Position numbers and translations under genes: made by a program. A stretch of DNA of 64,000 bases, from the NCBI RefSeq assembly GCF_044324785.1, contig NZ_CP172127.1. One strand, 5' to 3'. Origin of the DNA: Escherichia coli (lineage in GTDB: Bacteria > Pseudomonadota > Gammaproteobacteria > Enterobacterales > Enterobacteriaceae). Shown piece after piece: positions 1 to 64,000 of this stretch. A model generated the notes under the pieces. That model did not search any database, had not been told where the DNA came from, and saw nothing but the letters and a program-made list of their open reading frames with translations. The stretch's first letter is position 1, and each line of letters starts with the position of its first letter.

Positions 1-953
1 AGGAAAGCCATTTCCAGACCATTAATCTGCGCCTGGCGGATTTGCTCGCGGGATAACCCAGCAGCCGGCGCGGCAACGGTATATTCGTGAATGATATCCA
101 CTCCCTGTACGCCGGGATCGTCAGTGTTAATGCTGGCACGAATGCCATGCTCAAGGAACGTTTTCAGCGGATGTGCCGCCAGCTCTGCCACGGTGCTGGT
201 CTGAATATTGGAGGTCAGACAGGATTCAATGCCAATTTGCTGCTCGGCGAGAAAATCCATCAGCGCCCGATCTTCAATGGCTTTTACGCCATGTCCAATA
301 CGTTCCGCCCCCAGTTCACGAATTGCCTGCCAGATGCTTTCCGGCCCGGCAGCTTCGCCTGCATGGACGGTAATATGCCAGCCCGCATCACGCGCGCGGT
401 TGAAGTGAGAAAGAAACAGACTTCCCGGGAAACCAAGTTCATCACCGGCTAAATCAAGTGCGGTAATCTGGTCACGGTGGGCTAAAAAGGCCTCCAGCTC
501 TTGCTGACAGGCGGCTTCACCGAAGGTCCGGCTCATAATGCCGATTAGCTTCGCCTGGACACCAAAGGTACGGCAACCTTCACATACGCCATCGATCACC
601 GCTTCGACAACACCCGCTACAGGCAGCTGATGAGCCATTGCCATGTAGCCCGGTGAAAAACGCAGCTCGACATAGTGCAGGCCGTTACGGGCTGCATCTT
701 CAATGTTTTCAAATGCTACGCGGCGGCAGGCATCAAGAGAGGCGAGAACTTTAACACCCCAGTCAAGTTTGGTCAGAAAGCTCACCAGATCGGGTTCGTT
801 GGCAATGACCTGAACGTGGGGAATCAGTGTTTCCAGGGATTGTGCAGGAAGCGAGATATTATACTGGCGGCCAAGTTCAAGAATGGTCTGGGGACGAATG
901 TTGCCATCAAGGTGGCGATGGATATCAGTTAATGGCAGGGTGGTATCAATCAT
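1..953 (-). CDS. add: adenosine deaminase, 3' end cut by window edge
   Basis: Minus-strand ATG at 953-951 opens [18 protein letters not shown]..., recognised Add N-terminus; frame stays open to position 1; expected position next to malY. Confidence 0.85.
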
Positions 954-1056
954 GGTCGCACTCTTTTTCTGGATATAAAAGTGCGCACCATTATAAAAAC
1001 AAAGCAGGGTAAAAATCCACGATTGCGCAACGATTTTTTACGTTGCGCAATTGGGG

Positions 1057-2229
1057 TTAACAAACAGCGCGGATGGCGTTAATTAATCCAGCCACACCTT
1101 TTTCCAGTTTCGAACGCGGGCACCCGGCATTGAGACGGACAAAACCACGACCTTCTTCACCGTAGGTATACCCCGGCATGATCGCGACCTTCTCTTGCTC
1201 GATAAGCGCTTTTTGCAACGCGTTGTCGTCAATATTCAACGGACGTAGATCAATCCAGGCCAGATAAGTGGATTGCGGGATCTGCCAGTTGAGTTCAGGG
1301 AACGCGGAGTTCATTTTATCTGCGATATACGTCAGGTTATCTTTCAGATAGACGCGTAAGGCATCCAGCCACGGCGCGCCTTGCTGATAGGCGGCGATAT
1401 GGGCAGTTAACGCCAGTACTGAAGGGGAAGAAAGGCCATCACGTCCTTTCAGTGCCGATAAATAGGCATCACGGCTGCTGCTATTTTCTATAATCCCGTA
1501 AGCACCGGTCAGGGCGGGAATATTGAAACTTTTCGATCCCGACGTTAGCAATGCCCAGTCTCCGCGCGCCACATTACTCCAGGGAATATGCGGCTGCTCG
1601 CCCCAAACCATATCCATATGGATTTCATCGGAAATAACCCGCACACCATGACGCTCGCACAGGTCAGCCATGATCTCCAGTTCATCGCACGTCCACACTT
1701 TCCCGGTAGGATTCTGTGGGCTACACAGGAGCATAATTTTACATTCTGGTTTCGCCAACACGGCTTCCAGCTTGCCCATATCGCAAAACCAGCCGTCAGC
1801 CCGCTTCTCTAAAGCGACGGGCATTACTGTGCGCTGGTTACCTTCAATGGCCTTGTAAAATGCGTCATAGGCGGGTGTGTGGATCACCACGCCTTCACCT
1901 TTTTCAGACCACTGACGAATCAGTTCCGAGACCATATAGATAACAGAAGGGCCATACACCACCGACTGCATATCAATTGCGGTGTAATGCTGGGTGGAAA
2001 ACCAGTGGGCAATAGCCGCGAGAAACTCATCGTTTTTCCAGCGGCTGTAGCCAAACACGCCGTGCATCAGGCGCTGATTCAGCGCCTCGATAATGCAGGG
2101 GGCAGTGGCAAAATCCATGTCTGAAATCGTGAACGGTAACAGGTCAGCAGTGCCGAAACGGTCAGCGACATAATCCCACTGCGTACACCATGTGCCATGA
2201 CGATCCACGACCTTTGAAAAATCGAACAT
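1057..2229 (-). CDS. malY: MalY, PLP-dependent C-S lyase and maltose regulon modulator
   Basis: ORF of 390 aa (MFDFSKVVDRHGTWCTQWDY...), recognised sequence, expected length, downstream of malX. Confidence 0.93.
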   Translation of the reverse strand: MFDFSKVVDRHGTWCTQWDYVADRFGTADLLPFTISDMDFATAPCIIEALNQRLMHGVFGYSRWKNDEFLAAIAHWFSTQHYTAIDMQSVVYGPSVIYMVSELIRQWSEKGEGVVIHTPAYDAFYKAIEGNQRTVMPVALEKRADGWFCDMGKLEAVLAKPECKIMLLCSPQNPTGKVWTCDELEIMADLCERHGVRVISDEIHMDMVWGEQPHIPWSNVARGDWALLTSGSKSFNIPALTGAYGIIENSSSRDAYLSALKGRDGLSSPSVLALTAHIAAYQQGAPWLDALRVYLKDNLTYIADKMNSAFPELNWQIPQSTYLAWIDLRPLNIDDNALQKALIEQEKVAIMPGYTYGEEGRGFVRLNAGCPRSKLEKGVAGLINAIRAVC

Positions 2230-2238
2230 ATCTTATCC

Positions 2239-5034
<2,796 letters not shown>

Positions 5035-5145
5035 TCCTCTCTTTATCTGCTATACCTGGTAGTGTCCTTTCCTCAAGGTTAATGATAAAAAATGTGGCAC
5101 ACAGGCGGTGCCTTTTATTTTTACTGAAGTTCACAGGAGGTTTAT

Positions 5146-5913
5146 GTGTTTAATTCTGACAACCTGAGACTCGACGGAAAATGCGCCATCATCACAGGTG
5201 CGGGTGCAGGTATTGGTAAAGAAATTGCCATTACATTCGCGACAGCTGGCGCATCTGTGGTGGTCAGTGATATTAACGCCGACGCAGCCAACCATGTTGT
5301 AGACGAAATTCAACAACTGGGTGGTCAGGCATTTGCCTGCCGTTGTGATATTACTTCCGAACAGGAACTCTCTGCACTGGCAGACTTTGCCGTCAGTAAG
5401 CTGGGTAAAGTTGATATCCTGGTTAACAACGCCGGTGGCGGTGGTCCTAAACCGTTTGATATGCCAATGGCAGATTTTCGCCGTGCTTATGAACTGAATG
5501 TGTTTTCTTTTTTCCATCTGTCACAACTTGTTGCGCCAGAAATGGAAAAAAATGGCGGTGGCGTTATTCTGACCATCACTTCTATGGCGGCAGAAAATAA
5601 AAATATAAACATGACTTCCTATGCATCATCTAAAGCTGCGGCCAGTCATCTGGTCAGAAATATGGCATTTGACCTGGGTGAAAAAAATATTCGGGTAAAT
5701 GGCATTGCGCCGGGGGCAATATTAACCGATGCCCTGAAATCCGTTATTACACCAGAAATTGAACAAAAAATGTTACAGCACACGCCGATCAGACGTCTGG
5801 GCCAACCGCAAGATATTGCTAACGCGGCGCTATTCCTTTGCTCGCCTGCAGCCAGCTGGGTAAGCGGACAAATCCTCACGGTCTCCGGTGGGGGGGTACA
5901 GGAGCTCAATTAA
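5146..5913 (+). CDS. hdhA: 7-alpha-hydroxysteroid dehydrogenase (SDR family), GTG start
   Basis: ORF 255 aa, Rossmann motif TGAGAGIG, recognised HdhA; first codon is GTG. Confidence 0.92.
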   Translation: MFNSDNLRLDGKCAIITGAGAGIGKEIAITFATAGASVVVSDINADAANHVVDEIQQLGGQAFACRCDITSEQELSALADFAVSKLGKVDILVNNAGGGGPKPFDMPMADFRRAYELNVFSFFHLSQLVAPEMEKNGGGVILTITSMAAENKNINMTSYASSKAAASHLVRNMAFDLGEKNIRVNGIAPGAILTDALKSVITPEIEQKMLQHTPIRRLGQPQDIANAALFLCSPAASWVSGQILTVSGGGVQELN

Positions 5914-5925
5914 TACACTAACGGA

Positions 5926-5956
5926 CCGGTAAACAACCGTGCGTGTTGTTTACCGG
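5926..5956 (+). other. Perfect 12-bp stem hairpin downstream of hdhA (CCGGTAAACAAC / GTTGTTTACCGG), no T-run
   Basis: Inverted repeat read directly; lacks a U tract so may be a weak terminator or protein-binding palindrome. Confidence 0.4.
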
Positions 5957-6133
5957 GATAAACTCATCAAAGTCTCTGCTAAATAACTGGCAGCCAAATC
6001 ACGGCTATTGGTTAACCAATTTCAGAGTGAAAAGTATACGAATAGAGTGTGCCTTCGCACTATTCAATAGCAATGATAGGCGCTCACCTGACAACGCGGT
6101 AAACTAGTTATTCACGCTAACTATAATGGTTTA

Positions 6134-6724
6134 ATGATGGATAACATGCAGACTGAAGCACAACCGACACGGACCCGGATCCTCAATGCTGCCAGAGAGA
6201 TTTTTTCAGAAAATGGATTTCACAGTGCCTCGATGAAAGCCATCTGTAAATCTTGCGCCATTAGTCCCGGGACGCTCTATCACCATTTCATCTCCAAAGA
6301 AGCCTTGATTCAGGCGATTATCCTACAGGACCAGGAGAGGGCGCTGGCCCGTTTCCGGGAACCGATTGAAGGGATTCATTTCGTTGACTACATGGTCGAG
6401 TCCATTGTCTCTCTCACCCATGAAGCCTTTGGACAACGGGCGCTGGTGGTTGAAATTATGGCGGAAGGGATGCGTAACCCACAGGTCGCCGCCATGCTTA
6501 AAAATAAGCATATGACGATTACGGAATTTGTTGCCCAGCGGATGCGTGATGCCCAGCAAAAAGGCGAGATAAGCCCAGACATCAACACGGCAATGACTTC
6601 ACGTTTACTGCTGGATCTGACCTACGGTGTACTGGCCGATATCGAAGCGGAAGACCTGGCGCGTGAAGCGTCGTTTGCTCAGGGATTACGCGCGATGATT
6701 GGCGGTATCTTAACCGCATCCTGA
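6134..6724 (+). CDS. uidR: TetR-family repressor of the glucuronide operon
   Basis: ORF 196 aa (MMDNMQTEAQPTRTRILNAAREIF...), directly upstream of uidA. Confidence 0.92.
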   Translation: MMDNMQTEAQPTRTRILNAAREIFSENGFHSASMKAICKSCAISPGTLYHHFISKEALIQAIILQDQERALARFREPIEGIHFVDYMVESIVSLTHEAFGQRALVVEIMAEGMRNPQVAAMLKNKHMTITEFVAQRMRDAQQKGEISPDINTAMTSRLLLDLTYGVLADIEAEDLAREASFAQGLRAMIGGILTAS

Positions 6725-7063
6725 TCCTCTCTCTCTTTCCGCGGGCTGGTGACAACTGAGCCCGCGTTTCATATCGTAATTTCTCTGTGCAAAAATCATC
6801 CTCCCCGGGAGCGGAGAATTCCCCCCCAAATATTCACCGTAGTCATATGTCATGAGAGTTTATCGTTCCCAATATGCTCGAACGAACGTTCGATTGCTTA
6901 TTTTGTGTCTTATGTCAACGCTGTTTTAAAGATTAATGCGATCTATATCACGCTGTGGGTATTGCAGTTTTTGGTTTTTTGATCGCGGTGTCAGTTCTTT
7001 TTATTTCCATTTCTCTTCCATGGGTTTCTCACAGATAACTGTGTGCAACACAGAATTGGTTAA

Positions 7064-10296
<3,233 letters not shown>

Positions 10297-10334
10297 TATT
10301 CAATAAAAATAATCAGAACATCAAAGGTGCAACT

Positions 10335-11600
10335 ATGAGAAAAATAGTGGCCATGGCCGTTATTTGCCTGACGGCTGCCTCTGGCCTTACCTCTGCTTAC
10401 GCGGCGCAACTGGCTGACGATGAAGCGGGACTACGCATCAGACTGAAAAATGAATTACGCAGGGCTGATAAGCCCAGTGCTGGCGCGGGAAGAGATATTT
10501 ACGCATGGGTACAGGGAGGATTGCTCGATTTCAATAGTGGTTATTATTCCAATATTATTGGCGTTGAAGGCGGGGCGTATTATGTTTATAAATTAGGTGC
10601 TCGTGCTGATATGAGTACCCGGTGGTATCTTGATGGTGATAAAAGTTTTGGTTTTGCCCTCGGTGCAGTAAAAATAAAACCCAGTGAAAATAGCCTGCTT
10701 AAATTAGGTCGCTTCGGGACGGATTATAGTTATGGTAGCTTACCTTATCGTATTCCGTTAATTGCTGGCAGTTCGCAACGTACATTACCGACAGTTTCTG
10801 AAGGAGCATTAGGTTACTGGGCTTTAACGCCAAATATTGATCTGTGGGGAATGTGGCGGTCACGAGTATTTTTATGGACCGATTCAACAACCGGTATTCG
10901 TGATGAAGGGGTGTATAACAGCCTGACGGGAAAATACGATAAACATCGCGCACGTTCTTTTTTAGCCGCCAGTTGGCATGATGATACCAGTCGCTATTCT
11001 CTGGGGGCATCGGTACAGAAAGATGTATCCAATCAGATACAAAGTATTCTCGAGAAAAGCATACCGCTTGACCCGAATTATACGTTGAAAGGGGAGTTGC
11101 TCGGCTTTTACGCGCAACTCGAAGGTTTAAGTCGTAATACCAGCCAGCCCAATGAAACGGCGTTGGTTAGTGGACAATTGACCTGGAATGCGCCGTGGGG
11201 AAGCGTATTTGGCAGTGGTGGTTATTTGCGCCATGCAATGAATGGTGCCGTGGTGGATACCGACATTGGCTATCCCTTTTCATTAAGTCTTGATCGTAAC
11301 CGTGAAGGAATGCAGTCCTGGCAATTGGGCGTCAACTATCGTTTAACGCCGCAATTTACACTGACATTTGCACCGATTGTGACTCGCGGCTATGAATCCA
11401 GTAAACGAGATGTGCGTATTGAAGGCGCGGGTATCTTAGGTGGTATGAACTATCGGGTCAGCGAAGGGCCGTTACAAGGGATGAATTTCTTTCTTGCTGC
11501 CGATAAAGGGCGGGAAAAGCGAGATGGCAGTACACTGGGCGATCACCTGAATTACTGGGATGTGAAAATGAGTATTCAGTATGACTTTATGCTGAAGTAA
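10335..11600 (+). CDS. uidC: outer-membrane glucuronide porin
   Basis: ORF 421 aa with signal peptide (MRKIVAMAVICLTAASGLTSAYA), third gene of uid operon. Confidence 0.9.
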   Translation: MRKIVAMAVICLTAASGLTSAYAAQLADDEAGLRIRLKNELRRADKPSAGAGRDIYAWVQGGLLDFNSGYYSNIIGVEGGAYYVYKLGARADMSTRWYLDGDKSFGFALGAVKIKPSENSLLKLGRFGTDYSYGSLPYRIPLIAGSSQRTLPTVSEGALGYWALTPNIDLWGMWRSRVFLWTDSTTGIRDEGVYNSLTGKYDKHRARSFLAASWHDDTSRYSLGASVQKDVSNQIQSILEKSIPLDPNYTLKGELLGFYAQLEGLSRNTSQPNETALVSGQLTWNAPWGSVFGSGGYLRHAMNGAVVDTDIGYPFSLSLDRNREGMQSWQLGVNYRLTPQFTLTFAPIVTRGYESSKRDVRIEGAGILGGMNYRVSEGPLQGMNFFLAADKGREKRDGSTLGDHLNYWDVKMSIQYDFMLK

Positions 11601-11609
11601 GAAAAAAAT

Positions 11610-11636
11610 GCCGGAGAGAAAAATCTCCGGCGTTTT
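11610..11636. terminator. Bidirectional rho-independent terminator between uidC and ydgA
   Basis: Hairpin GCCGGAGAG-aaaaa-TCTCCGGC followed by GTTTT; A-run on the other side. Confidence 0.75.
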
Positions 11637-11645
11637 GGCTGTGAA

Positions 11646-13154
11646 TTACTGCTGCGGAATAGCGGGTACAGCCGGAACGTTTAATGCCGGCATCGCAAAC
11701 ATCCCAACAAAATCTTCCAGTGGCATTTTCTGCCCGTTTAACGTGATCTGACCGTTAGCATATTGCAGGCTGGTGGTGATGGTATTGTCCTGCAAGGTGG
11801 TCAGACGGAACATCTGCCCCATTGCTGATGCACCTTCAACTTGCTGTTTCGCCAGTTTTTTCGCTTGATCTTCCTGATAACCTTCCAGCTTCGCTACCTG
11901 AGTCATAAACTCAGTTGCCATATCCACCGGAATGGTCAGTTTCGCATCCAGAGATTTAACCGAACGATCTACTTCCTGCGCCAGCGTTTGCGGCGCTTCT
12001 TTAGTCGTTGCCGGATCTTTCACGAACAGCGACAGATTCAGCGCACTTTCACCCTGACTGTTTTTCCAGCTTAGCGGCGCGATAGTAATCACCGGATCGC
12101 CTTTCAACATCAGCGGCAGGGCGCTAAAGAAGGCTTCCGTCACTTTTTCCTGATAAAGTTCGGGATTGTTGGCAATTTCTGGCTGTGCCAGCAGCGCCTG
12201 AGTTTGCGCGTTATATTGCTGGCTAAACTGATGCCAGGCTTCGCCATCAATTTGGCCGACTTTTAAAGTCAGCTTGCCGCTGCCCAGATCCTGATTCTGT
12301 ACCTTCAGGCTGTTTAGCGAGTAATCCAGTTGGCTATTGATCGTTTTACCGTCATTGACCAGATCCGATTTACCGCTGATCTCCATGCCTTCCAGCAGTG
12401 CCAGTTCTTTGCTTTCCACTGAAATGGTCATTTTTTCCAGTGACAGTTTTTGATTTCCTACGCGCTCACCAAAACTTGCCAGCGTGCTGGAACCGTCGGT
12501 TTTCAGATTATTAAAGGTCAACTGTACTTTCTGGTTGTATTCGTTAACCGCGTCTATCCGACCACTTTGCGCCTCCCCGGAAAGGGAGATAGCTTTGCCG
12601 TCTCTGTCTGCATTTAACTGGAACTCGCCGCCGCTAAAGGCGACTTTTTCATCCTTTTGCTCGTAATTCAGTGGCTTGAGCGAAATATCGGAACTGGAAT
12701 CTCCGCTGTAACCAATGCGGGAGTTAATCTCAAAAGGCGTTTCACCTTTTGCCATATCAAACAGTGGCTTGCTAACTTCGTTATTAACCAGCGTGGTTTG
12801 AATTGATGCCATCGACGGGATCAGGTTCAGTTTTTTTAGCTGGGCAAGGGGGAAGGGACCATGATCAACCGATTCGTTGAAGATGACGCTCTGACCGCTT
12901 TTAATCCACGGATTTTCTTTCCCGGCAATGGGTTTCACCAATAGTTGCAGCTGACTGCTGAATACGCCGCGATGATAGTTTTGATAACTCACTTCCAGGT
13001 TGGATTCAGGAGCGGTCAGTTTGAGTTGCGCGTTCGCCTGCGCGACCATGTCTTCGAGATGGGTTTCAATCTTCTTGCCTGTATACCATGCGCCGCCTGT
13101 CCAGACTACGCCTAGCGCAACAATGACGCCTACCGCTACCAGCGATTTATTCAT
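11646..13154 (-). CDS. ydgA: YdgA, DUF945 periplasmic/membrane-anchored protein
   Basis: ORF 502 aa with N-terminal anchor (MNKSLVAVGVIVALGVVWTGGAWY...), expected position. Confidence 0.88.
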   Translation of the reverse strand: MNKSLVAVGVIVALGVVWTGGAWYTGKKIETHLEDMVAQANAQLKLTAPESNLEVSYQNYHRGVFSSQLQLLVKPIAGKENPWIKSGQSVIFNESVDHGPFPLAQLKKLNLIPSMASIQTTLVNNEVSKPLFDMAKGETPFEINSRIGYSGDSSSDISLKPLNYEQKDEKVAFSGGEFQLNADRDGKAISLSGEAQSGRIDAVNEYNQKVQLTFNNLKTDGSSTLASFGERVGNQKLSLEKMTISVESKELALLEGMEISGKSDLVNDGKTINSQLDYSLNSLKVQNQDLGSGKLTLKVGQIDGEAWHQFSQQYNAQTQALLAQPEIANNPELYQEKVTEAFFSALPLMLKGDPVITIAPLSWKNSQGESALNLSLFVKDPATTKEAPQTLAQEVDRSVKSLDAKLTIPVDMATEFMTQVAKLEGYQEDQAKKLAKQQVEGASAMGQMFRLTTLQDNTITTSLQYANGQITLNGQKMPLEDFVGMFAMPALNVPAVPAIPQQ

Positions 13155-13254
13155 AATGATTATCCATAAAATGAAATCAGGCGGACTGGCCGCCTGAAGG
13201 TGTTATAAGCCTTTAATAAGCTTAGCAAGAGATGTTAATTTTTTCAGTAAGCTC

Positions 13255-14430
13255 TTACAGCTTGTTGTAAACACGCGCTAAACGGCCGTGGCCTTTGACA
13301 GTCACCGGTGATTCGTTGGCGGCAATAAACGCTGATTCACCCGGTTTAAGCTGTAACTGCTGAGAACCTTTACACAGAGTTGCATCGCCTTCGACGCAGA
13401 ACAAAATGGCGGCACTCTGCTGGCTGATGGTGGTTTCTTTATCACTAAGGTCATGCAGCGAGAAGGCAAAATCATCAACAGGAATCGGGAAGTCCAGTTC
13501 TGCACCTTGTTTCACCGGCTGGGTCAACAACTGGTTAGCCGGTTTGGCTTCGAACTTCACATTGGCAACCAGTTCCGGAATATCAATGTATTTAGGCGTC
13601 AGACCCGCACGCAGCACGTTATCGGAGTTCGCCATCACTTCCAGCGCCACGCCTTGCAGGTAAGCGTGCGGTGTTTCAGCGAACAGGAACATCGCTTCGC
13701 CAGGGTTCAATTTCACCACATTCAGCAATAGCGGGGAGAACAGACCGCTGTCTTCCGGGTAAAATTCAGAAATTAAACGAATCGTTTGCCACGGTTCACC
13801 CTGCTGGCTGTCAAGGGCCGATTTTAAAATCGCCAGCGCGCGGGATTTTTCTTCACCCTGCATATTCAACAGGCTGGCGAACAGTTCGCTTAAACGTTCG
13901 GCATCAGGCTGTTGTAAAAAGTGAGCAATCGCCGGATGTGCACCTGCGACCGGCTGGAGCAGGGAGACAATCTCGGAAAACTCACGAAACGCGTTCATCG
14001 CAAGGAAAGGCGTCAGCGCAAAAACCAGCTCCGGCTTGTGGTTAGGATCTTTATAGTTACGCTCGGCGGCATCCATCGGAATACCTGCGGCATTTTCTTT
14101 GGCAAAACCGATTTCAGAATTGCGTTTGTTTGGATGAACCTGAATGGAGAGCGGCTGTGCTGCGCATAATACTTTGAACAGGAAAGGCAGTTCGCCAAAG
14201 CGTTTGGCAACGGCCTCTCCGAGCAGAGTCGATTTATCACTCTCAATCACATCACGCAGTGAAACGATATCTCCGGCGGCATTCTGCACCCGTGAACTGC
14301 TTTTCGGATGTGCGCCCATCCACAGCTCGGCCATCGGCTGGCTGGACGGATTTTCCATACCATAAAGTTCAGTCAACGCCGTTTTGCTGCCCCAGGCATA
14401 GTTTTGCACTGAGTTAATGAGTTTTTGCAT
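13255..14430 (-). CDS. manA: mannose-6-phosphate isomerase
   Basis: Start placed at internal Met MQKLINSVQNYAWGSKTALTELYG... giving 391 aa; recognised ManA. Confidence 0.93.
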   Translation of the reverse strand: MQKLINSVQNYAWGSKTALTELYGMENPSSQPMAELWMGAHPKSSSRVQNAAGDIVSLRDVIESDKSTLLGEAVAKRFGELPFLFKVLCAAQPLSIQVHPNKRNSEIGFAKENAAGIPMDAAERNYKDPNHKPELVFALTPFLAMNAFREFSEIVSLLQPVAGAHPAIAHFLQQPDAERLSELFASLLNMQGEEKSRALAILKSALDSQQGEPWQTIRLISEFYPEDSGLFSPLLLNVVKLNPGEAMFLFAETPHAYLQGVALEVMANSDNVLRAGLTPKYIDIPELVANVKFEAKPANQLLTQPVKQGAELDFPIPVDDFAFSLHDLSDKETTISQQSAAILFCVEGDATLCKGSQQLQLKPGESAFIAANESPVTVKGHGRLARVYNKL

Positions 14431-14628
14431 GATCAATCCCTGTTTAAATGTGGAAATTAATCCCGCTATTAAAGCAAGAATCCTACGGGAAGTAACCTGG
14501 AGCCGCAAAAAGTCGTACTAGTCTCAGTTTTTGTTAAAAAACTGTGTAGGATATTGTTACTCGCTTTTAACAGGGCAACGGAACACCCGCCCAGAGCATA
14601 ACCAAACCAGGCAGTAAGTGAGAGAACA

Positions 14629-16275
14629 ATGTCAAACAAACCCTTTCATTATCAGGCTCCTTTTCCACTCAAAAAAGATGATACTGAGTATTACCTGCTA
14701 ACCAGCGAACACGTTAGCGTATCTGAATTTGAAGGGCAGGAGATTTTGAAAGTCGCACCCGAAGCGTTAACTTTGTTGGCGCGTCAAGCGTTTCATGATG
14801 CGTCATTTATGCTGCGTCCGGCTCACCAACAACAGGTGGCCGACATTCTGCGTGACCCGGAAGCCAGCGAAAATGATAAATATGTGGCGCTGCAATTCCT
14901 GCGTAACTCCGACATCGCCGCAAAAGGCGTTCTGCCAACCTGTCAGGATACCGGCACCGCGATTATTGTTGGTAAAAAAGGGCAGCGTGTATGGACCGGT
15001 GGTGGTGATGAAGCGGCGCTGGCGCGCGGTGTTTATAACACTTATATCGAAGATAATCTGCGCTACTCGCAAAACGCGCCGCTGGATATGTATAAAGAGG
15101 TGAATACCGGTACCAACTTGCCGGCGCAGATCGATCTTTATGCCGTTGATGGCGACGAGTACAAATTCCTCTGTATCGCCAAAGGTGGCGGTTCGGCAAA
15201 CAAGACGTATCTGTATCAGGAAACCAAAGCGTTACTGACGCCGGGAAAACTGAAAAATTACCTGGTTGAGAAAATGCGCACGCTGGGTACGGCAGCCTGT
15301 CCTCCCTATCATATTGCATTTGTGATTGGTGGAACTTCTGCGGAAACGAACCTTAAAACGGTGAAACTGGCTTCCGCTAAATACTATGATGAACTGCCAA
15401 CGGAAGGGAATGAGCACGGTCAGGCGTTCCGCGATGTGGAACTGGAAAAAGAATTGCTGATCGAAGCGCAAAATCTTGGTCTGGGTGCGCAGTTTGGTGG
15501 TAAATACTTCGCTCACGACATCCGCGTGATTCGCCTGCCACGTCACGGCGCATCCTGCCCAGTCGGAATGGGCGTCTCCTGTTCTGCTGACCGTAATATC
15601 AAAGCGAAGATCAACCGTCAGGGGATCTGGATCGAAAAACTGGAACATAATCCAGGCAAATACATTCCGGAAGAGCTGCGCAAAGCGGGAGAAGGCGAAG
15701 CGGTGCGCGTTGATCTTAACCGTCCGATGAAAGAGATCCTCGCACAGTTGTCGCAGTATCCCGTTTCTACACGCTTATCGCTGAATGGCACGATTATCGT
15801 TGGTCGTGATATTGCTCACGCCAAACTGAAAGAGCGGATGGATAACGGCGAAGGGCTGCCGCAGTATATTAAAGATCATCCGATTTACTACGCGGGTCCG
15901 GCCAAAACGCCGGAAGGTTATGCCTCCGGTTCTCTTGGCCCAACGACCGCCGGACGGATGGATTCTTATGTCGATCAACTGCAAGCGCAGGGCGGAAGTA
16001 TGATCATGCTGGCGAAAGGCAACCGCAGCCAGCAGGTGACGGATGCCTGTAAAAAACACGGCGGCTTCTACCTTGGCAGTATCGGTGGTCCGGCCGCTGT
16101 ATTGGCGCAGGGAAGTATTAAGAGCCTGGAATGTGTTGAATATCCGGAACTGGGAATGGAAGCCATCTGGAAAATTGAAGTGGAAGATTTCCCGGCGTTT
16201 ATCCTTGTGGATGATAAAGGAAATGACTTCTTCCAGCAGATACAACTCACACAATGCACCCGCTGTGTGAAATAA
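14629..16275 (+). CDS. fumA: class I fumarate hydratase (Fe-S)
   Basis: ORF 548 aa ([29 protein letters not shown]...), recognised FumA. Confidence 0.95.
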
Positions 16276-16280
16276 ACAGA

Positions 16281-16304
16281 GCCGCCCTTCGGGGCGGTTT
16301 TTTT
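16281..16304 (+). terminator. Rho-independent terminator after fumA
   Basis: GCCGCCC-ttc-GGGGCGG hairpin followed by TTTTTTT. Confidence 0.85.
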
Positions 16305-16417
16305 ACATGGCACGAAAGACCAAACATTTGTTATCAAATAGTAAATAATGAGTGAGCTAAAAGTTGCTTAACGAAAGCAAAACAGAAAGAAAAAATTAAT
16401 CAGGTGAGGAGCAGGCC

Positions 16418-20125
<3,708 letters not shown>

Positions 20126-20128
20126 CGC

Positions 20129-20848
20129 TTATTCCCATGCATGAGGCGCAAAAAGATAGCCTTTGTTACGCACAGTTTTAATGCGATAAGGTTCTGCGGC
20201 GTTATCGAGCAGTTTTTTTCTTAACCGCGAAATAGCCACGTCCACGCTACGATCCAGTCCGTCATAACTGACGCCACGTAAATTTTTCAGCAATGCATCG
20301 CGGTCCATGATTTGCCCAGCATGGGTAGCTAATTCCCACAATAATTCGAAATCAGCTGTCGAGAGCGAGATTTCAGTGTTAGCCAGGGTGACTACGCGGT
20401 TGATAGGATCGATGGTCAACGTGCCGAAATGCAGGGCTTTGTAGGGAGTCAGAGACGTTTCCTGAAGACCTTTGCTCAGTGTGGCTTGCTCATTTTGACG
20501 CAAATGCAAACGTAAGCGCGCTAACAATACAGCAGGGGGCGTCGTTTTGAGAATATAGTCGCAGGCACCCATTTCCAGTGCCAGGATGTGGTTCATATCG
20601 CTATCGAGAGAGGTTAGAAGAACAATCGGTCCGGACCACTTTGCGCGTAAATCACGACAAATGGTCATGCCGTCCTTGCCTGGTAGCATGATATCGAGTA
20701 ACACCAAATCCGGATTTTCTCGCAGAATAGTTTCTTCGGCCTGGTCGCCGCGCGGCTCTACGGTAACCTGCATATCATGTTTTGCCAGGTACGCGGCAAT
20801 CAGTGAACCGACTTCCGCATCATCTTCAACAAATACGATAGTGTTCAT
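20129..20848 (-). CDS. rstA: OmpR-family response regulator RstA
   Basis: Start at internal Met MNTIVFVEDDAEV... giving 239 aa; receiver plus winged-helix. Confidence 0.9.
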   Translation of the reverse strand: MNTIVFVEDDAEVGSLIAAYLAKHDMQVTVEPRGDQAEETILRENPDLVLLDIMLPGKDGMTICRDLRAKWSGPIVLLTSLDSDMNHILALEMGACDYILKTTPPAVLLARLRLHLRQNEQATLSKGLQETSLTPYKALHFGTLTIDPINRVVTLANTEISLSTADFELLWELATHAGQIMDRDALLKNLRGVSYDGLDRSVDVAISRLRKKLLDNAAEPYRIKTVRNKGYLFAPHAWE

Positions 20849-20976
20849 ATTATTCACGGTAGATATAAAAACGTCACAATACACCGCGCTGTTTTTACTT
20901 ACTATCAATCGTTTCTAAACAAGTTTTCATCAGGTATTCTACTGATGACTTGTTATGGAAGTGTTAAGGTAAAAAG

Positions 20977-21312
20977 ATGGGGCTGGTAATCAAAGCCGCG
21001 CTCGGTGCGCTGGTAGTGCTGTTGATTGGTGTTTTAGCAAAAACGAAAAATTATTATATCGCCGGGCTGATTCCACTTTTCCCGACCTTTGCGCTTATCG
21101 CGCATTATATTGTTGCCAGCGAACGCGGCATTGAAGCCTTACGCGCAACCATCATTTTTAGCATGTGGTCGATTATTCCCTATTTTGTTTACCTGGCGTC
21201 GCTGTGGTATTTCACCGGAATGATGCGCTTGCCCGCCGCTTTTGTTGGTTCTGTTGCGTGTTGGGGGATAAGCGCATGGGTGTTGATTATATGCTGGATA
21301 AAGCTGCATTAA
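20977..21312 (+). CDS. ydgC: GlpM-family inner membrane protein
   Basis: ORF 111 aa, hydrophobic, expected position divergent from rstA. Confidence 0.85.
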   Translation: MGLVIKAALGALVVLLIGVLAKTKNYYIAGLIPLFPTFALIAHYIVASERGIEALRATIIFSMWSIIPYFVYLASLWYFTGMMRLPAAFVGSVACWGISAWVLIICWIKLH

Positions 21313-22031
21313 CGCAGATGACGACCGCCATCAAGTGGGAAACTGCGTCCGGTGACAAAGCAGCTGGTAAGTAAGTAATCGACCAGGTCGATCACTTCTT
21401 TCTCGCCAGGCGCGGTTTTCATCAGTGATTTATTCAGCGCCTGTTGTCGATATTCGGCATCATCATGTTCATTAAACAGGATCAGCGATGGCGCAATAGA
21501 ATTCACTTTCACTTCCGGTGCCAGCTTGCGGGCAAACGAGCGAGTCATATTATCCAGTGCCGCTTTGCTTGCAGCATAGGCAATATGTTTGTCGCTACCG
21601 CGCTCCACCACATAATCGGTAAAGTGAATGATATCGCTGGCGGCGTGTCCGTGCCCACGCAGTAATCTTTCCAGGGCATGGTTGAGTAGATATGGGGTAT
21701 TAACGTGGATCTGCATCATGCAAGCCAGTACGTCGGACAGTGGCGCACCCGGTTTTTCCGCCATCCACGCGCTGGCGTTATGCAAAATAGCACGCAGACC
21801 ATGGGTACTTTTTAGTACTTCATCGGCAAACGCCATCACACCGTCGTTGGTCGAAAAATCAGCCTGAATACACTGCGCACCTGCCTTAATCAGTCCATCA
21901 ATGGCTGGATAGTGCGTCCGATAGCTGACAATCACCGGTTGCTTTTGATTAATGAAATGCCATGCGAGGGCGAGGCCGATGCGACGACCACCGCCAGTAA
22001 TTAATATTGGCAAGGGCTGGGCTTTACCCAT
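21309..22031 (-). CDS. folM: dihydromonapterin/dihydrofolate reductase (SDR)
   Basis: ORF 240 aa (MGKAQPLPILITGGGRRIGLALAW...), SDR motifs. Confidence 0.9.
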   Translation of the reverse strand: MGKAQPLPILITGGGRRIGLALAWHFINQKQPVIVSYRTHYPAIDGLIKAGAQCIQADFSTNDGVMAFADEVLKSTHGLRAILHNASAWMAEKPGAPLSDVLACMMQIHVNTPYLLNHALERLLRGHGHAASDIIHFTDYVVERGSDKHIAYAASKAALDNMTRSFARKLAPEVKVNSIAPSLILFNEHDDAEYRQQALNKSLMKTAPGEKEVIDLVDYLLTSCFVTGRSFPLDGGRHLR

Positions 22032-22067
22032 CGTTATCTCCTTTGCTATCCAACGATGGGATGAACG

Positions 22068-23450
22068 TTATCCCACCAGCATCCAGGTCGCCGGAACTGA
22101 GGCAATTAACAGCATGCCAATTAGCACCATTTCCTGACGGTTCAGTACGTTATCATTTGTATGCGTTTTACGCGCATAAAGGAAAACCAGCAGCCCCGGC
22201 GCATACAGAACAACGGATAACAGCAAGTGCATTGGACCAGAGGCGTACAATAACCATAAGCCATAAATGCAGGCACCGACACCTACCGCTTTATGCAGTG
22301 GACGGGTTGCGATTTTCAGCAAGAACGCGCCGACCAGGAAATAGGGCACCAGAATCATTTCTGAGGCGATGGTCAGCAATGTGTTGTAATCGGAACCGGT
22401 CAGCCAGATGAGTACCAGACAAATTTGCACGCAGATGTTGGTCAGCCACAGTGAAGCGGATGGCGCAGCTTGTGCGTTCTGGCGCGCAAAAATGCGCGGG
22501 AATGCTTTATGAGTGGCTGCCAGGAACGGAACTTCTGCCGCCATGATGGTCCAGCTTAAGTACGCGCCGCAAACGGAAACGATCAAACCGGCAGCGATGA
22601 TGATTTCGCCCCACGGTCCCATCATTTCCACCATCAGACCGGCCATTGACGGGTTACGAATTTCAGCCAGTTCAGGACGTGCCACCACGCCCAGCGAAAG
22701 CAGCGTTACCAGCAAGTAAACGCCCAGAGCGGAGAGAACCGCCAGCAGTGTCGCTTTGCCAACATCACGTTTATTACGCGCACGCGCAGAAACAACCACG
22801 GCACCTTCCACACCAATGAAAACCCACAGGGTGATCAGCATGGTGTTTTTCACCTGTTCCCACACGGGTACGCCAAGTGCAAGTCCGGTGAAGTCGAGCT
22901 TGAAGGTATCCAGTTTGAACATCATCATCGCCAGCACAACAAACAGACCCAGCGGCAACAATTTTGCCAGTGTCGCCACCAGGTTAATGCTGGCAGCGGT
23001 TTGCACTCCGCGCAGGATCAAAAAGTGAACAATCCACAATAAAGCCGATGCACCGAGGATCGATTGCCAGGTATTACCATCGCCAAACAGGCGCAATTCC
23101 GGCGTGTCCGTAAAAAAGCTTAACGCGGAAAAAACGATCACCAGATAGGAGACGTTGGCGATGACTGCGCACAGCCAGTATCCCCATGCGGAACAAAAGC
23201 CGATTAGCTCGCCAAACCCTTCGCGGGCATAGGTAAAGATACCGCCGTCAAGTTCGGGACGAATGCGCGTGAGGATCAACATGGCAAAGGCCAGCAATAA
23301 AATGCCAGCGCCAGTAATGCCCCAGCCGATGAGCAGTGCTGCCGGGCTGGCAACTGCTGCCATATTTTGCGGCAGACTGAAAACACCCGCGCCCAGCATT
23401 GAGCTTAATACCAGCGCGGTGAGTGCGCTCAGTCCCAGTTTCTTTTCCAT
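22068..23450 (-). CDS. ydgI: APC-family amino acid antiporter (putative arginine:ornithine)
   Basis: ORF 460 aa polytopic membrane protein, expected position. Confidence 0.88.
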   Translation of the reverse strand: MEKKLGLSALTALVLSSMLGAGVFSLPQNMAAVASPAALLIGWGITGAGILLLAFAMLILTRIRPELDGGIFTYAREGFGELIGFCSAWGYWLCAVIANVSYLVIVFSALSFFTDTPELRLFGDGNTWQSILGASALLWIVHFLILRGVQTAASINLVATLAKLLPLGLFVVLAMMMFKLDTFKLDFTGLALGVPVWEQVKNTMLITLWVFIGVEGAVVVSARARNKRDVGKATLLAVLSALGVYLLVTLLSLGVVARPELAEIRNPSMAGLMVEMMGPWGEIIIAAGLIVSVCGAYLSWTIMAAEVPFLAATHKAFPRIFARQNAQAAPSASLWLTNICVQICLVLIWLTGSDYNTLLTIASEMILVPYFLVGAFLLKIATRPLHKAVGVGACIYGLWLLYASGPMHLLLSVVLYAPGLLVFLYARKTHTNDNVLNRQEMVLIGMLLIASVPATWMLVG

Positions 23451-23635
23451 CGATATCCAGTGATTAAAACGTGATAAGAAGAATAAATATTAGGGCAAAA
23501 CGCATAAAAATGGAGTTTGCCACTGAAGCGCGGGATTTTACGAAGAGATGTGTCTGCATGCAATGGTCGCAGGGAAATTTGTGACTAAAAATGCGAAAGG
23601 CGGCATCAAGCCGCCTTATAGGAGTAACTGAATAG

Positions 23636-24580
23636 TTATTTATACAGATCTGCGCTGACGGTCAGGTTATTACCACGTTCCTGCCACTGGCGGGTGATGT
23701 GGTAATACTTAGCACCTTTCTTCGCGGCACGTTTCGCAACCTGATAGGAGACTTCGGTCATGTTGCCGTAGTTGCCAGAGAATTTGATGCTGTCGAACGG
23801 GACCATCATCGCTGCGGTCGCTTTGTTCAGTTCTTCGACTTTAGTGCCATCCGGGAGCGTGACGGTGTAACGCCCGCCTTTTGATGACTGGGTTTCAAAG
23901 AAGCGACCGACTTCAGAACTTGGTGATGCGGTAGTCGCAACACCCGGGATCTCAACTTTCTTCGCAGCTTCGCCACCGGCAGCCAGAGCTGCACGTCCTG
24001 CTTCGGAATCTGCCGGGATCACAGCCGGGCTCTGGACGATACGTTTCTTAGCATCTTTTTTATAGATGAATGCAGTAATACGCTGGTTGCCGCCCTGGTT
24101 GGCATCGATTTGACGAACGATGTAGAAAGAGTAGGCACCTTTCGCTTTTGCCGCTTTGGTGATGGCATCATTGACTTCTGGCTGGCTACGATAGAAGCCC
24201 TGGACGGTGACCGTGTCAAACGGTTCAATCAGAACAGCCTGATCTTTCGGCAGTTCGACAACTCCGTTAATTACGCGATTACTTGTTTCTTCTGCTTTTT
24301 CAGCATCGGCTTTATAGAGGTCAGCGACCACACGCCAGTTACCGCTGTTACCAAAATCAGAAGTGTCGACAACATAAAAAGAGGCGGCACCTTCTTTATC
24401 TGCGCGACGAGAAACGGCTTTCACCGCTTCGCCAATAGCATTAAAACGACCGGTAACCACTACACGGTCAAAAGGTTTAACCGCTGCCGCTTGCTCCGGT
24501 GTCAGTTCTGTTGCTGCGTTAACGGAGAATGCCGTAGCAGAAAGCAGTGCCGACGCCAGGAGGGTGTTCTTAAGCTTCAT
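23636..24580 (-). CDS. ydgH: YdgH, DUF1471-repeat periplasmic protein
   Basis: ORF 314 aa with signal peptide and three internal repeats. Confidence 0.88.
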   Translation of the reverse strand: MKLKNTLLASALLSATAFSVNAATELTPEQAAAVKPFDRVVVTGRFNAIGEAVKAVSRRADKEGAASFYVVDTSDFGNSGNWRVVADLYKADAEKAEETSNRVINGVVELPKDQAVLIEPFDTVTVQGFYRSQPEVNDAITKAAKAKGAYSFYIVRQIDANQGGNQRITAFIYKKDAKKRIVQSPAVIPADSEAGRAALAAGGEAAKKVEIPGVATTASPSSEVGRFFETQSSKGGRYTVTLPDGTKVEELNKATAAMMVPFDSIKFSGNYGNMTEVSYQVAKRAAKKGAKYYHITRQWQERGNNLTVSADLYK

Positions 24581-25040
24581 AAAAATAATCCTTCGCCTTG
24601 CGCAAACCAGGTACTGGTATTGTTATTAACGAGAAACGTGGCTGATTATTGCATTTAAACGGTGTAACTGTCTGCGTCATTTTTCATATCACATTCCTTA
24701 AGCCAATTTTAATCCTGCTCAAATGACCGTCTATGCTTAAAAAACAGCCGTATCAGCATCAATACTACTAAAACAACTGAATTGTATAAGTTAATTTAAT
24801 GTTAAGTAGTGATTCGTGCCGGGGCGATATCACGTTTTACCCGACCGTCGAAGACAATTATCAGTCTTTATCCGGCGTTCTAAGGTGTTTATCCCACTAT
24901 CACGGCTGAATCGTTAATATTTTGCGAGTTCACGCCGAAATACTGATTTTTGGCGCTAGATCACAGGCATAATTTTCAGTACGTTATAGGACGTTTGTTA
25001 CTAATTTATTTTAACGGAGTAACATTTAGCTCGTACATGA

Positions 25041-26636
<1,596 letters not shown>

Positions 26637-26643
26637 GGGGTAA

Positions 26644-28035
<1,392 letters not shown>

Positions 28036-28040
28036 ACTTG

Positions 28041-28060
28041 ACGGCCTCTGCGGAGGCCGT
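28041..28060. terminator. Bidirectional terminator hairpin between pntB and tqsA
   Basis: ACGGCCTC-tgcg-GAGGCCGT hairpin with flanking A/T runs; overlaps tqsA stop. Confidence 0.7.
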
Positions 28061-29094
28061 CACTCTTTATTGAGATCGCTTAACAGAACGGCGATGCTTT
28101 GACCTCCCGCTGTTTGTTCAAGCGCAATTTTGACAATAATTGTCAACGGCACGGAAAGCAGCATACCCACCGGTCCTAACAACCATCCCCAAAAAATCAA
28201 CGACAGAAATACCACCAATGTGGAAAGCCCCAGCCCACGCCCCATGATGCGCGGCTCCAGAATATTGCCGAAGACCAGATTAATCAGCAGATAACCCGCC
28301 AGCACCAGCAACGCTTCGTAGAAGCCATTAAACACCAGTACCTGAGCGATAGGGGGGATTGCCGCGAGAACTGAACCAATATTCGGGATGTAATTAAGCG
28401 CAAAGGCCAGCAATCCCCAGACAAAAGCGAAGCGAACATCGAGTGCGGCGAGCATCGCCCAGGCGACCAGGCCGGTGATGATGCTGATGGCTGTTTTCAG
28501 CACCAGATAATGAGAAACACTGTCAATCGCACGCTGAATCGCCGCCATCCCTTCAGCCGGACGCGCCATCATTTGCTGAAATTTTCCGGGCAATTGTGGC
28601 ACTTCGAGCAGCATAAACAGTACCGTCAGCAACAATAAAAATATTGATGACATGGCATTAGATAACTGCGTCAATAAGTTGGTGAGCAACGTCATCGCCG
28701 CGTTCGGATCAATGTAATGCGCCAGTTGGTCAACTGAGACGTCAATCCCTACGCGTTGCAACAACGGTTCAAGAGCTTGCAGCGGCGTCATAATAGAGTT
28801 GCGATATTGCGGTAACGTCCGCGTCAACTCGTTGAGCGCGGAACCCAGATAAGCTAACAGCAACACCATCGCCATCACGATGATGGTCATCAAAATCGAC
28901 ACCGCCAGTACACGCGGCACTCGCCAGCGCACCATGTGTTGCACCAGCGGGTTAAGAATAACAGCAATAAATAATGCGAGAATAAACGGCACGATGATCT
29001 CGGCGGCAAAACGGATACCGCAGAGAATAATGACCAGCATTCCCAACATAATGACGATTTTTAGGCCATTGAGCGTGATGATCGGCTTTGCCAT
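28060..29094 (-). CDS. tqsA: AI-2 exporter family membrane protein
   Basis: ORF 344 aa polytopic membrane protein, expected position. Confidence 0.88.
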
Positions 29095-29505
29095 GCTTGT
29101 CCCCGTTTTTTCTTCCTTTGCTAATAATAATGTCTTTTTCGCTCCGTCATCATAACGAAAATCAAACCGCTCAGGTAAAGAAGTGAAAATATTTTGAGTT
29201 AATTCTTAAGCTATGATACAAATCAGGCGTGTTCAACTACCGAGGACAATTATCATCCGCGATGACGAGAAGCAACACTGCGGATAATTGTAATATTATG
29301 GACAATTTGTTCAGGGCGTTATTTTCTACATTTACCCATCTTCGTACCTCATCCACTATCTTGCTCGTAGGTGAGCAGCACTGGCGCAACGCGCTTTAGT
29401 CCTTACTTCTGCCTAAGCTTGCGCCATGCGCGGAGCTTGACCACTTTACTTTGGTTTCGCTGAATTAAGCGAAAATTAAAATAATTCTCTTGCAGGAGAA
29501 GGACA

Positions 29506-29871
29506 ATGTATATTTATTGGATTTTATTAGGTCTGGCTATTGCTACAGAAATTACCGGTACGCTGTCCATGAAATGGGCGAGCGTCAGTGAGGGAAATGG
29601 CGGCTTTATTTTAATGCTGGTGATGATTTCTCTGTCGTATATATTTCTCTCTTTCGCCGTTAAAAAAATTGCCTTAGGCGTAGCTTATGCGCTGTGGGAA
29701 GGTATCGGTATTTTATTTATTACCTTGTTTAGCGTTTTGTTATTCGACGAAAGTTTATCGCTGATGAAAATTGCCGGGTTAACCACCCTGGTGGCCGGGA
29801 TTGTGTTGATCAAATCAGGTACCCGTAAAGCGTGTAAACCTGAACTGGAGGTGAACCATGGCGCAGTTTGA
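29506..29871 (+). CDS. mdtJ: SMR-family spermidine/multidrug exporter subunit
   Basis: ORF 121 aa, four TM helices. Confidence 0.9.
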
Positions 29872-30187
29872 ATGGGTTCACGCCGCCTGGCTGGCATTGG
29901 CAATCGTGCTGGAAATCGTTGCTAACGTCTTTTTGAAATTTTCTGACGGCTTTCGTCGCAAAATATTTGGCTTGCTCTCTCTGGCGGCGGTGCTGGCTGC
30001 CTTTAGTGCGCTTTCTCAGGCCGTTAAAGGGATCGACTTGTCTGTCGCTTATGCATTGTGGGGCGGATTTGGTATTGCCGCCACGTTAGCCGCAGGTTGG
30101 ATCTTGTTTGGTCAACGGTTAAATCGTAAAGGCTGGATTGGCCTGGTCTTGCTGTTGGCTGGAATGATCATGGTGAAACTTGCCTGA
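29858..30187 (+). CDS. mdtI: SMR-family spermidine/multidrug exporter subunit
   Basis: ORF 109 aa, overlaps mdtJ end by 14 nt. Confidence 0.9.
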
Positions 30188-30193
30188 TGAACA

Positions 30194-30220
30194 CGCTGCC
30201 CGCACTGTCGGGCAGCGTTT
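30194..30220. terminator. Bidirectional terminator between mdtI and ydgD
   Basis: CGCTGCCCG-cactgt-CGGGCAGCG hairpin followed by TTT...TTTTT. Confidence 0.7.
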
Positions 30221-30225
30221 GAACA

Positions 30226-31047
30226 TTATTTTTGCGACAGTTGATCCAGCTTGTCGCGAAAACCGGTAACAGAAATGGCCCGGTTATCGGCGCGCCAGCG
30301 ATCTTTCGCGGCAGGAGCCGAACTTTGCACCCCAATTAATTGCCAGCCGTCATCGGTATGCAACATCAGCGGCGAACCGCTGTCACCCGGCAAGGTATCG
30401 CACTGATGTGACATCACCGACGTTTGCGCCCAGCCAGTCACTTCACAGTTTTGATGACTGTACAACGTATCGAGATGATCTTCAGGGTATCCTGCCTGAG
30501 TCACTTTACGACCTGCCGCTTTTAATGCGGCGGTAAGCGCGGCTTTATCTCCCTCAAATAACGGCAACGGCGTAATGCCAGAAGGGGGATTACGTAGCAC
30601 AATCAAACCGAAGTCCCACGGCGCAGCTGCGGGAGGAACAATCCAACCATCCCCATCTGCTTTTAACCGCTTTCCCAGTGTCGGATCAACGCGGCCTTCT
30701 ATGTCGTGGATCTCATAGCGCCAAAGACCTTTATTTGACACGAAACGCAGCGCTACCGCTTTATCGGCTTTACCCTTTGGCGGCGTCAATAAACAGTGTC
30801 CTGCCGTTAATGCCAGATTGGGTGCAATCAGCGTCGCCGTACATAAATTGCCGCTGGCCGTTTCCAGTTGGCCAACCGCATCCCACGGTGATTGGGTCGT
30901 GTCATTCACTGGCACACGATCATCATGACCAAAAAACAGGGTGCTGACCTCATCGTTTGCCGATTTGGCAACGTCTGGTTTATCTGCAAACACAAAAGCA
31001 GACGTCAAACTAATTGCACCCAACACTACAGCAATGGTTGTACGCAT
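30226..31047 (-). CDS. ydgD: trypsin-like secreted serine peptidase
   Basis: ORF 273 aa with signal peptide; TAGHC and GDSGSPL catalytic motifs. Confidence 0.88.
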
Positions 31048-31146
31048 ATCACACTCTGGTGGGTAATTATGATTATTAAAAGCAAACCCTCATAAATACT
31101 ATAGACGGGACGGGATGAAAGTGGGAGTAAAATCAGATAACTACGA

Positions 31147-31230
31147 TCAGGAAAGATAAAAACGGGCGGCAATCAGTGCGCATAAAATAAGGATGATAAG
31201 AATGAACTCAAAGCGATAACGGCCCACCAT
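31147..31230 (-). CDS. ydgU: 27-aa hydrophobic small protein (MVGRYRFEFILIILILCALIAARFYLS)
   Basis: Not in ORF track (too short); ATG preceded by GGAGGG Shine-Dalgarno 4 nt upstream; single TM helix; recalled small gene in this interval. Confidence 0.6.
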   Translation of the reverse strand: MVGRYRFEFILIILILCALIAARFYLS

Positions 31231-31322
31231 ACTACCCTCCGCTAAAGGCGGTGCTAAACGTTACCCGCTTAGCACCGTAATTTTCAGGCGCGAGGGGGCG
31301 CGCCAGCATTACTGTTGAAAAC

Positions 31323-31631
31323 TTACGCTGCGGGTTGTGCAGCAGGTTTTGCCGGTTGCTGATGGCTGTGTTTCTTGGCGTGTTTCTTCGCTGCCTGCGC
31401 TTTTTGTTCAGGGGCTTTCTGTTCAGCTTTGGCATTTTTATGATGCTTTTTAGCCGCCTGCGCTTTCTGGGCAGGTGCTGCTTTATGCTGTTTTTTATGA
31501 TGTGTGGTTTTCGCAGGCGCTGCTTTGGTGGTCGTCGCAGTCGGAGCAGGTGTGGTCGCAGTCTCTGCAGCAAAGGCAGCAGAAGACAGACCCATAGCAG
31601 CGGCAACAACCAGAGCTAATACTTTTTTCAT
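31323..31631 (-). CDS. asr: acid shock protein, Lys/His/Ala-rich periplasmic
   Basis: Start at internal Met [21 protein letters not shown]... giving 102 aa; low-complexity repeats. Confidence 0.92.
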
Positions 31632-31734
31632 TGTCATACCCTCAATTTGTTTTTTCATTTAACCCCACTGCGGGGCCGTTGAAATAACTATATCCCTGGG
31701 AATGGCAGACTTCCGTGAGTGGTTGGTTTCAGCG

Positions 31735-31750
31735 TGTAACGATATGTACA
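31735..31750 (-). promoter_or_regulatory. RstA-box-like site upstream of asr (TGTACATATCGTTACA)
   Basis: Minus strand matches the RstA box pattern TACA-N4-GTTACA about 105-120 bp upstream of asr start. Confidence 0.4.
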
Positions 31751-32014
31751 AACGCTGAATAAATTACAGCATTGATAATAACGTATTGTGACTTAAGGAA
31801 AATTTAGCTACCAATAATAGTAGTCTTGATCGTGTTAACTATTTTACTACTTACAAAGCGGTAGAATAACTGCGCATCAGTAATAAATGACACACAGCAA
31901 AATGAATCCGTTTATTTGGGTACTTTTAATCCTGATGACACTAGATGCGCTGCGGGAATTGGCTGGCGCTTCGTCTATTTTAGGATGGCTATTAACGTTG
32001 GTTTGAGCAGGCAA

Positions 32015-32050
32015 TAAGTCCGGACGGGTATTTACCGCAGTCCGGACTTA
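32015..32050 (-). terminator. Terminator hairpin immediately after ynfM stop
   Basis: 11-bp stem TAAGTCCGGAC / GTCCGGACTTA with 14-nt loop; U-rich stretch follows on minus strand. Confidence 0.6.
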
Positions 32051-32054
32051 TTTT

Positions 32055-33308
32055 TCAGGCGTGCAGACGACGATGCAAACGCGTCCCGACCAGCAGAGCA
32101 ATGACCAGCATCAGAGCAATAAATGCGCCGACGCCGTTCCAGCCATAGTTATGCCAGAAAACACCACCCAGCGTCCCGGCAATACTCGACCCCAGATAGT
32201 AACTGAACAGATAGAGCGAGGAGGCCTGGCCTTTAGCGCGTTTTGCGCGGGGGCCGATCCAGCTGCTGGCTACTGAGTGGGCTGCGAAGAATCCGGCTGA
32301 GAAGAGTAACATTCCGGCAAAGATCAGCCACAGCGAGCTGAATAAGGTCATCAGTAAACCAAACAGCATAACCCCCGTCGAAAACAACATCACCGGACCG
32401 CGTCCATAGCGGGTGGTCATGGTTCCGGCTTTGGGTGAGCTCCATGTACCGGTCAAATAAGCCAGCGATAATAAGCCAACCACGGCCTGACTGACATGCC
32501 AGGGGGAGAGCATCAACCGATAGCCGATGTAATTAAACAGCGTGACGAACGACCCCATCAGCAAAAAGCCTTCTGCGAACAATAACGGTAATCCCCGGTC
32601 ACGCCAGTGCAGACGAAAGTTGATAAATAACGTCTTTGGTCGCAGGGAAGTCGGGCGAAAATGGCGTGATTCCGGGAGGATTTTCCAGAACATCAACGCC
32701 GAGGCCAGCGCGAAACAGCCGATAGCCGCCAGAGCAATTCGCCAGTTGAAAAAGTCCGTGAAGACACCGCTAATTAAGCGTCCGCTCATGCCGCCAATTG
32801 AGTTGCCGCTGATATACAACCCCATCGAAAAGGCCACGAAACTGGGGTGGATTTCCTCGCTAAGATAAGTCATGCCAACAGCTGCCACGCCACTTAACGA
32901 AAGCCCAATCAAGGCGCGCATAATCAAAATGCCGTGCCAGCTGGTCATCATTGTCGAAAGTAACGTACAAATGGAGGCCAACAGTAGCGCCGTGACCATC
33001 ACTGGTTTGCGACCAATGGCATCGGATAGCGGGCCAGTAAACAGCAAACCGATAGCCAACATCGCCGTGGAAATGGACAGTGAAATACTACTGTTCGCGG
33101 GCGTTAAGCCAAACTCTTGTGAAAGCACCGGAAGGATAGGTTGCACACAATAGAGAAGTGCGAAGGTTGCCAGTCCGGCAGAGAACAGCGCCAGGGTGAC
33201 GCGCATAAATTGCGGCGTACCGCGTTTAATAAATTGATTTGGCTGAGAAATGCTTTGCTTGTCAGTGTCGCTTGCCGGAGCGCCATCAACAGTTGTAGTA
33301 CGGCTCAC
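32055..33308 (-). CDS. ynfM: MFS transporter
   Basis: ORF 417 aa, 12-TM MFS pattern. Confidence 0.9.
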   Translation of the reverse strand: MSRTTTVDGAPASDTDKQSISQPNQFIKRGTPQFMRVTLALFSAGLATFALLYCVQPILPVLSQEFGLTPANSSISLSISTAMLAIGLLFTGPLSDAIGRKPVMVTALLLASICTLLSTMMTSWHGILIMRALIGLSLSGVAAVGMTYLSEEIHPSFVAFSMGLYISGNSIGGMSGRLISGVFTDFFNWRIALAAIGCFALASALMFWKILPESRHFRPTSLRPKTLFINFRLHWRDRGLPLLFAEGFLLMGSFVTLFNYIGYRLMLSPWHVSQAVVGLLSLAYLTGTWSSPKAGTMTTRYGRGPVMLFSTGVMLFGLLMTLFSSLWLIFAGMLLFSAGFFAAHSVASSWIGPRAKRAKGQASSLYLFSYYLGSSIAGTLGGVFWHNYGWNGVGAFIALMLVIALLVGTRLHRRLHA

Positions 33309-33414
33309 TTGAAATCCTTGCTAAATATGCCTGTGGATCAGGCTTATACATAGGGTAGGAAAATCGAATTGTTCTGTCTAATATATTAATAATCTCAAAT
33401 AAGATGTTTTAAAT

Positions 33415-34308
33415 ATGAATATTGAACTTCGTCATCTGCGTTACTTTGTTGCTGTTGCGGAAGAGCTGCATTTCGGGCGCGCCGCTGCCCGCCTGAATAT
33501 TTCGCAACCGCCGCTAAGTCAGCAGATTCAGGCGCTGGAGCAACAAATTGGTGCCCGACTGCTGGCACGAACCAATCGCAGTGTATTGCTGACGGCAGCA
33601 GGAAAACAGTTTCTTGCAGATAGTCGGCAAATCCTGTCTATGGTGGATGACGCTGCCGCTCGCGCTGAAAGACTGCATCAGGGTGAAGCGGGGGAGTTGC
33701 GTATTGGTTTTACTTCGTCCGCTCCTTTTATTCGGGCGGTGTCCGATACGTTATCGCTGTTTCGCCGTGATTATCCTGATGTCCATTTACAAACCCGCGA
33801 AATGAACACTCGCGAGCAAATCGCTCCGCTCATTGAAGGAACGCTGGATATGGGATTGCTGCGTAACACAGCGTTACCGGAGACGCTTGAACACGCAGTC
33901 ATCGTCCATGAACCGCTTATGGCGATGATCCCGCACGATCATCCCCTGGCAAATAACCCGAATGTAACGCTGGCTGAACTGGCGAAAGAACCCTTTGTCT
34001 TTTTTGATCCGCACGTCGGGACAGGGCTGTATGACGATATTCTCGGACTGATGCGACGTTACCATTTGACGCCCGTCATCACTCAGGAGGTGGGCGAGGC
34101 AATGACCATCATCGGTCTGGTTTCCGCCGGTCTGGGTGTTTCAATTTTGCCTGCGTCATTTAAACGTGTTCAGCTCAACGAAATGCGCTGGGTGCCGATT
34201 GCTGAAGAGGATGCGGTTTCTGAAATGTGGTTGGTCTGGCCGAAACATCATGAACAAAGTCCGGCTGCGCGTAACTTTCGTATTCATCTGCTGAATGCTC
34301 TCAGGTGA
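33415..34308 (+). CDS. ynfL: LysR-family transcriptional regulator
   Basis: ORF 297 aa, N-terminal HTH (MNIELRHLRYFVAVAEELHFGRAA...), divergent from ynfM. Confidence 0.9.
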   Translation: MNIELRHLRYFVAVAEELHFGRAAARLNISQPPLSQQIQALEQQIGARLLARTNRSVLLTAAGKQFLADSRQILSMVDDAAARAERLHQGEAGELRIGFTSSAPFIRAVSDTLSLFRRDYPDVHLQTREMNTREQIAPLIEGTLDMGLLRNTALPETLEHAVIVHEPLMAMIPHDHPLANNPNVTLAELAKEPFVFFDPHVGTGLYDDILGLMRRYHLTPVITQEVGEAMTIIGLVSAGLGVSILPASFKRVQLNEMRWVPIAEEDAVSEMWLVWPKHHEQSPAARNFRIHLLNALR

Positions 34309-34442
34309 GGGAAATTTCAGCGAAAAAGCCCGAAAAATGTGCTGTTAATCACATGCCTAAGTAAAAATTTGACGACACGTATTGAAGTGCTTCACCATAG
34401 CCTACAGATTATTTCGGAGCGCGAAAATATAGGGAGTATGCG

Positions 34443-35663
34443 GTGGTTGCTGAAAACCAGCCTGGGCACATTGATCAAATAAAGCAGACCAACGCGGGCG
34501 CGGTTTATCGCCTGATTGATCAGCTTGGTCCAGTCTCGCGTATCGATCTTTCCCGTCTGGCGCAACTGGCTCCTGCCAGTATCACCAAAATTGTCCGTGA
34601 GATGCTCGAAGCACACTTGGTGCAAGAGCTGGAAATCAAAGAAGCGGGGAACCGTGGCCGTCCGGCGGTGGGGCTGGTGGTTGAAACTGAAGCCTGGCAC
34701 TATCTTTCTCTGCGCATTAGTCGCGGGGAGATTTTCCTTGCTTTGCGCGATCTGAGCAGCAAACTGGTGGTGGAAGAGTCGCAGGAACTGGCGTTAAAAG
34801 ATGACTTGCCATTGCTGGATCGTATTATTTCCCATATCGATCAGTTTTTTATCCGCCATCAGAAAAAACTTGAGCGTCTGACTTCGATTGCCATTACCTT
34901 GCCGGGAATTATTGATACGGAAAATGGTATTGTACATCGCATGCCGTTCTACGAGGATGTAAAAGAGATGCCGCTCGGCGAGGCGCTGGAGCAGCATACC
35001 GGCGTACCGGTTTATATTCAGCATGATATCAGCGCATGGACGATGGCTGAGGCCTTGTTTGGTGCCTCACGCGGGGCGCGCGATGTGATTCAGGTGGTTA
35101 TCGATCACAACGTGGGGGCGGGCGTCATTACCGATGGTCATCTGCTACACGCAGGCAGCAGTAGCCTCGTGGAAATAGGTCACACGCAGGTCGACCCGTA
35201 TGGGAAACGCTGTTATTGCGGGAATCACGGCTGCCTCGAAACCATCGCCAGTGTGGACAGTATTCTTGAGCTGGCACAGCTGCGTCTTAATCAATCCATG
35301 AGCTCGATGTTACATGGACAGCCGTTAACCGTGGACTCATTGTGTCAGGCGGCATTGCGCGGCGATCTACTGGCAAAAGACATCATTACCGGGGTGGGCG
35401 CGCATGTCGGGCGCATTCTTGCCATCATGGTGAATTTATTTAACCCACAAAAAATACTGATTGGCTCACCGTTAAGTAAAGCGGCAGAAATCCTCTTCCC
35501 GGTCATCTCGGACAGCATCCGTCAGCAGGCCCTTCCTGCGTATAGTCAGCACATTAGCGTTGAGAGTACTCAGTTTTCTAACCAGGGCACGATGGCAGGC
35601 GCTGCGCTGGTAAAAGACGCGATGTATAACGGTTCTTTGTTGATTCGTCTGTTGCAGGGTTAA
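34443..35663 (+). CDS. mlc: ROK-family global repressor Mlc (DgsA), GTG start
   Basis: ORF 406 aa (MVAENQPGHIDQIKQTNAGAVYRLIDQ...), recognised Mlc; first codon GTG. Confidence 0.93.
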   Translation: MVAENQPGHIDQIKQTNAGAVYRLIDQLGPVSRIDLSRLAQLAPASITKIVREMLEAHLVQELEIKEAGNRGRPAVGLVVETEAWHYLSLRISRGEIFLALRDLSSKLVVEESQELALKDDLPLLDRIISHIDQFFIRHQKKLERLTSIAITLPGIIDTENGIVHRMPFYEDVKEMPLGEALEQHTGVPVYIQHDISAWTMAEALFGASRGARDVIQVVIDHNVGAGVITDGHLLHAGSSSLVEIGHTQVDPYGKRCYCGNHGCLETIASVDSILELAQLRLNQSMSSMLHGQPLTVDSLCQAALRGDLLAKDIITGVGAHVGRILAIMVNLFNPQKILIGSPLSKAAEILFPVISDSIRQQALPAYSQHISVESTQFSNQGTMAGAALVKDAMYNGSLLIRLLQG

Positions 35664-35787
35664 CATTTTTTAACTGTTCTACCAAAATTTGCGCTATCTC
35701 AATTTGGGCCAGGAAAGCATAACTTAGACTTTCAAGGTTAATTATTTTCCTGGTTTATATTTGTGAAGCATAACGGTGGAGTTAGTG

Positions 35788-36483
35788 ATGCTGAAGCGTT
35801 TCTTTATTACCGGTACAGACACTTCTGTAGGGAAAACGGTGGTTTCCCGCGCATTGCTACAAGCGTTAGCCTCCCAGGGAAAAACGGTTGCGGGATATAA
35901 ACCCGTAGCGAAGGGGAGCAAAGAGACACCCGAAGGGCTGCGTAATAAAGATGCCCTGGTGTTGCAGAGTGTTTCAACCATCGAACTGCCTTATGAAGCA
36001 GTTAATCCTATCGCGTTAAGCGAAGAAGAAAGTAGCGTGGCGCACAGTTGCCCAATCAATTACACCCTCATTTCAAACGGCCTGGCAAACCTGACCGATA
36101 AAGTCGATCATGTCGTGGTAGAAGGGACTGGCGGCTGGCGCAGTCTGATGAATGATTTGCGTCCGCTCTCTGAATGGGTGGTGCAGGAACAACTGCCGGT
36201 ATTGATGGTTGTCGGTATTCAGGAAGGTTGCATTAACCATGCACTACTAACAGCTCAGGCGATTGCCAACGACGGGCTGCCGCTCATTGGCTGGGTGGCT
36301 AACCGAATCAATCCAGGACTGGCGCATTATGCGGAAATCATTGATGTGCTGGGTAAAAAACTTCCGGCACCGCTCATTGGTGAACTGCCTTATCTGCCGC
36401 GCGCCGAACAGCGTGAACTGGGGCAATACATCCGCTTAGCTATGCTTCGCAGTGTGCTGGCGGTAGATAGAGTCACGGTGTAA
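35788..36483 (+). CDS. ynfK: dethiobiotin synthetase paralog
   Basis: Start at internal Met [24 protein letters not shown]... giving 231 aa; P-loop. Confidence 0.9.
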
Positions 36484-37692
36484 CGTCCGCGAAATTACCG
36501 ACGCAATTACGCAGGCAATCAATAAACCGGGGAGTAGCTGATACTCCCCGGTCATTTCACATATCATCAACGTCGACATAATCGGCGCGTGCGTGGTTGC
36601 CGCCAACAGTGTCGCCATCCCGGTCAATCCTAGTAAAAGCGTAATTTCTTCCCCGTCAGGGAACCATAATCCCAGGCTACGACCATACAACATGCCAATG
36701 GCAAGACCGATAAATAGTGTCGGTGTAAAGACACCACCGGGCGCGCCAGAACCACTACTCGCCAGCACGGCAAACAGTTTACAGAGGAAGATCCCGGCAA
36801 TGATCATTAACAGTGGCGGGGCGGTTAAAAAGGATTGTACGGTGCTATAGCCGTTGCCCCACACTGCAGGTGTGACCAGGGAAAGCTGACCCACGATTAA
36901 GCCGCCCAGTGCCAGTTGCCAGGGCGGCGCAAGTTTGAGACTTACAAATCCACGATGACAGGCGTTCATTAACGTTAACAACAGTGGTCCGCACAGACCT
37001 GCCAGCACACCTGTACTGATAATCAGCGCATAGTCACGAGCCTGAACCGTCACTGAGAGTTGTACGCTGTAGAGTAACGCGTCGCTATGATTAATCAGAT
37101 TGCTAACCAGCAACGCCACGACGGCGGAAATAATCACCGGGCCGAGAGAGGCCAACATCATAGTGCCAAACAGCACTTCGGCTATAAATAAACTGCCAGC
37201 AAGCGGGGCGCGATAGGCCGCAGCCATTCCCGCCGCAGCTCCACAGGCGATCCATAATTTACACTCCTGGCGTGGCGTAAAACGTTGGGCAAAACAGGAG
37301 GCGGCAAGGGCAGCTAAAAGAATCATCGCACCTTCGCGACCAATTGCACTGCCGCTGGTTACTACCAGCAGCGAGGCAAGGGATTTAACCAGGCTTGCTG
37401 CGTAATCAAACTGCCCATCGGTTTGCAACGCTTCCATGTAATCGGTCGGCGCATGAGGGCGTTGCTGGGTAAATTTCTGCCAGCCCATCAACAACAAACC
37501 CGCCGCCAGTCCGCCGAGCGCCGGAGTTAGCAGCCGTCGCCACGGGGAAAGATTTGTCGCTGCATTGACCAGACTGCCGGAGTCATTATTGAGGAACAAC
37601 CACTCCAGTAGCAGCATTGCATGACGAAACCCGGCAACGGCAAAGGCCGCAAGAATACCGACGACTGTTGCGATAAGCAGACGGCGGAACAT
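36436..37692 (-). CDS. clcB: ClC-family voltage-gated chloride channel
   Basis: Start at internal Met [17 protein letters not shown]... giving 418 aa; 3' end overlaps ynfK convergently. Confidence 0.9.
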
Positions 37693-37886
37693 AGTGCGCA
37701 GATCCGGATAGATGTGTAGATGATGCATGAGCAGAAATGGGCAATGAAACACGGGCGACTATTTTGCGGCAAAAGAGGCCAGCCGCAAAAGCAGTGCGTG
37801 CTTTAAGAGATAAAAAAACGTGACACTGTAACCTATTATTGCCGAATTGCGCGTAATCGTCACCATCCGGCAATAATAAGGTGATC

Positions 37887-38501
37887 CTATCGAAAGAGTG
37901 GTTTAACCGCGACAGGAATTAACAGTTGTGATTGCCATTGCGCCAGCGTTAAGCGAGCCAGTTCACCCAGTGCACGGTAGAAAGGGTGTTCTGCTTTTTC
38001 GATAAAAACGTCAAGAAAACGTGTTGACCACGGAAAAAGGTGCCATGCCAGCAATTCTTCGCATTCTGTCTGGCGACCATTCTCCGCCAACCACGCAGCC
38101 ATCAACAGCAGTGAACCAAAATGATCTTCCGGTTCGTTTTGCTTCATTTCAAACTGAATGCCTTTCTCGCGCATCCACTGACGAAGTGCCAATGTTGAAT
38201 CGCCAAACAGCACAGATTCGCGATCCAGCCAGACCGATCCCCACGGCGGTGACGGCAGTGCCCACGGGCCGACAAACAAACGCTGCCAGGCCTGGGCGTG
38301 AGTCTCTTCACTCTGTGTCTGAAAAGCCGTCACCAGCGGCGCTAATGACGCTTCTGGTAGAGGCCACTGAGTTTCCCAGCCGTCACGGGTGAGTACCGCA
38401 ACCAGGGGGGCGGCTTCCGCACTCTCTGGAGCGTAATAAAACAGCGCGCCCAACACGCGCGCCGCGACAGAAAAATTATCTTGCTGTGAAAAATGGGTCA
38501 T
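37887..38501 (-). CDS. dmsD: Tat proofreading chaperone DmsD
   Basis: Start at internal Met MTHFSQQDNFSVAARVLGALFYYAPESAE... giving 204 aa. Confidence 0.92.
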   Translation of the reverse strand: MTHFSQQDNFSVAARVLGALFYYAPESAEAAPLVAVLTRDGWETQWPLPEASLAPLVTAFQTQSEETHAQAWQRLFVGPWALPSPPWGSVWLDRESVLFGDSTLALRQWMREKGIQFEMKQNEPEDHFGSLLLMAAWLAENGRQTECEELLAWHLFPWSTRFLDVFIEKAEHPFYRALGELARLTLAQWQSQLLIPVAVKPLFR

Positions 38502-38543
38502 TCCTAACATCCTGAAATGTGCGGGTTGCCCCGCACCAATTTG

Positions 38544-39398
38544 TTAACCTGCAATAGCCATTCCTACCGTCATGTGCAGGCCATAAAAGAGCACACGCCC
38601 GATCATCTCACCGCCAAGTATGAGGATTAGCCCCAGAACAAGTCCGGCAACGTGAGGTTCACGGCGACGAATGAGCGGACAAAGCCAGCATCCTAGACCT
38701 GCGCATAACAATACCACACGCCAGACCTGTAAGGAGGCGTAATCTGGTACCAGTGCGCTGGCTTGTTGTACGGATGAGTGAATAGACGCCAGAGACAAAC
38801 CTTGCAGCACAATCACCCCGGCACAAGCGATCAGCGCCAGAACGCTAATGATGGCAAATGGTGTGGTATTAAATGTAACGCGGGCTGCCCGCAGAATTGC
38901 GGCAGCAAGTATTGGACCACTCAATAATACTGTCAGGAAGAAAGCCAGCGTAGTGTAACCGTTATGCCAGGTTGGCACAGTGTCGATTTGATACACGCCG
39001 GTCATCATCCAGACGAAAATGACGCCGAGCGCCATGCTGACAAGTAACCAGAGTTTCCCCAACGCTTGCGGCATTTTACCGATGACCGCCACCAGCCACC
39101 ATAATCCGCCAACGGCAAAAAATATTGAACCGGCAGCAATCTCGTTACTCAGACCAGAAGCACCGATTCGATTCAGCGAGTTAAACGCTCGCAGTGGCGA
39201 TCCCAGGTGCATGACAGAGGCAATAAACCCGATGCCCATCAACAGCCAGAGGAAAAACATGCCACGAACAATGTGCTGACGGTCTGCGTCATTTTTGGCG
39301 GCGAACCAGCCAATTCCGCTAACAATCAGCGCGCCTACTACGCATTGACCCAATACGGTAAAGATAACCAGTGGCCATTCATGCCATCCATTTCCAAT
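38544..39398 (-). CDS. ynfH: DmsC-like membrane anchor subunit; homology-supported N-terminus begins at an ATT codon
   Basis: 284 codons counted from the codon encoding I in ...KCKIGNGWHEWPLVIF...; this ATT lies 1 nt after the ynfG stop; no in-frame ATG/GTG/TTG in the preceding 18 codons. Confidence 0.8.
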   Translation of the reverse strand: MGNGWHEWPLVIFTVLGQCVVGALIVSGIGWFAAKNDADRQHIVRGMFFLWLLMGIGFIASVMHLGSPLRAFNSLNRIGASGLSNEIAAGSIFFAVGGLWWLVAVIGKMPQALGKLWLLVSMALGVIFVWMMTGVYQIDTVPTWHNGYTTLAFFLTVLLSGPILAAAILRAARVTFNTTPFAIISVLALIACAGVIVLQGLSLASIHSSVQQASALVPDYASLQVWRVVLLCAGLGCWLCPLIRRREPHVAGLVLGLILILGGEMIGRVLFYGLHMTVGMAIAG

Positions 39399-39399
39399 T

Positions 39400-40017
39400 T
39401 TACACTTCCTCCGGATTAGCCAGATAACCAGTGGTATCGCCGGTCGGGCGGCTGTTGGCGTTAGGTTTGATAACGATATTGGGTTTTGTGAAATGCGCGC
39501 GCGGCAGTGGCGCGACGGCAGCCAGAGTGCCGTACTTCTGGCGCAGCTCTTCAATTGGACCGAACTCAAGTGCACGCAGCGGGCAGGATTCGACACATAT
39601 GGGTTGTTTCCCCTCGGCGACGCGCGAATAACAACCATCGCACTTCGTCATGTGCCCTTTTTCAGCATTGTACTGTGGCGCGCCGTACGGACAAGCCATG
39701 TGGCAGTAGCGGCAGCCGATACAAACATCTTCATCAACCACCACAAAGCCATCTTCACGCTTATGCATTGCGCCGCTGGGGCAGACTTTTGTACATGCGG
39801 GGTCATCGCAATGGTTACAGGAGATGGAGAGATAATAAGCGAACACGTTCTGGTGCCAGACGCCATTATCTTCCTGCCAGTCGCCGCCAGCATATTCATA
39901 AATACGGCGGAAACTGACTTCCGGGCCAAGATCTTTAAAATCTTTGCACGCCAGTTCGCAGGTTTTACAGCCAGTACAGCGGCTGGAATCGATAAAAAAT
40001 CCATATTGTGTGGTCAT
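39400..40017 (-). CDS. ynfG: 4Fe-4S ferredoxin subunit (DmsB paralog)
   Basis: ORF 205 aa with four Cys clusters (CTGCKTCELAC, CIGCRYCHMACP). Confidence 0.93.
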   Translation of the reverse strand: MTTQYGFFIDSSRCTGCKTCELACKDFKDLGPEVSFRRIYEYAGGDWQEDNGVWHQNVFAYYLSISCNHCDDPACTKVCPSGAMHKREDGFVVVDEDVCIGCRYCHMACPYGAPQYNAEKGHMTKCDGCYSRVAEGKQPICVESCPLRALEFGPIEELRQKYGTLAAVAPLPRAHFTKPNIVIKPNANSRPTGDTTGYLANPEEV

Positions 40018-40027
40018 GGGCTACTCC

Positions 40028-42451
40028 TTAAACCTTTTCGATCTGGACAAGATTGCTGTGCGACGGGTTTCCCTTTGCCAGCGGTGAAGGGCGGTGAGAG
40101 GTCAGAATATTAATACTGCCGCCGTGATCGACCCGGTCACCAAACATATCCGCTTTAAGCCACGCACCTTGCCCGATGGCGGTAACGCCAGGCAGAATAC
40201 GCGGAGTCACTTTTGCGGCAATCAGCATTTCTCCATTATTGTTAAATACCCGCACGGTATCGCCATGACGGATACCGCGTGCCTGAGCATCAATAGGGTT
40301 GATCCACACCTCTTGTGGGCAGGCCTGCTGTAACACATCAATATTGCCGTAGCTGGAGTGGGTACGCGCTTTGTAGTGGAAGCCCGTTAACTGCAGTGGA
40401 TAGGTTTTCCGCAGGGGATCGTCCCAGCCATCAAAACCTGGGGTATACGCAGGAAGGGGATGAATAATTTCATCTTTTTTCAATTCCCAGGTATCCGCAA
40501 TCGTCGCCAGTCGTTCAGAATAAATTTCGATTTTCCCCGAAGGTGTTTTCAACGGGTTTGCCTGTGGATCTTCACGGAATGCGCGGAAAGCGACGTAGTG
40601 TTCTTCCGGGCATTTTTTCTTAAAGATCCCGGTCGTTTTCATCTCCTCGTAGTCGGGCATCTCAGGGTTACGTTCCTTCGTTTTCGCATGGAGATATTTG
40701 ATCCATTCGTGCTGACTGCGGTCTTCAGTAAAGGTTTGATAAACGTCTGGTCCTAAGCGTTTGGCGACTTCGCTCAGCATCCAGTAGATGGGTTTGCGTT
40801 CAAATTTTGCTGAGGTTGCGGGTTGGGCGAGGATCACATAGCCCATATTCCCGGCAGATTCGTGAGAGATAAGGTCTTCTTGCTCTGTTGGCATCAGGTC
40901 GGGCAACAGGATATCGCAATACTTAGCCGAGGCAGTCATGAAGTGGTCAATGCCAACAATCATCTCGCACTTGCTGTCATCCTGAAGCACCTCATGGGTG
41001 TGATTGATGTCGCCATGTTGATTGATCAATGTGTTACTGGCGTAGCACCATAAAAACTTGATGGGGACATCCAGTTTTTCTTTTCCACGAACACCATCAC
41101 GGGTCGCGGTCATTTCCGTACCGTGGTCGATGGCATCTGTCCATGTAAAGACGGAAATCTGCGTTTTAACAGGATTCTCGAGCATCGGGAACCATTCTAC
41201 CCCCAGATCCCAGCTACCTTCGCGTACACCTGAGTTGCCGCCGTTTATGCCGACGTTACCGGTGAGAACGGAAAGCATGGCAATAGCGCGGGACGTTTGC
41301 TCGCCGTTGGAGTGTCGTTGTGGCCCCCAACCCTGACAAATATAAGCAGGTTTTGCTGAACCGATCTCTCGTGCCAACTGGATAATTTTTTCTGCCGGTA
41401 TGCTGGTGATTTTTGCTGCCCATTCCGGCGTTTTAGCTATGCCGTCAGGCCCTTCGCCCAGAATATAGGCTTTATAATGCGCGTTACGTGGTGCGTTGGC
41501 GGGCAGCGTTTTTTCATCGTAACCAACACAATATTTGTCGAGAAATGGCTGATCGACCATGTTTTCAGTAATCAGTACCCAGGCAATCGCACAGGCCAGT
41601 GCGCCATCGGTGCCTGGGCGAATTGGCAGCCATTCATCTTCACGCCCGGCAGCAGTGTCGTTATAACGTGGATCGATGACGATCATGCGTGCGTTTGAAC
41701 GTTCTCGGGCTTGCTCGACGTAGTAAGTGACACCACCGCCGCTCATCCGGGTTTCTGCCGGGTTATTTCCGAACATAACGACCAGTTTCGTATTGGCGAT
41801 ATCATCCGGGCTGTTGCCATCATTGGCACCGAACATATAACTCATTGCGGCACTGATCTGTGCGGTACTGTAGCTACCATAGCGACTGAGAAAACCACCG
41901 CAAGAGTTCATCAGACGGTACGGGACGTTTGAGTTGGTGATGTTTCCGCCATCTACGCCTGTTCCGTACAGGACATGTACAGCCTCATTGCCGTAATCTT
42001 TTAGGATCCGCCGAAGATTATCACTGATGGTATCCAGGGCTTCGTCCCAACTTATCCGTTCAAATTTACCTTCACCGCGCTTGCCGACGCGCTTCATGGG
42101 ATATTTCAGCCGATCAGGATGATTCATCCGTCGGCGGATAGAGCGCCCGCGTAAACACGCCCGAACCTGATGATTACCGTAAACGTCGTCACCTGTCGTA
42201 TCAGACTCCACCCAGTACACAGTGTCATCTTTCACATGCAAACGTAACAGACAGCGGCTCCCGCAGTTAACGGTGCAGGAACTCCAGACCGCTTTCTCTT
42301 CTACCGGTGCCTCTGCCGCTCGGACCATTTGGGAAAATGGCAGAGTGAAAGCACTGCTTGCCAGCGCGAGACTGCCAAGTGCGGAGGTTTTCATCAGACT
42401 TCTACGGCTGATTTCAGCCTTCATGAGCGCCTCTGTGGTATGGAATTTCAT
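40028..42451 (-). CDS. ynfF: Tat-exported molybdopterin oxidoreductase (DmsA paralog)
   Basis: ORF of 808 aa with twin-arginine signal SRRSLMK; start placed at second Met giving 807 aa. Confidence 0.9.
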   Translation of the reverse strand: MKFHTTEALMKAEISRRSLMKTSALGSLALASSAFTLPFSQMVRAAEAPVEEKAVWSSCTVNCGSRCLLRLHVKDDTVYWVESDTTGDDVYGNHQVRACLRGRSIRRRMNHPDRLKYPMKRVGKRGEGKFERISWDEALDTISDNLRRILKDYGNEAVHVLYGTGVDGGNITNSNVPYRLMNSCGGFLSRYGSYSTAQISAAMSYMFGANDGNSPDDIANTKLVVMFGNNPAETRMSGGGVTYYVEQARERSNARMIVIDPRYNDTAAGREDEWLPIRPGTDGALACAIAWVLITENMVDQPFLDKYCVGYDEKTLPANAPRNAHYKAYILGEGPDGIAKTPEWAAKITSIPAEKIIQLAREIGSAKPAYICQGWGPQRHSNGEQTSRAIAMLSVLTGNVGINGGNSGVREGSWDLGVEWFPMLENPVKTQISVFTWTDAIDHGTEMTATRDGVRGKEKLDVPIKFLWCYASNTLINQHGDINHTHEVLQDDSKCEMIVGIDHFMTASAKYCDILLPDLMPTEQEDLISHESAGNMGYVILAQPATSAKFERKPIYWMLSEVAKRLGPDVYQTFTEDRSQHEWIKYLHAKTKERNPEMPDYEEMKTTGIFKKKCPEEHYVAFRAFREDPQANPLKTPSGKIEIYSERLATIADTWELKKDEIIHPLPAYTPGFDGWDDPLRKTYPLQLTGFHYKARTHSSYGNIDVLQQACPQEVWINPIDAQARGIRHGDTVRVFNNNGEMLIAAKVTPRILPGVTAIGQGAWLKADMFGDRVDHGGSINILTSHRPSPLAKGNPSHSNLVQIEKV

Positions 42452-42511
42452 CATTACTCACTTATTGCTTTTCAAACAAAATGTCATGCCAGAATTTATG
42501 GTTGTAGTGGG

Positions 42512-44938
42512 TTATATTTTTTCGATCTCGACCAGATTAGTGTGCTGCGGGTTTCCCTTCGCCAGTGGTGAAGGGCGCAGAGTGGTTAGCGTATTCACAC
42601 AGCCGCCGTGGTCGATTTTATCGCCAGACATATTGGCCTCGTGCCAGGCTCCCTGACCCATAGCGCTAACTCCAGGAAGAATGCGTGGTGTCACTTTGGC
42701 TGGTAGCCGAACTTCGCCACGATGGTTAAACACCCGCACCATATCGCCGTTGGCAATCCCACGTTTCTGTGCATCTATAGGGTTGATCCACACTTCCTGA
42801 CGGCAGGCTGCCTTCAGGACATCAATGTTGCCGTAGGTCGAGTGAGTACGGGATTTGTAATGGAAACCAAACAGTTGCAGTGGGAAGGTACTACGTTCAG
42901 GGGAGTCCCAGCCTTCAAAGGTTGAGGCATAAACCGGCAGTGGGCTTATCACTTCATCTTTTTCCAGTTCCCAGGTACGGGCAATTTCCGCCAGCTTGCT
43001 GGAATAAATTTCAATCTTACCGGAAGGCGTTTTAAGTGGATTTGCCTCGGGGTCGTCACGAAATGCTTTGTAGGCGACAAAATGACCATTGGGATCTTTA
43101 CGCTTATAGATACCCATTTTTTTCAGTTCGTCGTAAGACGGTAACGCCGGATCTTTGGCAAGCATTTTGGCGTACAGATGTTGTAACCATTGTTCCTGCG
43201 TGCGACCTTCAGTGAACTTTTGATAGACGTCAGGTCCAAGACGTTTCGCGACTTCACTCAGGATCCAGTAAATCGGTTTGCGTTCGAATTTTTCGCTGGT
43301 GACAGGCTGGAGGAAAATGAGATATCCCATGTTACCGGTGTAGTCGTTAGGAATAATATCTTCCTGCTCAACGGTCATCAGGTCTGGCAGCAGAATGTCG
43401 GCATATTTTGCCGATGAGGTCATAAAGTTTTCGATGACCACAATCATTTCGCATTTCGATTCGTCCTGCAGAATTTCATGCGTTTTGTTGATGTCAGAAT
43501 GCTGATTAACCAGGGTATTTCCCGCGTAGTTCCAGATGAACTTAATGGGCACATCCAGTTTATCTTTGCCCCGGACGCCGTCGCGGATTGCCGTCATTTG
43601 CGGGCCATGATCGATAGCATCCGTCCAGCTGAAGCAGGAGATTGACGTTTTGACCGGATTATCAAGCACCGGCAGGCGTTCTATGGTAATGGTATAGGTC
43701 GATTCACGCGCGCCACTATTCCCGCCGCTGATGCCGACATTGCCCGTCAGAATAGGCAACATCGCAATAGCGCGTGCAGTCAGCTCGCCGTTTGCCTGGC
43801 GTTGCGGTCCCCAGCCCTGGCAGATATAAGCGGGTTTTGCTGTGCCAATTTCACGCGCCAGTTTGATGATACGGTCCACCGGGATACCGGTAATTTGCGA
43901 AGCCCACTGCGGCGTTTTCGCTGTTTTATCGTCACCTTCACCAAGAATATAGGCTTTATAGTGACCATTTTTTGGTGCATCTGCGGGTAAGGTTTTTTCG
44001 TCATAGCCGACGCAGTATTTATCGAGAAAAGGTTGATCAACGAGATTTTCGTTAATCAATACCCAGGCAATACCCGCAACCAGCGCGGCATCGGTGCCCG
44101 GGCGAATAGGAAGCCATTCGTCTTCACGACCGGCAGCCGTATCGGTATATCGCGGATCGATAACAATCATTTTTGCGTTCGATTTCTCGCGCGCTTTTTC
44201 AAGAAGATAAGTGATGCCACCGCCGCTCATGCGGGTTTCTGCCGGGTTGTTACCAAACATCACGACCAGCTTGCTGTTTTCAATATCCGTGGTGCTGTTG
44301 CCATCATTACTGCCGTAGGTGTAGGGCATGGCACAGGAAATTTGCGCGGTGCTGTAGGAGCCATACTGATTGAGTGAACCGCCGTAGCAGTTCATCAGGC
44401 GTTTGACCGCCGAGGCTGATGGTGAAGAGCGGGTCATATTGCCGCCAACAATCCCCGAAGAGTACTGAATATATACAGCCTCATTGCCATATTGTTCGAC
44501 GGTTTTTTTCAGGCTACTGGCGATAGTATCCAGGGCTTCATCCCAGCTAATCCGTTCGAATTTGCCTTCGCCGCGTTTGCCCACGCGTTTCATTGGGTAA
44601 TTCAAGCGATCGGGATGATTAATACGCCGACGGATGGAGCGACCGCGCAAACAGGCACGTACTTGATGATTGCCATACTCGTCGTTGCCGGTGTTGTCAG
44701 TTTCCACCCAGGTCACTTCATTATCTTTAACATGCAGACGAAGTGCACAGCGGCTACCACAGTTGACGGAACAGGCACCCCAGACCACTTTCTCGCTGGC
44801 CTGTTGTACCGCTGCCGCTGCACTGCGCAGGGTGAACGGTAAAGAAAAACCGCCTGCAGCCAGCGCCAGAGAACCTATCGCGGTAGATTTAACGAGTGTT
44901 CTGCGGCTGATGCCCACCATTTGTTCATTTTTGGACAT
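42512..44938 (-). CDS. ynfE: Tat-exported molybdopterin oxidoreductase (DmsA paralog)
   Basis: ORF 808 aa with twin-arginine signal SRRTLVK; long collinear similarity to ynfF. Confidence 0.92.
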   Translation of the reverse strand: MSKNEQMVGISRRTLVKSTAIGSLALAAGGFSLPFTLRSAAAAVQQASEKVVWGACSVNCGSRCALRLHVKDNEVTWVETDNTGNDEYGNHQVRACLRGRSIRRRINHPDRLNYPMKRVGKRGEGKFERISWDEALDTIASSLKKTVEQYGNEAVYIQYSSGIVGGNMTRSSPSASAVKRLMNCYGGSLNQYGSYSTAQISCAMPYTYGSNDGNSTTDIENSKLVVMFGNNPAETRMSGGGITYLLEKAREKSNAKMIVIDPRYTDTAAGREDEWLPIRPGTDAALVAGIAWVLINENLVDQPFLDKYCVGYDEKTLPADAPKNGHYKAYILGEGDDKTAKTPQWASQITGIPVDRIIKLAREIGTAKPAYICQGWGPQRQANGELTARAIAMLPILTGNVGISGGNSGARESTYTITIERLPVLDNPVKTSISCFSWTDAIDHGPQMTAIRDGVRGKDKLDVPIKFIWNYAGNTLVNQHSDINKTHEILQDESKCEMIVVIENFMTSSAKYADILLPDLMTVEQEDIIPNDYTGNMGYLIFLQPVTSEKFERKPIYWILSEVAKRLGPDVYQKFTEGRTQEQWLQHLYAKMLAKDPALPSYDELKKMGIYKRKDPNGHFVAYKAFRDDPEANPLKTPSGKIEIYSSKLAEIARTWELEKDEVISPLPVYASTFEGWDSPERSTFPLQLFGFHYKSRTHSTYGNIDVLKAACRQEVWINPIDAQKRGIANGDMVRVFNHRGEVRLPAKVTPRILPGVSAMGQGAWHEANMSGDKIDHGGCVNTLTTLRPSPLAKGNPQHTNLVEIEKI

Positions 44939-45037
44939 AACTCACTCCCTGTTCTTTATCGTTATATAAAAGTTTATATATTGAATATTTAGCGCGCTAA
45001 CAATAGAGGGAGTCTACCTATTTTGGGTTAAGAATTA

Positions 45038-45051
45038 TTAATCCATATCAA
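45038..45051. promoter_or_regulatory. FNR-box-like site TTAAT-N4-ATCAA upstream of ynfE
   Basis: Near-consensus FNR half-sites about 100 bp upstream of ynfE start; operon encodes anaerobic reductase paralogs. Confidence 0.35.
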
Positions 45052-45097
45052 TAGAAGGGTATGAGTAATAAGGTGGGATTATGTTGTATGTTCAAAT

Positions 45098-45120
45098 CGC
45101 CGGATGTGTCGTATCCGGCG
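45098..45120. repeat. REP-like GC-rich hairpin after ynfD
   Basis: CGCCGGAT-gtgtcgt-ATCCGGCG inverted repeat between ynfD stop and ynfE upstream region. Confidence 0.5.
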
Positions 45121-45136
45121 TTCAGTCGATAATGTG

Positions 45137-45442
45137 TTACTGCGGTTCGGCAGGCGCGCCATCCTGGGTAGACTGCGCGGGAGCAGAGACGTTACCGCTG
45201 GTGGTACGGGTGTAGAGAATTTTATGCGTATCATTAGCGCAATGCCCGACGACCTGGGAATCAGGCTGATCAACCTGGTCATTGGGTACAATACTTAACG
45301 TGAAGCTGCTTTCGGGTACGCCATTATTGATAATGCGCTGTGATATATCGCTCTGTATGCGCTCACAGGATCCCGGCGCGGCGAGTACCGCGGGTGAGGC
45401 GAGGGCGAGCAGAAGCGCGGCACAGCAGGTTGAGAGTTTCAT
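45137..45442 (-). CDS. ynfD: DUF1161 secreted small protein
   Basis: Start at internal Met MKLSTCCAALLLALASPAVLA... giving 101 aa. Confidence 0.85.
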   Translation of the reverse strand: MKLSTCCAALLLALASPAVLAAPGSCERIQSDISQRIINNGVPESSFTLSIVPNDQVDQPDSQVVGHCANDTHKILYTRTTSGNVSAPAQSTQDGAPAEPQ

Positions 45443-45549
45443 CATAAGCTCCTTACGCGAAGATAACTTCTTTAAGCATAGCATTTAACGTGTAAAGTAC
45501 TGTATTTGCTACTATGATTGAGAATCATCTCTACTCTCTGGTGACTGTT

Positions 45550-46260
45550 GTGAAATACAAATTACTGCCATGCTTACTCGCGATATTCCTCACAGGATGT
45601 GACCGCACAGAGGTAACACTTTCATTTACCCCTGAGATGGCCAGTTTCTCTAATGAATTCGATTTTGATCCGCTGCGTGGTCCGGTAAAAGATTTCACTC
45701 AGACATTAATGGATGAGCAAGGTGAAGTGACGAAACGTGTTTCTGGGACTTTGTCGGAAGAAGGCTGTTTTGATTCACTCGAATTACTGGATCTGGAAAA
45801 TAATACCGTGGTCGCTCTGGTACTGGACGCCAATTATTACCGTGATGCCGAGACGCTGGAGAAGAGAGTACGTTTACAGGGAAAATGCCAGCTAGCGGAA
45901 TTACCTTCTGCCGGGGTGAGCTGGGAAACCGATGATAATGGCTTCGTGATTAAAGCCAGCAGCAAACAGATGCAGATGGAATATCGCTATGATGATCAGG
46001 GTTATCCACTGGGTAAAACCACGAAAAGTAACGACAAAACATTATCTGTCAGCGCCACGCCATCAACGGACCCGATCAAAAAATTAGATTACACAGCGGT
46101 TACTTTACTGAATAATCAAAGGGTTGGTAATGTAAAACAGAGCTGTGAATATGACAGTCACGCCAATCCGGTGGACTGTCAGCTAATCATTGTTGATGAA
46201 GGAGTAAAACCCGCCGTCGAACGGGTTTACACCATCAAAAATACTATCGATTATTATTAA
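45550..46260 (+). CDS. ynfC: UPF0257 lipoprotein, GTG start
   Basis: Start at GTG so product begins (M)KYKLLPCLLAIFLTGCDRTE... with lipobox LTGC; 236 aa. Confidence 0.82.
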   Translation: MKYKLLPCLLAIFLTGCDRTEVTLSFTPEMASFSNEFDFDPLRGPVKDFTQTLMDEQGEVTKRVSGTLSEEGCFDSLELLDLENNTVVALVLDANYYRDAETLEKRVRLQGKCQLAELPSAGVSWETDDNGFVIKASSKQMQMEYRYDDQGYPLGKTTKSNDKTLSVSATPSTDPIKKLDYTAVTLLNNQRVGNVKQSCEYDSHANPVDCQLIIVDEGVKPAVERVYTIKNTIDYY

Positions 46261-46262
46261 TG

Positions 46263-46823
46263 CTATTGTGCGGTCGGCTTCAGGAGAGTCTGACCCGGTA
46301 TTTTGTGCTCTGCCAGATACTGATGCTGGAATATGCACATGCGAATGGCATTCCGATATTGACCATTAATAAAGAACTCATGCATCAATTCACCTTCAAC
46401 CGTAAAGCCAAGCTTGCGGTAAATGTGAATCGCTTTTTCATTCTCTTTATCGACGATCAGATACAGCTTATAGAGATTGAGAACGGTGAAGCCATAGTCC
46501 ATTGCTAATTTTGCGGCACGCGTTGCCAGACCTTTCCCCTGATATTCCGGGGAGATAATTATCTGAAATTCTGCGCGGCGATGAACATGGTTAATTTCCA
46601 CCAGCTCCACCAGACCGGCTTTTTCGCCGTCACATTCCACCACAAAGCGCCGTTCGCTCTGATCGTGAATATGCTTATCGTACAGATCAGAGAGTTCAAC
46701 AAAGGCTTCGTAGGGTTCCTCAAACCAGTAACGCATCACACTGGCGTTATTGTCGAGTTGATGTACATAGCGTAAATCTTCACGCTCCAGCGGGCGTAGC
46801 TTAACACTGTGGGCGCTTGGCAT
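46263..46823 (-). CDS. speG: spermidine N1-acetyltransferase
   Basis: ORF 186 aa ([26 protein letters not shown]...), GNAT fold. Confidence 0.95.
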
Positions 46824-46857
46824 AACGTGTCCTTACATTCCTTAAATCAATAACAGG

Positions 46858-47199
46858 TTAGGGGGTAATAACGCGGCCAGTTCGACGGTCCAGGCAGCGC
46901 AAAGTATTTGGCTCCCAGTAGGCATTGATGTTGGCGCTTTGCTCACATTTATCGCGGTTATCAAAAGCGGCGTCGGCTTTATCCCACTCTTTTTCAGTGC
47001 GTTTATTCACTTTCTGGCGCAGATTGCGCGTGTCATTCCATTGCTCTTTTTCCATAGCGGCGTGCTGGCGGCTTTGTGCACTGTCGCCAGACTCAATCAC
47101 CAGTTTGTTAGTTTCGGCATGAACAGTTGTGCTCAATGCCAGTGTGCAAGGCAGCAGAAAAGCGAGCAGGCCAATTCGTTTGCTGAGAGTAATTTTCAT
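46858..47199 (-). CDS. ynfB: UPF0482 secreted protein
   Basis: ORF 113 aa with signal peptide, expected position. Confidence 0.88.
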
Positions 47200-47333
47200 A
47201 ATTCATTCCCTGTATGAATGATTAAAGGTGATTCTACACCATCCACTGCGAACGCAAAACGTACCAGGAGGATGTTTATATTGATGATATTATGTCGTCC
47301 TATAACTATACATGATGTCAATAAGTGACAAAG

Positions 47334-47660
47334 ATGATTAAAACAACGTTACTATTTTTTGCTACTGCGCTGTGTGAAATTATTGGATGCTTTCTGCCCT
47401 GGTTGTGGTTAAAACGAAACGCCAGTATCTGGCTGTTGCTTCCGGCGGGGATTTCTCTGGCACTGTTTGTCTGGTTGTTAACGTTGCATCCTGCGGCGAG
47501 TGGGCGTGTTTACGCGGCTTATGGTGGCGTTTATGTCTGCACGGCGTTGATTTGGCTGCGCGTTGTGGATGGCGTGAAACTGAGTCTTTATGACTGGACG
47601 GGGGCGTTGATTGCGCTTTGCGGCATGTTGATCATTGTTGCGGGCTGGGGGCGCGCGTAA
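47334..47660 (+). CDS. ynfA: UPF0060 small membrane protein
   Basis: Start at internal Met [23 protein letters not shown]... giving 108 aa. Confidence 0.88.
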
Positions 47661-47865
47661 GGACATAAATCCATTTTATCAATAAGATACAAGGAAGTGT
47701 CAGCTGACAAAAGGTATTCTATTTCATCTTTTGTCAACCATTCACGGCGCAAATATACGCCTTTTTTTGTGATCACTCCGGCTTTTTTCGATTTTCATAC
47801 TTGTATGGTAGTAGCTCAGTTGCGTAGATTTCATGCATCACGACAAGCGATGCAAGGAATCGAAC

Positions 47866-49080
47866 ATGAAGATCGTAAAGGCTGAAGTTTTTGTTACCTG
47901 TCCGGGGCGTAATTTCGTCACATTAAAAATCACCACTGAGGACGGTATTACGGGCCTTGGGGATGCCACCCTCAATGGACGTGAGCTTTCCGTGGCCTCT
48001 TATTTGCAGGATCACCTTTGTCCGCAGCTTATTGGTCGCGATGCACACCGTATCGAAGATATCTGGCAGTTTTTCTATAAAGGAGCTTACTGGCGTCGCG
48101 GCCCGGTGACGATGTCGGCCATTTCAGCGGTTGATATGGCGCTGTGGGATATTAAAGCCAAAGCTGCCAACATGCCGCTTTACCAGTTACTCGGCGGCGC
48201 GTCTCGTGAAGGGGTGATGGTTTATTGCCATACCACCGGTCACAGTATTGATGAAGCTCTGGATGATTATGCCCGTCATCAGGAGCTGGGATTCAAAGCC
48301 ATCCGCGTGCAGTGCGGAATCCCTGGTATGAAAACCACCTACGGCATGTCGAAAGGTAAAGGTCTGGCTTATGAACCCGCAACCAAAGGACAGTGGCCGG
48401 AAGAGCAGCTGTGGTCGACGGAGAAATACCTCGATTTCATGCCGAAATTGTTTGACGCGGTACGTAACAAGTTTGGTTTTAATGAACATTTGCTGCATGA
48501 CATGCACCATCGCTTAACGCCTATTGAAGCGGCGCGCTTTGGTAAAAGCATTGAAGATTATCGCATGTTCTGGATGGAAGACCCGACGCCTGCGGAAAAC
48601 CAGGAATGCTTCCGTCTCATTCGCCAACATACCGTCACACCCATCGCGGTGGGTGAAGTCTTCAACAGCATCTGGGACTGCAAGCAACTGATTGAAGAGC
48701 AACTTATCGATTATATCCGCACCACGCTGACCCATGCAGGCGGAATTACCGGTATGCGCCGGATTGCCGATTTTGCTTCGTTGTATCAGGTACGTACTGG
48801 CTCACACGGTCCTTCCGATTTGTCACCAGTCTGCATGGCTGCGGCGCTGCACTTTGATCTGTGGGTCCCCAATTTCGGTGTCCAGGAATACATGGGTTAT
48901 TCCGAACAAATGCTTGAAGTCTTCCCGCACAACTGGACTTTCGATAACGGCTATATGCATCCGGGAGACAAACCGGGTCTTGGCATCGAATTCGATGAAA
49001 AGCTGGCGGCGAAATATCCCTATGAACCTGCTTATCTGCCAGTCGCACGGCTGGAAGATGGCACGCTGTGGAACTGGTAA
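47866..49080 (+). CDS. rspA: enolase-superfamily starvation-sensing protein / mannonate dehydratase
   Basis: Start at internal Met [27 protein letters not shown]... giving 404 aa. Confidence 0.93.
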
Positions 49081-49091
49081 GGAGTAAGATA

Positions 49092-50111
49092 ATGAAAAGC
49101 ATTTTAATTGAAAAACCGAATCAACTGGCAATTATCGAACGCGAAATACCCACCCCGTCAGCGGGTGAAGTACGAGTAAAAGTGAAACTTGCCGGAATTT
49201 GTGGTTCAGATAGCCATATTTATCGTGGGCATAATCCTTTTGCGAAATATCCGCGCGTCATTGGTCATGAATTCTTTGGCGTCATTGATGCAGTGGGTGA
49301 AGGCGTGGAAAGCGACAGAGTCGGTGAACGCGTTGCTGTCGATCCGGTGGTCAGCTGTGGGCATTGCTATCCGTGCTCTATAGGTAAGCCGAACGTTTGT
49401 ACGACACTGGCTGTATTAGGTGTGCACGCTGACGGTGGTTTCAGTGAATATGCCGTGGTGCCGGCAAAAAATGCGTGGAAAATTCCTGAAGCAGTGGCCG
49501 ATCAATATGCGGTGATGATCGAACCTTTTACCATTGCGGCTAACGTTACCGGTCATGGTCAACCGACTGAAAATGATACCGTTCTGGTTTACGGCGCAGG
49601 TCCAATCGGCCTGACGATCGTTCAGGTATTAAAAGGCGTCTATAACGTTAAGAATGTGATTGTTGCCGATCGCATTGATGAACGACTGGAAAAAGCGAAA
49701 GAGAGCGGGGCAGACTGGGCGATTAATAACAGCCAGACACCGCTTGGCGAGATTTTCGCTGAAAAAGGCATAAAGCCGACATTAATTATCGATGCGGCTT
49801 GTCATCCTTCAATCCTGAAAGAAGCCGTAACGCTGGCTTCTCCAGCGGCACGTATTGTATTGATGGGCTTCTCCAGTGAACCGTCTGAAGTGATTCAGCA
49901 AGGAATTACCGGAAAAGAACTCTCTATTTTCTCTTCACGCTTAAATGCAAATAAATTCCCGGTCGTTATCGACTGGTTAAGTAAAGGGTTAATTAAACCA
50001 GAAAAACTAATTACCCATACGTTTGATTTCCAGCATGTTGCTGATGCCATTAGTTTATTTGAACAGGATCAAAAGCATTGCTGCAAAGTCTTACTCACTT
50101 TTTCTGAATAA
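49092..50111 (+). CDS. rspB: zinc-dependent medium-chain dehydrogenase
   Basis: Start at internal Met MKSILIEKPNQLAII... giving 339 aa; Zn-binding GHE and CGHC motifs. Confidence 0.93.
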   Translation: MKSILIEKPNQLAIIEREIPTPSAGEVRVKVKLAGICGSDSHIYRGHNPFAKYPRVIGHEFFGVIDAVGEGVESDRVGERVAVDPVVSCGHCYPCSIGKPNVCTTLAVLGVHADGGFSEYAVVPAKNAWKIPEAVADQYAVMIEPFTIAANVTGHGQPTENDTVLVYGAGPIGLTIVQVLKGVYNVKNVIVADRIDERLEKAKESGADWAINNSQTPLGEIFAEKGIKPTLIIDAACHPSILKEAVTLASPAARIVLMGFSSEPSEVIQQGITGKELSIFSSRLNANKFPVVIDWLSKGLIKPEKLITHTFDFQHVADAISLFEQDQKHCCKVLLTFSE

Positions 50112-50168
50112 TACCAATAACGGCGAGTAAGTAGTACGCATCTTACCTCTTTTTTAGAGATAACCATT

Positions 50169-50297
50169 ATGACAATAGAAAAACACGAAAGAAGCACTAA
50201 GGATTTGGTGAAAGCAGCAGTATCGGGATGGCTGGGCACTGCGCTTGAATTTATGGATTTCAAGAGTCATACGTGTCAACTATTTGATAAATATTAA
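50169..50297 (+). pseudogene. ydfJ: 5' fragment of an MHS-family transporter gene interrupted by prophage insertion
   Basis: 42-codon ORF MTIEKHERSTKDLVKAAVSGWLGTALEFMDF... resembles MHS/ProP-type N-termini, then reads into unrelated sequence and stops 1 nt before the integrase gene. Confidence 0.6.
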
Positions 50298-50298
50298 A

Positions 50299-51594
50299 TT
50301 AATTTTTCATTGCTTCGTTATGGGGCATGGTTGGGGCAAACTCGCTTAACTGTGTATTTAACAAAGCTACCTGTGCATTATTGTTTTCAGACATCCATTT
50401 TCCGTATACCTGAAATACCATTTGCGCATCTGCATGGCCCATCTGGTTTGCTATAAATGCCGGATTAGCACCAGCTGTCAGCGACCAGCAGGCATAAGTA
50501 TGTCTCGACTGATATGATTTTCGATGGCGGAGTCCGGCACGTTTTATCGCTGCGTCCCACATCTGCCTTATTGAGTCAACGGTAAAATGGTCACCATAAT
50601 TTTTTACTCTCGCTGACACTTCAGGTTGAAAAACAAAGGTGCATTTATGTTTTTCTGTTCTGCCATACTCTCTGAGGTGAACATCAATGATATGCTCTTT
50701 GCTCAGTCTCGTTAATGTCATCTGACTCCGGAGAGCGTCGATTGCTGGCTTAATAAGATGAATGACCCGATTGGTTCCCGCCTGTGTTTTTGGTACCGTG
50801 AAACGGTCTTTTGCTAAATTTCTCCTGATCATCATTGTTCCATTTTTCAGATCTATGTCCTCCCATCCAAGTGCACACAGCTCACCAGGGCGAACGCCAG
50901 TATAAACAGAAACACACCATAAATTTTTGGCTTGCTGATTTCTGCACGCATCGATAAGACGGATGAATTCCTCCCGCGAAAGAGGATCCGGAATGGTTCT
51001 TGATTCCTTTAATGGCGAGATCCCCTTAAACGGGTTATCTGCCAGGTAACCGTTATCAACACCAAACTGGAACACGGCGTTAAGATTTGTCATGTAATTA
51101 TTTACAGTTACAGCCGATCTCCCTGGTTGTGTAACAATATAGTTACTTTTGGGGATCTGGTATCCAGTCAGTAGCTCTTTACGAACCTCCAGTAATTTTT
51201 CTTTATTAATCGATGAGGCAAGATTTTTTTCACCGATTATGCTCAGGATATTTTTGATGACGGCACGGTATGTGTTGAGTGATGTTTTTGCGACTTCAGT
51301 TTCTTTCAGTGCCAGAAATTTTTCAGCCAGTTCTTTTATGGTTAAATCTTGTCGAGTCTCACCAAATTTTTCCAGATTGCGTGAGGAGGGAAACTGTTTT
51401 GCATAGTCGAAAACACCAGTTTTTATTGCGTAACAAACAGAGGCGCGTAGCTCACCTGCAACGCGCCTGTTTTTTGCTGTGTCAGGAACCCCCAGGTTTT
51501 CCCTGACTCTTACGCCTTTATAAACAAACCAGATACGTAATTTCCCTCCATGGTTTTCCACGCCTGTCGGATATTTCATTTCAACTTCTCTCAT
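50299..51594 (-). CDS. int: prophage tyrosine-recombinase integrase
   Basis: ORF 431 aa with C-terminal catalytic region (…SRHTYACWSLTAGANPAFIANQMGHADAQMVFQVYGKWM); true start may be the Met 5 codons in (51579). Confidence 0.85.
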   Translation of the reverse strand: MREVEMKYPTGVENHGGKLRIWFVYKGVRVRENLGVPDTAKNRRVAGELRASVCYAIKTGVFDYAKQFPSSRNLEKFGETRQDLTIKELAEKFLALKETEVAKTSLNTYRAVIKNILSIIGEKNLASSINKEKLLEVRKELLTGYQIPKSNYIVTQPGRSAVTVNNYMTNLNAVFQFGVDNGYLADNPFKGISPLKESRTIPDPLSREEFIRLIDACRNQQAKNLWCVSVYTGVRPGELCALGWEDIDLKNGTMMIRRNLAKDRFTVPKTQAGTNRVIHLIKPAIDALRSQMTLTRLSKEHIIDVHLREYGRTEKHKCTFVFQPEVSARVKNYGDHFTVDSIRQMWDAAIKRAGLRHRKSYQSRHTYACWSLTAGANPAFIANQMGHADAQMVFQVYGKWMSENNNAQVALLNTQLSEFAPTMPHNEAMKN

Positions 51595-51613
51595 TAGTTA
51601 GTGTGGCTTTTAG

Positions 51614-51865
51614 TCAAGTAAGATGACGTCTTGGTCTTGCTGATGCCTGGCGCTCAATCCAGCGATCAATTTCTTCCAGGTTGTAAAAGCATGGACTGTT
51701 ATCCCATGGCATACCGTCATGAGCGACATGCTTATATTCCCTTCCTTCCATAAACGATTTTTCCCGGGCCTTTTTTAACGTACCTTTTTTTATTCCTTTC
51801 AGCGCAATTAACTGCTCTTCGGATACCCATTTGCCGGGAGAGACAATCATGATTACTTCGCTCAT
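51614..51865 (-). CDS. xis: putative excisionase-like small protein
   Basis: 83-aa ORF immediately upstream of and co-oriented with int; assignment by position and size. Confidence 0.55.
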   Translation of the reverse strand: MSEVIMIVSPGKWVSEEQLIALKGIKKGTLKKAREKSFMEGREYKHVAHDGMPWDNSPCFYNLEEIDRWIERQASARPRRHLT

Positions 51866-51937
51866 CGATTTCTTTATCTCTTACATCAGACGAGCGCCGG
51901 TTGCAGAATACCAGTCACAACCGGCGACAGTTGAACA

Positions 51938-54411
51938 TTAAGAATCAGCCTGACTCGGGATCAGTTTTTGCCAGATAACTGAAACGTATTTTGCCTGGTA
52001 ACGGGCGTCATCAAGTGCATTATGGCGCTCACCTTCGAATGGAATAGCCGTTCTGGCATCGAAGTCTATGGCTTTCCCCAGCTCAACGATTGTGCGTACA
52101 TCGCGATCGTTGTAGTAACGCCACGGGCAGGGGATCCCCTGCCGTTCGTATGAACGGCGCAAAATCGTGTTGTCGAAGTTGGCTCCATTTCCCCAAACCT
52201 GAACAAAAAATTCACCGGAGTTTTCGTCGATAAATTCCCGCAATTGTAACAGTGCATCATCTAACGGGATTTCATCGGTCATAATGGCCGATTGCGCTTC
52301 GCGTGATTGCTCTTAAGCCACCATTTAATGGTGTCCCGATCAATGACTCCGCCAGCAGTTTCCAGATCGATAGTCTTACTAAATTCCGGTCCCATATCTC
52401 CGGTTTGCGGATCGAAAAATATTGCACCTATTGAGATGATCGGGGCATCAGGATTTTTTCCCATGGTTTCAAGGTCGATCATTAGATGGTCACACGTCCT
52501 GCTGGTGGATGTGATTTCGTGATGACCGTTCACCTTAATTGAGTGATCTGCCGTCTCGCCAGTTTCATTATCGCTATCGTGATGCTGATTGCCGCCAGCG
52601 TTCTCCTTGTGTGGATGTTCAGCGCCTTCCATTTCCTCCGGATCATCTTCCTGAACTTCAACCTGATACTCTTCATCGAATGTTTCTTGGTATGTTGCGT
52701 CGCCCATCACCGCGCCACAATCAGGGCAGTTGCCGCCGCCGGTCTGACCGCAAGCGGTGCAGACTTTTTCCACTTCCTGTTGCGCCACTGATTCAGGCTG
52801 TTTCGTTTCTGGCTCGTTTTGTAACGCATTTGGGCTGTTTTGTTCCGCTTTTTGGTAGTTCCGTTCCGATTCATGCTGGTTCTGGTTCACAGAATCGCGG
52901 GTCTGGATCCCCTTAACCCATTTCGGATCATTCGGGTCACTAATCCCTTCAACAAATTCACCACGTGATGCAGCAAGCAACTTATCGGCGTCAGGCTGGC
53001 TGATATTGGCTGCCTGCATAATTTTGTTTACTTCGTCAGCGGTAACTTTTATCGGCTCTGGTTGTTCTGAATCTTCAGCGGTATCTACATTTTGCGGTAA
53101 GCCCGTGTATGTGCCATTTTTTCGGGCAAAATATTCTTCTTTTGTGATTTCAGTGGCGCCAGCAGCCAGTGCCTTATCCAGACCAGAAAGTTTGTTTGCG
53201 CGACCGTATTTTTCTCCGTCCTTATCTGCGAAGAGGAAATAGAACGGCCCCTCACGCTCTACAGATGGTTCAGCTTCCGGTGCGGTTTCATTTTTTGGGA
53301 TATCAGATACCTCAGTTTCCACTGCATCAGTTTGTGTTTCTGATGACTTGAGAACATCAACAGTGCCCAGGTCTGTTTCTTCATTCTCAAACACGCCCTT
53401 TGTCGTCAGGTATTCGCAGATATATTTGTTCAGTGCTACGGGATCTTTGTGAATGTCGATCGGACGCTCACGGACAAGGCCAAAAATAGTTTGGCGGTCG
53501 TAGCGAAGGGCATCAGGCTGTTTGCGTATTGATGCCGAGATACGCTTCCAGTCTTCGCGGTCGTTGTCGATAACTTCATTTTTTGCCCAGCGATGGATGC
53601 TGCCGTCAATGTTTCCGGCATCCACATCACCAGGCCAGAGAGCGTAGGCCAGTTCGTCATCCAGTGTTTTCCATGTCTGCTTGTATTCGCGATGAATGGC
53701 AGCAATGACCGGGCTGATTTTTCCTGTTGAATTTTCAGTGTACTGTTGATTGGCTCTGGCGCGGGCGAGATCAACAACAGACGTGTATTTTCCGGTTTCC
53801 TTGCGTTCACCTTCGCGACGTTTTTTCCAGATGCGCATCTCTGCCTGAATTTCGGGCCATTTAGCACCAGGAATACATTTATGCTTAACCCACCCAATGG
53901 CGTGCAACTTAAGCTCCGGATACATGGCGTTAACTTCTGGCATTTTCATCAACGCTTCAACGATATGTCCGTTGAATGTTGCCATGTCTTCCTGCAACAA
54001 TTCCTGTGCGCTAATAACCATATCAACGGTGATGTTTTCACATGTGTCGAACTTAACCATGACAGCGTTCTGTACTTCAGGGGCCAGCTTGTCAAAAGTG
54101 ACGTTCATCGGATCGGATTCAGTCTCAACCGGGACAAAAGAAGCAGACTCCTCATCCCAGCGGTTTTCCTGCATATATTCAGCATCCCATGAATCGAGGG
54201 CAGGGCGGGGTATACCAGGTTTATCCTCGCAGACAATAAATTTATAAGCGCAGTCCTGAGCAGCCGGATAATGTTCCAGGAATTGCCAGTGAAATTTTGC
54301 TCGAGCACGGCGTTCGTCGCCAGCTTCAATGGCTGTGGCTACAGCCACAGCGCCTTCTTCCCTTGTTGCCAGTTCGTCAGGAATAGCGGCGCAAATAAAG
54401 ACTTTACTCAT
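51938..54411 (-). pseudogene. RecE-family (exodeoxyribonuclease VIII-like) gene with C-terminal DEDDh exonuclease domain, split by a frameshift
   Basis: ORFs 52279..54411 (710 aa) and 51938..52282 (114 aa) overlap by ATGA; Exo I motif (HLMIDLETMG) is in the upstream ORF, Exo II/III (FGNGANFDNT, HNALDDARYQAKY) in the downstream ORF; frames differ by 2 nt around 52310-52311. Confidence 0.75.
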
Positions 54412-54534
54412 TTTGTTTTAACCTCATGACAGATTTAAGGATGAACAAATCCCTGCCATTGCTGGCATATAAGAATGAAACCGGATATTTATTACGGAAC
54501 TGTTTTAAAGACCTGCCGGGATTTCGATATTATC

Positions 54535-54696
54535 CTAGTGAATAACTTTATCGACCGGGTAACAGTTACCGGGAATTTTCTGTTCGGTTGCTGCAGTCAT
54601 ACACTCCTGCATTGTCCTGTGAACACTGACTGCAATATCAACTGGCACTCCGGAAACAAGAAAAACTGTCAGAACAAGCGCAAATGCTGAATTCAT
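54535..54696 (-). CDS. ydfD: small membrane protein, YdfD-like (prophage lysis protein family)
   Basis: 53-aa product MNSAFALVLTVFLVSGVPVDIAVSVHRTMQECM...; ATG overlaps dicB stop (ATGA); assignment by position and partial recall. Confidence 0.6.
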   Translation of the reverse strand: MNSAFALVLTVFLVSGVPVDIAVSVHRTMQECMTAATEQKIPGNCYPVDKVIH

Positions 54697-54881
54697 TGTG
54701 CACATCCTTTTGGCATCAGACGTAAACGAGCCAGCATTGAAACAATGCATATTTTATTTAATAGCTCCCGTTCTTGTTTTCTCTTGTTAATGGCATCTTC
54801 AGTAAATACAGGGTTACTGATAGTGACACCAATTTCAAAACAACCTTCAGACGTATTAACGTTTGGTAATAACGTTTTCAT
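54693..54881 (-). CDS. dicB: cell division inhibitor DicB
   Basis: 62-aa product MKTLLPNVNTSEGCFEIGVTISNPVFTEDAINKRKQERELLNKICIVSMLARLRLMPKGCAQ, recognised DicB. Confidence 0.9.
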   Translation of the reverse strand: MKTLLPNVNTSEGCFEIGVTISNPVFTEDAINKRKQERELLNKICIVSMLARLRLMPKGCAQ

Positions 54882-55055
54882 TATCGCGCCCTCAACAATG
54901 AGTTTTGTGATGCGGTGCCTGGTGCCTCCAGGTGACGTTAACCAGTTAACAATTAACGCCGGATACAGAGAATCCACCCATAACACTGTTTTTGGTTTTA
55001 ACTGTTCCGCGTGCGCTCAGCCGCATTCACCACATCACAAAATTCACTTTAAAAA

Positions 55056-55108
55056 GGGCGGCAGAGCAGTCACGGAGTAAAACTGATACCGCCAAACGTC
55101 ACCAGAAA
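55056..55108 (-). ncRNA. dicF: DicF small regulatory RNA
   Basis: Minus strand reads TTTCTGGTGACGTTTGGCGGTATCAGTTTTACTCCGTGACTGCTCTGCCGCCC followed by TTTTT; recognised DicF with 3' GC hairpin. Confidence 0.88.
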
Positions 55109-55448
55109 ATTGATAACAGAGGGCGTTGCAGCGGGGTTGTCACTTAAGCGTATGGTCAACCTGACAACCCGGTGTCCTCAACGGGGAAGGAATAACCCCG
55201 CCATACTTACCGCCGCGCCATTTCGCGGGTTGCCACAACCGGAAGCGCACGGTCGACGAAAATTTAACGACAGGCTATCTATGAACCAGCTACCTCGCCG
55301 TGCGCTTTCGCGTTATGGTCTGACTTTTCAGGGAAATATCCTTTCAGTAAACTGTCAGTGCCGGATGCTCACCCGTGTCCGGCGCACGCACTCCACCTCA
55401 CCCGTGGAGAACTCCTTAATTACCAACCTTAGCTTCGTTGGTTAGCTA

Positions 55449-55667
55449 TTAACGCGGGTATGTAATCATTCTGGCAATGCTTAATGCCGCTGCTTTTTCC
55501 AGATTGGTGATATCCTGCTCCAGAGAGAACAGATTTTCAGCCTGCTTAGCCCTGGCTTCATTAGCCCATTTCAGATCCTGCGCTGCATTAATTTTCTGGT
55601 GCATCCACTCATAAAGTTCATCATCGGTATAGTCTGGCGCGATGATAACGGGTTCTCGTTTCTGCAT
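55449..55667 (-). CDS. ydfC: prophage small protein, YdfC-like
   Basis: 72-aa ORF between ydfB and dicF; assigned by size and position in the dicB operon. Confidence 0.6.
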   Translation of the reverse strand: MQKREPVIIAPDYTDDELYEWMHQKINAAQDLKWANEARAKQAENLFSLEQDITNLEKAAALSIARMITYPR

Positions 55668-55697
55668 ACTGATTCCTTGCGGTGCTGTTTCGCTTAT

Positions 55698-55826
55698 CAG
55701 CCGTTAGATTTTGCCGAACTGGAAAGCGCCTGTTTAAATTCGCTGAAGCTGAGAGCTTCTTCGCCTTCGGCAAGGCCTTCGAAGTATTCTTCGTAAGCCT
55801 TTTCCATGATTGTGTCGAAATCCATA
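55698..55826 (-). CDS. ydfB: prophage small protein YdfB
   Basis: Not in ORF track (42 aa): MDFDTIMEKAYEEYFEGLAEGEEALSFSEFKQALSSSAKSNG; starts right after ydfA stop. Confidence 0.7.
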
Positions 55827-55982
55827 TCACCCACCTGAATTTCTTTCCAGCCAGCGACGCGCTCCAGATTCGGTTTTAAACGTTTTGCTTTTGGTATACG
55901 TCATTGCGGTGAACGTGCCGTCCTGGTTTGGAAACACGCCGTACACCAGAGATTCGTTGTTGCCAAGATCGATAGTATCCAT
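55827..55982 (-). CDS. ydfA: prophage small protein YdfA (DUF1391)
   Basis: Start at internal Met MDTIDLGNNESLVYGVFPNQDGTFTAMTYTK... giving 51 aa; first gene after dicA. Confidence 0.75.
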   Translation of the reverse strand: MDTIDLGNNESLVYGVFPNQDGTFTAMTYTKSKTFKTESGARRWLERNSGG

Positions 55983-56095
55983 GCTGACCTCATTTCCCCT
56001 TAACGCCGGGGTAGCGGAACTGTTTGCTGAGAACACCGTGCGGTGTCTTGATGGAAAATAATTTAGAATAACCTAACATGAGAGGCAAGTGTTTT

Positions 56096-56113
56096 TGTTA
56101 GATTGATCTAACA
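56096..56113. promoter_or_regulatory. Operator-like palindrome TGTTAG-N6-CTAACA in the dicB-operon promoter region
   Basis: TGTTAGATTGATCTAACA with flanking T5/A5, between dicA stop and ydfA start. Confidence 0.6.
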
Positions 56114-56149
56114 AAAAGGGTGGGCGCAACTAATCACTTGAAAAGAATG

Positions 56150-56557
56150 TTATTTTATTGATTTATTTTTACGCGCTTTAAGCATTTCTTCGAAGAGTTT
56201 GTTGAAGTTTTCTACTCTTGCGCGCATTTCAGACAGCAAGGCTTCCTGCTCGGAAGATGGAAGAGCATCGAATAATTCGATCAATTCTTTGTGGTTGGGA
56301 GTTAGCTCTGTTTCCACATGAAGTTCTTGTGCAGGCACTGGTGCCTTGTCTTCGTCACCAAACATTAGCCATGTAGGTGAGCACTTCAGAGCATCCGCTA
56401 AAGCAAACAATCGTTTTCCGACTGGCTGGGTTTCGTCTCTTTCCCATTGTGAAATTGTGACGTGAGCAACTCCAGCGAGGCGCGCGGCTTCTCGTTGTGT
56501 TAAGCGTAATTCTTTTCGTCGCGCCAGAACTCGCTGGCCCAGGGTTCTTGTATCCAT
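56150..56557 (-). CDS. dicA: HTH-XRE repressor, DicA-like (cI-type)
   Basis: 135-aa ORF with N-terminal HTH (LRLTQREAARLAGVAHVTISQWERD); same length and architecture as DicA but diverged from the K-12 sequence as I recall it. Confidence 0.8.
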   Translation of the reverse strand: MDTRTLGQRVLARRKELRLTQREAARLAGVAHVTISQWERDETQPVGKRLFALADALKCSPTWLMFGDEDKAPVPAQELHVETELTPNHKELIELFDALPSSEQEALLSEMRARVENFNKLFEEMLKARKNKSIK

Positions 56558-56579
56558 AGTTAGGTAATTCTAATTTTTC

Positions 56580-56624
56580 TTGACTTAGGTATCCCGCGCA
56601 CAATAATGTTAGAAAAGTCTAACA
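56580..56624 (+). promoter_or_regulatory. Putative dicC promoter (-35 TTGACT, 16-17 bp, -10 AATAAT) overlapped by operator TGTTAG-N6-CTAACA
   Basis: Hexamers and the palindrome TGTTAGAAAAGTCTAACA at 56607-56624 read directly; a weaker third site GTTAG-N6-CTAAT at 56559-56576 overlaps dicA start. Confidence 0.55.
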
Positions 56625-56634
56625 AGAGGGGGAT

Positions 56635-56865
56635 TTGATGCTTAAAGTTGACGCAATTACTTTTTTTGGCAGCAAAACAAAGCTTGCCAATGCCGCAGGA
56701 GTGAGGCTGGCAAGTGTTGCTGCTTGGGGGATACTGGTTCCTGAAGGTCGCGCGATGCGTCTACAGGAGGCATCTGGCGGGGAGCTTCAGTATGATCCCA
56801 AAGTTTATGATGAATATCGTAAGACGAAGCGGGCGGGGCGGTTGAACAATGAAAATCACTCCTGA
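56635..56865 (+). CDS. dicC: Cro-like regulator DicC
   Basis: 76-aa ORF divergent from dicA (MMLKVDAITFFGSKTKLANAAGVRLASVAAWG...). Confidence 0.75.
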   Translation: MMLKVDAITFFGSKTKLANAAGVRLASVAAWGILVPEGRAMRLQEASGGELQYDPKVYDEYRKTKRAGRLNNENHS

Positions 56866-57370
56866 ACAGGCTCGTGAGGCTCTGGATGCCTGGATATGTC
56901 GACCAGGAATGACACAGGAGCAGGCGACGATATTAATCACTGAAGCATTCTGGGCTTTGAAAGAGCGCCCGAACATCGATGTTCAGCGTGTCACAGATGA
57001 AGGTGGCGCGGTTGATCAGCGAGCGCTTGGTGTTAATCGAGTGAAGATATTCGAACGCTGGAAGGCTATCGACACCAGGGATAAGCGTGAAAAGTTCACG
57101 GCGCTAGTGCCTGCGATTATGGAGGCTATCCGGATTAGTGATTTCAGGTTGTATCGTGAAATTACTGACGGAAAAAGCATCACGTGCATGATCGCCGGGT
57201 TAAACAAAGAATATGGCGATGTGGTGGAGTCCGGACTGCTTTTTGCTGATCCTGCCGTAGTGGATCGTGAAACTGACGAACTTATAGAAAAAGCAATTGC
57301 TTTCAAGCTTGCGTATCGACAGCAATACCAACAAAAAGCTGGATGGAATTATGAGCCTTCTTTTTGCTGA
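56849..57370 (+). CDS. hypothetical prophage protein at the cII-equivalent position (possibly YdaT-like)
   Basis: 173-aa ORF whose ATG overlaps the dicC 3' end; no recognisable motifs. Confidence 0.5.
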   Translation: MKITPEQAREALDAWICRPGMTQEQATILITEAFWALKERPNIDVQRVTDEGGAVDQRALGVNRVKIFERWKAIDTRDKREKFTALVPAIMEAIRISDFRLYREITDGKSITCMIAGLNKEYGDVVESGLLFADPAVVDRETDELIEKAIAFKLAYRQQYQQKAGWNYEPSFC

Positions 57371-58316
57371 ACGCCCACTGGTTATAAACACGCAGCTGGC
57401 AATGAAAATTGGCTTAAACGAAGCCATTGTTTTGCAACAACTGCACTACTGGTTGAGAGATACCAACTCCGGCATGGAATGTGATGGTGTTCGCTGGATT
57501 TATAACACAACGGAACAATGGCTGGAACAGTTCCCATTCTGGTCAGAGTCAACGTTAAAGCGCGCGTTTGCAAGTCTGAAAACGCTGGGGCTTTTGCGTT
57601 GTGAAAAGCTCAATAAATCAAAGCGCGATATGACCAATTTCTACACGATCAACTATGGGAGCGAGCTTTTAGATGGTGGCAAATTGAGCGAATCCATCGG
57701 TTCAAAATGCGCCGCTCCATCAGGTCAAAATGACACGATGGAAGAGGTCAAAATGAAACGCTCCATTGATTCAAAACGACCCAATGTCATCGGGTCAAAA
57801 TGGCCTGATGATCTTACAGAGAATACAACAGAGATTACTACAGAGAATAAAAACACTTTTCGTCCGGAAGCTTCGCAACCGGACCCGCAGACGACTGAAC
57901 AGGATTTTTTAACCCGGAACTCCGACGCGGTTGTGTTTAGTGCGAAAAAACGCCAGTGGGGTAGCAGGGAGGATTTGGCGTGTGCGCAGTGGATCTGGGG
58001 GCGGATCGTGGGTCTCTACGAACAGGCAGCCAGTGATGATGGCGAGATCATGCGACCAAAAGAGCCTAACTGGACTGCCTGGGCCAATGACGTGCGCACA
58101 ATGCGGATGCTGGATGGCAGAAGCCACAGACAAATTTGCGAAATGTTTGGTCGGGTTCAGCGAGATCCATTCTGGGTAAAAAACATCATGAGCCCGTCAA
58201 AGCTCCGCGAAAAATGGGACGAACTGGTCATCCGCCTGGGACGTTCACCTGTACAGCGTTGTGTTAATCATATTTCTGAACCGGATACAGAAATTCCGCC
58301 TGGTTTCAGAGGATAA
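57351..58316 (+). CDS. phage replication initiation / replisome organizer protein (lambda O-like) containing the origin iterons
   Basis: ORF track frame 57297..58316; likely start at MSLLFAERPLVINTQLAMKIGLNEAIVLQQLHYWL...; iterons and AT-rich tract lie inside the coding sequence. Confidence 0.7.
   Translation: MSLLFAERPLVINTQLAMKIGLNEAIVLQQLHYWLRDTNSGMECDGVRWIYNTTEQWLEQFPFWSESTLKRAFASLKTLGLLRCEKLNKSKRDMTNFYTINYGSELLDGGKLSESIGSKCAAPSGQNDTMEEVKMKRSIDSKRPNVIGSKWPDDLTENTTEITTENKNTFRPEASQPDPQTTEQDFLTRNSDAVVFSAKKRQWGSREDLACAQWIWGRIVGLYEQAASDDGEIMRPKEPNWTAWANDVRTMRMLDGRSHRQICEMFGRVQRDPFWVKNIMSPSKLREKWDELVIRLGRSPVQRCVNHISEPDTEIPPGFRG
57699..57802 (+). repeat. Replication origin iterons: five direct repeats of GGT(T)CAAAATG at 22-25 bp spacing, followed by AT-rich tract 57810-57855
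   Basis: Repeats at 57699, 57723, 57746, 57768 and 57793, then ACAGAGAATACAACAGAGATTACTACAGAGAATAAAAACACTTTT. Confidence 0.7.
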
Positions 58317-58356
58317 GTGTTGATTTCAGGTCATGAGGTAATTTTAAGGGGGACTT

Positions 58357-58779
58357 GTGGCAAAAGTTTTTACACAAGAAGAGCGGGAAAAAATTAAATG
58401 GCAGGTGGTGGAACTCGTGCGCCAGAGCGGCCGTGAGACGTTACGGCAACTGGAAGCTAAAACAGGTGCGACTAGATATCTGATGAGCGTTCTTGCCAGA
58501 GAGCTGGTAGCCAGTGGCGATGTATACAACTCCGGCTACGGGTTATTCCCCTCTGAACAGGCGCGTAAGGACTGGCAAAACGCCCGCAAAAAACTCTCGA
58601 GGGCAAAGGTGAAGAAACCTGCTGTGGTTGATCCGGACCTTATCTGGTCATCACCTGACGGAGAAATACGTCGCTACGACAGTCGCCTAAACATAATCTG
58701 TCGCGAGTGCCGGAAGAGCGAAGTTATGCAGCGCATACTGGCTTTCTATCAGGGTAATTTTCAGGACGTGGCGCAGTGA
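58357..58779 (+). CDS. hypothetical prophage protein
   Basis: 140-aa ORF, basic, Cys pair CRECRK near C-terminus; no family recognised. Confidence 0.5.
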   Translation: MAKVFTQEEREKIKWQVVELVRQSGRETLRQLEAKTGATRYLMSVLARELVASGDVYNSGYGLFPSEQARKDWQNARKKLSRAKVKKPAVVDPDLIWSSPDGEIRRYDSRLNIICRECRKSEVMQRILAFYQGNFQDVAQ

Positions 58780-59222
58780 GTGCACCGGCAACCATTCTTG
58801 ATATGTGCTGTGGCAGCCGCATGTTCTGGTTCGATAAGTCTGACGAACGGGCGATATTTAGCGATATCAGAAAAGAAGGATACACATTACGCAATGGGAG
58901 ACGCTTGATTATCAGCCCTGACATTATCGCAGATTTTCGTGCATTATCATTTGCAGACGCATCTTTTTCGATGGTTGTATTAGACCCTCCGCATCTTGAG
59001 CGTGTTGGTGATAACGCCTGGATGGGAAAGAAATATGGACGGCTGAATAAAGATGCCTGGCGTGATGATTTGCGACAGAGATTTAAAGAAGCTTTTCGGG
59101 TGTTGAGGCCGCACGGCGTTCTGATTTTTTAATGGAATGAAACGCAAATACCGGTAAGCCAGATTCTGGCACTGACAGATAGAAAGCCTGTTATCTGTCA
59201 ACGAACAGGGAAAAAACGATAA
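58776..59222 (+). pseudogene. putative SAM-dependent DNA methyltransferase interrupted by an in-frame TAA
   Basis: Motifs ILDMCCGSR and VVLDPPH; TAA at 59130-59132 after ...VLIF, then 29 more in-frame codons (WNETQIPVSQILALTDRKPVICQRTGKKR) before a second stop. Confidence 0.5.
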
Positions 59223-59394
59223 AACCCACTGGATTATTTTTATGAAAGAGGCATCCAGTGAGTAGATTCGTAAGGTTACAGATACGTATATCTGAATAAT
59301 TAAATTCAGTTCTGTAAATAAAACTTAATCCTTAACCGGATGGATTTCTGCACCCTCAGAACATCAGGAGGCCGCCCGAAAGGGCGGTAGTGAA

Positions 59395-60030
59395 ATGCGA
59401 AAGTTCAAAATTATTATTGAAACGGGAATAGCTGGTGGAGATTTTGAGGATGTATTCGAAGTGGACGATGACGCAACACCTGATGAAATTCATGACGGAG
59501 CATAAGAAATTTTCTTTAACTACTGCAATTACTCATACCACGAAATAAAAGACGATGAGGAAGAACAAAGTGGCTGATTTTTGTTCAGCTAAATATAACA
59601 TCAGTTTTGAAGAGCGGGATGAACTATTAATGGACTATGGTGAGTTACGCGGTGGAAGTGCTGCTGATGTCGAATCCTAGCGTGATGACTATGAAGCGGG
59701 AAAAACTCCGGTCGAAGCATATTGTGAGGAGTGGGGCGATGAATGAGCGAGATTAATTATCAGGAAGGGCATGAAACGGCGGGGCAAGCAAAACCAGTGA
59801 CATGGCGATATCGCTACGTGAAAAAAGGCGTTACGGACTTTCAGGGGAAGTAGTGGTCTGGTGACTGGAAATATGTACCGAAAAAAGAGGATTGTAACGA
59901 CAGGCCGAACTATCAAATTCAGGCCTTATTCACTGCCTCACCAGTCCCGGTTACATCAGAAGAATTGGTTAAAGCTGTGCACTTTTATGAACAACTAAAA
60001 CGCGAAAATCCACCAACATCCGGCAACTAG
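59395..60030 (+). pseudogene. cluster of short ORF fragments in shifting frames, likely decayed prophage gene(s)
   Basis: Successive 15-60 codon ORFs separated by stops and frame changes (MRKFKIIIETG..., MRKNKVADFCSAKYNISF..., MSEINYQEGHETAG..., ...KYVPKKEDCNDRPNYQIQALF...). Confidence 0.4.
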
Positions 60031-60284
60031 ATTAATGGGTTAACTATGTCGGTTAAACGACCAGCCAACTGAAAAAGCGGAAACCTGATTACAGGTTGCC
60101 AGATAAGGCAATGAGCTACCTGGCGCGGAACGGACTGATAAGTATGGGGAATGTTTTACGATGAACCTTTAGACTAAAGAGTTTGTAACGCTATGTAAGT
60201 GATTTTTTCTGGTTTAGATATTTATATGTCCGGCCAAATTGAGGTGTGTTTAAATGTAATTGCACATTGATTGTAGGAGGAATA

Positions 60285-60464
60285 ATGAAAAACGCATTGC
60301 AGTTTTTGTTTGTTGCGTTCTGGTTGTTCGCATCATGTATGCCCATCATCTTCACAGCAAGGTATATGGAAAAAGTTGATGTTTTGATATTAATATTTGG
60401 ATATATAAATGCCCTTTTTTTAGGGGTGTTCATGGCGGTCATGTGCATTGAATACTGGCGGTAA
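60285..60464 (+). CDS. unrecognised 59-aa two-helix membrane protein
   Basis: ATG preceded by consensus AGGAGG at 60275-60280 (4-nt spacer); product MKNALQFLFVAFWLFASCMPIIFTARYMEKVDVLILIFGYINALFLGVFMAVMCIEYWR; AT-rich context. Confidence 0.55.
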   Translation: MKNALQFLFVAFWLFASCMPIIFTARYMEKVDVLILIFGYINALFLGVFMAVMCIEYWR

Positions 60465-60798
60465 ATACAGCGAACTCCATTGGTTTAGTTGGATATTTAC
60501 TGTGCTGGACAAAAACGGTTTGCGGGGAAATCTTAGTTAAGTAGAATGACTGCGGGTGCTTGAGGCTATCTGCCTCGGGCACGAACACCAACGGCAGGTA
60601 GAGAAAAGCCCCAGTTAACATTACGCGTCCTGCAAGACGCTTAACATTAATCTGAGGCCAATTTCATGCCAGACACATGTAGGTTAGCCTCTTACGTGCC
60701 GAAAGGCAAGGAGAAGCAGGCTATTGTTAACACCAAGCTGTAATGTCCCCTTTGAACCATTCTAAAATGTCCCCAGACAATTCTCTGGGGGATTTTTC

Positions 60799-61764
60799 AT
60801 GACCAAAGAAACTGTTACGATGAGTCATAAGGAACTCCACCGACTTCAGATTATTCAGGAGTCAATTAATCGACATATTACTCAGGAACAAGCTGCGGCA
60901 CGCATTGGCATTTCTATTCGGCAGGTTAAACGTCTGGTGCAACGGTATAGAAATGAAGGGCCTTCTGGTCTGGTTTCCCACCGACGTGGAAAGCGTCCTA
61001 ATAATTCCTTTTCTACTGAATTCAGAGCAACAGTAATTTTACTCCTCAAAGGCCGTTACGCTGATTTTGGACCTACGTTTGCGTGCGAAAAATTGCGCGA
61101 GATACACGGTTTATCTTTATCCGTTGAAACTCTCAGAAAGTGGATGATAGAAGAGGGGGGTATGGCGTGAACGCCGTCGTAAAATTGCCCGTATATATCA
61201 ACGCCGCATGCGACGACCATCTTACGGTGAACTGATCCAGATTGATGGCTCACCTCATGACTGGTTTGAAAATCGAGGCCCCAGATGTACACTGATCGTT
61301 TTCATTGATGATGCCACCAGTGCGTTGATGGCGTTGCGTTTTGTGCCTGCTGAAACAACCCGGGCTTACATGGAAACCCTCCGGGGTTACCTTAATGATC
61401 ATGGCGTACCGCTCGCTCTCTACTCTGATAGACACAGTATATTCAGGGTAAATAACCCAGAGCGGGAAGGTGAGCTGACCCAGTTCACTCGTGCGATAAA
61501 GACACTGGGCATCGAGCCAATCCATGCCAACAGCCCGCAGGCAAAAGGGCGGGTAGAGCGCGCCAATCAGACACTACAGGACAGGCTGGTCAAAGAAATG
61601 CGGCTTCAGAATATCAGTGATATTGAAACAGCAAATGCATGGTTGCCGACCTTTATTGAAGCCTATAACAACCGGTTCGCTACGTCGCCTCGTACTACTG
61701 ATAATGCTCATCTTGATGTGCACCATTCTGAAGAGGAACTGGGTTATATCTTCAGCCTACAGGC
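60799..61764 (+). pseudogene. IS481/ISNCY-like DDE transposase gene (HTH plus rve core), frameshifted at a G6 run and interrupted by IS903
   Basis: ORF 60799..61170 (HTH) and frame-shifted ORF opening at 61151 (…IQIDGSPHDWFENRG…RVERANQTLQDRL); frames would fuse if the G6 run at 61155-61160 were G5; coding sequence broken at 61764. Confidence 0.7.
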
Positions 61765-62821
61765 GGCTTTGTTGAATAAATCAGATTTCGGGTAAGTCTC
61801 CCCCGTAGCGGGTTGTGTTTTCAGGCAATACGCACGCTTTCAGGCATACCTGCTTTCGTCATTTTGTTCAGCGCTCGTACCAGGGCCATAGCCTCCGCAA
61901 CCTGACCATCGTAGTCACGCAGCGTCAGTGAACCCCCGAACAGCTGTTTTACCCGGTACATCGCCGTTTCCGCTATCGAGCGACGGTTGTAATCTGTTGT
62001 CCATTTCCACCGCGCATTACTCCCGGTCATTCGCTGATTAGCCACTGCACGGTTACGGTCTGCATATTCACCGGGCCAGTAACCCGCACCTTTTCGGGGA
62101 GGGATAAGCGCGCTGATTTTCTTACGCCGCAGTTCATCGTGACATAGCCGGGTATCGTAAGCGCCATCGGCGGCGGCTGACCTGATTTTCCGGTGGGTTT
62201 GCCGGATTAACCCGGGGAAGGCCTCTGAGTCCGTAACGTTGTTCAGCGACAGGTCAGCGCAGATGATTTCATGTGTTTTACTGTCAACGGCGAGATGCAG
62301 CTTACGCCAGATACGGCGGCGTTCCTGGCCATGCTTTTTGACTTTCCACTCGCCTTCACCGAAGACCTTCAGCCCGGTGGAATCAATTACCAGGTGTGCG
62401 ATTTCACCCCGGGTGGGCGTTTTGAAACTGACATTAACCGACTTTGCCCGCCTGCTGACACAGCTGTAATCCGGGCAGCGTAGCGGAACGTTCATCAGAG
62501 AAAAAATGGAATCAATAAAGCCCTGCGCAGCCCGCAGGGTCAGCCTGAATACGCGTTTAATGACCAGCACAGTAGTGATGGCAAGGTCAGAATAGCGCTG
62601 AGGTCTGCCTCGTGAAGAAGGTGTTGCTGACTCATACCAGGCCTGAATAGCTTCATCATCCAGCCAGAAAGTTATGGAGCCACGGTTGATGAGGGCTTTA
62701 TTGTAGGTGGGCCAGTTGGTGATTTTGAACTTTTGCTTTGCCACGGAACGGTCTGCGTTGTCGGGAAGATACGTGATCTGATCCTTCAACTCAGCAAAAG
62801 TTCGATTTATTCAACAAAGCC
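61765..62821 (-). mobile_element. IS903-type insertion sequence (1057 bp) with 9-bp target site duplication CCTACAGGC
   Basis: Terminal inverted repeats GGCTTTGTTGAATAAATC at both ends; identical 9-bp direct repeats at 61756-61764 and 62822-62830. Confidence 0.9.
61821..62789 (-). CDS. IS903 transposase (IS5 family)
   Basis: ORF 322 aa (…AKQKFKITNWPTYNKALINRGSITFWLDDEAIQAWYESATPSSRGRPQRYSDLAITTVLV…), recognised IS903/IS102 transposase; true start may be a few codons in. Confidence 0.88.
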   Translation of the reverse strand: MKDQITYLPDNADRSVAKQKFKITNWPTYNKALINRGSITFWLDDEAIQAWYESATPSSRGRPQRYSDLAITTVLVIKRVFRLTLRAAQGFIDSIFSLMNVPLRCPDYSCVSRRAKSVNVSFKTPTRGEIAHLVIDSTGLKVFGEGEWKVKKHGQERRRIWRKLHLAVDSKTHEIICADLSLNNVTDSEAFPGLIRQTHRKIRSAAADGAYDTRLCHDELRRKKISALIPPRKGAGYWPGEYADRNRAVANQRMTGSNARWKWTTDYNRRSIAETAMYRVKQLFGGSLTLRDYDGQVAEAMALVRALNKMTKAGMPESVRIA

Positions 62822-62830
62822 CCTACAGGC

Positions 62831-63206
62831 GAAGCGCGTTCTGTCTAAAAATCTCACTTTCCAGTACAAAAGCAGTGCGTTTCAGGTACGCAGTGAGGGC
62901 CGGGGATATCGACTTAGGCATTCGGTTGTTACTGTATGCGAGAACTTTGACGGTGAAATTAACGTTCTGTATGACGGGAAAGCGCTGGGCTGGGAAAAGT
63001 ATGTTGATGGCCCGGAGCCTATACCACTGGATGATGAAAAGAGTGTCCATGAACGAGTGGATAATGCCCGTATTGATTTACGCTCAAAATACTATGTTAA
63101 ACCTAAAGCTGACCATCCCTGGCTTACGCGCCGAACGCAAAGTCATCAGCAAGTTAAGCCCCCGAAGTTACCTAAAAAGAAGCCTGATCCCGATAAAAAA
63201 GATTGA
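62831..63206 (+). pseudogene. 3' part of the IS481/ISNCY-like transposase gene displaced by the IS903 insertion
   Basis: After removing IS903 and one TSD copy the reading frame continues from 61764 into 62831 (…SLQ|AKRVLSKNLTFQYK…) to a stop at 63204-63206. Confidence 0.7.
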
Positions 63207-63601
63207 AACCAAGATCGATTCGGTTGAGTGCATATCCATTCATAGGGTAGATTCTTAAGTCGCGTTTCTGGTGTTCATTTTCGGGTGGTTTGTTACTTGT
63301 TTTACCGGGGATATGCCAGAAACGCGCTGAGTCAGTCTGGGCGGTGCGCGTAATGAGGCGTTATGGTAAATAGCCTATGCTAATGTCCGCTAAGAGCAAG
63401 AAGCGGAAGTTGGCAGTTTTGTGGACTGTCCCCACAAATGTGACTACAGAAATAGTTGCAATTCATAATTGATCATGGGTTGTCAGTTAAACTCGTGGCG
63501 ATTTAAATAGACTAATTGGGAGTGCGTCCATTACTTATATCTTGTAATGTTAACTATCAGAAATGATACAAAGATAATATGTCTTTAAAGAAAAGGCTGA
63601 T

Positions 63602-63628
63602 GGCGAAAAGTGGCCCGATGAGGGCCAC
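63602..63628 (-). terminator. Rho-independent terminator after flxA
   Basis: GTGGCCC-tcatc-GGGCCAC hairpin followed by TTTTCGCC on the minus strand. Confidence 0.7.
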
Positions 63629-63642
63629 AATACGGCTGTCAC

Positions 63643-63975
63643 TTAGACGTAAATATCAATGGTGCCAGCGGTATTTGTATCGTCTTTTTTCTCTTCTTTT
63701 TTATCAGGCTGAACTGTCGCGTCTTTATTCTTTTTCTCTGCCTGCTGCCTTAACAACTGCTCCAGTTGAGCCCTGAGGCTTTCAATTTGCTTCTGTACCA
63801 ATGCAGCCATTTCTTTTTTCTGCTGTGTCGTCATCCCCTCTTCCGATGAGATTTTCCCAAGCTTTTCAGTCAGCACCTGAATTTGTCTTGTGATTTTGGC
63901 TATTTCTGATGTTCCTTCCGGGGCGGAGTTGTTTGAAATAACGGTTGAGGTATTTCCCTGAATTGTGACAGACAT
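63643..63975 (-). CDS. flxA: Qin prophage protein FlxA
   Basis: ORF 110 aa (MSVTIQGNTSTVISNNSAPEGTSEIAKITRQIQVLTEKLGKISSEEG…), recognised FlxA. Confidence 0.88.
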   Translation of the reverse strand: MSVTIQGNTSTVISNNSAPEGTSEIAKITRQIQVLTEKLGKISSEEGMTTQQKKEMAALVQKQIESLRAQLEQLLRQQAEKKNKDATVQPDKKEEKKDDTNTAGTIDIYV

Positions 63976-64000
63976 AGATTTCTCCTTTTAAAAAAGCACT

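Follow-up and report, generated by a model that had tools for sequence, protein, structure and literature searches.

A run of short open reading frames in the Qin prophage of Escherichia coli most probably represents three separate decayed genes

Results and Discussion

Organisation of the locus

The region between positions 59395 and 60030 of the E. coli window studied here (the window being the whole stretch of 64,000 nucleotides that was analysed) is occupied by successive short open reading frames (ORFs), and the question is what these represent. The ORF list places on the plus strand ORFs at 59395-59505 (36 aa, beginning with MRKFKIIIETG), 59555-59680 (41 aa, beginning with MRKNKVADFCSAKYN), 59743-59853 (36 aa), 59861-59998 (45 aa, in a frame other than that of the ORF before it) and 59965-60030 (21 aa). 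A preliminary description had noted the short ORFs together with an AGGAGG motif and a GC hairpin, all of which are present in the ORF list and the sequence, and had proposed that they are the relics of a duplicated gene of a decayed prophage.

We consider it very probable (about 0.93) that 59395-60164 contains three separate decayed small genes, called here g1, g2 and g3, each of them cut by a stop codon that arose by point mutation and all of them dead, and that they are part of the Qin cryptic prophage. This is ordinary prophage decay with no duplicated gene, in a place where the public annotation (RefSeq) already flags pseudogenes.

The read-through translation contains in-frame stops at 59503-59505 (TAA), 59678-59680 (TAG), 59851-59853 (TAG) and 60028-60030 (TAG). 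Genes g1 and g3 share one frame and g2 is in another, and the genes follow each other tail to head with overlapping junctions. The g1/g2 junction is ATGGCTGA in the intact relatives and GTGGCTGA in the window, and the g2/g3 junction is ATGA. The frames of the short ORFs shift because the three genes overlap, use two frames and are each interrupted by a stop. It had been suggested that the fragments read through each other only after frame changes or an in-frame TAG; the stops were found as described, but the frame changes are gene boundaries, that is, normal stop/start junctions, and rejoining the fragments inside 59395-60030 needs no frame repair. The sole true frameshift is located near 60055-60060, beyond the range first described. 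The ORF at 59861-59998 is out of frame and a product of chance. Compared with their intact homologues the genes are disabled by four in-frame stops, by the loss of one start codon, by a deletion of approximately 30 codons and by a frameshift.

That the sequence is not random, as was initially proposed, is strongly supported, since the stop-repaired frames match three phage protein families with low E values (1.9e-29 for g1 and phrog_1997, 1.2e-13 for g2 and phrog_519, 5.2e-28 for the repaired 95-aa part of g3 and phrog_660). The lesions were mapped by means of a three-way DNA alignment and a survey of 86 fetched loci, 80 of which are IMG/VR viral contigs. In these comparisons a single step separates every primary lesion from what the intact relatives have at the same place.

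The first gene, g1

Gene g1 (59395-59577, plus strand, 60 codons) is a pseudogene in which codon 37 was changed from AAA to TAA (59503-59505). Its read-through translation is MRKFKIIIETGIAGGDFEDVFEVDDDATPDEIHDGA up to this stop and EIFFNYCNYSYHEIKDDEEEQSG from there to the terminal stop. When the stop is repaired, the protein matches the DUF7167 family (PF23768) with 50.7 bits, against a cut-off of 24.4, over profile positions 1-60 of 60, and its match with phrog_1997 covers positions 1-57 of 57. Codon 37 is AAA in all 58 intact copies and the corresponding lysine is invariant among the aligned DUF7167 members, including three from Klebsiella phages; with TAA at this place the uninterrupted frame is absent from the window. 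A second change, E35G, affects another otherwise invariant residue. The repaired protein thus resembles the family in its full-length match to the model, and most of the residues that are invariant between the aligned E. coli and Klebsiella phage members are present in it; it differs in being the product of a pseudogene (K37 to stop, E35G). In the decayed genomes RefSeq describes g1 as "DUF7167 family protein", pseudo, with an internal stop.

A full-text literature search for DUF7167 gave no papers. In Klebsiella (Guernseyvirinae) phages a DUF7167 homologue is placed directly upstream of, and overlapping, a gene that is called exonuclease in VLCpiS11a, and an exonuclease gene is likewise among those listed under several matches in Enterococcus phages. 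Such a neighbourhood hints at a functional link which is absent from the lambdoid context of E. coli; the g1 of the window, unlike these Klebsiella and Enterococcus phage members, does not adjoin an exonuclease gene.

The second gene, g2

Gene g2 (59570-59746, plus strand, 58 codons) overlaps the stop of g1 by 8 nt and carries two lesions: the start codon ATG was replaced by GTG (59570-59572) and codon 37 was changed from TGG to TAG (59678-59680). Its translation from 59555, where the ORF begins, to 59746 is MRKNKVADFCSAKYNISFEERDELLMDYGELRGGSAADVES, a stop, and RDDYEAGKTPVEAYCEEWGDE followed by the terminal stop. The start is ATG in 52 of the 52 intact relatives used, and all six of the intact g2 proteins that were aligned have tryptophan at position 37. 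In the window lineage, W16R and H17D, together with the M1V change of the start, alter residues that are otherwise invariant.

The match of the repaired g2 with phrog_519 is restricted to profile positions 76-137 of 143, which is the C-terminal part, and Pfam and NCBIfam searches of g2 gave nothing above threshold. An intact 58-aa homologue is annotated as a CDS of its own in E. coli strain 961 and in three phages, 640R1, ArgO145 and pPE4. In the genomes with the decayed allele g2 is an unannotated pseudogene, which RefSeq leaves out.

The same TGG to TAG change in codon 37 of g2 was also observed in phage vB_EcoM-606R7 (2777-2953), where it is found in an intact-type background (GCATAG, compared with TCCTAG in the window) and next to an intact g1. 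Either this codon was hit independently, or recombination transferred a short patch.

The third gene, g3

Gene g3 (59743-60164, plus strand) carries several lesions, namely a TAG in codon 37 (59851-59853), where the relatives have CAG, ATG or CCG, an in-frame gap of approximately 30 codons, the TAG at 60028-60030 and the frameshift near 60055-60060. From 59743 it is translated as MSEINYQEGHETAGQAKPVTWRYRYVKKGVTDFQGK, a stop, WSGDWKYVPKKEDCNDRPNYQIQALFTASPVPVTSEELVKAVHFYEQLKRENPPTSGN and a second stop, after which the reading continues. A tblastn search with an intact 171-aa relative placed the gap after ...ENPP (about 60018) and covered 59743-60164 of the window in two frames, so that g3 extends past the end coordinate first given for the locus. 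The C-terminal remnant, TTSQLKKRKPDYRLPDKAMSYLARNGLISMGNVLR, also given as ending in LPDKAMSYLARNGLISMGNVLR, is followed by the stop that ends at 60164. RefSeq marks exactly this interval, 59743-60164, as "hypothetical protein, pseudo, frameshifted; internal stop".

The 171-aa form is the longest and most frequent intact g3 (22 loci), and a 119-aa form was found in 16 loci. The intact 171-aa relative matches phrog_660 with E = 5.9e-73 over positions 34-193 of 193. Searches of Pfam and NCBIfam with g3, including the intact 171-aa form, and with the C-terminal module gave nothing above threshold, and among the profile matches for g2 and g3 there are only PHROGs of unknown function.

In phage vB_EcoS-640R1 an 85-aa "hypothetical protein" (3450-3707) is a frameshifted g3, and similar forms are shared by several IMG/VR loci; damage to g3 is thus frequent, also in loci that have kept g1 and g2 intact. 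The 640R1 gene reads the frame of the ORF at 59861-59998 because of two extra A's in an A-run.

The locus belongs to the Qin prophage

In a record that is 99.9% identical the order of the genes is rspB, int, xis, exonuclease, ydfD, dicB, ydfCBA, repressor/cro, a ydaT-like gene, an O-like gene and DUF977, followed by a methyltransferase pseudogene, g1, g3, an IS remnant, ydfW, flxA, ydfV, relBE and hokD. The position beside rspB and the marker genes dicB/DicF, ydfABC, flxA, ydfV, relBE and hokD are those of Qin. The DicF sRNA is encoded on the minus strand at 55056-55107 (Rfam RF00039, 76.7 bits) and, together with the neighbouring genes, confirms the identity of the prophage. In a gathering scan of the whole window with Rfam only sok and DicF were detected, both outside 59395-60164. 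The proposal that decayed prophage genes are present here was accordingly borne out: the locus is in Qin, and a single intact phage or prophage homologue covers each pair of fragments, that is, homologues do extend over more than one fragment.

Upstream of g1 and in the same decayed block there is a remnant of a SAM-dependent DNA methyltransferase gene (58776-59222, plus strand) with an in-frame TAA at 59130-59132. The repaired product matches phrog_954 with E = 6.8e-75 over positions 51-194 of 229. RefSeq is inconsistent about this gene, which is a pseudogene ("frameshifted; internal stop") in NZ_CP027462, while in ATCC 8739 a truncated 118-aa ORF is annotated as an intact "class I SAM-dependent methyltransferase".

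Intact relatives and distribution of the decayed allele

Lambdoid phages and prophages commonly carry the g1-g2-g3 module in intact form. The three genes are intact, adjacent and separately annotated in vB_EcoS-640R1, ArgO145 and vB_Apl-pPE4, and g1 and g2 are so in E. coli strain 961; the phages that carry the module are vB_EcoS-640R1 (93% DNA identity), ArgO145, vB_Apl-pPE4 and vB_EcoM-606R7. The modules of 640R1, ArgO145 (gp15/gp14), pPE4 (gp18-gp20) and many IMG/VR prophage contigs agree with the window in the order of the genes, in the overlapping junctions and in a leader with a Shine-Dalgarno motif and a hairpin, at a DNA identity of 85-93%. In contrast to the window, where every gene contains a stop, they have open frames (60 aa for g1, 58 aa for g2 and 119-171 aa for g3). 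The third gene, a modular one, differs from phage to phage; in ArgO145 its place is taken by an Ead/Ea22-like protein, and the 640R1 copy is itself frameshifted.

Among the 86 loci g1 is intact in 58 and interrupted by TAA in 28. All of the 28 TAA loci have stops in g2 and g3 as well, which indicates one shared allele. A search of 5,426 complete E. coli genomes gave 465 records with at least 99% identity to 59395-60030 and approximately 1,300 further ones with 80-95% identity; the sampled records of the latter kind typically have three annotated CDSs under the match. The carriers of the decayed allele include IAI1 and ATCC 8739, and the sampled records have pseudogene annotation. In the Qin loci of NZ_CP027462 (C6W75_RS26625, C6W75_RS26050) and ATCC 8739 (CJZ69_RS24235, CJZ69_RS23740), which are 99.2-99.9% identical to the window in DNA, the RefSeq spans match g1 and g3, whereas g2 is without annotation in the decayed RefSeq genomes. 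From its best matches the window differs in one base, a G instead of a T at 59728. The same decayed allele is present in a phage-derived record, PhiR42_1, and the element may therefore still be inducible or packaged in some strains.

A possible course of decay

The three genes form part of a lambdoid early or "nin-like" module, downstream of the replication genes and the methyltransferase, which in functional relatives encodes the 60-aa DUF7167 protein, the 58-aa protein and the variable protein of 119-171 aa. The overlapping stop/start junctions, which are usual among translationally coupled phage genes, fit such a coupling, in which one ribosome-binding site before g1 would feed all three genes. 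In the lineage of the window each gene received a single-base nonsense mutation (AAA to TAA in g1, TGG to TAG in g2 together with the loss of its ATG, CAG to TAG in g3), and in g3 the deletion, the second TAG and the frameshift would have followed. Afterwards the block would have drifted, being inherited vertically with the chromosome. We infer from the lesions and the junctions this order of mutations, the coupling of the module and the lack of expression of functional proteins; 36-aa N-terminal peptides may still be made.

For the region 59395-60164 no new biology is needed, and the result matters little beyond correct annotation. Useful by-products are the recognition of g2 as an unannotated pseudogene, of the apparent second N-terminus as an artefact (see below), and of g3 as a gene of ancestrally 171 aa that extends to 60164. 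The leader of g1 is a candidate, inexpensive to test, for a split ribosome-binding site of the T4 kind among lambdoid phages.

The leader of g1

A Shine-Dalgarno-like AGGAGG (59366-59371, plus strand), with a perfect core, is found 23 nt upstream of the g1 ATG at 59395, and between the two lies the hairpin CCGCCC-GAAA-GGGCGG (59372-59387, plus strand), with a stem of 7 bp if the pair G59371.U59388 is counted. The hairpin alone has a predicted energy of -15.1 kcal/mol and is present in both the MFE and the centroid folds of a 71-nt context.

No terminator is apparent at the hairpin, as there is no T-run after it on either strand and a consensus scan places none there. The only promoter-like site near it (59390-59417) is within chance expectation. 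The boxB of phage lambda is a 5-bp stem with a GNRA-like loop, and a nut/boxB-like role was therefore considered, but it was set aside because the early promoters lie far upstream of the site, which comes after the replication genes and is placed exactly between the Shine-Dalgarno motif and the start.

A reading that complements the decay of the genes and does not exclude it is that the hairpin forms a split translation-initiation region in the intact relatives, where it would drive the coupled g1-g2-g3 module. We regard this as a tentative proposal, somewhat on the doubtful side. The gap of 23 nt is too long for normal initiation, and no alternative start codon is found at normal spacing after AGGAGG; with the 16-nt hairpin folded out, 7 nt would be left. 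Positions G23-G26 of the leader alignment, in the Shine-Dalgarno motif, are invariant across 28 distinct upstream variants, and the hairpin is kept in all 28, with predicted energies of -5 to -15 kcal/mol. Most variants have the loop GAAA and a few have GGCA, both of them GNRA tetraloops. Moreover, one variant (7 loci) has a double change from G-C to A-U, and several have C to U changes that keep G.U pairs. Against the proposal, the covariation of the hairpin is not significant in these 28 variants, since values as high as those observed were obtained in 261 to 314 of 500 shuffles, and the very pair that shows the double change is an A.C mismatch in 7 of the 28 variants. In addition, the distant DUF7167 genes of Klebsiella phages start at the stop codon of the upstream gene without a hairpin leader.

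There is a precedent in phage T4, whose genes 38 and 25 are described as working through such hairpins, which shorten the distance between the Shine-Dalgarno motif and the AUG from 22 to 5 nt and from 27 to 11 nt, respectively, and enhance initiation (review PMC3014915). The g1 leader is similar in having a long gap bridged by a stable hairpin and a predicted effective spacing within the 5-11 nt of the T4 genes. It differs in that T4 belongs to an unrelated group of phages, that the downstream gene in the window is dead and that no significant covariation is found here. Were the proposal correct, a GNRA-capped split ribosome-binding site, documented so far for these two T4 genes, would serve a three-gene cassette of lambdoid phages, and the window would keep the fossil of one before its dead genes.

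Other explanations of the short ORFs

It could be argued that the stops are tolerated or bypassed, either because the 36-41-aa peptides are selected microproteins or because of read-through. In favour of this, hundreds of genomes share the decayed allele in a stable, near-identical form, the ribosome-binding site and the hairpin before g1 are intact, and the primary lesions are all nonsense changes and not indels. We consider this explanation very unlikely. The near-identity of the allele is expected because the host chromosomes share recent common descent, and no general mechanism for reading through TAA or TAG is known in E. coli. Furthermore, g2 is without its ATG, and g3 has a deletion, a second stop and a frameshift. 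The codon changes private to the window lineage comprise 23 non-synonymous changes, 8 synonymous ones and 3 stops, the TAG of g2 being left out of the latter because one other locus has it. The changes are thus mostly non-synonymous and include those at the otherwise invariant residues of g1 and g2 mentioned above; their ratio of roughly 3:1 is the one expected without selection, although the counts are small.

Pairwise comparisons point in the same direction for the first two genes, for which the median dN/dS is 0.28 (g1) and 0.24 (g2) between the window and the intact copies and 0.08 and 0.06 among the intact copies. For g3 it is not raised (0.19 between window and intact, 0.24 among intact), and for the three genes together the value of 0.21 is modestly above the 0.16 obtained among intact copies. 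Given that the overall rise is only modest and that g3 has none, the signal of relaxed selection rests on small lineage-specific counts.

The duplication that had been suggested for the locus, with MRKFK and MRKNK as two paralogous N-termini, is based on the fact that both ORFs open with M-R-K-x-K; besides, g1 and g2 are both small and acidic. The likeness of the two fragments does not go beyond this M-R-K-x-K, which results from purine-rich DNA being read in two frames. The ATG at 59555 lies inside the acidic tail of g1, where the g1 frame is GAT GAG GAA GAA CAA AGT (DEEEQS) and the +2 frame of the same DNA is ATG AGG AAG AAC AAA GTG (MRKNKV). Intact relatives have GAA GAG at this place, so that their +2 frame gives KRKNK and lacks a start codon, the ATG that follows being the start of g2. 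One GAA to GAT substitution made the ATG at 59555, and the second N-terminus is an out-of-frame artefact upstream of the real start of g2. The fragments belong to different genes of different PHROG families (phrog_1997 and phrog_519) and match unrelated genes. No similarity between g1 and g2 was detected by BLASTP (E = 8.9), and hhalign gave their family alignments a probability of 0.2%. A duplicated gene is thus rejected as extremely improbable; a match of the fragments with unrelated genes was also the outcome that the preliminary description had named as refuting it.

That the stops are sequencing or assembly errors of one genome has a negligible probability, as complete genomes and viral contigs of independent origin share these stops, namely the 28 fetched loci and the 465 E. 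coli records of at least 99% identity.

Other features downstream of the three genes

The sok RNA is placed by Rfam at 60554-60725 of the window, and the segment 60554-60790 corresponds to a full-length sok antisense RNA/hok leader (RF01794, 99.8 bits). Homology to the intact hokD locus ends exactly at the hok start codon (about 60724), from where unrelated sequence leads into the remnant of an ISEsa1-like (IS1202/ISNCY family) transposase. The hok toxin ORF is therefore gone, and the regulatory RNA region remains. In the 99.9%-identical record the Qin prophage contains a second, intact hokD further on, at a place that would fall shortly beyond the end of the window.

Between g3 and the sok region, an ORF of 59 aa (60286-60464, plus strand) begins with MKNALQFLFVAFWLF and ends with CIEYWR, and is preceded by AGGAGGAATA. 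It has no RefSeq annotation and no PHROG match, and one phage record instead calls an ORF on the opposite strand "hornerin". All 28 related loci in which the 59-aa ORF is present have it intact, and no variants occur apart from two that differ in a single residue. Judged from its sequence, it seems to contain two hydrophobic segments, and its product may be a small membrane protein.

Follow-up and report, generated by a model that had tools for sequence, protein, structure and literature searches.

A 64,000-nucleotide stretch of Escherichia coli DNA (the window) carries a transposase gene that is interrupted by a copy of IS903B and further upstream is split by a run of six G residues. To what kind of element did this gene belong, where are the ends of that element, and in what order was the gene damaged? 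The nested insertion is routine genome decay and the interest lies in the identity of the host element. The reading favored here, at a probability of about 0.88, is of three successive events, namely insertion of an IS1202-family transposon, a frameshift in its transposase gene and insertion of IS903B. Real ends and a 15-16-bp target duplication can now be given for an ISEsa1-like element of the IS1202 family, for which subgroup published surveys report no duplication. Within the Qin prophage, flxA, ydfV and the intensively studied relBE turn out to be transposon cargo. Two hypotheses are also raised, targeting of hok leaders and exchange of cargo at an internal Xer site. The features are collected in Table 1.

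Table 1. Features of the host transposon and of the nested IS903B copy, with window positions.
Feature	Position	Strand	Basis or remark
Orphaned hokD leader (mok/sok regulatory region)	60554-60725	+	Rfam RF01794 match ending at junction
Transposon target duplication, left copy, GGAGAAGCAGGCTAT	60710-60724	.	hokD Shine-Dalgarno to AT of ATG
Left inverted repeat (IRL)	60725-60780	+	TGT tip; boxes TAATGTCCCC (60741-60750) and AAATGTCCCC (60765-60774)
Transposase N-terminal ORF (HTH domains)	60799-61170	+	ORF list; ends prematurely because of the frameshift
G6 run, +1 frameshift mutation	61155-61160	+	Comparison with intact copies
Transposase DDE core up to IS903B insertion point	61161-61764	+	Read in +1 frame (reconstruction)
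IS903B target duplication (9 bp), left copy, CCTACAGGC	61756-61764	.	Abuts IS
IS903B	61765-62821	-	1,057 bp; 18-bp perfect inverted repeats at 61765-61782 and 62804-62821
IS903B transposase ORF	61821-62789	-	ORF list
IS903B target duplication (9 bp), right copy, CCTACAGGC	62822-62830	.	Abuts IS
Transposase C-terminal part	62831-63206	+	Last 49 codons (63057-63206) annotated as 'ydfW' in K-12 and by PGAP
Candidate cer-like Xer site, cargo	63223-63371	+	Block-by-block alignment with ColE1 cer
ArgR-box-like palindrome TGCATATCCATTCA	63229-63242		Part of cer-like site
Cer-like core	63343-63371		GGTGCGCGTAA-TGAGGCG-TTATGGTAAAT (XerC arm, central region, XerD arm)
TAATGTCCGC, 'right' repeat of the initial annotation	63381-63390	+	10 bp past XerD arm
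Homology break, flxA-type cargo (here) vs ncr/chr-type (Klebsiella, Enterobacter)	63398-63411	.	
flxA, first cargo gene	63643-63975	-	ORF; annotation in IAI1, O157 and plasmids

Ends of the transposon and its target duplications

The left end is at 60725 (TGTTAACACC...), a boundary shared by more than 12 unrelated left contexts, with homology to copies in such contexts (L005, L011, L014, L015, L016 and L023-L032) starting exactly there. It is this boundary of the independent copies that displaces the left end presumed in the initial annotation, at about 60745, and also the candidate end at the TGT of TAATGTCCCC (60744). What abuts the element on the left is a hok leader, to which the Rfam model RF01794 'sok' gives 99.8 bits (gathering score 59) with the match stopping at the transposon junction, and at five further hok loci, all diverged, the sok match likewise stops at the left inverted repeat. 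Compared with hokD/Hok regions of plasmids, the leader segment shows 86% identity. The transposon is inserted at the Shine-Dalgarno sequence and ATG of hokD, with the leader orphaned on its left side; no empty hokD site, with leader joined to ORF, was recovered.

The window ends at 64000, inside flxA, and for this strain the right repeat, the right duplication and hokD are deduced from IAI1-type relatives. Over 59800-64000 IAI1 lacks IS903 and the 9-bp duplication that goes with it and has one mismatch to the window, being otherwise identical, and in IAI1 the right inverted repeat is followed by the same 15-mer, GGAGAAGCAGGCTAT, which leads straight into the hokD ORF (ATGAAGCAGCAAAAG). In complete copies the right end comes just after relE, beyond position 64000, and the complete unit is 3,302 bp, with the transposase, the cer-like Xer site, flxA, ydfV, relB and relE between the repeats. 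The right inverted repeat, ...CTGCTTTGCGTTGACA, agrees with the left at 22/30 and 16/22 positions, with the runner-up position in the 8.5-kb IAI1 locus at 18/30. The window's own sequence probably continues to the same right end as in IAI1, and ydfV, relB, relE, the right repeat, the right duplication and hokD are predicted to lie past the window end.

Perfect 15-16-bp target duplications flank the unit at six independent sites: E. coli hokD, a hok locus of a Salmonella IncI plasmid, a hok-like site on pCAV1193-258 that holds a 12.8-kb version, hemP/hemR (normally adjacent genes, with the unit between them), the site in L029, and a site downstream of argG. The complete element was observed in L001, L004, L006, L029, L032, L044 and L046. 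No more than 5-8 positions distinguish the copies of the 3.3-kb unit found in E. coli, on the Salmonella plasmid and in L032, a chromosomal contig, and the unit is also present in plasmids and chromosomes of other Enterobacteriaceae.

Among the insertion contexts sampled, roughly one in two is a hok leader, suggestive of a target preference. The association could instead go back to a shared origin of the hok loci, to exchange between them by homologous recombination or to selection for silencing of a toxin gene, and not to target choice by the transposase, a reading given less than even odds. The hok loci are homologous and recombination could carry the insert from one to another, loss of the link between hok and its leader may be tolerated or favored, and about half of the insertion sites are not hok. 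Against it, three hok-type sites each have their own perfect duplication on both sides and the duplications differ from one another (GGAGAAGCAGGCTAT, TGGAGGGGCTATGAT, GGAGTTGTATGGGTCC), the insertion points in hok are offset by a few bases, and the hok leaders involved are diverged, with Rfam scores of 86 to 128 bits.

The failure of the initial annotation to find terminal inverted repeats for the host element is explained by the position of the right end, beyond 64000: no right-hand repeat exists inside the window, where the best ungapped match to the left end is 15/30. An ungapped scan of 63150-63520 for a right end gave at most 15/30 and nothing ending in ACA with a box; a 15/22 match of 60738 with 63319 falls inside the cer accessory region and is incompatible with the boundaries; and a right end at about 63222, after the transposase stop, where two Citrobacter copies diverge, is now read as a cargo junction. 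An apparent repeat match in L015 coincides with the ArgR-box palindrome of the cer-like site of that locus. For the relatives in Citrobacter, Escherichia sp. ESNIH1 and Enterobacter Ag1, no right end was found in about 3-4.5 kb of downstream flank, and these relatives may be larger elements.

Could the host be nothing more than an ISEsa1-like IS, about 1.4-1.6 kb long and with a right end that has decayed or can no longer be recognized, so that the cer-like site and flxA-relBE are mere prophage neighbors? The size of ISEsa1 is given as 1,609 bp (PMC10132070), two Citrobacter relatives have about 1,433 bp in common and diverge just past the transposase stop, and the stretch shared by flxA-type and ncr-type copies runs for 1,621 bp from the left end. 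Against these stand the lack of an inverted repeat near the transposase stop or elsewhere in the window, and the bounding of both the 3.3-kb and 12.8-kb units by the 22/30 repeat pair and the perfect 15-16-bp duplications at six unrelated sites. Because of the target duplications, the simple IS is largely refuted and is now quite improbable. A simple host IS of about 2.4 kb, which the initial annotation implied, is not supported either, the gene being the left part of the 3.3-kb transposon.

The cer-like site and the cargo

The sequence beyond the transposase stop has the makings of a resolution site for XerCD with ArgR and PepA, with 11-bp arms and accessory sequence that includes an ArgR box, and is a candidate for such a site on the basis of its sequence. 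Its palindrome, which resembles the ArgR-box consensus, aligns with that of ColE1 cer, as do accessory blocks (GGGTGGTTTGTT, TTTTACC) and the XerC and XerD arms. The central region is 7 nt here and 8 in cer, about 136 bp of accessory sequence separates the transposase stop from the XerC arm, and, unlike that of ColE1, the site is inside a transposon and not in a ColE1 backbone. Unannotated cer-like regions in many ColRNAI plasmids show about 75% identity to it, and each of its core arms agrees at 10/11 positions with xrs arms listed by Siguier et al. (10.1101/2022.12.17.520857). A search for an empty site in which the hok leader is joined to the cer-like flank gave no plasmid record with both halves, as is to be expected of two sequences that were never adjacent.

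In the initial annotation TAATGTCC(C/G)C was taken to occur in direct orientation near both presumed ends. The window does have exactly two matches, at 60741-60750 and 63381-63390 and both on the + strand, where about 0.17 are expected by chance and 0 of 100 shuffles had two, but they are not markers of the ends: the first is a box of the IRL and the second, TAATGTCCGC, is past the XerD arm of the cer-like site. TAATGTCCGC is identical to a box in the left inverted repeat of ISKpn21, and it also adjoins a related cer-like site in L010.

Between the transposase and the right repeat there is 1.7 kb of cargo in flxA-type copies and 11 kb in ncr/chr-type copies, the 12.8-kb sister element having nickel and chromate resistance genes (ncr/chr) plus relBE. 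It can be proposed, tentatively and at odds not far short of even, that the ISEsa1-like transposase defines, in place of a plain IS, a family of cargo transposons that both prefer the hok Shine-Dalgarno/start region and swap their middle cargo by XerCD action at the cer-like core. Such targeting would free the toxin ORF from mok/sok control and place it behind the transposon's relBE operon, and the cargo swapped would be flxA-ydfV versus a metal-resistance block, ncr/chr, of about 10.5 kb. If this is so, the K-12 relBE(-hokD) is a fossil of such a transposon and the published 'no target duplication' for ISEsa1 needs revisiting.

The transposase gene and its frameshift

When IS903B and one copy of its flanking repeat are removed in silico, a single continuous frame results, and deleting in addition one G gives a 446-aa ORF with its stop at 63206. 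There are few residue differences between this reconstructed ORF and the intact annotated 446-aa proteins of L005 and L006, the L006 junction ...EEGVWRERRRK... is reproduced, and intact 446-aa ORF copies are present on many plasmids and chromosomes. Both of the corresponding claims of the initial annotation, restoration of one frame on removal of the IS with a repeat copy and fusion of the two frames with G5 in place of G6, are borne out by these relatives; the comparison with uninterrupted copies confirmed the G-run indel, with the run, read directly in intact copies, being GGGGC (L005 and L004, for instance) or G5 (L006, whose ORF is intact). With a 61-nt query the G6 allele was found to be in the minority, in 49 of 788 E. 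coli records, the other records having a 60-nt allele with one gap and one mismatch with respect to the query. G6 is also present in IAI1.

At the G6 run the outer transposase gene carries a genuine frameshift lesion. In many IS families an HTH ORF is joined to a catalytic ORF by frameshifting, and PGAP annotates the N-terminal ORF separately, in IAI1 as 'helix-turn-helix domain-containing protein', and so a programmed origin of the two-frame layout, by ribosomal +1 frameshifting or transcriptional slippage with the outer transposase functional until the arrival of IS903B, was weighed. That is very improbable given that in intact relatives the 446-aa ORF passes uninterrupted through this position, which reads GGGGC or G5, that a single-frame transposase is what family reviews describe, that so few E. 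coli copies (49/788) have G6, and that the shift required at GAGGGGGGT is +1 where the usual programmed shift is -1.

Family of the outer transposase

A domain search of the outer protein found HTH_28, HTH_29, HTH_23 and HTH_32, all of these on the N-terminal ORF, together with an rve_3 core, as expected from the initial reading of it as a DDE transposase, and neither Pfam nor NCBIfam found anything beyond HTH and DDE/rve domains. The 446-aa reconstruction scores 462.5 bits over residues 17-377 with the NCBIfam ISNCY model (NF033594; cut-off 250), and the IS481 model (NF033577) gives the outer transposase 130.8 bits, under its cut-off of 224; of the two names in the earlier label 'IS481/ISNCY-like', IS481 does not apply to the gene. 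That the gene is instead the remnant of a prophage integrase, in keeping with its position in a lambdoid prophage and with 'intK', the old K-12 gene name for ydfW/ydfX, can be dismissed, since no tyrosine- or serine-recombinase domain was detected with Pfam or NCBIfam, HTH and rve (DDE) domains alone being found with transposase models above their cut-offs, and the same protein is intact, and flanked by target duplications, in plasmids and at non-prophage chromosomal sites.

The PGAP name of intact copies is 'IS1202-like element ISEsa1 family transposase'. The IS1202 family is recognized by a Q seven residues past the catalytic E and extra conserved D residues between D1 and D2 (Siguier et al., 10.1101/2022.12.17.520857). 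Both can be read directly from the reconstructed protein, the Q in ...GRVERANQTLQ... and extra D residues in ...FIDDATS..., between QIDGS and YSDRHS. With the single ORF in the range of 400-500 aa and the TGT-tipped imperfect repeats with an internal box, the outer gene is of the IS1202 family (formerly ISNCY, 'ISEsa1-like').

Relation to other IS1202-family elements

Within the family, the element resembles the ISTde1 type, with which are shared a 446-aa single-ORF transposase with HTH, DDE, Q+7 and a variable C-terminal tail, TGT-tipped imperfect repeats, internal AATGTCC boxes and 15-16-bp duplications. The ISTde1-type subgroup has duplications of 15-17 bp (10.1101/2022.12.17.520857; PMC10132070), and such duplications were found here at six sites, with only the left copy, 60710-60724, being in the window. 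What the present unit adds is the cer-like site and a cargo of either flxA-ydfV-relBE or ncr/chr plus relBE. By analogy with its family, the transposase would bind the TGT-tipped repeats and AATGTCC boxes and make 15-16-bp staggered cuts, and the 446-aa protein is probably what mobilizes the 3.3-kb unit.

ISEsa1 itself, known here by its published description only, is a 1,609-bp IS with terminal repeats matching at 15/22 positions and no target duplication detected (Harmer & Hall 2023, PMC10132070), as against a 3.3-kb unit with 15-16-bp duplications. It may be a genuine cargo-less relative, because its published repeat score of 15/22 resembles the 16/22 here. Another idea is that the 1,609-bp entry wrongly delimits what is just a left arm, since both cargo types begin with 1,621 bp in common.

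ISKpn21, a passenger-carrying 'tIS' of the same family, likewise has a passenger gene and the TAATGTCCGC box in its inverted repeats, and the layout of boxes in its repeats (Siguier et al. supplement, 10.1101/2022.12.17.520857) is that of the IRL. The xrs/pdif-targeting ISAba32/ISAjo2 subgroup also belongs to the family and is associated with XerCD sites; its left end is 5-6 bp from a XerC arm and its duplications are of 5-6 bp. In contrast, the cer-like site here is internal, about 17 bp past the transposase stop with the XerC arm 136 bp past it, the duplications are of 15-16 bp and the recurrent target is the hok leader. An xrs of the ISAba32 type beside the left end was considered and rejected, with no XerC/XerD-arm-like site seen by eye in the left flanks examined.

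The inner element

The inner element is an ordinary IS903B, with full-length 100% DNA identity to copies annotated 'IS5-like element IS903B family transposase'. Its 18-bp inverted repeat, GGCTTTGTTGAATAAATC, matches the 64-kb window solely at 61765-61782 (+) and 62804-62821 (-), where shuffled sequence gives an expectation of 0, and CCTACAGGC has no occurrence in the window besides the two copies abutting the IS, in agreement with the clean 9-bp duplication originally described for an IS903-type copy. The inner transposase scores 357.4 bits with the NCBIfam model IS5_2 (NF033579; cut-off 140) and is matched in Pfam by DDE_Tnp_1_5 (PF13737) and DDE_Tnp_1 (PF01609). In its length, 18-bp repeats, 9-bp duplication and DDE_Tnp_1-type transposase it belongs to the IS903 group of the IS5 family. 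Only its insertion site is new, the junction being present in none of the 5,426 complete E. coli genomes searched.

Probable order of events and the Qin prophage of K-12

On the favored reading of three successive events, the 3,302-bp unit would first have entered a Qin-like lambdoid prophage at the translation-initiation region of its hokD gene, duplicating 15-16 bp (GGAGAAGCAGGCTAT) and leaving the mok/sok leader behind, with the hokD ORF directly downstream of relBE and hence the relB-relE-hokD operon layout. In one sublineage a C-to-G change would then have turned G4 into G5, and one further G would have given G6 and the frameshifted transposase. IS903B would have come last, inserting in opposite orientation where the dead gene encodes the DDE core, with a 9-bp duplication; the order of the frameshift and the IS903B insertion is the probable one.

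The relBE genes of K-12 are considered to have been acquired horizontally beside hokD, with which they are co-transcribed (PMC6379469, PMC5120126). In the literature searched no description of relBE-ydfV-flxA as transposon cargo was found. The Qin relBE-hokD locus of K-12 (relBEF) has the same genes in the same order as here, and still has the right inverted repeat along with the target duplication and hokD. It differs in that the left end, the greater part of the transposase and the leader of hokD are gone, which is why the transposon is unrecognizable there. Of the outer gene K-12 retains only sequence from about 63022 rightwards. The 'ydfW' annotation maps to the transposase C-terminus in IAI1, D53-1 and plasmids, and K-12 ydfW and ydfX are relics of the transposase. 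Insertion of the transposon accounts at once for hokD being without its regulatory leader, for the co-transcription of relBE and for the identity of the orphan ORFs ydfW and ydfX.

Delimitation and family of the outer element

The element that hosts the IS903B copy is a new, well-delimited member of the IS1202 family, with two unproven peculiarities: exchange of cargo at a Xer site and targeting of hok loci. In left-end comparisons covering two Klebsiella plasmids (L005, L007), Enterobacter sp. Ag1 (L011), Citrobacter (L014, L015), Escherichia sp. ESNIH1 (L016) and ten chromosomal contexts (L023-L032), homology starts in every copy at one base, window 60725 (TGTTAACACCAAGCTGTAATGTCCCC...). In layout the left repeat agrees with IS1202-family ends, and with the ISKpn21 repeats (Siguier supplement): behind the TGT tip comes an AATGTCC box (about position 17-26), and about 24 nt deeper lies a second one. 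The initial annotation had found no terminal repeats, which holds for the right side, where the window contains no match to the left end, and not for the left. Its two copies of a 10-nt box, placed near the presumed ends, have other identities: TAATGTCCCC (60741-60750) is the first box of the left repeat, and TAATGTCCGC (63381-63390), a second TAATGTCC copy 10 bp past the XerD arm and in direct orientation relative to the left-repeat box, is no element end.

Next to the identical transposase in unrelated genomes the left neighbours always differ, and the right ones are always FlxA-YdfV-RelB-RelE or a nickel/chromate resistance block. In the chromosomal contig L032 the element lies between hemP and a TonB-dependent haem receptor gene; after relE the sequence runs ...CTGCTTTGCGTTGACA, then GTTGCTATGCCACACC, and the identical 16-mer stands ahead of the left repeat. 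The right end (reverse complement TGTCAACGCAAAGCAGAAGTGTCACC...) matches the left repeat at 16/22 and 22/30 positions, the next-best position in the E. coli IAI1 locus reaching 18/30. The unit measures 3,301-3,302 bp, and perfect 15-16-bp duplications surround it at six independent sites: E. coli hokD (GGAGAAGCAGGCTAT), a hok locus of a Salmonella IncI plasmid (TGGAGGGGCTATGAT), pCAV1193-258 in a 12,843-bp version (GGAGTTGTATGGGTCC), hemP/hemR (GTTGCTATGCCACACC), the chromosomal context L029 (CTGTAAAGCCAGCAAC) and a site downstream of argG (TATCACCCCAGGTTG). Only 5-8 positions over 3.3 kb differ among the copies of IAI1, the Salmonella plasmid and L032, which points to recent spread of the unit as a whole. 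The right half in the window's own strain is deduced from IAI1 and the other genomes, the window ending in flxA. E. coli D53-1 (L002) and record L012 carry a 3,274-bp allele in which 27 bp of the HTH region are deleted in frame and the transposase has 437 aa.

Coordinates of features in and around the nested elements
Feature	Position	Strand	Length	Basis or detail
IS903B	61765-62821		1,057 bp	sequence reading and script check
IS903B transposase ORF	61821-62789	minus		NCBIfam IS5_2, 357 bits; DDE_Tnp_1 domains
Left copy of transposon duplication	60710-60724
cer-like segment	63223-63371			starts about 17 bp past transposase stop; block-by-block alignment with ColE1 cer
Xer core of cer-like segment	63343-63371			GGTGCGCGTAA-TGAGGCG-TTATGGTAAAT; aligned to ColE1 cer

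When IS903B and one repeat copy are taken out by script, the flanks rejoin in frame, as had been proposed, and shortening the G6 run (61155-61160) by one base as well yields a reconstructed 446-aa ORF, with HTH domains at the N-terminus and a core of rve type. Of the earlier label IS481/ISNCY-like, the second half stands, the protein scoring 462.5 bits against the NCBIfam ISNCY model (cut-off 250) and only 130.8 against IS481 (cut-off 224). Nor is the gene a phage integrase, the identity on which the initial annotation would have been given up: the integrase test was negative and, with HTH and rve core, the transposase model was passed. Intact ORFs of precisely 446 aa and about 99% identity occur in many chromosomes and on ~200 plasmids (Klebsiella, Enterobacter, Salmonella, E. 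coli), the plasmid copies bearing the annotation 'IS1202-like element ISEsa1 family transposase'. A Q at the seventh residue past the catalytic E, as read from the sequence, is the IS1202-family signature given by Siguier et al. (bioRxiv 10.1101/2022.12.17.520857).

The transposase model and signature residues agree with that family, as do the TGT-tipped repeats with their internal boxes and the 15-16-bp duplication, whose length places the element in the 15-17-bp (ISTde1-type) subgroup, to which ISEsa1 had been assigned without data (Siguier et al., bioRxiv 10.1101/2022.12.17.520857); for ISEsa1 itself a length of 1,609 bp was reported, and no duplication was detected (Harmer & Hall, PMC10132070). 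Tests for the xrs-targeting ISAba32 subgroup were negative. The element resembles passenger-carrying 'tIS' members such as ISKpn21, from which it differs in its cargo, a cer-like site and relBE plus flxA-ydfV or metal-resistance genes, and in apparently targeting the start region of hok.

Several annotations touch this gene. 'Protein YdfW' of K-12 and PGAP (63057-63206, plus strand) corresponds to the final 49 transposase codons, and because the end is so annotated PGAP marks even intact 446-aa copies (e.g. O157:H7 493/89) as 'missing C-terminus' pseudogenes; for plasmid pMNCRE44_5 ydfW alone is listed. About thirty small Vibrio 'phage' records (phage-collection hits H113-H130; Vibrio cyclitrophicus 'PE' elements, about 9-13 kb) encode a ~50%-identical homologue at the extreme record end; an IS1202-family gene may bound these elements or be mobilised together with them.

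IS903B insertion and the frameshift

The inner element is an ordinary IS903B, of the IS903 group by every test, as its ends, 9-bp repeat, protein models and full-length 100% identity to RefSeq copies annotated 'IS5-like element IS903B family transposase' attest. Its perfect 18-bp inverted repeats (GGCTTTGTTGAATAAATC) are absent elsewhere in the 64-kb window (0 expected from shuffles), and the 9-mer CCTACAGGC abuts it on both sides (61756-61764 and 62822-62830) and occurs nowhere else in the window. The initial annotation had the insertion and its 9-bp duplication right, and all its sequence statements were borne out on reading and script-checking 60400-64000. None of 5,426 complete E. coli genomes fully matched a 151-nt probe spanning the left junction; the insertion, ordinary in itself, is strain- or lineage-specific and presumably recent. 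D53-1 has a different IS903B copy, just upstream of the hokD leader and not within the transposase gene.

The frameshift at G6 is, judged by sequence, mutational rather than programmed. The reading in intact copies is GAG GGG CTA TGG or, in record L006, GAG GGG GTA TGG, and the L006 allele gives ...EEGVWRERRRK..., the very junction predicted earlier for fusion of the frames with G5. The G6 allele is found in only 49 of 788 E. coli records. Between IAI1 and the window the differences over 59800-64000 are IS903B and one mismatch; since IAI1 has G6 without IS903B, the frameshift is probably the older event.

Insertion at hok loci

The hokD ORF, ATGAAGCAGCAAAAG..., adjoins the right copy of the duplication in IAI1, O157:H7 493/89 and K-12, and the duplicated 15-mer comprises the hokD Shine-Dalgarno sequence and the AT of the ATG start codon. 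The Rfam 'sok' match at 60554-60725, which stops at the junction, is accordingly the hokD leader (mok/sok region). Transposon insertion has split this leader from its ORF and placed the ORF immediately behind relBE, in keeping with the documented co-transcription of relB-relE-hokD (PMC5120126). K-12 retains the right inverted repeat, duplication and hokD, and has lost everything left of about window 63022, leaving ydfW and ydfX as orphan ORFs. Horizontal acquisition of relBE beside hokD has been noted (PMC6379469); a literature search of limited reach found no description of relBE-hokD as a transposon. DicF sRNA (55056-55107, minus strand; Rfam RF00039, 76.7 bits), flxA and, in relatives, DUF977/YdaT-type neighbours indicate that the right-hand part of the window is a Qin-like lambdoid prophage.

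Sok matches (86 to 128 bits) stop precisely at the left repeat, both in the window and in L006, L023, L027, L028 and L031, the latter five being mutually diverged, and the flanks in pCAV/L007 and Kluyvera (L013) are hok-leader homologues too. Hok leaders thus make up about 8 of roughly 15 distinct insertion contexts in a small, opportunistic sample. Recombination between hok loci could be invoked for this pattern, and is argued against by three hok sites with their own perfect duplications on both sides and insertion points a few bases apart, which argue for independent transposition into hok loci. Such a distribution could also reflect selection for insertions that disarm the toxin gene. L027 has two tandem hok leaders (1774-2059 and 2280-2428), the first with an intact Hok ORF and the second broken at its end by the left inverted repeat. 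In Citrobacter sp. 18056 (L014) the left inverted repeat of an 80%-identical transposase relative lies about 50 bp from a match to the rdlD antitoxin RNA (2812-2875; Rfam RF01813), another type I toxin-antitoxin locus by a transposon end and so reminiscent of the hok association.

The cer-like site and a possible cargo exchange

The segment after the transposase gene shares with ColE1 cer an ArgR-box-like palindrome (63229-63242) and the GGGTGGTTTGTT and TTTTACC blocks, and many small ColRNAI plasmids have unannotated regions about 75% identical to it. In pCAV1193-258 (L043, 76637-89479) the sister element of 12,843 bp shares with the small one positions 1-1621, which hold the left repeat, transposase and cer-like site, and the terminal 712 bp with relBE and the right repeat, and has nickel (ncrYCBA) and chromate (chrBA) resistance and other genes where the small one has flxA-ydfV. 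The two versions show zero differences over 706-1565, then differ at 1566, within the central region of the Xer core, at 1608 and at 1618, and are unrelated from 1622. The pattern is as expected from a XerCD-mediated exchange in which two related cer-like sites took part, a hypothesis that draws on three mismatches.

The left part of the 12.8-kb element, from transposase to beyond chrA, occurs with differing left flanks in several enterobacterial chromosomes (L033-L038, L042), where the right end lies past the fetched 10-kb flank. L014 (5790-6152) and L016 (about 5600-5832) have an apparently full-length transposase gene, a single cargo gene and then a relic in which another transposase gene, reduced to its 3' end, adjoins a cer-like site, so that this transposase-end/cer-like junction recurs in diverged lineages. 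Kluyvera sichuanensis (L013) has a 93%-identical copy whose cer-like site is interrupted at about 4395, at first impression an element boundary, by an IS1 end (GGTAATGCTGCCAACTTACTGATTTAGTGTATGATGGTG).
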